Part shown: positions 1 through 64,000 of the stretch, piece after piece
How the letters are laid out: each line of letters starts with the position of its first letter
Numbering within the stretch: position 1 is the stretch's first letter
Origin: Bacteroidetes bacterium GWF2_33_16
Lineage (GTDB): Bacteria; Bacteroidota; Bacteroidia; Bacteroidales; UBA12077
Assembly (NCBI GenBank): GCA_001768565.1
Contig: MEOE01000011.1
Location: 9,373-73,372, forward strand
Reading direction: 5' to 3'
DNA length: 64,000 nt
Notes under the pieces: model-generated
Told to the model about the DNA's origin: nothing
The model's database searches: none
The model's input: the letters and a program-made list of their open reading frames with translations, nothing else
Position numbers and translations under genes: made by a program

Positions 1-3000
1 GTTTTTTTCACCATCGGATTATTTTTATTGAACACACAGCTTTTTGCTCAAGAGTCAGATATTCAAAACACAAAAGAAAAACAATGGGTCGACTCGGTAA
101 TGAAAAAGCTTTCGCTCGACGAACAGATTGCCCAGTTGTTTATGGTTGCCGCATATTCTAATAAAGATCAGGATCATACTGATGATATTAAACAATTAGT
201 GGAAAAGAATAAAATCGGAGGTCTTATATTTTTTCAAGGAGGTCCGGTTCGGCAAGCTATACTAACTAATTATTACCAATCTATATCCGAAGTGCCTTTG
301 TTAATTGCTATTGATGGAGAATGGGGTTTGGGTATGCGGCTCGATTCAACTTTTAAATATCCCAGACAAATGATGCTCGGAGCAATTAAACATGATTCTC
401 TTATTTATCAAATGGGATATGATATTGGTCAACAATTAAAACGATTAGGAATTCATATTAATTTTGCGCCTGTTGTTGATGTTAACAACAATCCTGCAAA
501 CCCTGTAATAAATACAAGATCGTTTGGAGAAAATAGAGAAAATGTAAGCCGAAAAGGAATATTATATATGCAGGGAATGCAAAATTCTGGTATTATGGCT
601 GTAGCAAAGCATTTTCCTGGTCATGGTGATACCGATAAAGACTCACATTACACATTGCCAGCAGTTTATCATTCGCGTCACAGGCTCGACTCGGTTGAAT
701 TATTCCCATTTAAAAAACTTATCGATGCTGGTATTCATGGTGTAATGGTGGCTCATTTGAATGTACCTGAATTGGATAAAAAAGAAGTGCCTACAACGCT
801 TTCAAAACCTGTAGTAACCGATTTGCTCCGGAATGAATTAGGATTTAAAGGACTTATTTATACTGATGCCCTCAATATGAAAGGTGTTTCAGAGAGTAAT
901 AACCCTGGGGAAATAGAATATCTTGCTCTTGAGGCTGGTAACGATATTCTATTATTTTCTGAGAATGTTGCAAAGGCAATTTCTCGAATTCGAAAGCTTG
1001 TAAAACAGGATAAATTATCGAAAGAACAGATCGAAAATAGTTGTCGAAAAATACTGGCAGCAAAATATAGAGCCGAATTAAATACATACAACAGAAAATC
1101 TGAATATATTCAAATACAAGGGCTTGAATACGATCTGAATAAGGTTAAATATGAACTAAATCGTAGACATTTGATTGAATCAAGCTTAACTTTAATAAAG
1201 AATGAAAAAGACCTTCTACCTGTAACCAAATTGAAAAATAAAAAAATTGCTACAGTGGCTTTTGGTGTTGAGAAGATATCAAAATATCAAGAAACACTCG
1301 AAAAATATACTAAAGTTGATCATTTTTATTCAACATCAAGATTGTCTGACTCACTCATTAAAGTACTATCAAAATATGATTTAGTTATTTCAAGTATTCA
1401 CAGCTCATCATTATATCCTTCGGGCACCAATTATGGAGTGAAAAATGATTATTTAAACTCAATAACTGAATTATCTGCAAAAACTCGTGTTATATTAACA
1501 GTATTTGCAAATCCATATAGCTTAAAAACATTAACACTACAAAATAAAATAACATCAATATTAATTGCCTACGAAAATGATGATATTACCCAACACATTG
1601 CTGCACAAGCAATTTTTGGAGGTGTATTAGTCTCAGGGCAATTGCCTGTTTCAATAAATTCAGAAATTAAATCTGGTATTGGTATCGATTTAAAAAAAAA
1701 GATAAGACTAAAATATAGCATTCCCGAAGAAGCTGGTATTGATTCAGAAAAACTAAGTAAAATAGATTCCATTGCTTTAAAAGCTATTGCTGAAAAAGCC
1801 ACTCCAGGTTGCCAAATTTTGGTTGCACGAAATGGAATCGTATTTTATGATAAATCTTTTGGTTATCATGATTATTTTAAGGAGATACCTGTAACTGATA
1901 AATCAATTTATGATGTTGCTTCAGTAACTAAAGTAATTGCTACAATACCTGCTTTAATGCGGCTATATGAACAGAATGAGTTTAGCATTAACGATAGCTT
2001 AAAAAAATATTTTCCCGATTTGGATACAACAAATAAAGGTAATTTGTTAATTAGTGATATGCTAACTCATCAAGCTCGTTTAAATGGATGGATTCCTTTT
2101 TACACATCAACTTTACAAACACTTTTTCCCGACCAAAGTCTTTCAAATAAGAAGTTTTCGGAAGATTATCCTTACAAAGTTAGCGATAACTTCTATTTAT
2201 CGAGAAATTACAAGATGAAAGAAGGATTATACTCATTTATCAAAACTACCGATTACTCAATACCTGTAACCGATAATTTATACATACTTAGCAGTTATAG
2301 TGATACAATTTTTAGAATGATAAGACAATCAAAACTAATTGATAAAAAAGAATACCGATACAGTGATTTAGGATATTATTATTTTTACAGATTAATAGAA
2401 AATAAAACTGGAGCAAGGTTTGCCGATTATCTTGATTCAACTTTTTATCAAACAATAGGAGCTTATAGAACAGGATATTTACCTCTGAAAAAATTTTCAA
2501 AAAGTGAAATAGTTCCCACAGAAAATGATCAGGTTTTTCGCCGACAACTAATTCATGGAACAGTTCATGATCCTGGTGCTGCAATGTTAGGAGGTGTTTG
2601 CGGACATGCAGGCGCTTTTTCTACAGCCAATGATTTAGCAATAATTATGCAGATGTTTTTAAATGGAGGCGAATATGGGGGCGAACAATATTTTAAAAAA
2701 GAAACTATCGATTTTTTTACAAAAGCTCCAAATAATGGTATAGAAAATAGAAGAGCTCTTGGATTTGACAAACCCCAAATGGATTACTCTAAAGAAGGTC
2801 CTACTTGCAAGTGTGTGTCTGCCGAAAGCTATGGTCATACAGGATTTACAGGAACAATAGTATGGGCCGACCCATGTCAGCAAATTGTATATATATTTCT
2901 CTCTAATCGTGTACATCCAGATCAGGACAATAATAAATTATCAAAAATGAATGTTAGAACTGATATTCAGCAAGTAATTTACGATGCAATTATTCAATAA
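1..3000 (+). CDS. GH3 beta-N-acetylglucosaminidase (NagZ-type) fused to a C-terminal beta-lactamase/serine hydrolase domain; 5' end probably lies before the window
   Basis: KHFPGHGDTDKDSH NagZ motif and TDALNM nucleophile region; C-terminal SVTK, YSD and HTG motifs. Frame is open from base 1 (VFFTIGLFLLNTQLFAQ looks like the end of a signal peptide), so the TTG at 28 is probably not the true start. Confidence 0.9.
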   Translation, partial: VFFTIGLFLLNTQLFAQESDIQNTKEKQWVDSVMKKLSLDEQIAQLFMVAAYSNKDQDHTDDIKQLVEKNKIGGLIFFQGGPVRQAILTNYYQSISEVPLLIAIDGEWGLGMRLDSTFKYPRQMMLGAIKHDSLIYQMGYDIGQQLKRLGIHINFAPVVDVNNNPANPVINTRSFGENRENVSRKGILYMQGMQNSGIMAVAKHFPGHGDTDKDSHYTLPAVYHSRHRLDSVELFPFKKLIDAGIHGVMVAHLNVPELDKKEVPTTLSKPVVTDLLRNELGFKGLIYTDALNMKGVSESNNPGEIEYLALEAGNDILLFSENVAKAISRIRKLVKQDKLSKEQIENSCRKILAAKYRAELNTYNRKSEYIQIQGLEYDLNKVKYELNRRHLIESSLTLIKNEKDLLPVTKLKNKKIATVAFGVEKISKYQETLEKYTKVDHFYSTSRLSDSLIKVLSKYDLVISSIHSSSLYPSGTNYGVKNDYLNSITELSAKTRVILTVFANPYSLKTLTLQNKITSILIAYENDDITQHIAAQAIFGGVLVSGQLPVSINSEIKSGIGIDLKKKIRLKYSIPEEAGIDSEKLSKIDSIALKAIAEKATPGCQILVARNGIVFYDKSFGYHDYFKEIPVTDKSIYDVASVTKVIATIPALMRLYEQNEFSINDSLKKYFPDLDTTNKGNLLISDMLTHQARLNGWIPFYTSTLQTLFPDQSLSNKKFSEDYPYKVSDNFYLSRNYKMKEGLYSFIKTTDYSIPVTDNLYILSSYSDTIFRMIRQSKLIDKKEYRYSDLGYYYFYRLIENKTGARFADYLDSTFYQTIGAYRTGYLPLKKFSKSEIVPTENDQVFRRQLIHGTVHDPGAAMLGGVCGHAGAFSTANDLAIIMQMFLNGGEYGGEQYFKKETIDFFTKAPNNGIENRRALGFDKPQMDYSKEGPTCKCVSAESYGHTGFTGTIVWADPCQQIVYIFLSNRVHPDQDNNKLSKMNVRTDIQQVIYDAIIQ

Positions 3001-3012
3001 TGCATCTTTAAA

Positions 3013-3810
3013 ATGAATAACAATTCAAATATCTTACCCTTCTTAATAATCATTTTTTTTCTTATTTACACTTTAAAAAAATTTGGTGTTTTAAATTATC
3101 TGGATACAATTCTTATAAGCAGGAAAACAAAACAGGAATTAAAGGACTTTTATAGCAAGCAACTTAATTATTTTAATTCATTACCATATAAAGACAGAGA
3201 TCGGTTTGTTATTCGTGCCAATAAACTGAAAAAATCAATACATATAATAGGTAAAAATGATTTTAAGGTAACTGAAGAAGTTAGACTGTTATCTATTGCT
3301 GCACAAGTGCAATTAACTTTTGGATTTAATCAGTTCTTTTTAAATAAATTTCATACTATCCTTATTTATCCCGATACATATGAAAGCAAACTTACTGGGA
3401 AAATGCATTATGGAGAAGTAAATCCCAGAGGTATAATTGTTATTTCGTGGGATAGATTCCTAAAAGGATATACAATACCCAATGATAAAATCAATCTTGG
3501 TTTGCATGAAATGGCTCATGCCTTAATGCATACTATAATCTGTAGTTCTGATCATGAAGATGGATTAGATAAGTATTTAAGAGATATTGTAAGATTGTCA
3601 AAAATTGAGATAGAAAAGATAAAAAATGGAGAGAATCATCTTTATAGAAAATATGCCGGTGCTAATATATATGAGTTCTTTGCAGTATCAGTTGAACATT
3701 TCTTTGAAGCTCCTGATGAATTAAAATTAGAGTTACCTGCACTATATCAATATCTCACTAAACTTCTTAAACAAGATCCAACAATAGGATTATTTCATTT
3801 AAAAAAATAG
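3013..3810 (+). CDS. MtfA-like (M90) zinc-dependent peptidase with N-terminal membrane anchor
   Basis: HEMAH zincin motif, YAGANIYEFFAVSVEHFFE motif and terminal LLKQDP typical of the MtfA family. Confidence 0.8.
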   Translation: MNNNSNILPFLIIIFFLIYTLKKFGVLNYLDTILISRKTKQELKDFYSKQLNYFNSLPYKDRDRFVIRANKLKKSIHIIGKNDFKVTEEVRLLSIAAQVQLTFGFNQFFLNKFHTILIYPDTYESKLTGKMHYGEVNPRGIIVISWDRFLKGYTIPNDKINLGLHEMAHALMHTIICSSDHEDGLDKYLRDIVRLSKIEIEKIKNGENHLYRKYAGANIYEFFAVSVEHFFEAPDELKLELPALYQYLTKLLKQDPTIGLFHLKK

Positions 3811-3851
3811 TTGACTTTTTTCGAGCGTTTTAGTAACTTATTTCTTCCTAA

Positions 3852-3877
3852 ATAAGAACTATTCTTATATAAGAATA
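3852..3877. promoter_or_regulatory. Putative Fur/PerR-type autoregulatory operator (overlapping AT-rich palindromes)
   Basis: ATAAGAA-CTA-TTCTTAT (3852-3868) overlaps the perfect 18-bp palindrome TATTCTTATATAAGAATA (3860-3877), 6 bp before the Fur-family start codon. Confidence 0.5.
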
Positions 3878-3883
3878 TTTACT

Positions 3884-4312
3884 ATGATAAAAGACAAAGG
3901 TCGAAGTATTTTAACTGAAAGTGGTTTAAAAATTACTCCACAGCGAATAGCAATAATGGAGGCTTTATTGACAATTAAAGATCATTCCACAGCCGAATTC
4001 ATTAAAGAGTATGTAACTAAAAATAACCCAAATTTAGCAACTGGAACTATATACAATATTCTTGAAGCTTTTTGTCAAAAAGGGATTATCAAAAAAGTTA
4101 AAACAGAAAAAGATATCATGCGATATGATGTTGAAACAAAAAGCCACAATCACCTCTATTGCGACGAATGCGATTATATCAAGAATTATTTTGATGAGGA
4201 ATTAGACAGGTTGCTAAAAGACTATTTCAGTAAAAAGAATTTAAGCAATTTTAGTATTAAAGAGATAAACTTACAAATAGTTGGAAATTACAGTCCACAT
4301 AAAAATAACTAA
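3884..4312 (+). CDS. perR: Fur-family transcriptional regulator, PerR-like
   Basis: GLKITPQR, H-x-TAE, TIYNIL, RYD...HNHLYCxxC motifs; heads an operon of peroxide-defence genes. Confidence 0.75.
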   Translation: MIKDKGRSILTESGLKITPQRIAIMEALLTIKDHSTAEFIKEYVTKNNPNLATGTIYNILEAFCQKGIIKKVKTEKDIMRYDVETKSHNHLYCDECDYIKNYFDEELDRLLKDYFSKKNLSNFSIKEINLQIVGNYSPHKNN

Positions 4313-4323
4313 AAGATAAAATT

Positions 4324-4836
4324 ATGGGAAAACAAGCAATTAAGGTTGCATCCGTTGATGTAAAGAAACTAATTAAAATGTTAAATGCCGCTCTTTCAGA
4401 AGAATGGCTTGCATACTACCAATATTGGATTGGAGCACGACTAATGGAAGGTCCAATGCGAAGCGAAGTGGAACCAGAATTATTGTTACATGCCGATCAG
4501 GAGCTTAATCATGCTGTATTGGTTGCAAATAGAATTATTCAGTTGGGTGGAACACCAGTTATTAATCCAACGCAATGGACAAAATTGGCACGATGCGAAT
4601 ACGACGAACCATCTGATCCTTATATCGAAGTAATTCTGGATCAAAATTTAAAAGGAGAAAGATGTGCAATTCAGCGTTATCAGGAAATTGCCGATTTTAC
4701 AGATGGAAAAGATCATTCAACCCATCAGATGGCAGTTCAGATAATGAACGAAGAACTTGAACACGAAAACGACATTGAAGCATGGATTACTGATATTAAG
4801 AGAATGAAAGACGAATTTAAAAAAATGAGAATGTAA
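4324..4836 (+). CDS. Ferritin-like DPS-like (DpsL/bacterioferritin-related) protein
   Basis: EEWLAYYQYW, ELNHA, ERCAI, EELEHE di-iron ligand pattern characteristic of DpsL. Confidence 0.85.
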   Translation: MGKQAIKVASVDVKKLIKMLNAALSEEWLAYYQYWIGARLMEGPMRSEVEPELLLHADQELNHAVLVANRIIQLGGTPVINPTQWTKLARCEYDEPSDPYIEVILDQNLKGERCAIQRYQEIADFTDGKDHSTHQMAVQIMNEELEHENDIEAWITDIKRMKDEFKKMRM

Positions 4837-4857
4837 TTATATAAATCAATTTAAATT

Positions 4858-5571
4858 ATGGAACATGAACAAAAAGTGGCTACTATGCCAAGAATAGGAG
4901 AAAAAGCTCCCGAATTTAAAGCCGTAACAACCCAGGGTGAAATTAATTTCCCATCCGATTATAAAGGAAGTTGGGTTATTTTGTTCAGTCACCCAGCCGA
5001 TTTTACACCAGTTTGTACATCTGAGTTTATGACATTTGCTTCGATGGAAAAACAATTTAATGAAGCAAATTGTAAACTTATAGGCCTTTCTGTTGATGGT
5101 TTATATAGCCATATAGCATGGTTACGTACTATTAAAGAGAAGATTGAATACAAGGGGATGAAAAATGTTGAAGTAACATTCCCATTAATCGAAGACATTA
5201 CAATGGAAGTTGCAATGAAGTATGGAATGATGATGCCAGGTGAAAGCAGTACAAAGGCTGTACGTGCTGTGTTTGTTATCGATCCAAATGGTATTATTAG
5301 AACAATCATCTATTACCCATTAAGTTTAGGTCGTAACTTTGATGAATTATACAGGGTGATTCTTGCATTGCAAACAGCTGATGAATTTAAGATTGCTACT
5401 CCAGCCGATTGGCGTCCAGGCGATGACGTAATTGTACCAACAGCAGGTTCATGTGGTGTTGCAAAAGAAAGAATGGAAAGCAAAGACGAAAATGTAAAAT
5501 GCTACGATTGGTTCTTCTGTACCAAAAAACTGGATAAGGATACAGTGTTAAAGAAAATCCTAAAAAAGTAA
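4858..5571 (+). CDS. Peroxiredoxin (Prx6-type, with C-terminal CxDWFFC motif)
   Basis: FSHPADFTPVCTSE peroxidatic motif; GRNFDE; ATPADW; CYDWFFC. Confidence 0.92.
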   Translation: MEHEQKVATMPRIGEKAPEFKAVTTQGEINFPSDYKGSWVILFSHPADFTPVCTSEFMTFASMEKQFNEANCKLIGLSVDGLYSHIAWLRTIKEKIEYKGMKNVEVTFPLIEDITMEVAMKYGMMMPGESSTKAVRAVFVIDPNGIIRTIIYYPLSLGRNFDELYRVILALQTADEFKIATPADWRPGDDVIVPTAGSCGVAKERMESKDENVKCYDWFFCTKKLDKDTVLKKILKK

Positions 5572-5605
5572 TAAATATATAGTCCTTACAAACAATTAGG
5601 AAAGG

Positions 5606-5703
5606 GTCATTGCGAACCTGCCTGCCGGCAGGCAGGCGCAGTGAAGCCTGTCTGCCGACAGGCAGGCAATCTTTAAAGACTGCTTCGTTTCACTCGCAGT
5701 GAC
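5606..5703. repeat. REP/MITE-like palindromic element (GTCATTGCGA...GCAATCT...AGACTGCTTCG...TCGCAGTGAC) carrying two nested 20-bp palindromes; probably also a bidirectional terminator
   Basis: Terminal inverted repeat GTCATTGCGA / TCGCAGTGAC, flanked by AAAGG and TTTTT between convergent genes; inserts at 5617-5636 and 5647-5666. Confidence 0.8.
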
Positions 5704-5713
5704 TTTTTAATTT

Positions 5714-6280
5714 TTATATCATACCCGGTTTTGTGCCCTTTTCTAATAGGTCCAGAACTTTAATAATTCTGTTAGCTTTTGTCTCTGGTCGCTTAGCCAT
5801 TAATATATAACCAATATACATATTTTGGTGGGAGGGAGATAGTTTACTAAAAAACAAACTTGCTTTTGGATTTTTAGCAAGTGCTTCTGTAAATTCATCT
5901 GGAATTTCAAATATTTCTTTTGATGAGTAGGCTTTATCCCAATTGCCATTTTTTTTAGCAATTTCAACCATTTTTAGTCCTGCTTTGGTCATTTTCTTTT
6001 CAATAATCATTTTTTCGACCCGTTTTTTATTAACTAAAGACCAGATACTGCTGCTTTTTCTAGGGGTGTATTTTTGCATATAAGTTTCGCTGTCGATACT
6101 TTTTACTAAGCTATCAATCCATCCAAAGCATAAAGCTTCTTCAACCGCATCGTTATAAGCTACAGACTGTTTTTTAGTATGCTTTTTAAAATAAATTAAC
6201 CAAATTTCTTTTGCTGTAAAGTGGTTTTCTTCAAGCCATTTACGCCAATCTTCACGTGTTTTGCAAAAAAGTGTTTCCAT
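5714..6280 (-). CDS. YdeI/OmpD-associated family protein
   Basis: WRKWLEENH, AVEEALCFGWIDS, TPRKSSSIWSLVNK, AKRPETKANRI. Confidence 0.88.
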   Translation of the reverse strand: METLFCKTREDWRKWLEENHFTAKEIWLIYFKKHTKKQSVAYNDAVEEALCFGWIDSLVKSIDSETYMQKYTPRKSSSIWSLVNKKRVEKMIIEKKMTKAGLKMVEIAKKNGNWDKAYSSKEIFEIPDEFTEALAKNPKASLFFSKLSPSHQNMYIGYILMAKRPETKANRIIKVLDLLEKGTKPGMI

Positions 6281-6350
6281 GGGAACATATTGAACTAAAA
6301 TAGAGTAGGAAATTACAAAATTTACATAATAATCACTCTTTATTTTAACC

Positions 6351-6380
6351 TGTTCATTCTACAATATGCTTTACTCATCA
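6351..6380 (+). promoter_or_regulatory. Putative LytTR-binding direct repeat upstream of tolC
   Basis: TGTTCATTC at 6351 and TACTCATCA at 6372 (21-bp period), upstream of the TACTTTTG -7 motif at 6413-6420. Confidence 0.5.
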
Positions 6381-6457
6381 TTTTTTAATTGTTTCATTTA
6401 GTATTCGAACAATACTTTTGAACCATAAATTAATTTCAAATCTAAAATTAATAAAAA

Positions 6458-7822
6458 ATGAAAAAAATATTTTTAATAGTTACAGCATTATATTTTGCTT
6501 ATACAACTGATGCACAAACAACTGTTTTAAATGAATATATAAAACAAGGATTAGAAAGTAATCTTATAATAAAACAAAATCAAATGGCTCTTGAAAGTGC
6601 ACAATACGCCTTATTGATTGCCAAAGGAATGTATTTACCAACAATTAGCACTCAATCTCGATATACGTTTTCAAAAGGTGGAAGAACAATTGATTTTCCT
6701 ATAGGCGATTTGTTAAATCCGGTTTACAGCACGTTAAATGATTTATTGGTTTCGCAAGGTGGAACTGCACAGTTTCCAATGGTCGAAAATCAGCGAATAA
6801 ATTTTTTACGTGAAAAAGAATATGAAGCCAAATTATCTCTTACTCAGCCTTTGTATTATCCATCAATTGCAATTAACAAAAGAATAGAAGAGCAAAAACT
6901 TTATATGACTGAGACTGAGATGAAACAGTATCAGCGTGATCTCACATTCCAGATTAAAGAAGCATATTATAATTACATGAAAGTTCTAAATTATTATGAT
7001 CTGATTCAAAAAACCAAAGAGGTAGTTAACGAAAATCATAGAGTAAGTTTAAAGCTATTAGAGAATAATATGATTACACGCGATGGAGTACTTCGTGCCA
7101 AATCGGAGGTAAGTAAAGTAGATTTACTAGAAACCGAAGCTGAAAAGAACAAAGAAATGGCAAAAAACTATTTTAATTTCTTACTTAATAGAAATCTCGA
7201 TGATGAAGTTATAGTTGTTTCTCAGTCTGAAAATTACTTAACTCTTGATAATTTAGAACTTGGTTTAAATGCTTTGCAAAATAGAGAAGAGTTGAAGCTA
7301 CTAGATCAGCAAATCAGAATTATGGATCATGTAGCAGATTTAAGCAGATCAGAAATGTTTCCACGATTAATTTTAGCAGCCGATTATGGTATTCAGGGTG
7401 AAGATCTTAAGATTGATAATGAATCGGATTTTTTAACTGCCTCGGTTGTTTTGCAATGGGATATTTTTAACGGAAATACCAAGAGAAATAAGAAAAAACA
7501 AGCCTTAATTGAAAAACAACGCATTGGATTTATTAAAGAGGAAGCTCAGGATAAAATACAATTAGAAGTAAAACAAGATGTATTTGAAGTGCAACAGCAG
7601 CATAAAAACCTAAATCTTGCAAAAACACGATGCAACGAAGCAAATGAATTCTATAGAATTATCGAAAAACGGTTTCGATTGGGAGAAGTACCTTTAATTG
7701 AATTGCTCGATGCACGCAATAATATGACCGAAGCAGAAACTCAATTTATTGTAGCACAATACGATTATTTAACAAGTATAGCAAGACTAGAAAAGAGTAC
7801 AGCAAAATCTCTGCAATTATAG
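6458..7822 (+). CDS. TolC-family outer membrane efflux protein
   Basis: Signal peptide, two helical OEP repeats, RFRLGEVPLIELLDAR; first gene of the RND operon. Confidence 0.88.
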   Translation: MKKIFLIVTALYFAYTTDAQTTVLNEYIKQGLESNLIIKQNQMALESAQYALLIAKGMYLPTISTQSRYTFSKGGRTIDFPIGDLLNPVYSTLNDLLVSQGGTAQFPMVENQRINFLREKEYEAKLSLTQPLYYPSIAINKRIEEQKLYMTETEMKQYQRDLTFQIKEAYYNYMKVLNYYDLIQKTKEVVNENHRVSLKLLENNMITRDGVLRAKSEVSKVDLLETEAEKNKEMAKNYFNFLLNRNLDDEVIVVSQSENYLTLDNLELGLNALQNREELKLLDQQIRIMDHVADLSRSEMFPRLILAADYGIQGEDLKIDNESDFLTASVVLQWDIFNGNTKRNKKKQALIEKQRIGFIKEEAQDKIQLEVKQDVFEVQQQHKNLNLAKTRCNEANEFYRIIEKRFRLGEVPLIELLDARNNMTEAETQFIVAQYDYLTSIARLEKSTAKSLQL

Positions 7823-7829
7823 CATGCTG

Positions 7830-7860
7830 TATTCATTCCTGAATAATACATGTTCACTCC
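7830..7860 (+). promoter_or_regulatory. Second putative LytTR-binding direct repeat, upstream of the MFP gene
   Basis: TATTCATTCC at 7830 and TGTTCACTCC at 7851 (21-bp period), same core as the site before tolC. Confidence 0.5.
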
Positions 7861-7916
7861 AAATTAGTTGATAGATAGATAGGTATTCGTAAAATTTGCA
7901 TAATTATTAACATTAA

Positions 7917-9038
7917 ATGGAACAGAAAATGAAACAAATAACCAAAATAGTAAATTTTAAAACACAAATAATCGTGTTTTTATTTGCAGTATCAGCGTTA
8001 CAAAGTTGTAGTAACAGTGAAGCAAATACATCCAAACCTAACGAAAAAGGAATTCCTGTTACAGTTGAAAGAATTGAAAAAGAAACAATTTCTCTTCCGG
8101 TTCATATTTCAGGCAATATTAGCTCTAGTAAAGAAAGTCGCCTTAGTTTCAAAACAGGTGGTATAATAAAATCAATTTATGTTGATGAAGGTGATAAAGT
8201 AAAAAAAGGACAAGTGTTAGCCAAACTGGATTTAAAAGAAATTCAGGAGCAGGCTAATCAGGCTATTGTTGGGCTCGATAAAGCTAAAAGAGATTATCAG
8301 CGAGTTTCAAACCTTTATAATGATACTGTAGCAACATTAGAGCAGATGCAAAATGCAAAATCAGCCCTAGATGTAGCTATAACCAATATGAATATTGCTG
8401 ATTATAATTTGAAGTATTCGACAATTGCCGCTCCATCTGATGGAATAATTCTTAAGAAATTTTTCGAAGAAAATGAAATTGCCGGAACTGGATATCCCAT
8501 CTTTTATTTTGCATCGTCTGAGGATAATTGGCGAATGCTGGTTGGAATTTCTGATAAAGATATCGTTAAGTTTAAAGTAGGGGATAAAGCTAATATAATT
8601 ACTGATGCTTACCCTGGTAAAGAATTAGATGCTGTTGTTTCGCGAATCGCTAATGCCCCCGGAGAATTTACCGGTTTATATGAAATTGAGTTATCCATTA
8701 TGCAAGTCGATGTAGAACTCAAACATGGTTTATTTGCTAAGGGGGCAATTTTTCCTTCACAACAAATGAATTGTTACAGTTTATCTATTAATGCTGTACA
8801 AGAAGGTATTGGAAATACTGTTATGTTTTATTCTGTTTCCAAAGATGGTACAATTGCGGTAAAGAAGGAAGCACAGGTTTTAGCTATAAATCAGCAAAAA
8901 GTTTTTATAGAAAGAGCAGATTTTTATGATGGAATGATGGTTATTGTAGAAAGGCAAAAAGAATTAAAAAATCTCGACAAAGTAAACATCATACAAAACA
9001 AGGTTTTAGCTGATCTAAAAATAGCCAGTATTAAATAA
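7917..9038 (+). CDS. RND efflux periplasmic adaptor (MFP) lipoprotein
   Basis: Lipobox LQSC; LSFKTGGIIKSIYVDEGDKVKKGQVLAKLD lipoyl-like motif; TIAAPSDGII. Confidence 0.9.
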   Translation: MEQKMKQITKIVNFKTQIIVFLFAVSALQSCSNSEANTSKPNEKGIPVTVERIEKETISLPVHISGNISSSKESRLSFKTGGIIKSIYVDEGDKVKKGQVLAKLDLKEIQEQANQAIVGLDKAKRDYQRVSNLYNDTVATLEQMQNAKSALDVAITNMNIADYNLKYSTIAAPSDGIILKKFFEENEIAGTGYPIFYFASSEDNWRMLVGISDKDIVKFKVGDKANIITDAYPGKELDAVVSRIANAPGEFTGLYEIELSIMQVDVELKHGLFAKGAIFPSQQMNCYSLSINAVQEGIGNTVMFYSVSKDGTIAVKKEAQVLAINQQKVFIERADFYDGMMVIVERQKELKNLDKVNIIQNKVLADLKIASIK

Positions 9039-9110
9039 TTCATTTAAATAGTTTAGTTTTTTGAAGTATTAATAAAGAATGATAATAGAAAATCAATAAT
9101 TTTTAATAAG

Positions 9111-12100
9111 ATGAAAATTCCCAAATTAGCAATAAGTAATTACCAGTTTACAATTATATTGTTTGTCTTAGCAACATTGTTTGGAGTTATATCCTATTTA
9201 ACAATGCCAAAATCGGAAGATCCATACGTTGAATATCATACCACTTCTGTATTGGTAATAAATCCGGGCTGTTCGCCAGAAGATATGGAAACTCTTGTTG
9301 CTGATCCTTTGGAAAAAGCTTTTAATGAGATTGAAGGAATAAAGAAAATTACTTCTGAAATTTCTGATGGATTATTCTTTTCGTTTGTTGAGTTTGAATA
9401 TGGCGAAGATTACGATAAAAAACATCAGGAAGTTTTACAAAAGATTAATGAAGTAAGAAATGAGTTGCCTTCAACCATAGTTAGACTTGAGGCATTGCAG
9501 CCTTCCATTTTGGGTGTTTGTATTTACCAGTTGGCATTCGTTTCAGAAGGTGCTTCGTCGGCCGAACTTAAAAAGTATGCTGAAGACCTCAAAAAAATAA
9601 TTGAAAAAGGATACGGAGTTCGAGCTGTCAACCTTGATGCTGAACAGAATCTTGAAGTTCAGATTGCACTTGATATGGAACGAATGGCATCATATAATAT
9701 ATCTATTGGTCAGGTTATTTCTATTTTGCAAAGCGAAAATTTAAGTATTCCTGGCGGGAGCATTGATTTGGGAAATAAAAAATTTAGTGTTTTAACCAGT
9801 GGATTATATAAATCACTGGACGATATTGGAAATACTGTTATAAACTCAGGCCCCGAAGGTATTCTAAGACTTAAAGATATTGCAGTTGTTAAGTTCGATT
9901 ACGAAAATACCGATGTAATCGCTCGATTAAATGGAAAAGAAGCTGTTTGGTTGTCAGTTGAACAGAAAAACAATATGAATATTTATACAATTTCTGAAAA
10001 CATAGATAAAGCAATAGATGAATTTAGAAAAAATGTACCTGAAAATATTAGTATCGAAACAGTTCTTAAACAAGCCGATGGTGTGAGCGATAGAGTTAAT
10101 AATTTCTTTATGAACTTGTTGCAAGGCGTGCTTTTGGTTGGTATAATAATTTTTATGGCAATGGGTTTACGATCCTCATTAATTATTATGATTGCTATTC
10201 CTGTTTCAGTTTTTATTGGTATTGGATTAATTGATATATCAGGATACGGTATTCAACAGATGACCATAGGCGGATTAATCATTGTTCTTGGTATGCTTGT
10301 AGATTCAAGTATTGCTATGGTTGAGAATATTTACCGATATATAAATAAAGGATTAAAACCTATTGATGCTGCTATTAAAGGGGCACAGGAAATTGGAACT
10401 GCTCTTATTAGTTCAACAGTTACAACAGTATTGGCATTTGCTCCAATGTTAATGATGGGTAATGATGTTGGCGATTTTATTCGAAGTATGGTTTTAATTG
10501 TAATTTATACTTTATCAGCTTCATTGGTAGTAGCGCTTTGTCTTACTCCATTTTTAAGCAGTATTATTCTGAAAAAAGGAAAGGAAAAAGAAAAAGCTTC
10601 TGCATTGAATCGATTTATAGATAATTATTATGCAAAATGGTTAATAGGTGCACTAAGCCGTCCAAAACTAACTGTTAGTATTAGTGTATTAATATTTATT
10701 TCATCTGTTTCATTGCTCCCATTAATTGGAGTTAGCTTCTTTCCTAAGGCAGAAAAAAGCCAATTAATGATAACAGTTAAGGGCATTGAAGGAACCAATT
10801 TAGAAAACACAAAAAAAGCCATACAATATGTTGAGTCTGTTATTGATACTATTCCTGAAGTACAGAAAATTGCTTCTACCATTGGTGAGGGAAATCCACA
10901 GGTTTATTATAATATGTTACAACCAAATCCTGCAGCAAACCTGGGTCAGGTATTTGTAATACTCGATAATTCTGCATTAAAATCAATGGAAAATAGGATT
11001 TCTGATTTACGTTCAGTATTTAATAATTATCCGGGTGCTAAAATTGAAGTTAAAGAATTTGTTCAAGGGCCACCTGTTGATGCTCCTGTTCAAATACGTT
11101 TATTTTCAGAAAACCTTAACGATTTAAAAAATGTAGCAGTAATTGTTGAAAATATCTTTAAGAATACTCCTGGCCTAATAAATATTAATAATCCTTATGC
11201 TGTTGATAAAACTGATCTAAAAGTTAAAATTAATCGCGAAAAAGCGGGTAGACTGGGAGTTAATGTTGCCGATATTGATTATATAGTTCGTGCTACTGTA
11301 AATGGCATAGGAATTGGAATTTATCAGGATAAATTTGGAGATAAATACGATATGGTAATTAAATCAGATCAACAAGTATCAAATAATTTAGATTGGTTTG
11401 AAAAGGCTTATGTTAAAACATATGCTGGAGTGCAGGTTAAGTTATCACAGATTGCCGATATTGAGTTTGATAAGAGTAATAAACAGATCGATCATTATAA
11501 ATTAGATCGCTATGTATCTATTAATGCCGATGTTGATGAGTCGATTCAATCAATTGATGCTGCTACAAAGCAAGTTGTAGCTCAATTAAACAAAACAGAA
11601 TTACCTGTTGGAACTACATTTATGGTCGGCGGTGAACAAGAAAGCCGAAACGATAGTTTTGGCGGATTAGGTAAAGCATTATTAATAGCATTGCTCGGAA
11701 TCTTTGCAGTATTGGTTTTACAATTTAAATCATTTAAACAACCTTTAATTATTTATACAGCAATTCCGCTGTCAATTACCGGAGCATTTGTCACGCTTTT
11801 GGCTTTAGGTTACTCTTTTTCATTTATGGCCTTTGTAGGTTTAACAAGCTTAATGGGAATTGTTATTAATAGTAGTATAATTTTGGTCGATTATGCAAAT
11901 CAGCTAAAAGCTGAAGGATTAAATACGTACGATGCAGTTATGGAATCGTCAAAAACAAGGTTCACTCCAATATTATTAACCACCATAACAACTGTGGCAG
12001 GTTTGTTACCGCTAACTGTTTTTGGAGGTAGCATGTGGGCTCCAATGGGATGGGCAATTATTGGAGGACTATTATTTTCTACATTACTCACTTTAATATT

Positions 12101-12158
12101 GGTACCTGTTTTATATCTTATGGTTTCAAATGAAAAAAAGAAATTAACTGCTGAGTAA
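9111..12158 (+). CDS. RND efflux transporter permease (AcrB/AcrD/AcrF family)
   Basis: 1015 aa, two-repeat 12-TM layout, GMLVDSSIAMVENI and RFTPILLTTITTVAGLLPL motifs. Confidence 0.93.
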   Translation: MKIPKLAISNYQFTIILFVLATLFGVISYLTMPKSEDPYVEYHTTSVLVINPGCSPEDMETLVADPLEKAFNEIEGIKKITSEISDGLFFSFVEFEYGEDYDKKHQEVLQKINEVRNELPSTIVRLEALQPSILGVCIYQLAFVSEGASSAELKKYAEDLKKIIEKGYGVRAVNLDAEQNLEVQIALDMERMASYNISIGQVISILQSENLSIPGGSIDLGNKKFSVLTSGLYKSLDDIGNTVINSGPEGILRLKDIAVVKFDYENTDVIARLNGKEAVWLSVEQKNNMNIYTISENIDKAIDEFRKNVPENISIETVLKQADGVSDRVNNFFMNLLQGVLLVGIIIFMAMGLRSSLIIMIAIPVSVFIGIGLIDISGYGIQQMTIGGLIIVLGMLVDSSIAMVENIYRYINKGLKPIDAAIKGAQEIGTALISSTVTTVLAFAPMLMMGNDVGDFIRSMVLIVIYTLSASLVVALCLTPFLSSIILKKGKEKEKASALNRFIDNYYAKWLIGALSRPKLTVSISVLIFISSVSLLPLIGVSFFPKAEKSQLMITVKGIEGTNLENTKKAIQYVESVIDTIPEVQKIASTIGEGNPQVYYNMLQPNPAANLGQVFVILDNSALKSMENRISDLRSVFNNYPGAKIEVKEFVQGPPVDAPVQIRLFSENLNDLKNVAVIVENIFKNTPGLININNPYAVDKTDLKVKINREKAGRLGVNVADIDYIVRATVNGIGIGIYQDKFGDKYDMVIKSDQQVSNNLDWFEKAYVKTYAGVQVKLSQIADIEFDKSNKQIDHYKLDRYVSINADVDESIQSIDAATKQVVAQLNKTELPVGTTFMVGGEQESRNDSFGGLGKALLIALLGIFAVLVLQFKSFKQPLIIYTAIPLSITGAFVTLLALGYSFSFMAFVGLTSLMGIVINSSIILVDYANQLKAEGLNTYDAVMESSKTRFTPILLTTITTVAGLLPLTVFGGSMWAPMGWAIIGGLLFSTLLTLILVPVLYLMVSNEKKKLTAE

Positions 12159-12215
12159 GTTTTACAGTATTTTAATAATAATTTTTTGTTAATTTGATAT
12201 AGAAAATTTTACATT

Positions 12216-13337
12216 ATGAAATTAAACTGGCAAACATTTAAGTGGCTTGCAATTGTAGGTTCATTACCTCCATTATATTTTCATCTAAGGGCATTGGTTT
12301 TAAAAGAATATGTGACTACAAATACAGCTAGTGATTTTATTTTCTGGCTTGTAATTTCAATTTTTGTTACCATTGTTTTATCTGTTATTGTATTTATTGA
12401 GATTGACTGGCTTCAAAAAGTTCTTCCCTGGAAAAAGTATGTTGCACGAAGAATAATTGCAGGAGTTTCTCTAACATTTTTTACTGTAATGGTAGGAATG
12501 CTTATATTATCAAAATTCACATATGGCATGCATTGCAAAATGTTTCCCGAAAAGTTAACATATACACATCACTTATTCGAAGAATTAACAACAGGTATGG
12601 TGCTTTGGGCAATTTTGGTGAGTGTAAATGAAGGAGTATATTTTTTTAATCAATGGAGAGATGAATTGGTCTTATCCCAAATACTTCAAAAGGAAAAAGT
12701 AGAATCGCAACTCGAAGCTTTACGTAATCAGGCAAATCCACATTTTCTGTTTAATAGTTTAAACGTCCTATCATCGCTTGTACATTCTGATCCTGATAAG
12801 GCCGAAGAATTTATTAACCAGTTTGCATCTGTTTATAGGTATGTTTTAAATATTCAGGACAAAAATGTTGTAACCCTAAGGGAGGAACTTGAATTTCTGA
12901 AGTCCTATTTGTTTCTTCAGAAAATAAGATTTGTTGAGGGCCTTAATTACAAGATAGATATTGAAGAGAATTTAAAGGATTCTTACATTGTACCATTTTC
13001 ACTCCAAATGCTAGTAGAGAATGCAATAAAGCATAATAGTATTGAAAAGGAAAAACCACTAAATATTCATGTATTTATTAAAGAATATAAAGTTTTTGTT
13101 AAGAATAATATACAATTACGCGAAGACGAAGTTAATTCAAATGGAGTTGGGTTGTCGAACTTACGTCAGCGCTATTTTCATTTGGCGGGTATTATGCCCG
13201 AAATTAGTCAAACAGATTATGAGTTTGTAGTAAATATTCCATTGCTTAAACCCGAAAAGAAAGAAGAAAGCATAAAATACGATCACGATGACTGTTGTAA
13301 TAATAGAAGACGAAAGTTTCGCAGCAGAAAAACTTGA
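12216..13337 (+). CDS. LytS/YehU-type membrane sensor histidine kinase
   Basis: Four N-terminal TM helices; LRNQANPHFLFNSLN H-box; LQMLVENAIKHN; GVGLSNL. Confidence 0.92.
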   Translation: MKLNWQTFKWLAIVGSLPPLYFHLRALVLKEYVTTNTASDFIFWLVISIFVTIVLSVIVFIEIDWLQKVLPWKKYVARRIIAGVSLTFFTVMVGMLILSKFTYGMHCKMFPEKLTYTHHLFEELTTGMVLWAILVSVNEGVYFFNQWRDELVLSQILQKEKVESQLEALRNQANPHFLFNSLNVLSSLVHSDPDKAEEFINQFASVYRYVLNIQDKNVVTLREELEFLKSYLFLQKIRFVEGLNYKIDIEENLKDSYIVPFSLQMLVENAIKHNSIEKEKPLNIHVFIKEYKVFVKNNIQLREDEVNSNGVGLSNLRQRYFHLAGIMPEISQTDYEFVVNIPLLKPEKKEESIKYDHDDCCNNRRRKFRSRKT

Positions 13338-14043
13338 ACGATTATTAAAAGAACTTGATCCGGAAATCAATGTTCTTTCAAAAATTGAGTCAGTTAAAAA
13401 TGCTGTAACATGGTTAAAGTCTAATAATCCAGACCTTATTTTCCTTGATATTCATTTAGCTGATGGGTTGTGTTTTAGAATATTTGATGAAGTTGAAATT
13501 AAAACGCCCATAATATTTACAACAGCCTACGATCAATATGCTATTCAGGCATTTAAAGTAAACAGTGTCGATTATCTTTTAAAACCAATTAATAAGTTTG
13601 ATTTAGCTCAGAGTTACGAAAAATTCAGAACCTATCACCAAAAAGAAAATACACTTGACTATCAAGCCCTAAAAGCTATGATAGGAGATATGAAAGAAAA
13701 AAAATATCAACAGAGATTTTTGGTTGTTCAGGGCGATTCTATTAAAACTGTTATTGTTAGCGATATAGCTTATTTTTTTGCTGATGGTAAATATACATTC
13801 TTAGTTGAAAAAGCAGGAGAACGTTTTTTAATAGATACAACACTTGAACATTTAACTCTTGTTTTGGATCCTGCTAGTTTTTTCAGAATAAACCGGCAAA
13901 TAATAATTAATATTGATAGTATAAAAAAAATGAATACTTGGTTTAGCCGGAGAATTAAACTGGAATTAATCCCTACATTTGAAAAGGAGACTATTGTAAG
14001 TACTGAACGAGTAAAGGATTTCAAAGAGTGGCTAAATCAATAA
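13288..14043 (+). CDS. LytTR-family response regulator
   Basis: IIEDE, LIFLDIHL, FTTAYD, YLLKP receiver motifs; FFRINRQ LytTR domain. Confidence 0.94.
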   Translation: MTVVIIEDESFAAEKLERLLKELDPEINVLSKIESVKNAVTWLKSNNPDLIFLDIHLADGLCFRIFDEVEIKTPIIFTTAYDQYAIQAFKVNSVDYLLKPINKFDLAQSYEKFRTYHQKENTLDYQALKAMIGDMKEKKYQQRFLVVQGDSIKTVIVSDIAYFFADGKYTFLVEKAGERFLIDTTLEHLTLVLDPASFFRINRQIIINIDSIKKMNTWFSRRIKLELIPTFEKETIVSTERVKDFKEWLNQ

Positions 14044-14256
14044 TTATTGATTACTATTTTAATTCTTTATCCAATTAATAATCCCTCTTTCGATACAAAA
14101 TGTCTTATTTTAAATTTCAAGGTAATTAAATTTTGCCTAGACAAGAAGAACAACGTTTTCTGGTTTCCCAATATAATAGCTTTTTAATTAAATAGTTGAA
14201 GAGAAGTTTACATCTTGAAAAGGTCTTGTTGTAGCAACATGAAAGCAAAAAATAAT

Positions 14257-14282
14257 AAAAAAAGCCGCTCTAAGGGAGCGGC
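14257..14282 (-). terminator. Rho-independent terminator of the minus-strand lipoprotein gene
   Basis: GCCGCTC-taagg-GAGCGGC hairpin preceded by an A-tract on + (U-tract on -). Confidence 0.75.
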
Positions 14283-14306
14283 AAATCAAAAAAATATTAA
14301 AGAAAA

Positions 14307-14888
14307 TTACATTTTGCGAATTTTATCTTTTGCTGATTTTACTTCTGAATAATCTATATATACTAAGTTGCCTTTATAATAACCAGTAAGCTTTTTATTA
14401 TCTGATAATGTACAATCAATAGTAATCTCATATTTGGTGTCATTTAACTTAACCTTAACTGTTCCTGCAACAATTTCAATATATCCCAAATCTGTAAAAA
14501 ATGCTGCATTGATTGCAATCTCTCCATAGTAAAATGTTCCAGCGGTTCCCAAAGTATTATTAAAGGTATAAGTCCCTGTGGTTAATTGAGTGCCAGAAGT
14601 TGATAAGAACCAAAGATATATATAAGATCCTGTTCCACTTATATCACCTGTAAGCTCATTTAAAGTAAATTCCTTTGTTAAAAATGTTAAATCAACTTCA
14701 TATACAGATGTAATATCCTTTCCATCACCAATTCCATAGTTTTCAAGTAATCCCTTGGCAATTTTGTAAGTTTTACCATCGTATTTAAAATTATTTTCTT
14801 TTACTGTTTCTTCATCGTCACAAGAAATAAAAGCTATTGAGAAAATAGCTAAAACAATATTGATAAATGTTACGTTAATCTTTTTCAT
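14307..14888 (-). CDS. Hypothetical lipoprotein
   Basis: Lipobox FISC followed by acidic DDEE (Bacteroidota surface-export-like signal); beta-rich body. Confidence 0.75.
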   Translation of the reverse strand: MKKINVTFINIVLAIFSIAFISCDDEETVKENNFKYDGKTYKIAKGLLENYGIGDGKDITSVYEVDLTFLTKEFTLNELTGDISGTGSYIYLWFLSTSGTQLTTGTYTFNNTLGTAGTFYYGEIAINAAFFTDLGYIEIVAGTVKVKLNDTKYEITIDCTLSDNKKLTGYYKGNLVYIDYSEVKSAKDKIRKM

Positions 14889-15034
14889 ATATAGTAATTT
14901 TTTAGAGACCTACTCGTTAGCTTTTCGGCAATCGCTCCCTACTCTTTTTTTGGATTTTGGGGTTTCTCCATCAATTTTATTAGTATAAGATCTTTTCTTA
15001 AACCTAATTTATTATATTTTGTTCAGGATTAAAG

Positions 15035-15634
15035 CTAAATATTAAATGACTTATGATTGATAATTATCTCGTTTTTAAGCCATATCCATAAAAAGAAATA
15101 AACAATAATAAATACTAATATACAAAAAATAAAAAATGGTAGGGCCTTCTCCGGTTTAATTTTAATCATTTTTCGAAAACCAAAGAAGAATATATAAATA
15201 CAGTAAAGATTTAAAAAGCTTACCATTCTGCTCATAGCAGGAGATATATTTAAAATGCTAATGGTAATAATTGCAGTAAAGGAGTAAGTTATTAATTCAA
15301 ATACTTTATTGAACGATTGAGTCGCTTCGAATTTTTTGGCAAAGAATTGAATTATCCAGGCAACTATGTAAATACTAATAACAGTTACAAGATAATAGTA
15401 AGCAAAGAGTTTTAGCCCAAGAGTAAATGATGTTGCTAAACCTACAAACTGAACTCTGTACCCAATAAGTGAATAACCAATAAAACCTACTAATGCAGGT
15501 ATCAGGGCTAGATACACTATATAATCTTTAATTAATATCTTATAATGGTTATTTTCTAATGAGATACTTTCCCATTCAGCTTTTGGATTAATAATAATTG
15601 ATTTTGCTCTTTCTAAACTTGATTTATAATTCAT
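15035..15634 (-). CDS. Yip1-family membrane protein
   Basis: RAKSIIINPKAEWESI N-terminus followed by five TM helices. Confidence 0.8.
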   Translation of the reverse strand: MNYKSSLERAKSIIINPKAEWESISLENNHYKILIKDYIVYLALIPALVGFIGYSLIGYRVQFVGLATSFTLGLKLFAYYYLVTVISIYIVAWIIQFFAKKFEATQSFNKVFELITYSFTAIITISILNISPAMSRMVSFLNLYCIYIFFFGFRKMIKIKPEKALPFFIFCILVFIIVYFFLWIWLKNEIIINHKSFNI

Positions 15635-15808
15635 TTAATTGTATTGTTTTGGTATTAAGGCTAATAATAACCTTTTGAATAGAATTGATAAAGCTTAAAA
15701 TTATATATAAAATTAGTACAATTAGTAAAAACATTAAAATAAACATTTCCATTTTGATTTACATAATTAAGTGTATGATTATACTATAAAAATAGTGATC
15801 AATATGAG

Positions 15809-15879
15809 TTGACAAACAATTATATAATCCTTATCTTTAGTATTCTATCCAATTTTCTTTATTAATAAAAAAGGAGGTT
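15809..15879 (+). promoter_or_regulatory. Sigma70-type promoter (TTGACA-17-TATCTT) and canonical Shine-Dalgarno AAGGAGGT of the dodecin gene
   Basis: TTGACA 15809-15814, 17-bp spacer, TATCTT 15832-15837; AAGGAGGT 15871-15878. Confidence 0.55.
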
Positions 15880-15882
15880 ACT

Positions 15883-16098
15883 ATGCCCGAAACTGTTTAC
15901 AAAATTATTGAACTGGTTGGTACAAGTACCGAATCATGGGAAAAAGCTGCCGAAGCCGCTGTAAAAAAGGCTGCTGAAAGCTTGCGCGATTTGCGTATAG
16001 CTGAAATCTCTCAACTCGACATGCATATAAAAGATGGTAAAATTGAAGCCTATAGGGCAAAAGTTAAAGTATCATTTAAATACGAGGGGCATGGTTAA
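15883..16098 (+). CDS. Dodecin-family flavin-binding protein
   Basis: VYKIIELVGTSTESWEKAA...LRDLRIAE...YRAKVKVSFKY. Confidence 0.9.
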   Translation: MPETVYKIIELVGTSTESWEKAAEAAVKKAAESLRDLRIAEISQLDMHIKDGKIEAYRAKVKVSFKYEGHG

Positions 16099-16120
16099 TA
16101 AAACAGTAGATTTTTAATTT

Positions 16121-16170
16121 ACCGCAAAGGTTAAATATTGGGGTTTTACTTTTTATTTGATCTTTGCGGT
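16121..16170. terminator. Long hairpin between convergent genes (likely bidirectional terminator)
   Basis: ACCGCAAAGGTTAAATA ... TATTTGATCTTTGCGGT stem with G-U pairs. Confidence 0.55.
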
Positions 16171-16183
16171 TATATTTTACAAT

Positions 16184-16735
16184 TTATTCTTCTGTATCTA
16201 CTTGTCTTATAAGTTTGTTTTTTCCGTAGGTAGCATATTCTTTGCCAGGAAAATATAATTCGAAAATTGTCTCCATTTCCATCTCGTTAATTCTTTTTAT
16301 TGTAAATTTTGCTTTGCTTCCAATAACAAAATTCTCCATTAGTTCTGTTTCAAAAATCAAAAGATTATCATTTGATAAAGAATCATTAAGCACATATTGA
16401 TTATAATATCCCTCATTATTAAACTGACGGTAAATATATTTACCATTATGTTTATCGAAACTAATAATTCCCCAATCATCATGTATTTCACCTTCTGGTT
16501 TCTTTGGTGTTGGAGTAAATTCTGAATGGTGATTTACTTCAATATATTTGCCATCCAAAACAAAATTATAACTAGCAACTATTTCAGATTTACTATTACC
16601 AAATCCGGTTCCACTTCCATTCCAATAACCAATTATAAAATTGAATCGGTTCCACTGAATATCTTGGGCATCTACTGGTTTTAAACCCATAAAAAATAAA
16701 AGAAATATAAGCAAGGTAATTTTAAAATTATTCAT
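16184..16735 (-). CDS. Hypothetical exported protein (possible nitrobindin/lipocalin-like beta-barrel)
   Basis: Signal peptide; FIIGYWNGSGTG start resembles the GxWxGxG motif of nitrobindin-like barrels. Confidence 0.6.
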   Translation of the reverse strand: MNNFKITLLIFLLFFMGLKPVDAQDIQWNRFNFIIGYWNGSGTGFGNSKSEIVASYNFVLDGKYIEVNHHSEFTPTPKKPEGEIHDDWGIISFDKHNGKYIYRQFNNEGYYNQYVLNDSLSNDNLLIFETELMENFVIGSKAKFTIKRINEMEMETIFELYFPGKEYATYGKNKLIRQVDTEE

Positions 16736-16742
16736 AGCAGAT

Positions 16743-18638
16743 TTATAAGGATTTTACTATTGTTAATTTATTTAGGTTTAGTCTTTCATTAAATGACTGA
16801 ATAATTGCTTTTAGTTTATTTTCCATAATCACCTGATTATCGTTGTTTAATATATTATTTCTTAATAAACTGTCGGTTTCGATATTATATAAGCCAATAC
16901 TTTTATTTCCATCAAAATGCAAAACGTAATTATCACTAATAAATTGATAAATCCCACTAATATAATTCACAGCAAAGTGATCGATGGAATCATTTAATAA
17001 ACTATTTCCATAGCAAACAAATTGCTCATTATAACCCACATAATCAATTATTGAAGGAAATATATCTGTTTGTTGAGCAACAATATCACTTTTACCTTTG
17101 AAAATTGAATCGGAATTATGAAAAAAAAGTAATGGAACAAGATATGATCCGTATTTAGTATTATAAAATGTAGATTCGGATTGGGCTGTATGATCCGAAG
17201 TAATTATAAATAATGTATTCTCAAACCAATCTGAGCTTTTTGCGATTTCGAAAAATTTTTGAAGTGAGAAATCTGTATAACCAATGCTTTCATGAATGTT
17301 TAAACTACCTTTTGGAAATTTGTCTTTATATTTTTCTGGTACTTTGTATGGATGATGAGATGAAAGTGTATATACCGAAGTAAAAAATGGTTGATTGAAT
17401 TTGTCCAACGTATTTTTAAAGAAAATCAGGAACTCTTCATCCCAAATACCCCAATTACCATCATAATCTGCCGCATTATTATATTCATTCATGCCATAAT
17501 ATTTATCGAATCCGGCCAAATTTGCAAAATCGTTAAAACCCATGGTTCCGTTTTTCCCACCATGAAAAAAGGCTGAATTATATCCAAGTTCTTTTAAAAT
17601 ATTTGCAGCCGAATTTATCTTATTTGAGCCATATTTCGATGTAATAAATGCTCCATCGGTGAGTGCAGGAATACCTGCAAATATTGAAGGCATTGATTCA
17701 ATAGATCTTTTTCCATTTGCAAAAGCTTGGGTAAATACAAGGCTTTGGTTCATCAGCGAATCCAGAAACGGGGTATATCCTATACCGTTATTTAATGCAC
17801 CAATATATTCGCTCGAGAAACTCTCTAAAATTATTACAACTACGTTAGGTTTTTTTGTTTTGGCAGATGATACTTTTATCATAGGAGAATATATAGAATC
17901 AAGGGTAGCCTGATCGAAGTACTTATGCATTTTCGTTTTCTTGCTTCCCAGGGTTTTCATTATTGTAAATGGCGAATTTAAAACCAGTGGGATATTTTTG
18001 GCTTCAGTATATTGGGCTGCATGAATTACTCTTAGAGGTTTAAGTTGAAATCCACCACGACCACCAACTAATCCCAAACCCATAAGCAAAACAAAAATAA
18101 TTGATTGATAAATGTAATGTGATTTGTGATTAAGGGTTTTTATTTTTTCCTTTTTTAGTTTTGGATAAAAAGTAACCAGTATAATTACAAAGCCAATCCA
18201 GATAATAAGAAGATACCAAAAATCAGCAATAAATTGAGGTAAAAGCGTAATAAAATCTTCGCCTAACCATTGTTTTGTAAAAATATCGGCAGTTAAACGT
18301 TTGTTTTCAAATTCAAAAAATTTGGTATCAATTACGTTGGTCGAAAGTAGTAAAATATTTATGGTAATAAAAAGACCAAACAATAAGTTTTGGTAGTGCA
18401 TATGGTTTTTAAACTCTCCAGGAATAAGGCTAAATAGAATAAAGAGTATATTGAAATAGAAAATTGATGAGATATCAAATCGTATTCCAACAAATAATAT
18501 TTTTAACAAATGAAAAAAGGGAACATTAAAATAGTTTATATTGAAAAGATAAAAAATCAATCGTGATATACTAAAAATAAGCAGTAACAATAAAACACGC
18601 CAAAGAAACAGCCGAATATGATAGTAGTAATTTTTCAT
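16743..18638 (-). CDS. LTA synthase family / sulfatase-like membrane protein
   Basis: Five N-terminal TM helices; PNVVVIILESFS, ANGKRSIE, TLSSHHPY, ITSDH. Confidence 0.88.
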   Translation of the reverse strand: MKNYYYHIRLFLWRVLLLLLIFSISRLIFYLFNINYFNVPFFHLLKILFVGIRFDISSIFYFNILFILFSLIPGEFKNHMHYQNLLFGLFITINILLLSTNVIDTKFFEFENKRLTADIFTKQWLGEDFITLLPQFIADFWYLLIIWIGFVIILVTFYPKLKKEKIKTLNHKSHYIYQSIIFVLLMGLGLVGGRGGFQLKPLRVIHAAQYTEAKNIPLVLNSPFTIMKTLGSKKTKMHKYFDQATLDSIYSPMIKVSSAKTKKPNVVVIILESFSSEYIGALNNGIGYTPFLDSLMNQSLVFTQAFANGKRSIESMPSIFAGIPALTDGAFITSKYGSNKINSAANILKELGYNSAFFHGGKNGTMGFNDFANLAGFDKYYGMNEYNNAADYDGNWGIWDEEFLIFFKNTLDKFNQPFFTSVYTLSSHHPYKVPEKYKDKFPKGSLNIHESIGYTDFSLQKFFEIAKSSDWFENTLFIITSDHTAQSESTFYNTKYGSYLVPLLFFHNSDSIFKGKSDIVAQQTDIFPSIIDYVGYNEQFVCYGNSLLNDSIDHFAVNYISGIYQFISDNYVLHFDGNKSIGLYNIETDSLLRNNILNNDNQVIMENKLKAIIQSFNERLNLNKLTIVKSL

Positions 18639-18926
18639 TTAAAAGTTTCTTTACAAATTGCGCTTTTATACCAGTTTGCAAAAATAGCTACTCATTTCAA
18701 TTTCACCAAATTAAAGCAAATGGATTATAAATACGATATTCGAACAAAATATTAGTATAATATTTTGGCTATCAGTATAATGATTCATATATTGCTATGT
18801 TGAGTCGAAAAAAAACAGAATTATTTTTTTTTATGTTAAAGAACAACTAAGTTTAATGGTATTTTAATCAAGAATAATTAGTCTGTTTTATTGATTATAA
18901 ATACTTTTGCAAAAAAATAACTACTT

Positions 18927-19337
18927 ATGAGTATATCACATATTGAACATATCGGTATTGCTGTGAAAAACCTCGATGATACAATAAAATATTATGAACA
19001 AATTTTAGGATTAAAATGCTATAATATTGAAGAGGTAAAAGATCAGAAAGTGAAAACTGCTTTTTTTAAAGTGGGACAAACTAAGATAGAACTATTAGAA
19101 TCAACTGATCCTGAAGGCCCAATAGGCAAGTTTCTAGAAAAAAAGGGCGAGGGGATTCATCATATTGCATTTGCAGTAAAGGGAATAGAAGATCAACTGC
19201 AACAAAGCGAAGGTAAAGGAGTTCAATTAATCGATAAAACTCCACGTAAAGGAGCCGAAGGACTTGATATAGCTTTCTTGCATCCAAAATCTACATTTGG
19301 AGTATTAACTGAATTTTGCGAAGATAAAAACCAATAA
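18927..19337 (+). CDS. mce: Methylmalonyl-CoA epimerase
   Basis: [38 protein letters not shown]; TACTTTTG -7 motif at 18902-18909. Confidence 0.95.
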
Positions 19338-19365
19338 TATTGGACAATATAAAACGAATTTAAAA

Positions 19366-20925
19366 ATGAGCAAACAGGATAAGATTAAGGAATTAATTGA
19401 TTTAAGAGGACAAGCCAAGCTTGGTGGTGGTATTGATAAAATAGAATCACAACACAGTAAAGGCAAGCTTACTGCACGCGAAAGAATTGAAATTCTTGTC
19501 GACGAAGGTAGTTTTGAAGAATATGATATGTTTGTAACACATCGTTCAACTAACTTTGGTATGGAAAAAAAGAAATACCTTGGTGATGGTGTAATTACTG
19601 GAACTGGTACAATCGATGGACGAGTTGTTTGTATCTATTCTCAGGATTTTACGGTATTCGGTGGTTCGTTATCAGAGGCATTTGCCGGCAAAATCTGTAA
19701 GATTATGGATCTGGCTATGAAAATTGGTGCTCCTATTATTGGTATAAATGATAGCGGTGGTGCTCGTATTCAAGAAGGTGTTACTAGTTTGGCAGGTTAT
19801 GCTGATATTTTTCAACGTAACATTATGGCATCAGGTGTTATACCTCAGATTTCTGCAATTTTTGGCCCTTGTGCCGGTGGGGCAGTATATTCTCCTGCAC
19901 TAACTGATTTTATTATGATGACTGAGAATACAAGCTATATGTTTGTTACTGGTCCAAAGGTGGTTAAAACAGTTACTGGCGAAGATATTTCTACAGAAGA
20001 TTTAGGCGGCGCAAATGTGCATGCATCCAAATCAGGTGTTGCTCATTTTTTGTTAGAAGACGAAGAAGAGGGATTATTACTAATTCGCAAATTGTTGACC
20101 TATTTACCACAGAATAACCTCGAAGAACCACCTTCAATTGATAGCACTGATCCTATCGACAGACGTGAAGATTCTTTGAATGAAATTATTCCTGAAAGCT
20201 CAAATCAGCCTTATGACGTTAAAGATGTGATACATGCAATAGTGGATCATGCTGAGTTTATGGAAATTCATAGGAATTATGCAAAAAATATTATTTGTGG
20301 ATTTGCTAAACTTGATGGAATGTCAATTGGTATTGTAGCCAATCAACCTAGTTTTTTAGCCGGCGTACTCGATATTGATGCATCAAGAAAAGCAGCTCGA
20401 TTTGTTCGTTTCTGTGATGCGTTTAATATTCCTATACTTACACTTGTTGATGTTCCGGGATTCTTACCTGGAAGTAGTCAGGAATATGGTGGTATTATTA
20501 TTCATGGAGCAAAACTTATGTTTGCTTATGGAGAAGCTACCGTTCCAAAAGTTACGGTTACTTTGAGAAAATCATATGGTGGTGCACACGACGTAATGAG
20601 CTCAAAACAACTTCGTGGTGATGTAAATTATGCTTGGCCAACAGCAGAAATTGCTGTTATGGGTGCTCAAGGTGCAGTTGAAGTTCTTTATGGAAGAGAA
20701 GTTTCTGCAATCGAAGATAAAGAAGAAAGAGCAAAATTTGTTGCTGATAAAGAAAATGAATATAAGGAAAAGTTTGCTAACCCTTATCAAGCTGCAAGTT
20801 TAGGTTATATTGATGATGTTATTGAACCTCGAAATACAAGATTTAGAGTAATCAGAGCATTTGAGATGTTACATACTAAAAAGGATGTAAACCCTCCAAA
20901 GAAACATTCAAATATTCCATTATAG
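19366..20925 (+). CDS. mmdA: Methylmalonyl-CoA decarboxylase alpha (carboxyltransferase) subunit
   Basis: [49 protein letters not shown]; operon context. Confidence 0.92.
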
Positions 20926-20937
20926 AAAGGAAAACTT

Positions 20938-21312
20938 ATGTCTTTAATAATATTAAATGAAGTAATTAATTTTTCTGACATTATTGATCAGGGCATAACC
21001 ATTACAATTGTAGGTATAATGGTTGTATTTGCTGCATTGGCATTGTTGGTTGTAGTTTTTATTCAAATACCAAAAATTTTATATTATAGTACTCGAAAAA
21101 AACTTAAACTAGAAACCAAAAAACTTAAAGTTACTGATGATGAATTGCATATTACTGGTGATGTAAATGCTGCCATCTCTATGGCATTGCATTTATTCTT
21201 CGACGAAATGCATGATGAAGAAAGTAATGTTATTACAATACAAAGGGTAAGAAGAGTTTATTCACCCTGGAGTTCAAAAATTTATGGATTAGGAATTTGG
21301 CCAAGAAATTAA
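20938..21312 (+). CDS. mmdD: OadG-family decarboxylase gamma/delta subunit
   Basis: Single TM (GIMVVFAALALL), AAISMAL, SPWSSKIYG; position in operon. Confidence 0.8.
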   Translation: MSLIILNEVINFSDIIDQGITITIVGIMVVFAALALLVVVFIQIPKILYYSTRKKLKLETKKLKVTDDELHITGDVNAAISMALHLFFDEMHDEESNVITIQRVRRVYSPWSSKIYGLGIWPRN

Positions 21313-21318
21313 ATAAAT

Positions 21319-21747
21319 ATGAAAAAGTATAAATTCACTATTCGTGGTAACGACTACGATGTTGAGATTAAAGAAGTTGAAGGTAATATTGCAAAGATTG
21401 AAGTTAATGGAACTGCATATGAAGTGCAAATTCATAATAAGGAAATAAAAACTTCAAAAACACCAACAATAGTTCGTGCAAATGTACCTGTTGACAGAAA
21501 AGACAGTAAAATAAAAAAATCAGTTAGTAGCAGAGGTCATTCTGTAAAGGCACCATTGCCAGGTAGTATTTTTAAAGTTTTGAAACAAGTTGGCGACGAA
21601 GTTAAAAAGGGTGATGCTATTCTGATTATGGAAGCCATGAAAATGGAGAATAAAATAACTGCCGAAAAAGACGGAACTATTATTAGCATGAAAGTAAAAG
21701 AGGGTGATACTGTTCTTCAGAATGATGTATTAGCCGAAATAGAATAG
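21319..21747 (+). CDS. mmdC: Biotin carboxyl carrier subunit
   Basis: EAMKMEN biotinylation motif; VKAPLPG. Confidence 0.92.
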   Translation: MKKYKFTIRGNDYDVEIKEVEGNIAKIEVNGTAYEVQIHNKEIKTSKTPTIVRANVPVDRKDSKIKKSVSSRGHSVKAPLPGSIFKVLKQVGDEVKKGDAILIMEAMKMENKITAEKDGTIISMKVKEGDTVLQNDVLAEIE

Positions 21748-21762
21748 TTTACTTAAATTTCA

Positions 21763-23274
21763 ATGAAAGCAGGTATGAAAAAAATATGTATTCTCATAGT
21801 AACCGTTTTATTTGTATTCTCAAATTTCTCGGAGGTTTTTGCTAATTCCGACAATGATATTATAAAGGGTCGTTGGGTTAATAAATCAGATGGTTATAAA
21901 ACAAATTCCAAAAGCAATACAACCGTTAAACGCTTTAAAATAATAAACTTCTTAGCAGATCAAACTTTTGTACTTGATTCATCTAAAGTTAAATATTTTG
22001 GAAAATATAACCAAGAAGGAAACAACATTGTTCTTACTTTTAATGATAATACTTTATCTGAAAGACAAGGGAAAATTGATGGATCTATTCTGAAAATTGG
22101 TACAGATGAATTTCACCATTATTCAAGTGCGATAGCAGGAGTGCTTGTTTTTTATGAATTTACTGGATTTGCTCATGCTACAAGAGGCCACTTAATAATG
22201 CTTCTGGTTGGATTGATTTTTATTTTTCTTGCTATTAAGTATGACTACGAACCCTTATTGCTCATCCCAATTGGATTTGGAATTATTATAGGAAATATAC
22301 CATTTTTTCAAGCCGAAGGATTTAATCTACAACTAGGTATATATGAGCAAGGTAGTGTTTTAAATTATTTATATTTTGGAGTACTTAAAGGTATATATCC
22401 ACCTTTGATTTTTCTTGGTATTGGAGCAATGACCGACTTTTCATCATTAATATCAAATCCAAAATTAATGTTATTAGGAGCTGCTGCTCAAATTGGTATT
22501 TTTGCAACTCTTATTGGATCTTTATTTTTAGGATTTACTCCAACCGAAGCTGGTGCAATTGGTATAATTGGTGGAGCTGATGGTCCAACGGCTATTTTTC
22601 TTTCATCCAGGTTGGCACCGCATTTAATTGGTCCTATCGCGATTGCTGCATATTCATATATGGCATTGGTTCCAATTATTCAGCCTCCGTTTATGAGGTT
22701 GTTAACTTCTAAAAAAGAGCGATTAATTAGAATGAGACCACCTCGTTCAGTTTCGAAACTTGAAAAAATAATGTTCCCAATAATAGGTATCCTTTTAACA
22801 ACGTATATTTCACCAAGTGCATTACCACTATTAGGTATGTTATTCTTTGGTAATTTGTTAAAAGAATCAACTGTTACACGCAGATTAGCCGAAACTGCAC
22901 GTACTGTATTAATTGATATTGTAACTATTATTCTTGGTGTTACTGTTGGTGCATCGACTCAGGCTGATGTATTTTTAACACCACAATCAATTAAAATATT
23001 TATATTAGGTGCATTATCATTTATGGTTGCAACAATCTGTGGAATTTTGTTTGCTAAGTTTATGAATTTATTCTTAACTGGCGAAAATAGAATTAATCCA
23101 TTAATTGGTAATGCAGGTGTATCTGCCGTTCCCGATAGTGCAAGGGTTTCACAGATGGAAGGTTTAAAGGCCGATCCATCGAATCACCTGTTAATGCATG
23201 CTATGGCACCTAACGTAGCTGGTGTTATTGGTTCTGCTGTTGCTGCTGGTATTTTGTTAAGTTTCTTAATTTAA
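21763..23274 (+). CDS. mmdB: Na+-translocating decarboxylase beta subunit with an extra ~120-aa N-terminal exported domain
   Basis: [59 protein letters not shown]. Confidence 0.93.
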
Positions 23275-23287
23275 AAACTTAATTCCT

Positions 23288-23449
23288 ATGAAAAAATACA
23301 AATGTAAAATCTGCGGACATATTTATGATCCCGAAGTAGGCGATCCTGATTCTGGAATTACTGCGGGTACTTTATTTGAAGATATTCCAGAAAGTTGGAG
23401 ATGCCCTATTTGTGGTGTAACAAAAAAGGATTACGAACCAATAGATTAG
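23288..23449 (+). CDS. Rubredoxin (53 aa; not in the supplied ORF track)
   Basis: Translation [53 protein letters not shown]: CxxCG and WxCPxCG motifs. Confidence 0.96.
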
Positions 23450-23481
23450 GTTTATAATTTTCTAAAAGTTTAGCATAAAAG

Positions 23482-23516
23482 AAATCGTCAATTCTGCAAT
23501 GAATTGACGATTTTTT
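23482..23516. terminator. Bidirectional terminator between rubredoxin and tetR
   Basis: AAATCGTCAATTC-tgcaat-GAATTGACGATTT perfect stem with A/T tracts on both sides. Confidence 0.8.
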
Positions 23517-24075
23517 AGTTTGTTTTTATGCTATCCCAACTCGATTGAATTGCACGTTCAAGCAATTCATCATTCAAGGTAACTTCTCCTGATAATTGCA
23601 TTCTTACCAGGGTTGATATATTTCCAAATATCAGATTTAATAATAAATCAATAGGCATTTCCCTTATAATTCCTAGCTTTATGCCAGAATTCAGATAATC
23701 AATGGCGACTTGGAAATGAATTTGGTTAAGTTCTTTTATTTCTTTTTTAATTAATGGTGAATGTGCATATTGCTGAAGAAACTCATACTTCTTTGGATTT
23801 TGTATGTAGAAATTGAATATGTTCTTCCAAAGTATCCAAAATTTTAGTTTGTAATTTGATTCGTTTTCAATACCCTGACTCAATGCTTTTCCCATTTCTT
23901 TTTTTAGCTCCGAATATAATGTATCGATTAACTCTTCCTTGCTTTTAAAATAATAATAAATGGTACCTGCAGCTACACCAGATTTCTCAATTATCAATGC
24001 CATTGGTGTTGCATGAAATCCTAGCTCTGTTATTAATTCAAGAGTTGTTTGCAGAAGTTGCTCACGTTTTGTCAT
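23515..24075 (-). CDS. TetR/AcrR-family transcriptional regulator
   Basis: GFHATPMALIIEKSGVAAGTIYYYFKSKEELI HTH. Confidence 0.92.
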   Translation of the reverse strand: MTKREQLLQTTLELITELGFHATPMALIIEKSGVAAGTIYYYFKSKEELIDTLYSELKKEMGKALSQGIENESNYKLKFWILWKNIFNFYIQNPKKYEFLQQYAHSPLIKKEIKELNQIHFQVAIDYLNSGIKLGIIREMPIDLLLNLIFGNISTLVRMQLSGEVTLNDELLERAIQSSWDSIKTN

Positions 24076-24081
24076 AAGAAT

Positions 24082-24108
24082 ATAGAATATATGTTCGGTA
24101 CAAAAATA
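24082..24108 (-). promoter_or_regulatory. tetR promoter -7 element and putative autoregulatory operator
   Basis: Minus strand TATTTTTG (TAnnTTTG) followed by the imperfect palindrome ACCGAACATATATTCTAT just before the ATG. Confidence 0.5.
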
Positions 24109-24148
24109 TATTTATTAGGAATAATTTTAAATAAATAACAATAAAAAA

Positions 24149-24375
24149 GGGGCTTTCCAAAAAGTTTTTTCGTGTCCATATTTTTACTTCGCAAGAGAAC
24201 TATTTTCACGACCAAAGGGAGTAAAAGTTCGACAGGCCTATCCGTCCGGCAGACGAGCTCAACCTACTTGCCGGCAAGGTAAGTATGATAACAAATAAAT
24301 AATCAACATGTCACTCTGGGCTAGTCGAAGAATGTCGAATTGTAGGCATTAAAAAAGAGGCTTTTTGGTAGCCTC
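24149..24375. mobile_element. Degenerate non-autonomous MITE-like element containing a REP-like hairpin pair and two decayed 20-bp palindromes
   Basis: Imperfect terminal inverted repeats GGGGCTTTCCAAAAAG / CTTTTTGGTAGCCTC; internal arms GTTCGACAGG..CTCAA..TATGATA and TGTCACTCTGGGCTAGTCGAAG; no transposase ORF. Confidence 0.55.
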
Positions 24376-24401
24376 TTTAGAAAAATAAAATTAATTTATT
24401 T

Positions 24402-26027
24402 TTATTTCTTGTTATATTTTGATTCTGCAAGTAAAAAGGCTTTATAAGCACTTACAACACCACCTGTAATGGATAGATTCTTAAAACTCGTTTTCTTACT
24501 TTTCTTTGTTGTAATTGTAGGTTTGTTGGTTTTTAAATCAGAATAAACATTCGTTGAGTTTAAAATAATATATTTTATATCTGAAGCAGATAATTCGGGA
24601 TAATAAGACCAAATCAGCGCAGCAACACCTGCAACCACAGGACATGAAAAACTCGTTCCATCAAAAATATCGTATTTGTTATCGGGCACAAGCGACTTTA
24701 TATTAACACCTGGTGCAAATAAATCGACACTTTTTTTACCATAATTAGAAAAATCAGCAACAAAGTTTAAATCATTTTTCATTGATGATGCACCAACAGT
24801 TATCCAGTTATCAACAGATAGGGTTTTATTAATAATCTTAGTTGGAAAGTTCTTTTCTTTATCAAGATTTGCAGCATCGTTTCCCGAAGCATGAACAAAT
24901 AATACTCCTTTTTGTTGAGCATATAATATAGCTTCATCAATGAGTTTTTTTTGTGGAGAAAGCTCTTTGCCAAAGCTCATATTAATAATCCTTGCCCCAT
25001 TATCGGCTGCATAACGAATTGCATTTGCAACATCTTTATCGCGTTCGTCTCCATTTGGAACGACATTTAAAGCCATAATTTTTAAGCTATTAGCTATTCC
25101 ATCAATGCCCAAACCATTGTTTCTTACCGCACCAATTATTCCTGCAACAAAAGTACCATGCTCCGATTGTGATCCAACAACATTATTATTGCCATATGTA
25201 GGAGATAGTTCAAGAATATTATCATTTATAATAGCACGAGGATTAAAATCTAAGTTTAAATGATAATTTAGTTCCTCATTATTATATTCTTTGAACTCCT
25301 CGATTTGATCTAACGAAAAATCAATTTCGATTAAGTATCTTAAGAATTCTGCCGATCTCATTAAGTCTTTATCTTCCGACTTAATAGTATTTAAATCATC
25401 AATAGTTAATGTGTCTTTTTTCAGATAATCTATTACCAGTTCTTTAGAAGCAAGATAACTAGATTCAAAACTATTTAATTGATCTCTTGTTTGTTCAGCT
25501 TCTTTCAGTTTCTTAAGGTAGATTTTTTTTGCTTCGATATAGAGATTGTATGATTCTGTTTCATTTGCAGGAATGCTTTTAGGATTTATTCCATCATACT
25601 TATTTTTGTACAATTTGTATATTCTGGTTACTTCAAGGTTCTCATAATCAATATTTTCTCCTTTGCTATTCCCAAGGAAATTCCATCCATTAATATCATC
25701 GATATAACCATTATTATCGTCATCAATCCCATTATCAGGAATTTCATTTGTGTTTACCCAAATATTTCCCTTTAAGTCCTCGTGATATATATCGATACCG
25801 CCATCTAGTACTGCAACAATAATGGTAGTTGCTTTCTTATTTTGAGGTATCAAATTGTACGCTCTTTCAACCTCAGCACCAAATATTAAATCGTTTGAAG
25901 GAGATTTAAGATGCCAATTCAGATAAATATCGTTTTGAGTATCACTTTGATTAATAACCTGATTTTGTGAAAATACAACTGAAACAGATGTAATCAACAA
26001 TAAAAATACGACCCAGAATTTATTCAT
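24402..26027 (-). CDS. S8 (subtilisin-family) serine peptidase, exported
   Basis: Catalytic triad motifs VAVLDGGID, HGTFVAG, GTSFSCPVVAG; signal peptide. Confidence 0.93.
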   Translation of the reverse strand: MNKFWVVFLLLITSVSVVFSQNQVINQSDTQNDIYLNWHLKSPSNDLIFGAEVERAYNLIPQNKKATTIIVAVLDGGIDIYHEDLKGNIWVNTNEIPDNGIDDDNNGYIDDINGWNFLGNSKGENIDYENLEVTRIYKLYKNKYDGINPKSIPANETESYNLYIEAKKIYLKKLKEAEQTRDQLNSFESSYLASKELVIDYLKKDTLTIDDLNTIKSEDKDLMRSAEFLRYLIEIDFSLDQIEEFKEYNNEELNYHLNLDFNPRAIINDNILELSPTYGNNNVVGSQSEHGTFVAGIIGAVRNNGLGIDGIANSLKIMALNVVPNGDERDKDVANAIRYAADNGARIINMSFGKELSPQKKLIDEAILYAQQKGVLFVHASGNDAANLDKEKNFPTKIINKTLSVDNWITVGASSMKNDLNFVADFSNYGKKSVDLFAPGVNIKSLVPDNKYDIFDGTSFSCPVVAGVAALIWSYYPELSASDIKYIILNSTNVYSDLKTNKPTITTKKSKKTSFKNLSITGGVVSAYKAFLLAESKYNKK

Positions 26028-26096
26028 ATAAATACTTTCAACTAAAAAAGAGAACGTTTGTCTTTCTCTATTAATAAGTTGGCAAATTTGTGTAAA

Positions 26097-27071
26097 TTAT
26101 TTGAATATTGCAATATCTTTTTCACCAGTTGATTTCGCGTAAGCTCTAAACATAAGATTGGTATTAAAAACCATAGCTATATTTCCGTCTTTATCGACTG
26201 CGATTATTCCACCATCTCCTTTAACATTGGTTAACTTGTCCATAATAACAAGGTTAGAAGCTTCTATTAAGCTCATGTTTTTATATTCCATAAGAGCAGA
26301 AATATCGTGAGCAACAGTATATCGGATAAAAAACTCACCATGTCCGGTACCAGAAATTGCACAGGTGTTATTATTTGCATAATTACCGGCACCAATAATT
26401 GGAGAGTCACCTATTCGGTTAAAGCGTTTATTAGTTCGTCCTCCTGTTGATGTTCCGGCAGCAAGATTTCCATATTTATCTAATACAACACAACCTACAG
26501 TACCATGTTTTTCTGATACAAGTTCTTTTTGTAGACCTTTCCATCTATCTTCGGTATAAAAATAAGTCGAATCAACTATTTCCAAACCTTGTAGTTTTGC
26601 AAACTCAGATGCACCCTTACCCGATAATAAAACATGTTCAGAGTTGGTCATTACTTTTATTGCAGCTGAAATAGGATTTTTGATATCCATTACACAGGTT
26701 ACAGCTCCAGCACTTAAATCTTTTCCTAACATTATTGATGCATCGAGCTCATTATGCCCATCGTGATTAAAAACTGCACCTTTGCCTGCATTAAAAAGTG
26801 GACAATCTTCAAGGTAGTTTATTGTTTTTTCAACTGCCTCAAGGCATGTTCCTCCATCTGAAAGAATTTTTTCTCCTATAGCTAAAGCATTTCCTAATTC
26901 CTGTTTATATTGATTTTGTTTTTCTTCACTGAAACTCAAAGGATCGCTATTGCCTGCACCACCATGAAGTACAATTACATAATCAGGTTTATTGATTATA
27001 GTTTCTTTTTTTGAGCAGCCAACAATAAGTAATAACGCAACAGCAATAAATAATAAAGTAATATTTTTCAT
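26097..27071 (-). CDS. iaaA: Isoaspartyl peptidase / L-asparaginase (Ntn hydrolase), lipoprotein
   Basis: LHGGAG, FNAGKG, ELDASIM, HGTVGCV (Thr nucleophile), TSTGG, RIGDSP; lipobox IVGC. Confidence 0.92.
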   Translation of the reverse strand: MKNITLLFIAVALLLIVGCSKKETIINKPDYVIVLHGGAGNSDPLSFSEEKQNQYKQELGNALAIGEKILSDGGTCLEAVEKTINYLEDCPLFNAGKGAVFNHDGHNELDASIMLGKDLSAGAVTCVMDIKNPISAAIKVMTNSEHVLLSGKGASEFAKLQGLEIVDSTYFYTEDRWKGLQKELVSEKHGTVGCVVLDKYGNLAAGTSTGGRTNKRFNRIGDSPIIGAGNYANNNTCAISGTGHGEFFIRYTVAHDISALMEYKNMSLIEASNLVIMDKLTNVKGDGGIIAVDKDGNIAMVFNTNLMFRAYAKSTGEKDIAIFK

Positions 27072-27169
27072 GTCGAATAAATTGATTGTTAATATTGAAA
27101 AGACAATTTACAAATAATCTACAAACAATTCTCTATTTATGTTATTTTTACATTATTAATCTATTTGCA

Positions 27170-29002
27170 ATGAAACAGCGGCTCAAAATATTTTTACTAT
27201 ATTCATTTTATTGGCTTTTAATATTTATAGTTTCAAGGTTGTTTTTTCTTTTTTATAGTTTTTCTCTTTCGTTTAAACTACCTATAAAAGAATGGTTTTT
27301 TATTTTTATAAATGGAATAAAACTTGATATCTCTGCTACTGGTTATATTATGGCAATTGTTTCAATTTTTTTAATTCTCACATCCTTCAATAGTGGCAAG
27401 ATTATAAGTAAGATTTTTTCAATATTAACATTGTTTTTCTTGATTTTTTCTATGGTCATTGTTGTGTCTGATTTGGAGTTGTATCAGAATTGGGGTTACA
27501 GAATGGATGCCACTCCTTTATTTTATCTACTAAAACCAAAAGATGCTATGGCTTCGGTAGAGACCTGGCTTACTATTGTTCTTTTTGGCGTTATGATTAT
27601 TCTTACAATTCTCTGGTATTTAGTTTATAAAAAGAAAATACTACCCAATGTATTAATGATTAAGAAATCAGGGGTAGTAAGCATGTTGGTGTTTCTTTTT
27701 ATTACTGCATTAATGATTATACCTATTCGTGGTGGAATTGGAATTGCTCCTATGAATACAGGTAAAGTATATTTTAGTAAAAATAATTTTTCAAATCATG
27801 CTGCCATAAATGTAGTATGGAATGTAGTAAACTCACTTATTTACAGGAAAAATGCTGAAAGATCGTATAGTTTAATTGAAACATCCGAAGCAGAGAAAAT
27901 ATTTGAAGGTTTAAATAAACAAGATGGGAATAGGCAAAATATTATAAAATCAGCCAAACCTAATGTTGTTATAATAATACTCGAAAGTTTTTCATCAAAA
28001 ATTCTTGAGTCAGCTGGAGGAAAGTGGCCTGTAGCGAAGAATCTAAATGAATTATCAAAAAAGGGGGTATTATTTACAAACTTTTATGCTAATGCGGATC
28101 GCAGCGATAAAGGTATTGTATCTATTTTAAGCGGGTACCCAGCACAACCAACATCCTCAGTAATAAAGTTTCCGAGTAAAACACAATCGCTTCCATTTTT
28201 AAGTACTGAGCTTAAAAAAGTTGGTTACGAAAGCTACTTCTATTATGGAGGTAATATTGATTTTGCAAATATGCGATCCTATTTTTTAAACGGTGGATTT
28301 GAACATTTGATCGTAGATAAGAACTTCGAGAAAAAATTAAACACTTCGAAGTGGGGCGTACATGATGAGTTTGTTTTTGAAAAATTATATTCAGATCTTT
28401 TAGTTGATTTTCTTCCTTTTTTCAAAGTGTTTTTTACACTTAGCAGTCACGATCCTTTTGAGGTTCCTTTTAAATCAGATAATAATGGAAGAGATCGATC
28501 TTCACAATATTTAAATTCGATTTGCTATACCGATAGCTGTTTAGGCGATTTTTTCAATAAAATAAAATCTACGGATATATGGAATAATACACTTTTCATT
28601 TTGGTTGCAGATCATGGCAGCGCAAGACCTGGAAGTGACCCAGTTTACGGAATCGAAAAGTATAAAATACCTATGATTTGGCTTGGAGGACCTTTGGAAA
28701 ATAATCATTTTATAGTTGATGTTTTTGGATCGCAGATCGATATTGCAAAAACACTATTAAACCAGCTTAATCTTAATTCCTATAGTTTTAAGTTTAGTAA
28801 AGACCTATTTGATAATTCAGGCGATAAATTCGGGTATTATGCTTTCAATGATGGTTTTGGTTTTGTCAATAATTCATCTGAAATAATATTTGATAATACA
28901 AATTCATCTTTATTGTATAAAAATGGGATTAATACCGATTCAACATTAATTAAAGGAAAGGCTTTTCTGCAGGTTTCTTCATTGGATTTTCTAAATCGTT
29001 AA
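27170..29002 (+). CDS. Second LTA synthase family / sulfatase-like membrane protein
   Basis: Likely start ATG 27170 (MKQRLK); five TM helices; PNVVIIILESFS, DRSDKG, TLSSHDPF, VADHG. Confidence 0.88.
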   Translation: MKQRLKIFLLYSFYWLLIFIVSRLFFLFYSFSLSFKLPIKEWFFIFINGIKLDISATGYIMAIVSIFLILTSFNSGKIISKIFSILTLFFLIFSMVIVVSDLELYQNWGYRMDATPLFYLLKPKDAMASVETWLTIVLFGVMIILTILWYLVYKKKILPNVLMIKKSGVVSMLVFLFITALMIIPIRGGIGIAPMNTGKVYFSKNNFSNHAAINVVWNVVNSLIYRKNAERSYSLIETSEAEKIFEGLNKQDGNRQNIIKSAKPNVVIIILESFSSKILESAGGKWPVAKNLNELSKKGVLFTNFYANADRSDKGIVSILSGYPAQPTSSVIKFPSKTQSLPFLSTELKKVGYESYFYYGGNIDFANMRSYFLNGGFEHLIVDKNFEKKLNTSKWGVHDEFVFEKLYSDLLVDFLPFFKVFFTLSSHDPFEVPFKSDNNGRDRSSQYLNSICYTDSCLGDFFNKIKSTDIWNNTLFILVADHGSARPGSDPVYGIEKYKIPMIWLGGPLENNHFIVDVFGSQIDIAKTLLNQLNLNSYSFKFSKDLFDNSGDKFGYYAFNDGFGFVNNSSEIIFDNTNSSLLYKNGINTDSTLIKGKAFLQVSSLDFLNR

Positions 29003-29276
29003 AACTAGTTTTTGTTTTGTTGAACATTTGTTTCAATTTTATGTTTGATGTATTAAATGTTAAACAAAATTCCTGATGTCGTGTTATTCTTTTATTTGCT
29101 TATTGAGTTTACTTCATGTTTGTTCATTTCTATTGTAATGAGGAATTACAATAGAGGAATATATTATAAGAAAAGACTATTTAATATTGCTAAACTGGAG
29201 CTATTTTGAAATTACTTGATTTGAAACAATAGAATCATTAAATTTATAAATCAACATAAACCTAAAAATTACAACT

Positions 29277-30269
29277 ATGGCAAATTTAACCGTAAGTTAC
29301 TTGGGATTAACTTTAAGAAATCCAATTATAGCTGCAAGTTCAGGATTGACGAATTCAATTTCCGATATTAAAGAATTTGAAGAAAGAGGAGCAGGGGCAA
29401 TTGTTCTAAAATCCATTTTTGAGGAAGAAATTAGAAGAGAGCTAGAAAAAGACTTAAACAAAATGAATAGGGCTAACTTTTTATATCCTGAAACAATGGA
29501 TTATTATGACACCTATGCTTCGGACGATAGTCTTACAAATTATCTTAAATTAATAAGCGATTCTAAAAAAGCGGTAAAAATACCTATTATAGCTAGTATT
29601 AATTGTGTAACAGCTGAAAAATGGCCTTATTATGCTCAAAACTTGCAGGATGCTGGTGCTGATGCACTCGAGTTGAATATTTTTGTTATGCCATCGGATT
29701 TTACAAAATCAGCTGATGAAAATGAAAAAGTATATTTCAATATTGTAAAAGAAGTAAAAAAACATGTTAAGATTCCCGTAGCTCTTAAGATTAGTTATTA
29801 TTCAGCTAATCTTAGTGCATTTATTCAGAATCTTTCAAATTCAGGAATTCAAGGTTTGGTATTGTTTAACCGATTTTACAGTCCTGATATCGATATTAAT
29901 AATTATGAAGTTTTATCGACCAATGTATTAAGCTCACCAAAGGAATTGTCAATATCACTGCGATGGATTGCTATTATGTCGGGTAGAGTTGGTTGTGATC
30001 TTGCTGCTACAACTGGCATACACGATGGAGCCGGAGTAATTAAGCAATTGTTGGCCGGTGCGAATGTAGTTCAGGTTGCATCTGCATTTTATAAGAATGG
30101 TAAAGAACAATTAACCAATATGCTTGATGATCTTACAACCTGGATGGATCAGAAAGGATACAAAACAATTGATGAGTTTCATGGAAAAATGAGTCAGGCT
30201 AAAATTAATAATCCTGCTGCCTACGAACGAATGCAGTTTATGAAGTACTTTGCAGGAAAAGGTTTGTAA
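29277..30269 (+). CDS. Dihydroorotate dehydrogenase-like flavoprotein
   Basis: YLGLTLRNPIIAASS, GAIVLKSIFEE, DALELN, LVLFNRFYSPDID, TGIHDG. Confidence 0.88.
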   Translation: MANLTVSYLGLTLRNPIIAASSGLTNSISDIKEFEERGAGAIVLKSIFEEEIRRELEKDLNKMNRANFLYPETMDYYDTYASDDSLTNYLKLISDSKKAVKIPIIASINCVTAEKWPYYAQNLQDAGADALELNIFVMPSDFTKSADENEKVYFNIVKEVKKHVKIPVALKISYYSANLSAFIQNLSNSGIQGLVLFNRFYSPDIDINNYEVLSTNVLSSPKELSISLRWIAIMSGRVGCDLAATTGIHDGAGVIKQLLAGANVVQVASAFYKNGKEQLTNMLDDLTTWMDQKGYKTIDEFHGKMSQAKINNPAAYERMQFMKYFAGKGL

Positions 30270-30351
30270 AAGATACATGTACAAAGTTGCCGCTTGCATG
30301 CGGCCTTTAGATTTGAGTTTTGTGTTACTTTGAGCAATACTTCGTGTTTCC

Positions 30352-30370
30352 CCTGCCTGCCGCAGGCAGG
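30352..30370. repeat. CCTGCCTGC-c-GCAGGCAGG palindromic micro-element
   Basis: Near-identical to the copy at 5617-5636; lies within CTTTGAG/CTTCGTG/TTTGTTG short-repeat context. Confidence 0.8.
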
Positions 30371-30401
30371 TTTGTTGTAAAAATTTATAAATCAAACCTA
30401 T

Positions 30402-30435
30402 TAAAAGCACCTGGAAATTTATTCGGGTGTTTTTA
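30402..30435 (+). terminator. Probable terminator downstream of the DHOD-like gene
   Basis: TAAAAGCACCTGGA-aatttat-TCGGGTGTTTTTA stem with G-U pairs followed by a T-rich run. Confidence 0.55.
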
Positions 30436-30473
30436 TTTTATTGTTTATTTTTATACAGGATTGAATTTTCACT

Positions 30474-31814
30474 ATGTATGCAATAATAGATATCGAAACA
30501 ACTGGATTAAGTCCTGCAATTGAGAAAATAACTGAGATTGCCATTTACCTGCACGATGGGGAAAAAGTTACTGGTAGTTTTGTTACACTTATTAATCCTG
30601 AACGAAGAATTTCGCCATATATCACGCAATTAACCGGAATTACAAACCAAATGGTCGAAAATGCTCCTAAATTCTGGGAGATAGCTAAGGAAATTATAAC
30701 GCTTACCGAGAATAGAATTTTTGTAGCACATAATGCTTCTTTTGACTATAATTTTATTCGAAGCGAATTTAAAAGCTTGGGATATGATTTCTCACGTGAT
30801 CGTCTTTGTACTGTTAAGCTAAGTAGAAAGATTATTCCGGGATTTAAATCGTATAGTTTAGGAAATCTTTGTAATTCGCTAAATATAGTGGTTAATAATC
30901 GCCATAGAGCTTCGGGTGATGCATTAGCTACTACAAAATTATTTGAAATATTACTCGAAAAAGATAGAACGCTTGGCCAGAAATCAAATTCGAAATTTTA
31001 CAATATTGAAGCTTCAAAAATAGCCGGTTTGCCCGAAGAAACAGGTGTTTACTATTTTTATAATCAACAGGGTGATATAATCTATATTGGTAAAAGCAAA
31101 GACATTCGTACCAGAGTGTTTAGCCACTTTCGCAATGAGAATACAACAAAATCGATTAAAATGGCCGACGAAATTTTTGATATTTCATACGAGTTAACTG
31201 GTAGTGAGTTGGTTGCATTACTTTTGGAATCGAACGAAATAAAAGTACATAAACCTAAATATAACCGGCGCCAAAGAAGAACAATGAATCACTCCGGTAT
31301 TTTTAAACGGATTGATGAGTTTGGATATATTAACTTTATTGTTGAAGGGATCAAAAACGAGGTTCCATTAGTTGCTTTTAATTCTGCTAAAGAAGCAAAA
31401 GAAAGGTTGTATAATTTAACAGAGAAATATCATCTTTGTCAGAAATTATGTGGTTTGTACGAAGCCTCGGGTTCGTGTTTTTTTTATCAGATAAAAAAAT
31501 GTAAGGGAGCTTGTGTTCAGGAAGAAGCAGTAGTGTTATACAATAATCGCGCGCAAAAAATGCTTGAAGAACTTTGCCTTTCCTGGAAAAACTTTATTGT
31601 TATTGATAAGGGACGAAATGAAAACGAGCGAGCTATAATTAAAGTATCAAACGGAAGCTATATTGGATTTGGATATGCTGATCTGGATTTTATTAATCAA
31701 AACATTGAAGATTTAACAGAAGTAATTAAAAAATACCCCGACAATAAAGATATTCAACAAATAATTAAAACCTACCTGAGACAGCACAATGTGGAAAAGT
31801 TGATTAAGTTTTAA
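30474..31814 (+). CDS. DEDDh 3'-5' exonuclease (DNA Pol III epsilon-like) fused to a GIY-YIG (UvrC-like) nuclease
   Basis: DIETTG, AHNASFD, HRASGDA; GVYYFY...IYIGKS..IRTRV..H; ALLLESNEIK..KPKYN. Confidence 0.9.
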   Translation: MYAIIDIETTGLSPAIEKITEIAIYLHDGEKVTGSFVTLINPERRISPYITQLTGITNQMVENAPKFWEIAKEIITLTENRIFVAHNASFDYNFIRSEFKSLGYDFSRDRLCTVKLSRKIIPGFKSYSLGNLCNSLNIVVNNRHRASGDALATTKLFEILLEKDRTLGQKSNSKFYNIEASKIAGLPEETGVYYFYNQQGDIIYIGKSKDIRTRVFSHFRNENTTKSIKMADEIFDISYELTGSELVALLLESNEIKVHKPKYNRRQRRTMNHSGIFKRIDEFGYINFIVEGIKNEVPLVAFNSAKEAKERLYNLTEKYHLCQKLCGLYEASGSCFFYQIKKCKGACVQEEAVVLYNNRAQKMLEELCLSWKNFIVIDKGRNENERAIIKVSNGSYIGFGYADLDFINQNIEDLTEVIKKYPDNKDIQQIIKTYLRQHNVEKLIKF

Positions 31815-31947
31815 TTTAAATATAAAAAATATTACAATTTGAAAACTATTTTAGACTTTCCAAATTAATTATCTTGAACAACATAAAGTGTTTTAACCTC
31901 ATTAAATACCTTCTCTACTTATTCTTCTAGGTTTCATAAAGAATTGA

Positions 31948-33828
31948 TTAGTCTTTTATACATCTTACCGATAATCCATAAGTTTTATTGGTATATGCCT
32001 TAAATGAATTATTGTAATTGTACATCATATAGAAATAATTTGAAAACTTAGTACTGTATTCATTCGATAACCACCAGTCCCCTTCAATAGTCATAAAATC
32101 GAAAAGCCCATCAGGATCTCTTTTACCTCCTGGCAAAGCAGTAAAATCAAATTCATCTGTTGCATCTGTGTTTGGAGTTTTCCAATGTGTTGTTCCAGCT
32201 TCTTTAAGTTTTTTACCAACCTCAGTTGCTCCACCTAAATATGAAATAAGTGTATCGTAGTCGCTTTCCGTTGGAACATGCCAGCCTGTAGGGCATAATT
32301 TATTTGTATTAACAGCATACCAGTTATAAAGTGCGCCATAAGTATTTTTATATGTAGCATTAGTATCATAAAAGCAATATCCTCCTGAAGTAAGAGTGTT
32401 CCATATAGAATCGTTATTAACTAACGTAATATTTGTGCCATCATTGTATTTGGTTGTTTTCAGGTTTTGCGTCATCCAGCATTGATATCCAATACCAATA
32501 GTTTGGTAATTGTTTGCGTCGGCATCAACTACTGATCCTGTTAAGCCTGTAATAACTGTTGTAAACGATAAGTCGTCGCCATAGTTTGTTCCTAGCTCAT
32601 TTATTGCAACAACCCTGAAATGATATAGTGTATTTGCCAGTAAATTAGAAATATTTGCACTTACTGTAGAATCTCCATTTCCAGTTACCGGATTTTCAGA
32701 TGCATTTGCTGTTTGTCCATATGCTGTTGATGTGCCATACTCGAATGATACAGTAGTACTTAAATTGTGTGCATTAACCAAGCCATTCAGTGTGCTGCTA
32801 TATGCTTCAAGATTAGATTGTTTAACTGTAGTTGCTGAAGGTATTTCTCCTAATGTGGTAAAACTTATTTCTTCACCATAATTTGTACCAAAGCTATTGG
32901 TTGCAAAAGCTTTTACGTAGTAAATGGTTCCCGGTGTAAGGTTATTTATTGTATCAAGAAAAGAGCCTATTCCATTACCTAATGCCATTTTTGTTCCAGT
33001 ATTTTCTGATTCAACAGATGTTCCCCAATAAATACCTCTTTCGGTTATCGCAGATCCACCATCGGAGCTTATATTGCCGCCGGCAACAGCAGAATGAGTT
33101 TCTACATTTCTTGGAATTATTGTTGATACAAGAGGTAATTCAACTGTCGTTATAAAGCTTAATTCATTTCCATACGAAGTACCTTTTCCATTGGTCGCAA
33201 ATGCTCTTACATAATATGTAACACCTCTCGATAAACCTGAAAGGGTATCTGAAAAAGGGCCATCGCCACTTCCCATAGATATTTTTGCTCCGGTATTTAT
33301 TGTGTTTTCTGTTGTTCCCCAGTAAACACCTTTCTCTACTATAGCTGTACCACCGTTATCTAAAACATCTCCTCCAACGACAGCAGAATCAACTTTTATA
33401 TCAGTTACTTCGGCAGTTATAATTATTGGATAATTAATTTGAGTTGTGAAAAATGTTTCGTTGCCATATGCAATGCCTGCAGTATTTTTGGCGTATGCTT
33501 TTACATAATATTTAACTCCTGGCGTTAAATTATCAAGTGTTTCATAAAAAACGCCTAAACCGCTTCCAATTTGTATTTTTGTTCCTGTGGTTTCGGAGTT
33601 TTCAGAAATACTCCAATAAATACCACGCTCCGAAATATCTCCTCCTCCGTTATACAACACCTTGCCGCCAACTTTTGCCGAAGTAGAATAAATTTCTTCA
33701 ACCGATGCAGTTGCTACATCAGGTAAAACAACTTTTTCTTCATCCTCGCATGCAAAAAAAACTATAAATAAAAGAGATAATGCGAATGTTAAAAAATGAT
33801 ATTTTTTCATTGTAAATTGTTTTTTCAT
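31948..33828 (-). CDS. Lipoprotein with four FN3-like repeats and a C-terminal FISUMP (Fib_succ_major) domain
   Basis: Lipobox FFAC-EDEE; four ~97-aa repeats ending YYVxAxAxNxxGxxYGxExxFTT; WMTQNL, YGALYNWYAV, LCPTGWHVP, GLSVRCIKD. Confidence 0.85.
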   Translation of the reverse strand: MKKQFTMKKYHFLTFALSLLFIVFFACEDEEKVVLPDVATASVEEIYSTSAKVGGKVLYNGGGDISERGIYWSISENSETTGTKIQIGSGLGVFYETLDNLTPGVKYYVKAYAKNTAGIAYGNETFFTTQINYPIIITAEVTDIKVDSAVVGGDVLDNGGTAIVEKGVYWGTTENTINTGAKISMGSGDGPFSDTLSGLSRGVTYYVRAFATNGKGTSYGNELSFITTVELPLVSTIIPRNVETHSAVAGGNISSDGGSAITERGIYWGTSVESENTGTKMALGNGIGSFLDTINNLTPGTIYYVKAFATNSFGTNYGEEISFTTLGEIPSATTVKQSNLEAYSSTLNGLVNAHNLSTTVSFEYGTSTAYGQTANASENPVTGNGDSTVSANISNLLANTLYHFRVVAINELGTNYGDDLSFTTVITGLTGSVVDADANNYQTIGIGYQCWMTQNLKTTKYNDGTNITLVNNDSIWNTLTSGGYCFYDTNATYKNTYGALYNWYAVNTNKLCPTGWHVPTESDYDTLISYLGGATEVGKKLKEAGTTHWKTPNTDATDEFDFTALPGGKRDPDGLFDFMTIEGDWWLSNEYSTKFSNYFYMMYNYNNSFKAYTNKTYGLSVRCIKD

Positions 33829-33840
33829 TTCCGTTCCTTG

Positions 33841-35757
33841 TTAAAGCTTAATAACTGATTTCCCTGATTTAGAATCGAGGTTCATAGATTTTTCCATTTC
33901 ATTTTTTACCGAAGATAATACTTCGTTTATAAAGCTTTCTTTATATTGTGGTTCGGATTTTACCTTAACAAAGAAGGGATGTGTATTTATATCTATCCCT
34001 TTCTCTTTAAGTATTTGTTCTGCCATCGATAATCCTTCCAATACCTGTTCTCGTGTTACCTCATAATAAATAACTGTTTCTGCATTGTCAGTTTCTTGAT
34101 CAACTTTTAAGGTATTTGCATCGTAACTTTCTTGTTGGTTATTTTGCATTAATTCTGAATAACCCGGAATAACCTGAGCCAATACATTATTCATTTTATT
34201 TAACTGATCTTTCAACTCATTTATCTCAGTTTCTTGTTCAGTAATTTTTTGCTGTTGTTTTATGCTCAAACGAATAACATCATTAGTATTTAATCCTACA
34301 GCTACATTTACGTAACTATAATCTTGTGCAGAAGTCTCAGACCATGCAATACCAACAATTTTTTGATATTCTTCGGGTTTAATATCTTCGGGCGAAACTG
34401 CTATTCCCGCTCCATTATTATTACCTCCTGGGATAATATAATCGCCTGATTTAACTTCTCCAAATACTTTAACAGGTACTTGACCCATGAAAGCTACCTT
34501 TGCAAATTCATCTTCTTTACCTTCAGTTGGCATATTTCCAAGTACAATTGGTTTCTTCGAAATCACCATATAAAATTCAGCCATGTTGGTCATCTTACTT
34601 ATCAATCCACCTTTAACTCCAACAATATCTCCAGGCATTAATGTTTCGTTCAGATTTGCTTTTGGAAGCCATTCGGCATAATCACCAGCCCCTGATTGAT
34701 AAGTTACACCAATATTTTGATGGGCATAAACATTGTATAAAATTGGTTCAGTTATACACAAAGCCAGATTGGCCGATTCCATTACCACTTCGGCAATTGC
34801 TCCTGCAATTAATGATGGTATTGGAGCCGTTACGCAAGCTCCGAGTCCGGCACATGCTGTGGATGAAGATGAAGCTGATACTACTCCTGCTGCTGCCTTG
34901 GCAACATCAACAGTTGAACGAACTATTTCATTTGCAAAAAGTACGTTGTCAAAAATATATTCAGGATCAGATAAAAGTTCTGAGGTTGTTTGCCCCTCAA
35001 TACGTCCCTGAACGCCAGCATCATCGAAAAAGGTGGCAAAGTAATTACCACTGCTTCGTGTGCCATTTACCTTTATTGCAATACCCTGATCGCTTCCCTG
35101 AACTAGCAATGGATAAGACTCCTGGCTTGAGCTTTCGCCACCTACATTTGTGTTAATAACTACCTGGCCGTTTAAATTGCTGGTAGAGTTTACAGTTAAG
35201 TTATTGTGTAAGGTTGTTTGCTCATCAACGCTTAAGGTTCCTGTTAAAAATGTAGGACTCCCATTGGTTACATTTAGTCTGTTTTTTAAACTTGTAACCC
35301 CATCAACAATTAATGTTCCTGTAGCTGTTATATTTTTATGATATGCATAGGGTACAAAAGTAAGCTCCTGATAGCTGAAATCAACATAAAAAGTTTCAGT
35401 TTCGCTAATACTGATATCAACTTTAAGGTCTTTTGGAGCACCGTTCCAATCAATCTCAATAAATAAAGCCGGACTGTTTGTTGTTCGAACACCCCAGCCA
35501 ATTATTACATTGATCATTCCAAACTCATCTGTAGTAGTTGCATGTTCTTCCTGATAATCGATAGTGCCATTCGCATCAAGAATAGTAAAACGTATTTTAA
35601 TATCTCGATTTGGAAGAATGTTATCATTAATATCTTTTCCGGGTATTTCCTGGCTCTTTGAATCTATAATAACAGCTTGGTAATTAATGCCCTGAGACTG
35701 ACCCCACAACTTAATGATAGAAAAGAACATCAAGCTAAAAAACAATATCTTTTTCAT
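33841..35757 (-). CDS. Exported fibre-like protein with peptidase-G2-like intramolecular chaperone domain and coiled coil
   Basis: Signal peptide; GINYQAV...FGMINVIIG...IDW...VPYA N-domain; T/L/V-rich beta repeats; GDYAEWLP...PGDIVG...FMGQVPVKV...GDYI...IVGIA; QQQKITEQETEINELK coiled coil. Confidence 0.7.
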   Translation of the reverse strand: MKKILFFSLMFFSIIKLWGQSQGINYQAVIIDSKSQEIPGKDINDNILPNRDIKIRFTILDANGTIDYQEEHATTTDEFGMINVIIGWGVRTTNSPALFIEIDWNGAPKDLKVDISISETETFYVDFSYQELTFVPYAYHKNITATGTLIVDGVTSLKNRLNVTNGSPTFLTGTLSVDEQTTLHNNLTVNSTSNLNGQVVINTNVGGESSSQESYPLLVQGSDQGIAIKVNGTRSSGNYFATFFDDAGVQGRIEGQTTSELLSDPEYIFDNVLFANEIVRSTVDVAKAAAGVVSASSSSTACAGLGACVTAPIPSLIAGAIAEVVMESANLALCITEPILYNVYAHQNIGVTYQSGAGDYAEWLPKANLNETLMPGDIVGVKGGLISKMTNMAEFYMVISKKPIVLGNMPTEGKEDEFAKVAFMGQVPVKVFGEVKSGDYIIPGGNNNGAGIAVSPEDIKPEEYQKIVGIAWSETSAQDYSYVNVAVGLNTNDVIRLSIKQQQKITEQETEINELKDQLNKMNNVLAQVIPGYSELMQNNQQESYDANTLKVDQETDNAETVIYYEVTREQVLEGLSMAEQILKEKGIDINTHPFFVKVKSEPQYKESFINEVLSSVKNEMEKSMNLDSKSGKSVIKL

Positions 35758-35788
35758 AGTAATATATATTTTGAGAAATAATCTGTTA

Positions 35789-36442
35789 TTAATTATTTGT
35801 CATAAGATTAATTGACAAACCGATATTTATGTTATGTGTAATTAGTTTCAATTGTTCCTGATTATTATAATTGCCAATCAAAAAACTGGTGCCACCCACG
35901 TATTCGGCAAACAAAATAAATGTTTTCGATATATAGTAATTTACACCTAATCCACCACGAACAAAATATAAAGGCTTATCAAACTCTTCAACACCATTCA
36001 AATCGTTTATTTGACTATTGAAAATTTGTGTTCCTTGTAGCATAAATTCTGAAGCAATGTTTGCTTTAACACAAACAGAAAAACCATGTTGCTCGTTTCG
36101 GTTAAGAGGAGGGCGAAAAAATTCATAATCGACACCAAGATTAATTCCTAAATACACTAGATCCCATTCGTAATAATTCCCAAGAGTTTTATCGCTTCCT
36201 TTTGCGCCATAATTGTTATAATTCGCACTGGCTGAAACATAAAATGGTGTTCGCATAACAGATTGCCTGTAACCAAGACCCAATCCACTTTGATTGCTTC
36301 CTTGCAGGTTATCTAATGTTTCTCCTTCGGAGTTTTTATAATTAAAAGATGAGATGGTTTTTCCTACGGAAAAAAATATCAATTGGCTATATGCCGTTGA
36401 TGTAATAATTATGAATAATGAGCAAATAAATAACTTTTTCAT
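35789..36442 (-). CDS. Outer membrane beta-barrel protein (8-stranded, OmpA/PorT-like)
   Basis: Signal peptide; alternating amphipathic strands (YLGINLGVDYEF, GGLGVNYYI, HNINIGLSINL). Confidence 0.65.
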   Translation of the reverse strand: MKKLFICSLFIIITSTAYSQLIFFSVGKTISSFNYKNSEGETLDNLQGSNQSGLGLGYRQSVMRTPFYVSASANYNNYGAKGSDKTLGNYYEWDLVYLGINLGVDYEFFRPPLNRNEQHGFSVCVKANIASEFMLQGTQIFNSQINDLNGVEEFDKPLYFVRGGLGVNYYISKTFILFAEYVGGTSFLIGNYNNQEQLKLITHNINIGLSINLMTNN

Positions 36443-36443
36443 T

Positions 36444-37004
36444 TTATTCCTTAATCAGATTTGTTATATAGTATTTATTATTCGATTGTACCTTTAGAAA
36501 ATAGATACCACTTACCATGGATGGTAAATGGAGATCAATTTCTTGTGCCGCTTGATAAATATTGAAATATATAGCGGTGCCCTGCAAATTATAAAGTACA
36601 ACTATTAATTTGTCTTTTATTTCCTCCTTAAACGATATTTTTACAAATGTGCTAAATGGATTAGGATACGCGATGGCAATTAGGTTTTCTGCTTTAAATC
36701 TTTTTGATGATTTAATTGGTGGCTGAATAAATCCCTGACGAAGAGTGAAATTATTAACCTTATGTGTACCTGTAATTCCATGTTGTCCAATACTCTGCTG
36801 AATTATATACCTATTTCCTTCTGTAATTATTGATTTTGATGCTCCACAACTATTTGTTACTGAACGAACGTTAACCAAAGTTTGAGAATTGCAATATTTA
36901 CATAAAGGTCCATTAAATAAAGCAAAAACAGTAATTACTTTAATACAGAAGATGATTCGATTTTTTAATGAGTTTTTATTCAATGTATTAAAAATTAATA
37001 ACAT
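36444..37004 (-). CDS. Small T9SS type A sorting (CTD) domain protein; start uncertain
   Basis: IQQSIGQ...LRQGFIQP short N-domain, then AYPNPF...LYNLQG...SGIYFLKV...LIKE CTD. Confidence 0.85.
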   Translation of the reverse strand: MLLIFNTLNKNSLKNRIIFCIKVITVFALFNGPLCKYCNSQTLVNVRSVTNSCGASKSIITEGNRYIIQQSIGQHGITGTHKVNNFTLRQGFIQPPIKSSKRFKAENLIAIAYPNPFSTFVKISFKEEIKDKLIVVLYNLQGTAIYFNIYQAAQEIDLHLPSMVSGIYFLKVQSNNKYYITNLIKE

Positions 37005-37251
37005 TTTGCAAGAGTGTAAAAAACAAATTAAAATTAGATTTTAATTTTTAAAAATAAAAGGAAAATCAACAAGTTATGACTTAAAATATAGTTTGATTTA
37101 AGAATAATGTTCTTAAAGTTGTTTTAAGATGAGAATGATAATTATGAGTTCAGGTTTTAAACTACTTTTCTTTATTTAATGAGATAATCAGGACAGATAT
37201 AAATTATAAACAATTCGTCCATCTGCTTGTTATGACTAATAAAATCAAATA

Positions 37252-39282
37252 ATGAGTACAAAAAATCATATATATAATAACGATCTAATTCACGAAACCA
37301 GTCCGTACCTTTTGCAGCATGCACACAATCCAGTAAATTGGATGCCTTGGGGCGAAAAAGCGTTAACAAAAGCCAAAAATGAAGATAAACTGTTACTTAT
37401 TAGTATTGGTTATTCGGCTTGCCACTGGTGTCATGTAATGGAACATGAATCGTTCGAGAACGAAGAAATAGCCAGCATTATGAATGAGAATTTTGTTTGT
37501 ATAAAGGTTGATCGTGAGGAGCGACCAGATATAGATCATATTTACATGAATGCTGTTCAATTGATTAATGGAAATGGCGGATGGCCTCTAAATTGTTTCG
37601 CATTACCCGATGGTCAACCGGTTTATGGTGGAACTTATTTCAAACCACAGCAATGGAAAGATTTATTACAGAATATTTCTACAACTTATAATGCTGATAA
37701 ATACAAGTTTGAGGAGATGGCTACTGAAATAAAAGAGGGTATTGTTGCGTTAAATCACTTTTCAATTAATGCGGTTAATAAAGATATTAGTTACGAAGAA
37801 ATCCTTGATATTTTTATTAAACTGCGAAAAAGGTTCGATCATCAACATGGAGGGAATGCAGGTGCTCCAAAATTCCCATTACCTGTAGGTTATTTTTCAA
37901 TGCTTCGCTTTTCTTATCATACAAACGAAAAAGAACTTAAAAAACATGTATTGTTTACACTTGACAAAATGATGAATGGGGGAATTTATGATCAGCTTGG
38001 TGGTGGCTTTTCTCGTTACTCTGTAGATCGCTACTGGCACGTTCCTCATTTCGAGAAAATGTTATATGATAATGCCCAACTAATAAATTTGTACTCAGAA
38101 GCATACAAAATAAGCCCAACCGAGGATTATAAAAAGATAGTTTATAATACCATTGATTTTGTAAATCGGGAGTTGAAATCACCCGAAGGAGGTTTTTATT
38201 CTGCTCTCGATGCCGATAGCGAAGGCGAAGAAGGTAAATATTATTTGTGGGATAAATATGAAATAGATGTTTTACTTAAGGAAGATTCTGATTTGTTTTG
38301 TGATTTTTACGATATAAGCTTATCAGGAAATTTTGAGGATCGTAATATCTTAAGAAAAGTAAAATCAAAAGAAGAAATAGCATTAAAACACAACCTTTCG
38401 ATTGAGCAAGTTGAAAAAAAGATAACTGAACTAAAATCAGTATTGTTAAATCATCGCGAGAAAAGAATAAAACCATCTCTCGACGACAAAATTCTTACAT
38501 CGTGGAATGCTTTAATGATAAGTGGATTGGTTTCTGCATATAAAGCATTTGGAGATGATAAATTTCTTGCGTTGGCAATAGAGAACGCTGAATTTATTGA
38601 GCATAACCTTATGTCCTGTGAATTCTGCATGCAGCGTAGCTATAAAAATGGTACTGCAAAAATAAACGGATTCCTCGATGATTATGCTTTTTTTGCACAG
38701 GCACTAATAAATCTTTATCAGGTTACATTTAATTCGAAATGGCTGCATCTGGCAAATCATATGATGAATTATACTATTCAGCATTTCATGGTCGCTAATA
38801 CAGGATATTTTAATTATACATCTAACACCAATAAGGATCTTATAGCAGATACAATTGAGATTAATGATAATGTGATTCCGTCATCAAACTCAGTTATAGC
38901 TCATAACTTATTTTTGCTTGGTCATTATTATCTAAACGATGGTTATTTAACTATTTCAAAAAAGATGATAATGGGTTTAAAAAATGAAATAGCTAAAAAT
39001 CCTTATTTCTTTGGTAACTGGATAGATCTTATGATTCAGTTTATTCATAAACCTTACGAAGTTTGTGTTATGGGTACCAATGCAGAAGAATTTAGGGCTG
39101 AGTTTAATAAAATGTATTTACCAAATATCCTTATTGCAGGAGGTGATCCAAAAAGCGGAATTCCTTTACTCGAAAACAGGTATGTTGATGAAAAAGTGAT
39201 GATTTTTATTTGCCGTGATAATGTTTGCAAACAACCCGTGAAATCATTTGCCGAAGCTTTACAAATCATTTCAAACGATTGA
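37252..39282 (+). CDS. YyaL/SSP411-type thioredoxin-domain protein with alpha/alpha-barrel
   Basis: [55 protein letters not shown]. Confidence 0.93.
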
Positions 39283-39293
39283 AGTTTATAGTA

Positions 39294-39321
39294 ACTTTAG
39301 CTCACTTTAGCTCACTTTAAA
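39294..39321. repeat. Short tandem repeat, ACTTTAGCTC unit (x2.7)
   Basis: aactttagctcactttagctcactttaaa between convergent stop codons; same unit family at 48599-48645. Confidence 0.7.
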
Positions 39322-40077
39322 CTAAATAACTTCTAAATCCGAAGTCTTGAGCCAGCCTTTAGTTCCATCACTGAGTTTTATTTCAAGCCAATCCGAAATC
39401 TGATCGAGAATCCAAACTTTAGTTCCCTCATGTAAAACAAAAATATCAGTACCACTAATATCGGGCGAGCTTTTAATAGTTACCGAAGGACTCATTACTA
39501 TTGCAGTATCGTCATTTAATATAAACTGTTTCTGTTTAAATGAAAAATAGAAAGCAGATAAGAATAAAATTAAGAAAAGAAAAGTCATCCAAAATGAGAG
39601 CTTTTTTAAATTGTATTTCCTGCTAATTAAGTACAGAGTAATAAAAAGCAAGCTTAAAACAAATGAACTAATACTAATTAAAGCCCATTTATCTGATGAG
39701 AACAAATTTCTAATTCCAGCAATCCATTCGGTAATAAAGAAAGTAGGTATTTTTTCTATTTTATCTACTACGTATCGGTTTGTAAGTTCTAGATTGTATT
39801 GTATATCCTTATCGTTGGGAGAAAGCTGTAATGCTTTTTCGTAATAAAGTATGGCTTTGGGGTATACATTAAACTTATAATAGGTATTTCCTAAATTATA
39901 ATATAGTTCGGCCGATTCATATCCTGACTTATTTATTTTCTGATAAATCTCAATAGCCTGATCAAAATTACCTTCGATATAAAATTTGTTCGCTTGTTCC
40001 CAAAGTGAATCGTTGCTTTGTGCAAAAACTCCAAGGTATTGAGTTATTATTAATATGGTAATTATTACTTTTTTCAT
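39322..40077 (-). CDS. batE: BatE (TPR + SH3b)
   Basis: LYYNLGNTYYK TPR, AILYYEKA, two TM helices, LHEGTKV...WLEIKLSDGTKGW; last gene of the bat operon; start set at MKKVII. Confidence 0.9.
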   Translation of the reverse strand: MKKVIITILIITQYLGVFAQSNDSLWEQANKFYIEGNFDQAIEIYQKINKSGYESAELYYNLGNTYYKFNVYPKAILYYEKALQLSPNDKDIQYNLELTNRYVVDKIEKIPTFFITEWIAGIRNLFSSDKWALISISSFVLSLLFITLYLISRKYNLKKLSFWMTFLFLILFLSAFYFSFKQKQFILNDDTAIVMSPSVTIKSSPDISGTDIFVLHEGTKVWILDQISDWLEIKLSDGTKGWLKTSDLEVI

Positions 40078-40232
40078 TTTAAAACTATTTTTCGAATTTG
40101 TATTTCGTTTTACCATTGTGAGGCTTTGTGTCTTTCTGGCTCAGTGGCGATTCTTTAATTTATTTTTAAAATACCACGAAATCAAAAAGTAGAAGCCAAA
40201 ATTAAAAACAAAACAAGCATCACAAAAATACA

Positions 40233-42053
40233 TTATCCTTTATACTGTTGTTGCAGCTTGCTAATAATATCCACCGATTCGGTAAATAAAGTATCCATTT
40301 GTGTACTTTCCGATGCTGGTGCATAACGAGCATACTCGCAACGATCAATAATTCCAAGTACTTGGTCAATAAAAGTTTGTTCTATTCCTTTTAGTATCAT
40401 TTGCTGATTCGCACTTTCTTTCGATAGACCTGAAATTGGAATACTAAACTTATCGCTAATGTATCCCCATAGAGCCTTTGCAAGTTCTTCGTAAAAATCC
40501 TCTTTCTTATTATGTTTCAAATATTCCGAGGCTTTTTGTAATCTTTTTCGTGCATATTTATCGGCTTTTCTTGTTCTAACAAGTTGGGTATTGGCGTTCT
40601 CAAGTATCATTTTTCGACGTAAAAAGAAGGTTAATACAAATAATGCCAAAGCAATTAAGAAGGAAAGATAAAACCAGGTTGAACCAAAAATAAATTTGTC
40701 TTTAAGTTTTAAATTAGAATTGTCTTTTTTAATAAAATGAATATCTTTCCCTAAAAACTTAATATCTTCTTTCGAAAATACATTGGCAAGAGCCATTGTA
40801 GTATCATCGGCACCTTTTAAAACATTTATATTATATGGACCTGCCTTTTGAATTTTATATTGATCATTGTTGGTATCAAAATTAGAAAACTCAAATTCTG
40901 GTATAGTAAATTCGCCTGCATGTCTTGGTATTAAAAGATATTCGAATGTTTTTGATCCAGTTGCTCCATTGTCAGAATATTTTATATTATCGCTTATTTT
41001 TGGGTCATAAACATCAAAATCTGATGGGAACTCAATTTTTGGGGCATTAATGTATTTTAAATTTCCGTTTCCACTTATTTTTATTCGCAGAGTAATTGCT
41101 TCGTTTGTTTTTGTATTCGTTTTGTCAAGAGATGCATCCATCTTTAGGTTACCAATAGCACCGGCAAACGAAGCCGGCTTATTTTCGGGCAATGTCTGAA
41201 CCTTAATTTTTACTGGTGAACTAAATGCTTTGGTCTGAGCTCGCTCATAGGTTCCAAAAAACTCATCAAACATACTTCCGGATCGTCGGCGAGTCGCTGC
41301 CTGATAATAACAAACGAGTTCGAATGGTTTTATCTCTATTTCGCCGGTAGTTTGCGGATATAAAATGTATTTATCAATTACTCCGGTTAAATAGATTTGT
41401 CCATTAACATTTTCCTGATTAAGTCGAGTTAATGGAGGTACTTCAATTTTTTCGGCAATAAAACCATCAAAAGCAGGAGGCCGATATTCTCCAAGATTTG
41501 TTATATTAAGTTTTGAATAAAGTTTTATGGTTGCTATTAAATGTTCCTCGCGAAAAGTTTTGGTTTTATTAACAATTATTTTTAAAAACAAGTCGGATGT
41601 TGCAATAGGTTCAGAGTTTTCTGTATTCTGTGGTTGAGTAGCAGCAGGGTTTTGTCTAGTTTGTGATTGTTGACCTGAACCTTTAATTACTTCAATTTTT
41701 AATGTATTTGATGTATATTTCTTTTTATCAACAGTTACTTCAGCTGAAGAAATAGTAAATTCGCCCTCTTTTGCAGCTTCAAGAATATAGGTATATCGGA
41801 GTTCATAATTTTGGGTCATTTTACCATTTATAATACTTACATTGCTTGATGTAGATGTACTTGGTCCGGCAAGAATAACAAAGCCATCAAGGTTTGGTGG
41901 TAAAAACCTTTCTGCCTGTGAATTTACTGAATAGGTTAATCTGAATTGCTGTCCCACTTCAACAACTCCGGGGGCAGTTGCTGTAAATGTTACATCCTGT
42001 GCGTAAATACAGGTAGTAAGAAATACTAACACAATAAAATACCAACGTTTCAT
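40233..42053 (-). CDS. batD: BatD
   Basis: VEVGQQFRLTYSVN, GPSTS, FAGAIG, ISGNGNLK, FEYLLIPR, CEYARYAP; start set at MKRWYF. Confidence 0.9.
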   Translation of the reverse strand: MKRWYFIVLVFLTTCIYAQDVTFTATAPGVVEVGQQFRLTYSVNSQAERFLPPNLDGFVILAGPSTSTSSNVSIINGKMTQNYELRYTYILEAAKEGEFTISSAEVTVDKKKYTSNTLKIEVIKGSGQQSQTRQNPAATQPQNTENSEPIATSDLFLKIIVNKTKTFREEHLIATIKLYSKLNITNLGEYRPPAFDGFIAEKIEVPPLTRLNQENVNGQIYLTGVIDKYILYPQTTGEIEIKPFELVCYYQAATRRRSGSMFDEFFGTYERAQTKAFSSPVKIKVQTLPENKPASFAGAIGNLKMDASLDKTNTKTNEAITLRIKISGNGNLKYINAPKIEFPSDFDVYDPKISDNIKYSDNGATGSKTFEYLLIPRHAGEFTIPEFEFSNFDTNNDQYKIQKAGPYNINVLKGADDTTMALANVFSKEDIKFLGKDIHFIKKDNSNLKLKDKFIFGSTWFYLSFLIALALFVLTFFLRRKMILENANTQLVRTRKADKYARKRLQKASEYLKHNKKEDFYEELAKALWGYISDKFSIPISGLSKESANQQMILKGIEQTFIDQVLGIIDRCEYARYAPASESTQMDTLFTESVDIISKLQQQYKG

Positions 42054-42140
42054 TTTATTTAATTCCACTTTTATCTTTTTACTTTTATCTTGTTATTTGT
42101 TTCCCACCTTCGGTGGGCAATCTTGTTTCTTGAAACATAA

Positions 42141-42827
42141 TTACCACTCTTTAACCACTCTGGCTTTAGCGGCTTTTGCTTTTTCTTGTTTTAATTTATC
42201 CTGGGTTTTCTTTTCATCATTTGCCAGAGCCTGCAACAATCGTTCAGCATCTTCCTTAGAAATTTTTGGTTGTTGCTGCTGTTGTTGCTGTTCATCTTTT
42301 TTATCTTGTTGATCCTGGTTTTGCTGCTGATCTTTCTGATCCTTATTTTGATCTTTGTTTTCCTCGTTTTTATCTTGCTTATCCTGTTGTTGCTGTTGTT
42401 GCATTAATTTTTGAGCATAAGCAAGATTGTATTTTGTTTCCATATCATTTGGATTATTTCTTAAGGCTTCTTTGTATGCATCAATACTTTCTTGTAGCTT
42501 TTGATTTTGTAACATTGAATTACCAATGTTATGATATAATTTTGACTTGTCTTCTTTGCTAAGTTGTTTGCTTGAAAGCTCACTGAATTGTTTTGTTGCA
42601 TCTTCGTATTTTTCTTGTTTGTATAATGCGTCGCCAATATTGAATGATGCATTATAAGACGATTTATCCTTATCAATTGCTTTACGGTATTGAATTTCAG
42701 ATTCCTGAAAGTTCTCTTTCTCGTAAAGTTTATTTCCTTTGCGAATAAATTTTCTCTCCTGCTGCGCAAATGCAGTTACAGCAAGAAGAACAAGAATATA
42801 TATGCTAATAAACTTAATCCACTTCAT
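42141..42827 (-). CDS. batC: BatC (TPR protein with Gln-rich linker)
   Basis: IRKGNKLY, YHNIGNS, YKEALRNNPNDMETKYNL, poly-Q linker, AERLLQAL, terminal KEW. Confidence 0.9.
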   Translation of the reverse strand: MKWIKFISIYILVLLAVTAFAQQERKFIRKGNKLYEKENFQESEIQYRKAIDKDKSSYNASFNIGDALYKQEKYEDATKQFSELSSKQLSKEDKSKLYHNIGNSMLQNQKLQESIDAYKEALRNNPNDMETKYNLAYAQKLMQQQQQQDKQDKNEENKDQNKDQKDQQQNQDQQDKKDEQQQQQQQPKISKEDAERLLQALANDEKKTQDKLKQEKAKAAKARVVKEW

Positions 42828-42828
42828 A

Positions 42829-43866
42829 TTATGCATTTATTTTAAAAATATTGAAATTTGAAAACCATTTACTTTTCCTATCGGAGATAAGTAATTCCAA
42901 AAGTAGAAAGAAGATAGAAATTCCCAATAAATATTGGAATCTGTGTTCGAACTCAGTAAATATTTTTGTTTCTATTTCTTGTTTTTGCATTTTATTAATT
43001 TGTTCGAGAAGCTTATTAAGTCCAACTTCGTTATTGTTTGCACGAATAAATATTCCCTCTGTTACCGAAGCAATTTGTTGCAATGCTGCTTGATCGAGCT
43101 TGCTTATGACCACTTTATCGTCTCTGTCTTTTAGAAAAATTGTTTGTCCGTATCCTTTCTGGAGTGGGATAGGAGCTCCCTCCGGACTTCCCATACCAAT
43201 TGTATGTACTGTAATTCCTTTTTCTTTTGCTAATTCAGCGGCTGCAATTGCATCATCTTCATGATTTTCACCATCGGTAATAATAATTAATGCTTTATCC
43301 ATTTCGGTTTCGGGTGTAAATGAATTCATAGCCAGATCAATTGCCGATCCAATTGCTGTTCCCTGCTTTGAAACATTTCCAGTATTAACCGAAGATAAAA
43401 ACATTTTAGCTGCAGCATAATCAGTAGTTAATGGAACTTGTATATACGAATCGCCAGCAAAAATAATTAGTCCAAAACGATCGTTTTCTAACTTCTCAAT
43501 TAGCTTCGAAATAGCTTGTTTGGCTCGTTCAAGTCGATTGGGCTGTAGATCTTCAGCTAGCATGCTATTCGAAACATCAAGAGCAATAATGATTTCTGCA
43601 CCTTTCTTCTTCACAATTTCAAGCTTCGAACCAAACTGAGGATCAGCCAATGCAAGTATTGCTGAAGTAAACGAAATAGTAATAAAAACAAACTTGAGCA
43701 ATGGCCTGTTTTTCGAAACAAAGGGCATTAATTGCCCAATAAGCTCTAGGTCGCCAAACTTTTGTAGCGAACGTTTTTTATATAAAACAGAGAGTATATA
43801 TAATAATACCAATACTGGGATTACAATCAATAAATACAAATATTCCGGATGACCAAACTTAAACAT
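42829..43866 (-). CDS. batB: BatB (vWA domain)
   Basis: ALDVSNSMLAED..PNRLE, VPLTTD, ITDGENHE. Confidence 0.92.
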   Translation of the reverse strand: MFKFGHPEYLYLLIVIPVLVLLYILSVLYKKRSLQKFGDLELIGQLMPFVSKNRPLLKFVFITISFTSAILALADPQFGSKLEIVKKKGAEIIIALDVSNSMLAEDLQPNRLERAKQAISKLIEKLENDRFGLIIFAGDSYIQVPLTTDYAAAKMFLSSVNTGNVSKQGTAIGSAIDLAMNSFTPETEMDKALIIITDGENHEDDAIAAAELAKEKGITVHTIGMGSPEGAPIPLQKGYGQTIFLKDRDDKVVISKLDQAALQQIASVTEGIFIRANNNEVGLNKLLEQINKMQKQEIETKIFTEFEHRFQYLLGISIFFLLLELLISDRKSKWFSNFNIFKINA

Positions 43867-43960
43867 AACCAGTTAATTAATTAAATACACCTATTTTTAT
43901 TTATATTAAATTTGAATTAAAGTCCTTTAACACTTTTTATATCTTTGCAAAAGGGGATAA

Positions 43961-44953
43961 CTATGGAATTTGCCTTAAAACAGTATACCTTAAAATCAGT
44001 TCCATGGCTAATAATAGCAATCCAAAAAGAACATACTTTAGGTACTCTTCTGTTTTTTGTGTAAATTCTCTTATATCAATTTTGGTTTTCTCCAATTGAT
44101 CAATTTCATTATAAATCATTTTCAATTTTTCGTTGTTTGTAGCGCGAAAGTATTTACCACCGGTTTTCTCAGCGATTTGTGTAAGTACATCTTCATCAAT
44201 TTCAACAGGAATATTCTGAACCTGAACACCATAAACGGTATTAAACGGATATGGAGCAGTTCCCATACTTCCAACACCAATTGTATAAACACGAATTCCA
44301 AATGTTTGAGCCAATTCGGCTGCAGTTAATGGAGCAACCGATCCTCTGTTATTTACACCATCGGTTAACAAAATAATTACTTTACTTTTTGCATTACTGT
44401 CTTTTAGTCTATTTACAGCATTTGCCAAACCAAGTCCAATTGCTGTTCCATCTTCAATCATTCCGCTTTTTACATCTCTAAACAGATTAATAACCACCTT
44501 GTGATCAGTTGTTAATGGGCATTGAGTAAAGCTTTCTCCACTAAATACAACTAATCCTATACGATCAGTTTGTCGACCAGAAATAAATTGAATGGCCAAA
44601 TCTTTTGATGCTTCAAGTCTATCAGGTTTAAAGTCCATCGCAAGCATACTTCCTGAAATATCTAGAGCCAGAACAATATCGATACCTTCGGTAGAAACAT
44701 TTTTCCAGTTTAATGTAGATTGTGGGCGTGCTAAAGCAATTAAAAATAATGTAAGAGCCATAATTCTAATAGCAAAAAGGAGATGTCGTAAAAAATATTT
44801 ATAAGTTAGATAATTACTACTAATTCCTTTTAATGTGCTTATTTGGATACTTGCATTTAAATCCCTATTTTTTAAAATATACCATATAATTATAGGTATA
44901 ATTAAAATTAACAGATAAAGTAAATTTGGATTTGCAAAAGTTAATTCTTTCAT
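43961..44953 (-). CDS. batA: BatA (vWA domain)
   Basis: ALARPQ, LDISGSMLAMDFKPDRL, GTAIGLGLA, LLTDGVNN, TGGKYFRA. Confidence 0.93.
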   Translation of the reverse strand: MKELTFANPNLLYLLILIIPIIIWYILKNRDLNASIQISTLKGISSNYLTYKYFLRHLLFAIRIMALTLFLIALARPQSTLNWKNVSTEGIDIVLALDISGSMLAMDFKPDRLEASKDLAIQFISGRQTDRIGLVVFSGESFTQCPLTTDHKVVINLFRDVKSGMIEDGTAIGLGLANAVNRLKDSNAKSKVIILLTDGVNNRGSVAPLTAAELAQTFGIRVYTIGVGSMGTAPYPFNTVYGVQVQNIPVEIDEDVLTQIAEKTGGKYFRATNNEKLKMIYNEIDQLEKTKIDIREFTQKTEEYLKYVLFGLLLLAMELILRYTVLRQIP

Positions 44954-44959
44954 AGTTTA

Positions 44960-46003
44960 CTAATCTATCTTTTCTTTGATTTCTGTGTTTACCACTTCTG
45001 ATTTATTTACTTGTTCACTTTTTAATGAGCTTTCAGTTTCCTCAGCATTCTCAATGATAATTAGTTTTGTATTATCAACAAATTTGAAAGCTCCATTGAA
45101 ACATTTTTCGTGTTCATCAACCTGAGGTTTGAATTTTGCAAACTTTACAAGGTCTGATGTTACTAAAATATCTTTTAAGATAGCAAATGATTTTTCATCA
45201 CTAAATTCTGATTCTTTTAATGATTGTAATATCTCATCACTTGTGCGTTCCATTGAACGAATAGCATATCTGTTCCACAAATAATGTCTTAATATATCTG
45301 TAATTCGAGTATAATAATCCTTGATTTTATCGTTTTGCAAAAGCTTATCATTTTTAAGTTTTTCCAAATCTCTAAATGCAATAATATGAGCAGGCTCTAG
45401 TGGTTTAAATCGTTTGAAAATCGGTTCCTTACGCTTCAGTTTAATTATGATATATACAATTAAAAGAATTATAAATAAAATTCCCAATCCTCCCAAAATA
45501 TAAGGCAAAGCCTCTCTGAATGTAACCGGAGCAGAATATGGTAGTTTAATATCCTTAATTGTATTTGTTGTATCTAGTGGAATCGAATTAACAATAAAAG
45601 TCAACGCGTTCGTATATAATGTATCTAGTTTATCATTGTTTTTTACAAATACAGGTATTGGTGCAATTATATAAGATCCTGAATCAAATGCAGTTATAAT
45701 AATGCTCTTTTCAATAAGCATATTTCCATCTTCAAGTATTGATGTATCAGGTTTGAATTGCTCAATAATTTCGATAGTATCTGTTAGTTTAGGCTCAAAT
45801 TCAGGCAAAAAAACGAGCGCATTTTTTGGTTTTATAACCGAAATACTCATTTTTACCTGATCACCAATTAATGCTTGATTTTTTTCAAGTACTGCTTTGG
45901 TCTTAATTTCCTGAGCGATTCCGTTAAATGCCATGAATAAGAAAGCAAATACGATTAAAGTGATTCTTAGTGTTTTATTATATGTTAATTTATGAATAAT
46001 CAT
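44960..46003 (-). CDS. Conserved bat-operon membrane protein (BatD-like Ig domain + TM + helical domain)
   Basis: IGDQV, ITAFDSG, IKDIK, single TM, YYTRITDILRHYL, SDLVKFAK; standard position upstream of batA. Confidence 0.8.
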   Translation of the reverse strand: MIIHKLTYNKTLRITLIVFAFLFMAFNGIAQEIKTKAVLEKNQALIGDQVKMSISVIKPKNALVFLPEFEPKLTDTIEIIEQFKPDTSILEDGNMLIEKSIIITAFDSGSYIIAPIPVFVKNNDKLDTLYTNALTFIVNSIPLDTTNTIKDIKLPYSAPVTFREALPYILGGLGILFIILLIVYIIIKLKRKEPIFKRFKPLEPAHIIAFRDLEKLKNDKLLQNDKIKDYYTRITDILRHYLWNRYAIRSMERTSDEILQSLKESEFSDEKSFAILKDILVTSDLVKFAKFKPQVDEHEKCFNGAFKFVDNTKLIIIENAEETESSLKSEQVNKSEVVNTEIKEKID

Positions 46004-46024
46004 ATAAGTTTGTTTGTATTTAGT

Positions 46025-46909
46025 TTATCGCTTTTTAAATAATTTCATTAATGGTTTTACATAATCTTCTTCGGTACTAATTGAAACAAAGTCTACTCCT
46101 GCTTTTGTAAGTGTTTCACTAGTTAGTTTTTCATTTTTTCTCCACCATCCCGAATAATTATTTCTCACTTGCTTACTTGAAGTATCAACCCATGCATATT
46201 TACCTGTCTCGGCATCTTTAAAACGAATTAGTCCAACATCAGGCAGCTCGGTTTCGCGTTTATCATAAATTTTTAAAGCAATTACATCGTGTTTTCTATT
46301 TGCAATACGCAATGCTTCATCAAAACGAGGGAAACCTGTTTGAGGGTTATCATCAATAAAATCAGAGATTATAAAAGCTGTACTTCTCTTTTTTATTGCA
46401 TTTGTCAAATATCGAAGTGCTTCGGAAATGTTTGTTTCCTGATTTTCAGGTTCGAACTCGAGCAATTCTCTTATAATTCGTAAAGTATGTGTTCTTCCTT
46501 TTTTAGGAGGAATAAACTTTTCTACCTTATCGCTAAAAAGAATTACACCAATTTTATCGTTATTCTGAATAGCAGAAAAAGATAAAACAGCAGCTATTTC
46601 CGTTATCAGGTTTTTTTTGAGTTTCGATTGAGTTCCAAATGTTCTTGAGTTACTAATATCGACAAGAAGCATTACAGTAAGCTCGCGTTCTTCTTCGAAT
46701 ATTTTTATATATGGATGATTAAAACGAGCTGTTACATTCCAATCAATGGACCGTATATCATCACCATATTGATATTCACGTACTTCGCTAAAAGCCATTC
46801 CACGACCTTTAAATGCACTGTGATATTCGCCGGCAAAGATATTCTTTGACAGTCCCCGGGTTTTAATTTCAATTTTTCGTACTTTCTTAAGTAGTTCTGA
46901 AGCTTCCAC
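46025..46909 (-). CDS. DUF58 protein
   Basis: GEYHSAFKGRGMAFSEVREYQYGDDIRSIDWNVTAR; EEEREL. Confidence 0.93.
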   Translation of the reverse strand: MEASELLKKVRKIEIKTRGLSKNIFAGEYHSAFKGRGMAFSEVREYQYGDDIRSIDWNVTARFNHPYIKIFEEERELTVMLLVDISNSRTFGTQSKLKKNLITEIAAVLSFSAIQNNDKIGVILFSDKVEKFIPPKKGRTHTLRIIRELLEFEPENQETNISEALRYLTNAIKKRSTAFIISDFIDDNPQTGFPRFDEALRIANRKHDVIALKIYDKRETELPDVGLIRFKDAETGKYAWVDTSSKQVRNNYSGWWRKNEKLTSETLTKAGVDFVSISTEEDYVKPLMKLFKKR

Positions 46910-46936
46910 AGTTAATCTCTTTAATGATTATTAAAA

Positions 46937-47350
46937 TCATTTTTCGAGCTTCTTGGTAATTACGGAGAAATACCATTCTTCCTTTTTAATTTGTATTACA
47001 AAATTAAATTTGCCTGTTTGGTAATCGTGCCATGTTAAGTCGTTTTTATACTCGAATTGCTTATTTAGTGAATCAATAGTTTGCTTTAATAAACCATAAT
47101 CACACATAAGCTGACTAAATTTACAATAGCCATCATCATCTAATACAAATAGCAAAGTGCGGTAACCATCGTGATCTTCGTATTTTATAAAACTACTTTT
47201 ACCACCAAAAACCTCCTTTGAAAAATAGAAGTCTTTATGATTTTCGCTCATCTGCTTCTTAATCTCCAACTTATGAGCACCAACAAAATTTTGACCAAGA
47301 ACATTTAAGCTCGAAACTACAATTAACAGAAGTACAATTATTTTTTTCAT
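46937..47350 (-). CDS. Hypothetical exported protein inserted between moxR and DUF58
   Basis: 137-aa ORF with signal peptide, tightly spaced and co-oriented. Confidence 0.7.
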   Translation of the reverse strand: MKKIIVLLLIVVSSLNVLGQNFVGAHKLEIKKQMSENHKDFYFSKEVFGGKSSFIKYEDHDGYRTLLFVLDDDGYCKFSQLMCDYGLLKQTIDSLNKQFEYKNDLTWHDYQTGKFNFVIQIKKEEWYFSVITKKLEK

Positions 47351-47369
47351 ATCAAGAACTATGTAACCA

Positions 47370-48365
47370 TTATGGAACTTCTATAGTGTTAAGGATTTCC
47401 GTAATAATATCTTCTGATTTAATGTTTTCGGCTTCGGCTTCGTATGTAAGTCCTATTCTGTGGCGCAATACATCGTGACAAACAGCGCGAACATCTTCAG
47501 GAATAACATAACCTCTGCGTTTAATAAATGCATATGCTTTGGATGCCATTGCCAGGTTAATGCTTGCACGAGGCGAACCACCATAATTTATCATCACCGA
47601 AAACTTCTCTAAACCATAATTTTCCGGAAATCGTGTTGCAAAAACTATATCGAGAATATATTTCTCAATTTTTTCGTCAAGATACACATCTTTTACCACA
47701 TTTCTAGCGTCAATAATATTTTGTGGTTTCAAAATAGTACTTGCTTTTGGAAATTGTTTTGCAACATTCTGACGAACAATTAATTTTTCCTCTTCAATTT
47801 TTGGATAATCAACCACAACCTTAAGCATAAATCGGTCAACCTGTGCTTCAGGTAATGGATATGTACCTTCCTGTTCAATTGGATTTTGTGTAGCCAGAAC
47901 GAGGAAAGGTTCTTCCAAAGGATAGGTTTGATCACCAATAGTAACTTGTCGTTCCTGCATGGCTTCAAGCAAAGCACTTTGAACTTTAGCTGGAGATCTG
48001 TTAATCTCATCAGCTAAAACAAAATTGGTGAAAATAGGACCTTTCTTTACCATGAATTCTTCTTTTTTCTGACTATAAATCATAGTTCCAATAAGGTCGG
48101 CAGGCAACAAGTCTGGTGTAAACTGAATTCTACTAAATTTGGCATCAATAGTATCGGCCAATGTATTTATAGCCAATGTTTTTGCCAATCCTGGAACACC
48201 TTCAAGTAAAATGTGTCCATTTGAGAGTAAACCGATTAATAAAGAGTCGACAAGATGTTTTTGTCCCACAATAACTTTACCCATCTCGATCTTTAACAAA
48301 TCAACAAATGAGCTCTCTTTTTGTATTCGGTCATTTAGCTCTTTAACATCAATTGTTTCGTTCAT
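47370..48365 (-). CDS. moxR: MoxR-family AAA+ ATPase
   Basis: GVPGLAKT, RIQFTPDLLPAD, LADEINR, ATQNPIEQEGTYPLPEAQVDRF. Confidence 0.96.
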   Translation of the reverse strand: MNETIDVKELNDRIQKESSFVDLLKIEMGKVIVGQKHLVDSLLIGLLSNGHILLEGVPGLAKTLAINTLADTIDAKFSRIQFTPDLLPADLIGTMIYSQKKEEFMVKKGPIFTNFVLADEINRSPAKVQSALLEAMQERQVTIGDQTYPLEEPFLVLATQNPIEQEGTYPLPEAQVDRFMLKVVVDYPKIEEEKLIVRQNVAKQFPKASTILKPQNIIDARNVVKDVYLDEKIEKYILDIVFATRFPENYGLEKFSVMINYGGSPRASINLAMASKAYAFIKRRGYVIPEDVRAVCHDVLRHRIGLTYEAEAENIKSEDIITEILNTIEVP

Positions 48366-48580
48366 AATTTAAAAATTTACAAAAGTTACATAAATTTTAA
48401 TTGTTCTAAAAAATAATTGTTTGATTTTAACTTCTGTTATTGTAAAATCGATACAATATTAGTTTATTAAAGTGTTAATGAATGTTAATTTTTTTTAAGA
48501 AACCATAACCCTATTATTAATTATCATTAAGCAGTAAGTATTAAATGGGTATTAGCTAATGGTGAGCAAAAAACTTTAAA

Positions 48581-48645
48581 CCCGCCACGGCGGGCAAGCT
48601 TTAGTTCACTTTAGTCACTTTAGCACACTTTAGCACACTTTTAAC
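48581..48645. repeat. CCCGCC-ac-GGCGGG hairpin followed by a CTTTAG(n)CA tandem array
   Basis: cccgccacggcggg-caag-ctttagttca-ctttagtca-ctttagcaca-ctttagcaca-ctttt. Confidence 0.7.
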
Positions 48646-48697
48646 TAATTTCTCTCTCAAAATTAGTAGCTTTGTAACAACTAAACAATATTCAAAA

Positions 48698-49450
48698 TTG
48701 AGATATTTTGTTCAACTTAGCTATCTGGGAACAAACTATTGTGGTTGGCAAATTCAACCTAATGGTAATACAGTACAACAGGTTCTAAATAACGCATTTT
48801 CTACTATTTTACAAGAAAGTATTGAAATAACTGGAGCTGGTAGAACTGATACAGGTGTACACGCCTCTTATTTTATGGCTCATTTTGATTCATTAAAAGA
48901 AAACCTGCATTTAGATCAAAAGATTTTATTAAAATTAAATGGAATTTTACCTTTAGATATTGCCATTCAAAAGATATTTGCAGTTAAGTCTGATGCTCAT
49001 ACCCGATTTAATGCAACCAGTCGAACATATAATTATTTTATTCATCAACAGAAAGATCCGTTTCTTTTAAAAACATCATGGTATTTTCCTTACAAATTAG
49101 ATATTAACATGATGAATGAAGCATCTGAAATGATGATTCATTTTTCAGATTTTACTAGTTTTAGTAAGTTACACACCGATGTTAAAACAAACAATTGCAA
49201 AGTATTTTCTGCAATGTGGACACAAGAAAATTATAAAATTTGTTTTACTATAAAAGCAGATCGTTTTCTCAGAAATATGGTAAGGGCAATTGTAGGAACA
49301 ATATTAGAAGTAGGTAAAGGAAAAATTGATTTGGAAGAATTTGTTCAAATAGTTGAAAGTAAAAACAGATCCGAAGCGGGTATATCAGTACCTGCGCATG
49401 GATTATTTCTTTCGGCAATTGAATATCATAAAGATATTTTTTTAAAATGA
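48698..49450 (+). CDS. truA: tRNA pseudouridine(38-40) synthase
   Basis: GWQIQPN, GAGRTDTGVHA, ADRFLRNMVRAIVGT, PAHGLFL. Confidence 0.96.
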   Translation: MRYFVQLSYLGTNYCGWQIQPNGNTVQQVLNNAFSTILQESIEITGAGRTDTGVHASYFMAHFDSLKENLHLDQKILLKLNGILPLDIAIQKIFAVKSDAHTRFNATSRTYNYFIHQQKDPFLLKTSWYFPYKLDINMMNEASEMMIHFSDFTSFSKLHTDVKTNNCKVFSAMWTQENYKICFTIKADRFLRNMVRAIVGTILEVGKGKIDLEEFVQIVESKNRSEAGISVPAHGLFLSAIEYHKDIFLK

Positions 49451-49578
49451 GTTTACCAGATATTATTGATAATCTAAAAAAGTTTATAAATTTCAAAAAT
49501 TTAAGATAAATAGAAGTATTTATATCTCAATACAAAATAAATTGTTATCTTAGGTTCACTTAAAATAGCGCTAATACT

Positions 49579-51348
49579 ATGAAATTCAGATTTACAATTG
49601 CTAGACGATTATTGTTGAGCTTTGGCTTAATTACAATTGCAATCCTGTTAAACAGCTTTTTTATTAATAATACTTTACAACAAAGCATTAAGAAAAATAA
49701 CGAGATATCTATGGTATATCTTCCTTCAGCTGAAATGTTAAGTAACCTTTCGGATATGATGGTAAGTTCAAAAATGCTAATTAAAAACTGGGTTTATATT
49801 GATAAAAAGCAAGATACTCCTGATAAAATAAAACTGCAGGAATTGCATCAGTCAACGTTTCATGAAACACATAAAGCTTTATCGAAGCTAACAATAAACT
49901 GGACTCCCGAAGAACAAAAGTGTTATAATGAAATATATCTTTCGGTAAAAGACACTTTATTTCCAATGCATCAGGATATTATGAACCGTTTGAGCACAAT
50001 TGAGGATTATGAAAACGTTTATATGATGATGTTTGATATTTATCCACTAGTTGAAGAGGGGGGTGATGTTATTGTTTTAAGTGATCGTAATATTGATCGT
50101 TTAAATAAACTTACAAAGCAGCTTCAGGCAAAAGTGCTATCCGAAAGAACAAATATGGAAGCTTCTTTTAATCGATTAGAAAATTTTATTTATATAGCCG
50201 GAATAATTCTTATAACTCTTGCTGTATTAATGGCTCTTTATCTGGGTAATAAAATTATACGTCCAGTTAAATATTTCAGAGAACATCTGATTAGTATGGC
50301 CAAAGGAGTTTTACCCAAACAGAAAGTTAAAGAAACGCAAGATGAGATTGGCGATATGGCCGCTGCTCTTAATGAATTAATCCGAGGTTTAAAAGAAACT
50401 ACTGAATTTGCGCTAGAAATTGGTAAGGGTAATTTTGAGTTTCAATTTGTACCATTAAGCGATGAAGATGATTTGGGAAATGGACTTCTTACAATGCGTA
50501 CGAACCTTAAACATGCGTCTGAAGAAGAAGAACGCAGACAAAAAGAAGATGCACAAAGAAACTGGTCATCACATGGAATTGCTAAATTCAGTGAAATATT
50601 ACGACAAAACAATGATAATGTTGAGAAACTTACTTATGATGTGATGAGCAATCTTGTAAAGTATTGCGAAGCTAATCAAGGTGGTTTATTCTTAATAAAT
50701 GATGATGATCAACGGAGAAAATATGTTGAGCTTGTAGCTTCATATGCCTATAATCGCAAGAAATTTTTAGATAAGCAGATTGAAATGGGAGTTGGACTTG
50801 TTGGCAGATCAATTCAAGAAGGTGAAACTATTTATATGACCGAAATTCCCGACAATTATATTACAATAACATCTGGTTTGGGAGATGATAACCCGAAAAG
50901 TTTGCTTATTGTGCCGCTTAAGGTTAATGATACTGTTTATGGTGTTATTGAAATGGCTTCGTTCAAGGAATTTGAAAAATATCAGATTGAATTCGTTGAA
51001 AAAATTGGAGAGAATATAGCTGCAACACTTTCGTCTGTAAAGATTAATATTAGAACAGCTCAGTTGCTTGAAACTACCAGACAACAGGCTGAAGAAATGA
51101 AAGCACAGGAAGAAGAAATGCGCCAAAATATGGAGGAGTTACAAGCTACTCAAGAGGAATCTGCGCGCCGTGAGTCTGAACTGGAGAAAAAAGTTGCTGA
51201 ATATGAACGATTGAGAAAACAACAAGAATCGTTTGTGAAAAAATTAGGTGGATCATTTTCAGGCGAGATGGTTTCTGCTCTTGATGAAGATGAAGACGAA
51301 GAAGTAAAGATTTCTAAGGATGATGATATAGATGTTGATGAAGACTAA
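49579..51348 (+). CDS. Membrane sensor: periplasmic four-helix domain, HAMP, GAF, coiled coil, acidic tail; no catalytic output domain
   Basis: Two TM helices; DEIGDMAAALN HAMP; GVGLVG...LLIVPLK...GVIEMAS GAF; QEEEMRQNMEELQATQEE coiled coil. Confidence 0.82.
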   Translation: MKFRFTIARRLLLSFGLITIAILLNSFFINNTLQQSIKKNNEISMVYLPSAEMLSNLSDMMVSSKMLIKNWVYIDKKQDTPDKIKLQELHQSTFHETHKALSKLTINWTPEEQKCYNEIYLSVKDTLFPMHQDIMNRLSTIEDYENVYMMMFDIYPLVEEGGDVIVLSDRNIDRLNKLTKQLQAKVLSERTNMEASFNRLENFIYIAGIILITLAVLMALYLGNKIIRPVKYFREHLISMAKGVLPKQKVKETQDEIGDMAAALNELIRGLKETTEFALEIGKGNFEFQFVPLSDEDDLGNGLLTMRTNLKHASEEEERRQKEDAQRNWSSHGIAKFSEILRQNNDNVEKLTYDVMSNLVKYCEANQGGLFLINDDDQRRKYVELVASYAYNRKKFLDKQIEMGVGLVGRSIQEGETIYMTEIPDNYITITSGLGDDNPKSLLIVPLKVNDTVYGVIEMASFKEFEKYQIEFVEKIGENIAATLSSVKINIRTAQLLETTRQQAEEMKAQEEEMRQNMEELQATQEESARRESELEKKVAEYERLRKQQESFVKKLGGSFSGEMVSALDEDEDEEVKISKDDDIDVDED

Positions 51349-51363
51349 ATACTATAGAGAATT

Positions 51364-51401
51364 AAAAAAAGTTCCGCAGTAATAACTACGGAACTTTTTT
51401 T
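51364..51401. terminator. Bidirectional terminator
   Basis: AAAAAAAGTTCCGCAGT-aata-ACTACGGAACTTTTTTT between convergent genes. Confidence 0.85.
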
Positions 51402-51430
51402 ATAATGTTATCTCGAATTATACAACTTAA

Positions 51431-52852
51431 CTATTTAATTTGGAATAGGAAGCCTGCTGATAAATATTGATTAAACGAATTACGCTTGATATATTCATTG
51501 GAAATATCTGCATAGTATTCAGAATCTGATTCAGTATAATTATAATCGACTGAATAATTAACATTCAATCTTAATTGTGGAGAAATATAGTAATACAAGT
51601 TTAAATAACTATTTGGAGTTAAAACTAAATGATTAATGCTGTTTTTTTCATCATTATACTTCTCTTCTCCAAACGAATTGAAATAATTCATAGCAAATGA
51701 TATATTTAAACTAGTTCTGGAATTTGGATAAAATCCTAAATTATAGCTCAATCTGGAAGTGATCTGAGGTGCATTTATATCAAGACTATTATCAAGGTTT
51801 GAGGCTGATACCCCATAGGTGCTTTCTAAATAAGTACCAATTAATAAAAAACTTAATGAATTTTGCCAATACAAGTTTATAGGCTTTTCATATATATATT
51901 GTAGGTTAGCATTAATACTATATTCATTCCTTTTAGACTCAAATTCAGTGATTAATAAATTCCCATTATCAATTTTACTATGATAATTACTGCTATATAT
52001 TTTTGGTTCTATACCAAAAGAAATTCGCTGTCCGGTATTTCTTATTATTGTAATAGCATAATCCCAATTATCATTAACTATTGTAAAATATTCTGAGTCA
52101 GCAGTATTAATTAGACCTTTTGATTGAAGAAAAGAATCAACTTCTTTAATCTCATGAATCTTTTTTAATCGGGAATCAAAAAAACGTTCATTCTGTAATT
52201 TTGAGATTAACTGTGAAAACTCAATTGTTTCTTCGTCAGAAGGAATCCTTGTAAGTTTTCCAAGCTTATTAAGTTCATCTAAAATATATAATGCTAGTCT
52301 ACAATCCTGAATTTGTTCTATTCTTCCAAACCCAATAAATAATGGTATCGATATACCTATATTTTTAGAATCAGAAAAATCAGTTCCAGGAAGATAATTT
52401 TTCTTATAATTGTGTAAACGAGTATTTAACAATAGATTGGCTTCAAAAAAGCTTTTTGAGTTATAATAAAATCGATTTTCACTTTTAATATATAAATAAC
52501 TGCCAATATCATAAGATTCATCTAATGTTTTGATTTCATTTTTGTTGTCAGAAAAACTTGAAGAAAAACCGATATCATATTTATGATTTAACTGCAATTT
52601 TTCACTGTTTTTGTAAAAAGAATAGCTTAGGTTCAAAGCACCCCCCATATAGTTTTGACTTTTATATAAATCAGATGTATACTTGTAGTTCTCATCCAAT
52701 ATCTGGCTTTTTCCATTCAGATCAAAATTAAAATCTAGTTGGTGCCGATTCATTTCAGGTAATTTATAACTTGAAAGATCAAAGGTATTTAATTGCGCAA
52801 ACACCATACTTGGCAATATACCAATTGCCATGGTGATAATTTGTTTTCTCAT
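51431..52852 (-). CDS. Hypothetical outer membrane beta-barrel protein
   Basis: Signal peptide, many Tyr/Asn/Ser-rich amphipathic strands, central helical insertion (GFGRIEQI...RFFDSRLK). Confidence 0.6.
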   Translation of the reverse strand: MRKQIITMAIGILPSMVFAQLNTFDLSSYKLPEMNRHQLDFNFDLNGKSQILDENYKYTSDLYKSQNYMGGALNLSYSFYKNSEKLQLNHKYDIGFSSSFSDNKNEIKTLDESYDIGSYLYIKSENRFYYNSKSFFEANLLLNTRLHNYKKNYLPGTDFSDSKNIGISIPLFIGFGRIEQIQDCRLALYILDELNKLGKLTRIPSDEETIEFSQLISKLQNERFFDSRLKKIHEIKEVDSFLQSKGLINTADSEYFTIVNDNWDYAITIIRNTGQRISFGIEPKIYSSNYHSKIDNGNLLITEFESKRNEYSINANLQYIYEKPINLYWQNSLSFLLIGTYLESTYGVSASNLDNSLDINAPQITSRLSYNLGFYPNSRTSLNISFAMNYFNSFGEEKYNDEKNSINHLVLTPNSYLNLYYYISPQLRLNVNYSVDYNYTESDSEYYADISNEYIKRNSFNQYLSAGFLFQIK

Positions 52853-52893
52853 AATCGAATTTTAGTTCAGGGTTAATATCAGGGCTACTAATT

Positions 52894-54060
52894 TTAACAA
52901 TTAAAAGCACTTAAAAGTTGGTTTAATGCATTTGCTAACGTTATACGGGGGCAGGCAACATTCATACGCATAAAACCCTCGCCTCCAGTGCCAAATGATT
53001 CACCAAAGTTCATGCCAATATTTGCTTTTTCAATAAAGAATCGGCTGAGCTCATCGCTATCTAAATTTAAATCTCTGCAATCAAGCCAAATAAGATAAGT
53101 ACCTTCGGGACGCATCATTTTTATTTGAGGTATTCGCTCTTTTAAAAATTTTTCAACAAAATCTATATTGCCAGCGATATAGTTAAGCAATTGTTTTAAC
53201 CATTCGTCGCCATTGTTATAAGCTGCTTCGGTTGCTGCAATCCCGAACATATTGCCTAATCCTACATGTATGGTGTGCATTATTTCATCGAATCGGGCTT
53301 TTAATTTGGGGTTCGAAATAATTACCGATGATGATGATAACCCAGCCATATTAAAGGTTTTGCTTGGAGCCATAAGAGCAATTGTAATATTTGCTATTTC
53401 CTCTGATATGGATGCTAATGGAACAAACTTATTTGGCTTAAAAACAAGATCGGAGTGAATTTCGTCTGTTACAACTAAAACCTTATGTTTTAAACACAAC
53501 TCGCCAAGTTTTTTCAGTTCTTCTTTTTTCCATACTGTTCCACCCGGATTATGTGGGTTTGAAAGAATCAACATTTTCGCATCTTTCAATTTATCTTCAA
53601 GGTTTCCAAAATCCATCTTAAACCTTCCATTCTCAAGTAATAATGGGTTCTCTACTACTTGACGATTGTTATCTTTAATGGTAAAGAAAAATGGAGGATA
53701 AACAGGTGGTTGTATAATAATCTTGTCGCCAGGCTGAGTAAACGCCAGAACCAATAAACTCAATGATGGAACAACACCAGGGCTAAATGAAATCCAATCT
53801 TGTTTTATTTCCCATTGATGATGTCGTTTAATCCAGTTAATAATAGATTCGTAATATGATTTATCAAAAAGAAAATATCCAAAAATCTGATTATCGGTAC
53901 ATTTTTTAAGTGCATCAACAATAAAATAGGGCGTTCTAAAATCCATATCGGCAACCCACATAGGAATTACATCCGATTTTCCAAATATCTTATTGCGAAG
54001 GTCGTACTTAAGCGAACCTGTATTTTCACGGTTTAGAAGTTCATCAAAATTATATTTCAT
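52894..54060 (-). CDS. patB: PatB/MalY-family PLP-dependent cystathionine beta-lyase
   Basis: PMWVADMDF, SNPHNPGG, DEIHSD, APSKTFN, EGTYLIWLD. Confidence 0.92.
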   Translation of the reverse strand: MKYNFDELLNRENTGSLKYDLRNKIFGKSDVIPMWVADMDFRTPYFIVDALKKCTDNQIFGYFLFDKSYYESIINWIKRHHQWEIKQDWISFSPGVVPSLSLLVLAFTQPGDKIIIQPPVYPPFFFTIKDNNRQVVENPLLLENGRFKMDFGNLEDKLKDAKMLILSNPHNPGGTVWKKEELKKLGELCLKHKVLVVTDEIHSDLVFKPNKFVPLASISEEIANITIALMAPSKTFNMAGLSSSSVIISNPKLKARFDEIMHTIHVGLGNMFGIAATEAAYNNGDEWLKQLLNYIAGNIDFVEKFLKERIPQIKMMRPEGTYLIWLDCRDLNLDSDELSRFFIEKANIGMNFGESFGTGGEGFMRMNVACPRITLANALNQLLSAFNC

Positions 54061-54070
54061 AAGAAAGCCC

Positions 54071-54095
54071 TTAGCTGCTAGCTTTTAGCTGTTAG
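54071..54095. repeat. Heptamer tandem array (TTAGCTG-like)
   Basis: ttagctg ctagctt ttagctg ttag; related array at 56531-56562. Confidence 0.6.
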
Positions 54096-54108
54096 TAGAA
54101 AAAAAAAG

Positions 54109-54747
54109 TTACTTTTTAGAATATCCCACTGTTTGACAATAAATTACATGTTTGTTCTCGCTTAAGTTGAGTATTTTAGCTAGCTCTTCTTTTTCGACCA
54201 TCGCTCTGAATACTGAGATTAATCCCTCTGAAGCGCAATATAAATAAACGTTTTGGCCAATAAATCCACAATGTGTTGCTGCTGTCATTGTTTTAATCTC
54301 ATCAGAAGCATTTCCTGCTTTCGAGAAATCAGAAACATATATCAGATTTGCACCTGCAACTTTAACAAAATCTTGTTTTCCTGTTGCTTCTCTAATATCA
54401 ATAGCAACTATTTTCTGAAGCGCATTATCTTTTGGTAAATATAGAAACGCACCATCTTTTGTGGCGATGTATATTTCCATATCCTGAATATTTCTTGAGG
54501 TTGGAATTGTGTGTTTACCAGTTTCTGCTCTGTTTATTCCGTATGCTGCCCAAAGCAAATCTGATATTTGTTGCTGGGTTAATTCTTTATCGATATATTC
54601 TCTACTTGATTGACGTTCGTTCATTGCCTGCATTAATGGTTTACCTCCGGTTTTGTTTGGTTCTGGAAGTTTTATTATTTCCTGCGCAATACTTTGATTA
54701 AGTATAAGTATACCTATTATTACTAGTACTAATTTAAATGTTCTCAT
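54109..54747 (-). CDS. Nitroreductase-family (SagB/ThcOx-like) oxidoreductase, exported
   Basis: IKLPEP, RQSSREY, LLWAAYGINR, GQNVYLYCASEGL, QTVGY. Confidence 0.88.
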   Translation of the reverse strand: MRTFKLVLVIIGILILNQSIAQEIIKLPEPNKTGGKPLMQAMNERQSSREYIDKELTQQQISDLLWAAYGINRAETGKHTIPTSRNIQDMEIYIATKDGAFLYLPKDNALQKIVAIDIREATGKQDFVKVAGANLIYVSDFSKAGNASDEIKTMTAATHCGFIGQNVYLYCASEGLISVFRAMVEKEELAKILNLSENKHVIYCQTVGYSKK

Positions 54748-54753
54748 ATAGTT

Positions 54754-55143
54754 TTATTTTTGATTTAAGTTATTCATAAATTTCTTTGAGTTTATTATAT
54801 ATCTTATATGTGTTCCTTCGCCAATTTTTCCTTCTTCATCATTAGCAACAACATGGAAAGTAAGTTTTTTACCATCTACTTCAGTTAAAGTAGCAGTGCA
54901 ATTTACTTCCATTCCAATAGGAGTAGGCTTAAAATGCCTAATGTTTACTTCAAATCCAACTGTATTAAGTTCGTCGCTTAAAAATGGCCGGACAGCTTCT
55001 AATGAAGCATGTTCCATAAGTGCAATCATTGCTGGAGTGGCGAATACTTCAACTAAGCCAGATCCATAATTTGCTGCAGTGTCTTTATATTCAACCTTTT
55101 GTGTAACAGTATGATCTATTCCTGGATGTAATTTTAATTCCAT
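54754..55143 (-). CDS. Hotdog-fold thioesterase (FlK fluoroacetyl-CoA thioesterase-like)
   Basis: [38 protein letters not shown]. Confidence 0.88.
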
Positions 55144-55193
55144 AGGTTTTATTTTTTTGTGAATAAAGATAACGAATTCAATTATTTAATAAT

Positions 55194-55224
55194 AAAAAAA
55201 GGTGCTGATAAAAATCAACACCTT
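55194..55224 (-). terminator. Terminator downstream of fprA
   Basis: AAGGTGCTGAT-aaaa-ATCAACACCTT hairpin preceded by an A-tract on +. Confidence 0.7.
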
Positions 55225-55242
55225 CTAATTTTTTTGCAGTAA

Positions 55243-56436
55243 TTATTTTAATTTTTCTGCTATTGCATTTGCAAGTATCTCGCATCGTTTAAATGTTTCG
55301 TCACCTGGAATCCCTTTTGAATCGATTGGTTCAGATACTAAGTCCCACTGAATTGTTTCATAAAATTTATGTAATGCTTTAACTCCTCCACCATTCCAGC
55401 TATACGAGCCAAATAATCCCAATAAATGGTCTTTTACTCCCATGTGTTCCAAAGTGCGGGTTAGATTTTCCATAGTAGGTAACATACCTGAATTATAAGC
55501 GGAGCTTCCTAAAACAACTCCTTTGTATCGCCATATTTCATTAATCAAATATGATATGTGTGTTTTTGATGCATCGTAAACTCTGATTTTCTTAATTCCG
55601 TTTTCAGATAATTTTCGAGCTATATAATCAGCCATCTTTGCTGTATTTCCATACATTGAGCCGTAAATAATTACCACACCTTTCTCCGTTTCATATTTAC
55701 TCCACTTATCATAAAGAGAAATAACCTTATTTACATCTGTTCTCCAAATGGGCCCATGTGTAGAGCAAATCATTTTAATCTCAACTCCTTTGAGTTTAGC
55801 AAATGCTTTTTGCACCATATTACTATATTGACCAACAATATTAGAGTAATAGCGACGCATATCTTCGAGGTAATAATCATCGAACTCAATTTCATCATCG
55901 AAAATGCCACCATCTAGTGTTCCGAAGCTTCCAAAAGCATCACCTGAAAATAAGATTTTATCAGTTACATCATATGTCATCATTGTTTCTGGCCAGTGAA
56001 CCCAGGGAGTCATTACAAATTTAAGTTTATGATAACCAAGAGATATTTCTTCACCATCTTCAACCTGTTTCCATTTATCCTGATAACCATAATATGATTC
56101 GAGAATTTTGAATGTTTTTAAATTCCCAATAATTTTAATATTTGGATATTTCTCAGTCACTGCCTTTATTGCTCCTGAGTGATCTGGCTCCATGTGGTTA
56201 ATTATCAGGTAGTCAATAGAGCGATCTTTACCTATTAATTCCTCTATCTTATCAAGATAATCATCAGCAGTAGAAAAATGTAATGTATCGACTAATGCAA
56301 TTTTTTCATCAATAATTAAATATGAATTATATGAAATACCATTTGGTATAGGCCATAAATTTTCAAAAAGATGTGTTCTGCGATCGTTTGCTCCAAGCCA
56401 ATAAATTTTATCTGAAACCTTAACTGTATTATGCAT
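55243..56436 (-). CDS. fprA: Flavodiiron protein (FprA; O2/NO reductase)
   Basis: NHMEPDHSG, HWPE, SGDAFG, HGPIW metallo-beta-lactamase ligands; SMYGNT flavodoxin loop. Confidence 0.94.
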   Translation of the reverse strand: MHNTVKVSDKIYWLGANDRRTHLFENLWPIPNGISYNSYLIIDEKIALVDTLHFSTADDYLDKIEELIGKDRSIDYLIINHMEPDHSGAIKAVTEKYPNIKIIGNLKTFKILESYYGYQDKWKQVEDGEEISLGYHKLKFVMTPWVHWPETMMTYDVTDKILFSGDAFGSFGTLDGGIFDDEIEFDDYYLEDMRRYYSNIVGQYSNMVQKAFAKLKGVEIKMICSTHGPIWRTDVNKVISLYDKWSKYETEKGVVIIYGSMYGNTAKMADYIARKLSENGIKKIRVYDASKTHISYLINEIWRYKGVVLGSSAYNSGMLPTMENLTRTLEHMGVKDHLLGLFGSYSWNGGGVKALHKFYETIQWDLVSEPIDSKGIPGDETFKRCEILANAIAEKLK

Positions 56437-56507
56437 GTTTACTTATTTTAATCATTCTAAATTGTAGGGCAAAAATAGTAAAATATTTTTATTGTAGAAT
56501 GATGATT

Positions 56508-56592
56508 TGTGAATAGTGAATTTGTAAAAAGCTTTTAGCTTAAAGCTATCAGCTGCTAGCTTCCAACTCACTATTCACCAGTCACATTTCAC
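56508..56592. repeat. Composite heptamer arrays: GTGAA-type, AGCT-type and inverted TCAC-type
   Basis: ttgtgaa tagtgaa tttgtaa; gctttta gcttaaa gctatca gctgcta; aactcac tattcac cagtcac atttcac. Confidence 0.65.
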
Positions 56593-56596
56593 AAGT

Positions 56597-57415
56597 TTAT
56601 TTTATCTCAGACGAAAGTGGATATTTCAGATTTTCTGTTGTTACAAGAGTGGCTTTAACCGATCCAATAAGTATTTTGGCATCGACTAATATAGGTATTC
56701 TGTTAAAATCATCGGTTACCCAAACAAAAAGATCCTCGCCTCCTTTAAATATTGTACCTTCAATAAGTTTAACAGAAAATTTCATGGTTCTGAATTTACG
56801 CTTATCGTGCGTATTGAGAATTTCTTTACCAAGATATCGTACATACAAATCATAGAATTCATTATCGAGTAGTATTCGAACAGGAATTTTATCGTTGACT
56901 TTATATTTATCAAAATCGATATTTCTGGTATAATACACTGCTGATAGAAGATCGAATGCATTCTTCTTTAGTTTAATAGTATCTTCTGTATAGGCTTTGT
57001 CTGTTTTTTTTATTCTGGTATAAACTAAGCTGTCATTATAATCAAAAAAACAGCGGTCAAGAACATTATATCCACCTTCAGAAGTGTTTCTTTCGAAGAA
57101 GAATGGTTTTAAGGTATTTACATCAGCATATGATTGAAAATAATCACGAACTTTATAAAACCAATCGTACGATTTTAAACTTGTACCAAAGGTATTAAAA
57201 AGAAAAGCACTTTCGTTTTTATACTTGGTTTCCGAAACTGTAAATTCAACAATACCGGCATTAAGCCATATAAATCCCCAATTATAAACAGCATTGTAGG
57301 TAATAGTTTCTCCATTTTTAAATACAGGAAATTTTTCAGTTAATAACTGGCTGAAGGCAGCATGGGTAAATGCAAGTTGTAATAAAAGAATAAGTAAAAC
57401 ATATTTGTTTTTCAC
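56597..57415 (-). CDS. DUF3108-family exported protein (GTG start)
   Basis: GETITYNAVYNWGFIWLNAG, FYKVRDYFQSY, DLLSAVYYTR, WVTDDFNRIP...IGSVKA. Confidence 0.8.
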   Translation of the reverse strand: MKNKYVLLILLLQLAFTHAAFSQLLTEKFPVFKNGETITYNAVYNWGFIWLNAGIVEFTVSETKYKNESAFLFNTFGTSLKSYDWFYKVRDYFQSYADVNTLKPFFFERNTSEGGYNVLDRCFFDYNDSLVYTRIKKTDKAYTEDTIKLKKNAFDLLSAVYYTRNIDFDKYKVNDKIPVRILLDNEFYDLYVRYLGKEILNTHDKRKFRTMKFSVKLIEGTIFKGGEDLFVWVTDDFNRIPILVDAKILIGSVKATLVTTENLKYPLSSEIK

Positions 57416-57430
57416 CCTAATTTATGTTTA

Positions 57431-58117
57431 TTAATAATCCCAAATATCAAATCCGGATCTATTAGGTGATATTGAATTAAAAAAGGGTGAGTATTGATTA
57501 AACGCGGGATTTAATCCGTTTGAATATTCAAATTGTGCTTTAATATGAACTTTATCAGAGATTTTATATCCAAAGCCAAGTGAAATGGATTTATAATCGG
57601 TATTATAATTTTGATTTTGATAATTACTAAATATTGATTGATTTTCGTAGTATGCGCCATCGCCAAAGATGCTCCATTTATTACTTAGCTGGTAGTAAAC
57701 AGAACCATTTATGCCATAATTTGCCGAATTTGAATTGTAACCAACTGGTGAGTAAGAAGATAAGTTCTTAGCTCCATCAAAGCTATTTTGCGTAATTATT
57801 CCGTTTATATTAATAAAAAGCTTATCGCCTGCTTGATAATTAATACTTGGAGCTATATATGAGCTCATCATCGATAAGTTATTGGAAAACGAGCTGTAAC
57901 CAGCACCAACATTAACCGAATACGTGAATCGATCGTTGAATTTTAATAAGGTTTGCTTTTTGGGTTCTTCGTTCGATTCGCTTGAATCATTTTTATTATC
58001 ATCAATCTTTGAATGGTCTATGGGCAGATAATATTTTGGTAGCAAAGGGCGTATCTGTGCTGAAGAATAATTTAAGGTACAAAGGATAACGGCAAAGAAT
58101 AAAATAATTGTTTTCAT
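57431..58117 (-). CDS. Hypothetical exported / outer membrane protein
   Basis: Signal peptide; amphipathic strands YSVNVGAGYS, YGINGSVYYQL, SLGFGYKI. Confidence 0.6.
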   Translation of the reverse strand: MKTIILFFAVILCTLNYSSAQIRPLLPKYYLPIDHSKIDDNKNDSSESNEEPKKQTLLKFNDRFTYSVNVGAGYSSFSNNLSMMSSYIAPSINYQAGDKLFININGIITQNSFDGAKNLSSYSPVGYNSNSANYGINGSVYYQLSNKWSIFGDGAYYENQSIFSNYQNQNYNTDYKSISLGFGYKISDKVHIKAQFEYSNGLNPAFNQYSPFFNSISPNRSGFDIWDY

Positions 58118-58244
58118 ACCTACTAAATTTTACTTAACAAACGTTAATAAAAAATCTGTTATTGTTACAAAAATAAGAATTTTAATGATTATTAAATACT
58201 TCACTAATACTAAAAAATGTTAAACATTAATCTTTATTACAAAC

Positions 58245-58272
58245 CAATCACTAATCACAAGTCACCATTCAC
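58245..58272. repeat. Heptamer tandem array (nnnTCAC x4)
   Basis: caatcac taatcac aagtcac cattcac immediately 3' of the relA stop codon. Confidence 0.65.
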
Positions 58273-58275
58273 TTG

Positions 58276-60513
58276 CTAGTCTTCCTGTGAATCAATACGG
58301 ATAACTTTTAAAATTCCTTTTTCCTTTTTCAATTTTCGGAATAAAACATCAAGATGTTCTGTACTCTCCACATAGAGTTTAAGTAATCCTTCAAACAATC
58401 CATCATTTGAATCCATTGTAATATGGCGCATTTTTACTTTAAAGTCTTTCGAAATAATGTCAGTAATTTTATTTAGCATTCCAATTTCATCAATACCTGT
58501 AATTTTAATAGTAGTTTGAAATGATTTTTTAGCAACAGATTTGTTCCATTTGGCATTTATAATTCTGTAATTATATTTTTCAATCAACTGACGTGCGTTT
58601 GGACAGTTTGTTCGATGAATTTTAATTCCTTCGCTCACTGTTACAAATCCAAAAATTGAATCGCCAAATATTGGACTACAGCATTTTGCCAACTTATAAT
58701 CTACATTTTCAATTTTATTATCAATAATTAAATAATCTGGCTCATGCGCAGATTCTTTTTCTAAAACAGGCTTTGCATCTTGTTTTTGCGTTGTTGCATC
58801 AGTTGTTGGTTGCTCAGGTTCATGTTCTGGCTTAGATACAAGCTCCTTAATTTCAGTTATATCAATTTTCTCGGTAGCAATTAAATAATACAAGTCGATG
58901 GGAAACTTAAGCTTGTAATGCTTTACCAATTGATTAACTATGGAGTCATCTATAGGTATTTTCCAGTTTTTTAACCTGCGCTTAAATAGCTCTTTGCCTG
59001 CTTCTGCTTCTTTATATTTTTCTTCGCGCAGTGTCGATTTTATCTTTGTTTTTGCTTTTGAGGTAGAAACAAAATTCAGCCAGTCGGTTTTCGGTTTTTG
59101 ATTTTTTGATGTAATAATCTCAATCTGATCACCATTCTGCAAAACCTGTTTTATAGTAACATTTTTCTTATTAATTCTGGCTCCTACACATTGATTTCCA
59201 ACATCAGAGTGAATATCATACGCAAAATCGAGAACAGTAGCTCCTGCAGGAAATTTTTTTAAATCGCCATTTGGTGTAAAAACAAAAACCTCTTTATTGT
59301 AAAGATTTAATTTAAGATCATCAATATCGTGAGTCGATTCATCATCACTTGATTCGATTAATTCCCTTATTTTATTCATCCATTGATCAATTCCTTGTTC
59401 TGATCGTATCCCTTTATATTTCCAGTGTGCTGCATAGCCCATCTCGGCTATTTCATCCATTCGTTTAGTGCGAATCTGCACTTCGACCCATTTTTTTTCT
59501 GGGCCAATAACTGTTGTATGTAACGATTCGTATCCATTTGACTTAGGAACCGAAATCCAGTCGCGCATTCGTTGTGGATTGGGTTGGTAAAAATCTGTTA
59601 CAATTGAATATGCTCTCCAGCAATCGGCTTTTTCTTTTGTTGTTGATGAGTTTAAAATAATACGAATAGCAAAAATGTCCATTACTTCTTCAAAATCAAC
59701 ATTCTGCTTTTTCATCTTTTGCCAAATGGAATAAACCGATTTCGGACGTCCTTTTATATCAAAATCGAATTTCTGCTTTCTTAATTCTTGCTCAATGGGT
59801 TCGCAAAACTTTTTTATGAATTTATTTCTTTTGGCAGTTGTGTTTTTAAGTTTTTTAATTATTTCCTTGTAAATATCATTTTCGGTATATTTAAAGGCTA
59901 GATTTTCTAACTCCGACTTAATATTATAAAGTCCAAGTCTATGGGCTATAGGAGCATAAACGGAAAATGTTTCAAGTGATTTTTTTATTTGGATATTCTC
60001 TGGATAATTACCAAGATTACGCATTTGTTCTAATAGTATGGCAATTTTAATTAAAATTACCCGTACATCTTTTGCAACAGTAAGTAACAATTGCCTGAAA
60101 TTTTCAGCTTGCGATGAAGCCGTTTTAGTATCAATTGACGATATTTTAATAAGTCCTTCAATCAGAATTGTTGTTTTATTATCGAATTGTTGTTCTACCT
60201 CTAAAGATGTTATTTTATTCTCAAGAACGGCTTCAAAAAGTAAAAATGCAACAACAGAGTGAAATCCTAAACCAACCTGATCGATAATAATAATTGATGT
60301 CTCAAGAAGCTGAACAATATATGGATCGCCAGATAATTGACGTTTTTCTGAATGAGATTTACGTGCTATATCAAAAGCCTTTCTAATGAGATTTAATTCA
60401 TTGGGCTGAATAGCGCTTTTTGAAACCTTAAGTAACTGGCGGTATTTATTTAAAATCAGTTTCCTATCTCGTTCTAAAGATTCTGCTGATGTCTTATATA
60501 TTGAAGAATTCAT
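58276..60513 (-). CDS. relA: Long RelA/SpoT homolog, (p)ppGpp synthetase with degenerate HD hydrolase domain, TGS and ACT domains
   Basis: RPKSVYSIWQKM, DIFAIRII, GYESLHTTV, EVQIRT, AAHWKYK, FTPNGD TGS, LAKCCSP, C-terminal ACT. Confidence 0.92.
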   Translation of the reverse strand: MNSSIYKTSAESLERDRKLILNKYRQLLKVSKSAIQPNELNLIRKAFDIARKSHSEKRQLSGDPYIVQLLETSIIIIDQVGLGFHSVVAFLLFEAVLENKITSLEVEQQFDNKTTILIEGLIKISSIDTKTASSQAENFRQLLLTVAKDVRVILIKIAILLEQMRNLGNYPENIQIKKSLETFSVYAPIAHRLGLYNIKSELENLAFKYTENDIYKEIIKKLKNTTAKRNKFIKKFCEPIEQELRKQKFDFDIKGRPKSVYSIWQKMKKQNVDFEEVMDIFAIRIILNSSTTKEKADCWRAYSIVTDFYQPNPQRMRDWISVPKSNGYESLHTTVIGPEKKWVEVQIRTKRMDEIAEMGYAAHWKYKGIRSEQGIDQWMNKIRELIESSDDESTHDIDDLKLNLYNKEVFVFTPNGDLKKFPAGATVLDFAYDIHSDVGNQCVGARINKKNVTIKQVLQNGDQIEIITSKNQKPKTDWLNFVSTSKAKTKIKSTLREEKYKEAEAGKELFKRRLKNWKIPIDDSIVNQLVKHYKLKFPIDLYYLIATEKIDITEIKELVSKPEHEPEQPTTDATTQKQDAKPVLEKESAHEPDYLIIDNKIENVDYKLAKCCSPIFGDSIFGFVTVSEGIKIHRTNCPNARQLIEKYNYRIINAKWNKSVAKKSFQTTIKITGIDEIGMLNKITDIISKDFKVKMRHITMDSNDGLFEGLLKLYVESTEHLDVLFRKLKKEKGILKVIRIDSQED

Positions 60514-60514
60514 G

Positions 60515-61297
60515 CTAATTTTTTATTTCAAATTCATCGGCATCAAGATAAACTGGGAATTTCTTTTTGAGAATATCCAAATCATCAAATGATAGCTCAA
60601 CATTCAAAATTTGTTCCATATTAGGTTCAGTTTGCATAATTATTTCACCATATGGATTAATTATCATACTACCCCCAGTGTGATTAATTCCATTTCCATC
60701 AATACCAACTCTATTAACACCTATAACATATGACTGGTTTTCAATTGCTCTTGCAATTAAGAGGCTTTTCCACTGATAGCTTCTACTTTCTGGCCAATTG
60801 GCTATATAAATTAGTAGATCATAATTGTTTCTATTCCTGCTCCATACCGGAAATCGGAGATCATAACAAACTAGTGGGAGGATTGCCCAGTTTTCGGTTT
60901 TGAATAAAAGTTTCTGATCGCCGGCTGAATAATGTTTGTCTTCTCCAGCCATTCTGAACAAATGTCGTTTGTTATAAATTAACTGATTACCATCAGGAAA
61001 CGAAACGATCAGCCGATTATAATACTTGCCAGATTCCTTAATTATAATGCTTCCAATTATTATTTTATTAGACAATGTAGCTTGATTTTTGAGCCATACC
61101 ATACCAACACCATTAACTGGTTCCGCAAGTTTTTCTGGAATCATCGAAAATCCTGTAGAAAACATTTCAGGCAGAATAACAAGTTGGGAATTTTTAGGAA
61201 GTTGCTGAATTTTTCTTTCAAAATTTTGAAAGTTAACTTCCTTATTTTCCCAAACAAGATCAGCTTGAATGCAAGAAACAAAAAGATTTTTCGACAT
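60515..61297 (-). CDS. Carbon-nitrogen hydrolase (YafV/omega-amidase-like)
   Basis: LPEMFSTGF, YNKRHLF, VCYDLRFPVW catalytic E-K-C; start set at MSKNLF. Confidence 0.9.
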   Translation of the reverse strand: MSKNLFVSCIQADLVWENKEVNFQNFERKIQQLPKNSQLVILPEMFSTGFSMIPEKLAEPVNGVGMVWLKNQATLSNKIIIGSIIIKESGKYYNRLIVSFPDGNQLIYNKRHLFRMAGEDKHYSAGDQKLLFKTENWAILPLVCYDLRFPVWSRNRNNYDLLIYIANWPESRSYQWKSLLIARAIENQSYVIGVNRVGIDGNGINHTGGSMIINPYGEIIMQTEPNMEQILNVELSFDDLDILKKKFPVYLDADEFEIKN

Positions 61298-61404
61298 AAA
61301 GTTTTTTTTTAATCTAAGCAAATATATTGATTTCTGTTTTTGTGTTTACATCTTCTTGGGCGAGGAATAAACACACCTAAAACAATTTATCTATATTATA
61401 GTTG

Positions 61405-62130
61405 TTAAGATCCAAATACTTTTTTAAGCAAATCTGTAACCCGTGCCGCAGGATTCTTCCTTATTTCCTTCTCCTCTTTTGCAATTTGTTTAAATAATCC
61501 ATCAATAGCCTTTTTTGTAACATGGCTTACCAAATCAGGATTAACTTTTTTAACAAGAGGTATTTTGTTATAGGTAGTAAAAACTGTTTTCCAGTATTTT
61601 GTTGCACCGACTTTTTCTAAAGATGCTTTAATTACTGGCTTGAATTTTTCAGTTAGCTGACCTCTGGTTTGATTCTCAAGATACTTAGTAGCAGCATTGT
61701 CATCACCATGTAAAATATTCATAACATCTTTAAGTGTTAATTCCTTTATGGCATTAACAAAAATATCTTTTGCTTCGGTTGCTGCATCTTCTGCAGCTCT
61801 GTTCATCGATTCAATTGCATCGTCAACCATTTTGTCCTGACCTAAGGCGCGAAGCTTTTCCTCTACGGTTTTAGCCTCTTTGGGCATTAAAATTTTTATT
61901 TCAAGATCTTTAAAATAGCCATCAGGTTTTGATAGTTGTTTTACACCTTTTTCAATACCTTTAGTTAATGCTTCTTTTAATCCTTTAGCAACTTCATCCT
62001 CAGTAAGTTTTGATGAAGATGACTCCGTTGTAACTTTTTTTGCAGCCTTTTTAATATCCTTTAAATTTTGTGCATTTGATGTGTAGTTAAAAAAGAGGAT
62101 GGCAATAAGCAATAAAATAATTCTATTCAT
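61405..62130 (-). CDS. DUF4197 family protein
   Basis: GLKEAL, MNRAAEDA, AATKYL, AIDGLFKQIAKEEKEIRKNPAARVTDLLKKVFG. Confidence 0.9.
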   Translation of the reverse strand: MNRIILLLIAILFFNYTSNAQNLKDIKKAAKKVTTESSSSKLTEDEVAKGLKEALTKGIEKGVKQLSKPDGYFKDLEIKILMPKEAKTVEEKLRALGQDKMVDDAIESMNRAAEDAATEAKDIFVNAIKELTLKDVMNILHGDDNAATKYLENQTRGQLTEKFKPVIKASLEKVGATKYWKTVFTTYNKIPLVKKVNPDLVSHVTKKAIDGLFKQIAKEEKEIRKNPAARVTDLLKKVFGS

Positions 62131-62276
62131 AATTTTATATTTAGTTGATTCTAAAACATCGATATGTATTAAACAACGATAACACTACAATGGTTATAAA
62201 AATAGTAAATAAAAAACCAATAAATACAGGTTTAATTTTATTTTTAAAATAAGGATTGACTTTTGATTAATCAGAA

Positions 62277-63437
62277 TTATTTTCCTAATGTCTTGTAATA
62301 ATCATCTAAAATTTTCGACATCAATGGATAATAATAATTCCAGTAGAACTCTTTGGGATTGTTTTTTCGTGTTGTTGATAAACAGGATGCTATTTGGTTA
62401 TATCCAATAAAATATGATGAACCCAATTTAACTGGATTATCAGCAAAATCACCACTAAAATAATAAAATAGGTAGTCATTGGTATGCTCAATAACAGCAG
62501 GAAATATCGATTGCAGGTTATAACTATGAAGTATTGAGTCACCTTTTTCGTTTACATTAAAATGAAAATTTGCAAGTGTTTTATTTTTATCAGTTGAGAA
62601 AGTTATATCAAACCAATTTAAATATTCGACAGATTCAACAACGCCAAACTTCTCAATAGTTTCTTTGTTTGATTGAATTACTGGCCATTCGCTGGTCAAA
62701 TGTGTCTGATTTTCTAAAACAGCAACTGTACCAAATTTGTGGATCAAAACAATAGCACCATTTTTAAAAGGCCACGAATCATTATTCTGTTCTTTGTATA
62801 AACGTATTATCCATTTAGGAAAATCCTGGCTTATAGTTGTATCAAGGCTAGGAAAATACCTGCCAGTCCAACCGCTCCATTTTAGCCCGAATAAATCTTC
62901 AAGTTTTTCACGGATTAAACTATTCGTTGGCGCATTATAAAAGTTGAATTCAGTAATTATTAGTTTTTTATGAGATTTCATCTCTTTCAGAAACAAATAA
63001 TCATTTTGGTTTAAGCCCCCATATACTTTATTAGAAACATGCTGTTCTTCGAATGAATTTTGTCGATACCACTCGTTATAATAAACTCCATACGTGTCGG
63101 TATAATAACACATATCATAATTAAGGGCATAATCTTCTATTTCGTGAATACGGATACTCTTAAAATCAAATTCTGATGACCCTGCATTTTTTGGGAAAAA
63201 ACCGAAATAGTCGTCATTTACATTATAAAAGTTTCCATCTTTTCTAACATATTTATCGTGGTTAAGAATCCAATTGAATGATTTATGCTCTTGCCTGTCG
63301 GTTGTAGGAACAGTTTTATCCAGAATATATACTTTTAATGGTCTGTAGGGTTTTATAAACCAAATAAACCAACTGGTAAAAACACTTAAAACCAAAATAG
63401 AAACAACAATAATAATAGTTAATGTACTCTTTTTCAT
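62277..63437 (-). CDS. Conserved hypothetical membrane-anchored protein
   Basis: N-terminal TM; ILDKTVP..RQEH, YYTDTYGVY, WSGWTGRYF, YYFSGDFAD; start set at MKKSTL. Confidence 0.7.
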   Translation of the reverse strand: MKKSTLTIIIVVSILVLSVFTSWFIWFIKPYRPLKVYILDKTVPTTDRQEHKSFNWILNHDKYVRKDGNFYNVNDDYFGFFPKNAGSSEFDFKSIRIHEIEDYALNYDMCYYTDTYGVYYNEWYRQNSFEEQHVSNKVYGGLNQNDYLFLKEMKSHKKLIITEFNFYNAPTNSLIREKLEDLFGLKWSGWTGRYFPSLDTTISQDFPKWIIRLYKEQNNDSWPFKNGAIVLIHKFGTVAVLENQTHLTSEWPVIQSNKETIEKFGVVESVEYLNWFDITFSTDKNKTLANFHFNVNEKGDSILHSYNLQSIFPAVIEHTNDYLFYYFSGDFADNPVKLGSSYFIGYNQIASCLSTTRKNNPKEFYWNYYYPLMSKILDDYYKTLGK

Positions 63438-63684
63438 TAAGTTGATGAGTTTAATACAACTTTTTAGGATGGACAAAGATAAAAAACATTTCCAAATACA
63501 AAACAGATAAATATCAATCTAATAGAAAATTGTAAAATGTAGAATCATTCTATATAATATCAATATAAATAAACTAATAAAAAATTACATGGTCTAAAAA
63601 AGAAAATTTTATAACTTACCATGCTAAAAACATTATGTTCATTGATACATATCGAAATAAAATAAAAACTTAAATCAAAAAATT

Positions 63685-64000
63685 ATGAAACCAATAAAAG
63701 CACTTTTCACATTTTCAACATGGTTAATGCGGTTTGCCATATTACTATTTATAGCAATTCGATATTGGGAAACTTTAGCATTTTTTAATCTTAAAAGCGT
63801 AATGTTCTATGTTTCGCTTTTATTTATACTTTTTGGATTTTTGCTTTTTATTGGTGGTTTTTTAAAGAAAGAACGGTTGACTATATTGTCTTCAATAGTT
63901 CTTATTTTGGTTACAGGCTATCACGCTTTTTTGAATCTGAAATCAGGAATTGATCATAATTTTGCTGTATTTGTAGTACTCGGGTCAATCTTTTTCTTTT
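63685..64000 (+). CDS. Partial membrane protein running off the window end
   Basis: ATG at 63685, open to the end: MKPIKALFTFSTWLMRFAILLFIAIRYW...LLFIGGFLKKERLTILSS..., several TM segments. Confidence 0.75.
   Translation, partial: MKPIKALFTFSTWLMRFAILLFIAIRYWETLAFFNLKSVMFYVSLLFILFGFLLFIGGFLKKERLTILSSIVLILVTGYHAFLNLKSGIDHNFAVFVVLGSIFFF

Follow-up and report, generated by a model that had tools for sequence, protein, structure and literature searches.

A 20-nt palindromic sequence that occurs twice in a composite repeat of the window (the whole stretch of 64,000 nucleotides analysed here) may well be a hairpin micro-element mobilised in trans, for which small GIY-YIG nucleases of an Ssn-like kind are the best candidate partners. 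We put the probability of this statement as a whole at about 0.5, with higher confidence in the mobility and lower confidence in the enzyme. The 20-mer is a discrete unit whose presence is polymorphic; it recurs at the same kinds of site, leaves no target duplication, shows covariation, occurs across phyla and is spatially linked to GIY-YIG genes. It appears to rank among the smallest known mobile DNA elements.

The genome of the window, G000, comprises 4.33 Mb in 36 contigs, with 32.5% G+C. The parts of the composite and its neighbours are as follows, read from the window letters unless another basis is given.

4858 to 5571, plus strand: flanking gene for a 1-Cys peroxiredoxin (AhpC/TSA), by ORF and homology
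5606 to 5616, plus strand: left host unit, 5' part GTCATTGCGAA (GTCA head and 5' strand of the stem, up to site 1)
5617 to 5636, no strand assigned: 20-mer copy 1, the perfect palindrome CCTGCCTGCCGGCAGGCAGG, at site 1 (between GAA and C), by letters and pattern search
5637 to 5646, plus strand: left host unit, loop remainder CGCAGTGAAG
5647 to 5666, plus strand: 20-mer copy 2, the oriented variant CCTGTCTGCCGACAGGCAGG (hairpin CCTGTC-TGCC-GACAGG followed by CAGG), at site 2 (between GAAG and CAATCT), by letters and pattern search
5667 to 5672, plus strand: left host unit, 3' strand of the stem, CAATCT
5673 to 5676, no strand assigned: TTAA spacer separating the two inverted host units
5677 to 5703, minus strand: right host unit, uninterrupted, reading GTCACTGCGAGTGAAACGAAGCAGTCT on the minus strand
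5704 to 5715, plus strand: T-rich tract TTTTTAATTTTT 3' of the composite hairpin, by letters and fold
5714 to 6280, minus strand: flanking gene for a YdeI/OmdA-family protein, convergent with the peroxiredoxin gene, by ORF and homology

A preliminary description of this DNA had recognised two 20-mers within a larger element, and both the letters and a pattern search bear this out: a degenerate form of the 20-mer, allowing up to two mismatches, has just these two matches in the 64-kb window and none in 100 dinucleotide shuffles. With both copies removed, the element reads GTCATTGCGAA-CGCAGTGAAG-CAATCT (5606-5616, 5637-5646 and 5667-5672), followed by TTAA (5673-5676) and AGACTGCTTCGTTTCACTCGCAGTGAC (5677-5703). 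The same description took the emptied element to be self-complementary, which is correct for its outer and inner parts. The outer 10 nt of the arms form nine Watson-Crick pairs and one G-T pair, and nine of ten positions pair in the inner 10 nt (GAAGCAATCT and AGACTGCTTC). The middle 7 nt of the arms, however, are unpaired, and the element is therefore an inverted doublet of two related 27-nt units rather than one perfect palindrome. The inserts do fall, as first claimed, between a purine and C (A and C at one site, G and C at the other), with a boundary ambiguity of 1 nt per site and no real duplication. The right unit has an identical empty copy at G000:C5:3444. For the GTCA head of the left unit, G000 has 35 occurrences, of which about 28 lie in a repeat context by manual reading.

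Folded as DNA, the composite reaches -29.7 kcal/mol (z -5.75 against shuffles) and as RNA -60.5 kcal/mol (z -8.24), and in the minimum-energy fold copy 1 of the 20-mer pairs with copy 2. The T-rich tract could be a terminator tail of the peroxiredoxin gene; a simple terminator scan did not call the composite despite the T-run, and an Rfam search of 5300-6000 gave only sub-threshold, microRNA-like hairpin matches. The window locus itself provides no empty site, because its intergenic region is not conserved in 22 relatives, which have ordinary terminator hairpins there instead. Contigs from four independent public runs show only the filled form across 5200-6100, with no joint and no left-out letters, and since contigs drop rare variants this is uninformative on excision.

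Elsewhere the 20-mer is separable from its surroundings and polymorphic in its presence, as had been predicted. At G000:C13:226283 a copy lies in unique intergenic DNA, and the aligned orthologous site is empty in three sister species, G020, G008 and the more distant G023, with a net difference of 21 nt. A second case is a tRNA-Arg locus in G000 and G020, where a displaced promoter and tRNA 5' half have their D arm split by exactly 20 nt. The split displaced half is followed by a small GIY-YIG gene, a second promoter and the intact tRNA, which has no insert.

G000:C23:25880-26320 (L187 1450-1890), and in G020 within L205, strand not given: mini GIY-YIG cassette at tRNA-Arg(TCG)

G000 and G020 share this cassette, G008 has a truncated form of it, and G005, G023 and G049 lack it. 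Another displaced tRNA 5' half, in L232 (G008:C351) and L233 (G020:C16), holds two 20-mers, one between the acceptor stem and the D stem and the other at the junction of D loop and D stem; in L233 this split half stands directly upstream of a GIY-YIG gene, and L232 stops at a contig end.

Within the host units of the genus, the two insertion sites are filled singly in some copies and together in others. Site 1 is filled in L235 and L239-L246, and it is filled with site 2 empty in L239-L243 and in L246, the sister-species copy of the window doublet, where CGCAGTGAAG runs directly into CAATCT. The converse state, with site 1 empty and site 2 filled, is found in L249 and L251, and both sites are filled in the window and in L245. 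Short tandem repeats likewise have one unit split by the 20-mer beside intact neighbours (C15; L180, L166). In DNA from public runs elsewhere, similarity to the window ends at the 20-mer borders, with loose ends at 5617, 5638, 5647 and 5667. No empty host unit could be aligned at C13:17693 or C32:20023, since the entire repeat block there is specific to the lineage. Because the same variant occupies the same site in several loci and species, filled composites evidently spread as units too, and independent insertions are fewer than copies.

The host units of G000 form a family with the pattern GTCA-NNNN-GA[AG] before site 1 and C-NNNNN-GAAG after it; their stems vary (for example TTGC/GCAA, CACT/AGTG and GGCT/AGCC) and their loop is similar. 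Among the GTCA-headed units of this genome, site 1 (after GA[AG]) is filled by a 20-mer in five and empty in 11, which contradicts the possibility, raised at the outset, that no empty host elements exist. Site 2 (after GAAG) holds a GC hairpin of 19-20 nt in three units. The insertion-site preference suggested earlier is thus borne out by recurrent positions in the host unit. We also observed that the loop TGAG-CNNGTC-GAAG stays similar while the stems differ completely among the G000 copies, which points to recognition of the loop or of hairpin shape and not of stem sequence. A hammerhead-like reading of the host unit was dropped, as its core motifs come in the wrong order.

Other small GC hairpins occupy the same loop position: TCCCGA-N4-8-TCGGGA (sometimes nested in itself), GGCCTG-NAAA-CAGGCC and GCC-AAAT-GGC. 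They were seen at G000:C2:8003-8095, C7:50701, C13:392562-392700 and C23:49636-49706, and in L095, L103, L104 and L164.

For the anatomy of the 20-mer we assembled 160 non-redundant instances from G000, its relatives and the scan of species genomes described below. Positions 9 and 16 are C/G in 87, T/A in 42, A/T in eight, T/G in four and mismatched in 19; the 57 instances changed on both sides are complementary in 50, and a variant with an A/T swap at positions 7 and 18 was also seen. These variants pair only in a shifted register, with a CCTG tail, a CCTGNC stem, a GGCA loop and a GN'CAGG stem, and the full palindrome does not fit them. The working form would accordingly be asymmetric, a 4-nt CCTG tail followed by a 6-bp stem and a GGCA loop (on the other strand, the hairpin and then CAGG), and such asymmetry points to recognition of a single strand. 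As the TA and AT variants are spread over many phyla, they represent a small number of lineages and not numerous events.

A purine precedes the insert in 121 of the 160 instances and a pyrimidine follows it in 103. As the preliminary description had proposed from the window alone, there is no clear target duplication: none exceeds re-paired controls in the 160 instances, apart from a 1-nt excess (54 versus 31). Net insert size is 20 nt in the tRNA and at site 2, and 21 nt at C13:226283 and at site 1 of L245. Complementarity between the -1 and +1 flanks differs weakly from the control (56/160 versus 46). Several contexts recur, among them GTCA-headed hairpins (13/160, with a control mean of about 4) and the junction of the D loop with the 3' D stem in tRNA fragments (4/160, and L288 in addition). 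The 20-mer is nested in itself in L083 and L092 by a strict test and in L064, L134, L097 and L110 by eye, and 12 of the 160 instances have tandem repeats of period 6-8 no more than 45 nt away, versus none in shuffles. The proposal that the 20-mer targets palindromic repeats proved too narrow, given that it also entered unique intergenic DNA, pieces of tRNA genes, short tandem repeats and itself, and that emptied sites fold like controls. A general rule of insertion at loop-stem junctions was likewise dropped, since in a naive fold 111 of 160 emptied sites are enclosed by base pairs compared with 225 of 314 displaced controls.

These observations bear on the idea that the 20-mer is not mobile in itself and is an interchangeable hairpin stem module, exchanged by recombination or gene conversion and kept for transcript stability or termination. 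Such a module would account for the other small hairpins held at the same place in the host loop (GCC-AAAT-GGC, TCCCGA..TCGGGA and GGCCTG-NAAA-CAGGCC), for identical variants at identical sites in many copies, and for the T-run 3' of the window composite. It fits poorly, however, with an insertion into unique DNA that has no counterpart in three sister species, with 20-mers in the D arms of different tRNAs in different phyla, and with flanks that are unrelated to one another throughout the 160 instances. Moreover, a T-run follows 19 of 160 copies compared with 15 of 160 at a control position, a rate so near the control that the 20-mer is not an intrinsic terminator as such. We regard this explanation as quite unlikely.

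The distribution of the 20-mer is far wider than one genus. It is present in 22 of 24 sampled genomes of the same genus and, outside the family but within the order, in 5 of 16; G000 has nine exact sites in 4.3 Mb. In a scan of 185,579 genomes, one per species, at least 121 stretches matched. The matches listed have unrelated flanks and represent Bacteroidota, Patescibacteria, Omnitrophota, Planctomycetota, several proteobacterial classes, Chloroflexota, Nitrospirota, Bacillota and Actinomycetota. In five genomes of other phyla there are 3 to 16 sites each, 42 in total, and one of these genomes has 12 sites in 0.6 Mb. Among viral contigs, the perfect 20-mer was found in 40 stretches, of which L288 bears a cassette of a tRNA half and a nuclease together with the 20-mer. 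We also saw, in viral L280 and L254, a tRNA-Met with the 20-mer at the position of the variable loop; ARAGORN still calls a tRNA of 92 nt in L280, where the 20-mer may therefore be tolerated as a long variable arm.

That such a pattern might reflect chance or an assembly or sequencing artefact has practically no probability in our view. Many of the matches listed are indeed in metagenome-assembled genomes, but others are in named isolates, and two species share the 20-mer at their orthologous tRNA-Arg cassettes. The contigs from independent runs are identical across the window element, a reversed-pattern control gave no match in all 41 genomes searched, and by our own estimate about 0.5 perfect 20-mers would be expected by chance in the 596-Gb species collection. 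A literature search for the exact 20-mer found no paper containing the sequence, and searches on GIY-YIG with tRNA genes, palindromes or repeats, and on Ssn with hairpins, found no description of a pairing between the 20-mer and a nuclease.

The link to small GIY-YIG genes is seen most directly upstream of their starts. A 20-mer lies 13-29 nt upstream of a small GIY-YIG start in G000:C23, G019:C155, G002:C149, G024:C13, G033:C217 (twice), G053:C6 and G057:C1, and all eight copies are perfect palindromes. Host units, too, are clustered to the left and right of a GIY-YIG gene of 100 residues, G000:C2:8202-8429. By a manual cross-match (not a computed tally), the genus has about 86 host-unit matches, and for 7 of them a small GIY-YIG gene is no more than 500 nt away. 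The suggestion that GIY-YIG genes would be found flanked by the same palindrome is favoured by this linkage, by the eight upstream copies and by the C2 host units alike. Nevertheless, a GIY-YIG gene lies within 200 nt of only 4 of the 121 cross-phylum loci listed and within 400 nt of 1 of 40 viral loci, and is adjacent to 2 of the 42 sites in the five genomes of other phyla. As most copies are far from any nuclease gene, the enzyme is a candidate that we infer. In the 16 genomes of other families, the 20-mer and a nuclease of the C23 type occur together in four, the 20-mer alone in one, the nuclease alone in three and neither in eight; the one-sided Fisher p is about 0.08 (calculated by hand, for genomes that are kin and not independent), and this co-occurrence is only suggestive. 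G018, G021 and G023 have 11-15 strand matches of the 20-mer, yet only distant homologues of the C23-type nuclease. NCBIfam assigned the small GIY-YIG nucleases to no specific family, and their best solved relative is the UPF0213 protein BH0048 (E 4e-4). A GIY-YIG domain (E 1.5e-8) is also found in the window itself, in a 446-residue ORF at 30474-31814 on the plus strand, a large multi-domain protein unlike the small nuclease type.

One may ask whether some other enzyme, or a host route of replication or repair such as capture of hairpin oligonucleotides at nicks or template switching, moves the 20-mer, with the GIY-YIG linkage reflecting shared tolerant junk DNA and broken tRNA copies. The distance of most copies from GIY-YIG genes would be natural on that account, as would a net insert of either 20 or 21 nt with small target changes. 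Five viral records with 20-mer copies, one of them rated 96% complete, encode neither a GIY-YIG nor a Y1 enzyme, which also favours it. On the other hand, it does not readily explain why several lineages have a perfect palindrome upstream of GIY-YIG starts at a fixed distance of 13-29 nt, and the constancy of the sequence across phyla argues for a sequence-specific protein partner. We consider this route unlikely.

The preliminary description had suggested a hairpin-recognising enzyme acting in trans, for example a HUH/Y1 enzyme of the RAYT or IS200-like sort thought to move REPs and REPINs. There are grounds for a Y1 enzyme: the 20-mer has a 5' tetranucleotide and hairpin architecture and no target duplication, and G000 has two intact Y1 genes and one truncated. 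The truncated gene, RAYT-like and located at G000:C13:393279-393608 (L003 1393-1725, minus strand), ends after the HUH motif, its 3' part having been replaced by hairpin repeats, and it sits within a cluster of host units. The genus also has intact homologues, 187-200 residues long. One homologue, in L222 (G007:C1:1265450-1266540), has a composite repeat some 200 nt long on either side, with both copies in the same orientation; this repeat holds, in the loop of another hairpin, a 20-mer variant identical to window 5647-5666. The half-motif CCTGCCTG or CAGGCAGG is present at 2 of 10 loci with homologues of the truncated gene, and the full 20-mer is established in L222, the sole one inspected.

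The remaining evidence runs against a Y1 enzyme. The two intact IS200/RAYT-like genes, L001 (G000:C23:386755-387200) and L002 (G000:C26:78000-78500), have other, unrelated repeats at their flanks, a separate family for each gene: the CCCAGCCTAAAGGCTGGGG type for one and the GAGACGCAATGCATTGCGTCTC type for the other. The host motif is present at none of the 10 loci with homologues of the truncated gene, and Y1/RAYT was rejected on this count as the partner of the host units. The five viral records mentioned above have copies and no Y1 gene. In PMC6006769, REPs are defined by a 5' GT[AG]G tetranucleotide at the hairpin foot, whereas the host units here have a GTCA head and the 20-mer a CCTG tail. 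That a Y1 enzyme moves the 20-mer is therefore, in our judgement, very unlikely.

The likeness to the REP/REPIN-RAYT system is nonetheless real as far as it goes: both consist of hairpin repeats arranged as inverted doublets, clustered round a small nuclease or transposase gene and lacking target duplications, and both are thought to act on single strands. They differ, beyond the tetranucleotide and the flanking repeats of the Y1 genes, in the low copy number of the 20-mer (the nine exact sites of G000) and in the mobile unit, which is here a 20-nt insert inside a repeat and not the doublet. MITEs have terminal inverted repeats and a target-site duplication and measure tens to hundreds of bp; the 20-mer has no duplication and is 20 nt long. 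The GC-rich palindromic clusters of fungal mitochondrial DNA are also short, spread within a genome and nest, but they are organellar, reportedly have target duplications and are not known to be one sequence common across phyla.

The closest described kind is that of the small dispersed repeats (SDRs) of heterocyst-forming cyanobacteria, reportedly described by Elhai and colleagues in 2008, while the closest biochemical precedent is the Ssn/SRM system. Like the 20-mer, SDRs are said to be dispersed repeats of some 20-27 nt that behave as insertions and nest in themselves or other repeats and among short tandem repeats; clean insertion with empty and filled sites, and nesting in itself, in other repeats and in short tandem repeats, are what we find for the 20-mer. 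Both are reported as hairpins backed by compensatory changes. Their sequences are not known to be related, and SDRs are reportedly confined to one cyanobacterial group, whereas the 20-mer is identical across many phyla and in viral contigs and is spatially linked to small GIY-YIG genes and tRNA fragments.

According to the main text of PMC11893778 (Chenal et al. 2025), Ssn nucleases bind NTS/SRM hairpins, cut single-stranded DNA only and are encoded by genes flanked by repeats. The system described there, a small single-domain GIY-YIG gene flanked by hairpin repeats with an orienting conserved 5' head, resembles ours, in which repeats flank small single-domain GIY-YIG genes both as the C2 host units and as the eight upstream 20-mers. 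The NTS starts CGTCATTCC and ends GGAATC in that text; the host units start GTCATTGC or GTCATTCC and end GCAATC or GGAATC. The specificity of Ssn for single-stranded DNA, as set out in the same text, is the sort of activity that the 20-mer would need. The published SRM pattern (PMC11893778, Methods section 17) is absent from the window element and has one match in G000, where mononucleotide shuffles give 0-5, and because this is the chance level we treat the host units as SRM-like and do not class them as SRMs. Applied to the 160 emptied 20-mer sites, the pattern found one true SRM (L126). The main text of PMC11893778 contains no mention of Bacteroidota, tRNA or nesting, and no mobility of a 20-nt module is described in it; neither the 20-mer nor the host head was found in 12 of its 14 supplement files.

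Returning to the reading that we prefer, the 20-mer would be a discrete, non-autonomous element, copied to new sites in trans and without target duplication. In the window it would have entered the loop of one unit of the inverted doublet at two preferred positions, each just after GAA, and the filled composite would also propagate as a unit. The most likely driver is a small single-domain GIY-YIG nuclease family of a kind akin to Ssn. We suggest that the nuclease nicks exposed single-stranded DNA and that host repair or ligation may then fix the hairpin there, and that nuclease cassettes or phages could ferry the pair of hairpin and nuclease between phyla. GIY-YIG enzymes hydrolyse DNA and none is known to rejoin it, so the joining step must come from elsewhere. 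A more specific form of this proposal, which is possible but doubtful, is that the 20-mer might be the cognate single-strand hairpin of a tRNA-parasitising clade of mini GIY-YIG nucleases, spread in trans into any exposed single-stranded DNA, phage genomes included. If so, a 20-nt mobile element lacking a transposase would be carried by cassettes among more than 10 phyla, an undescribed mode of nuclease-driven micro-transposition.

If the 20-mer moves at all, it bears on the lower size limit of mobile DNA; one invariant sequence would be common to many phyla, which would require a partner that is conserved and sequence-specific, and some vehicle to spread it horizontally. Its movement would also help to account for the nested hairpin debris, rich in GC, that is seen between the genes of Bacteroidota, candidate-phyla bacteria and phages. 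The involvement of an Ssn-type nuclease, if true, would give these recently described, single-strand-specific enzymes a genome-shaping role beyond Neisseria and would provide a defined pair of hairpin and nuclease for single-stranded-DNA tools. For annotation, composites of the window type are best read as layers of separate inserts. The alternative GC hairpin modules of the host loop also recur close to 20-mers in other phyla, and a further hairpin, TCCGCC-N4-GGCGGA, recurs close to them in L078, L088, L093, L094 and L178.
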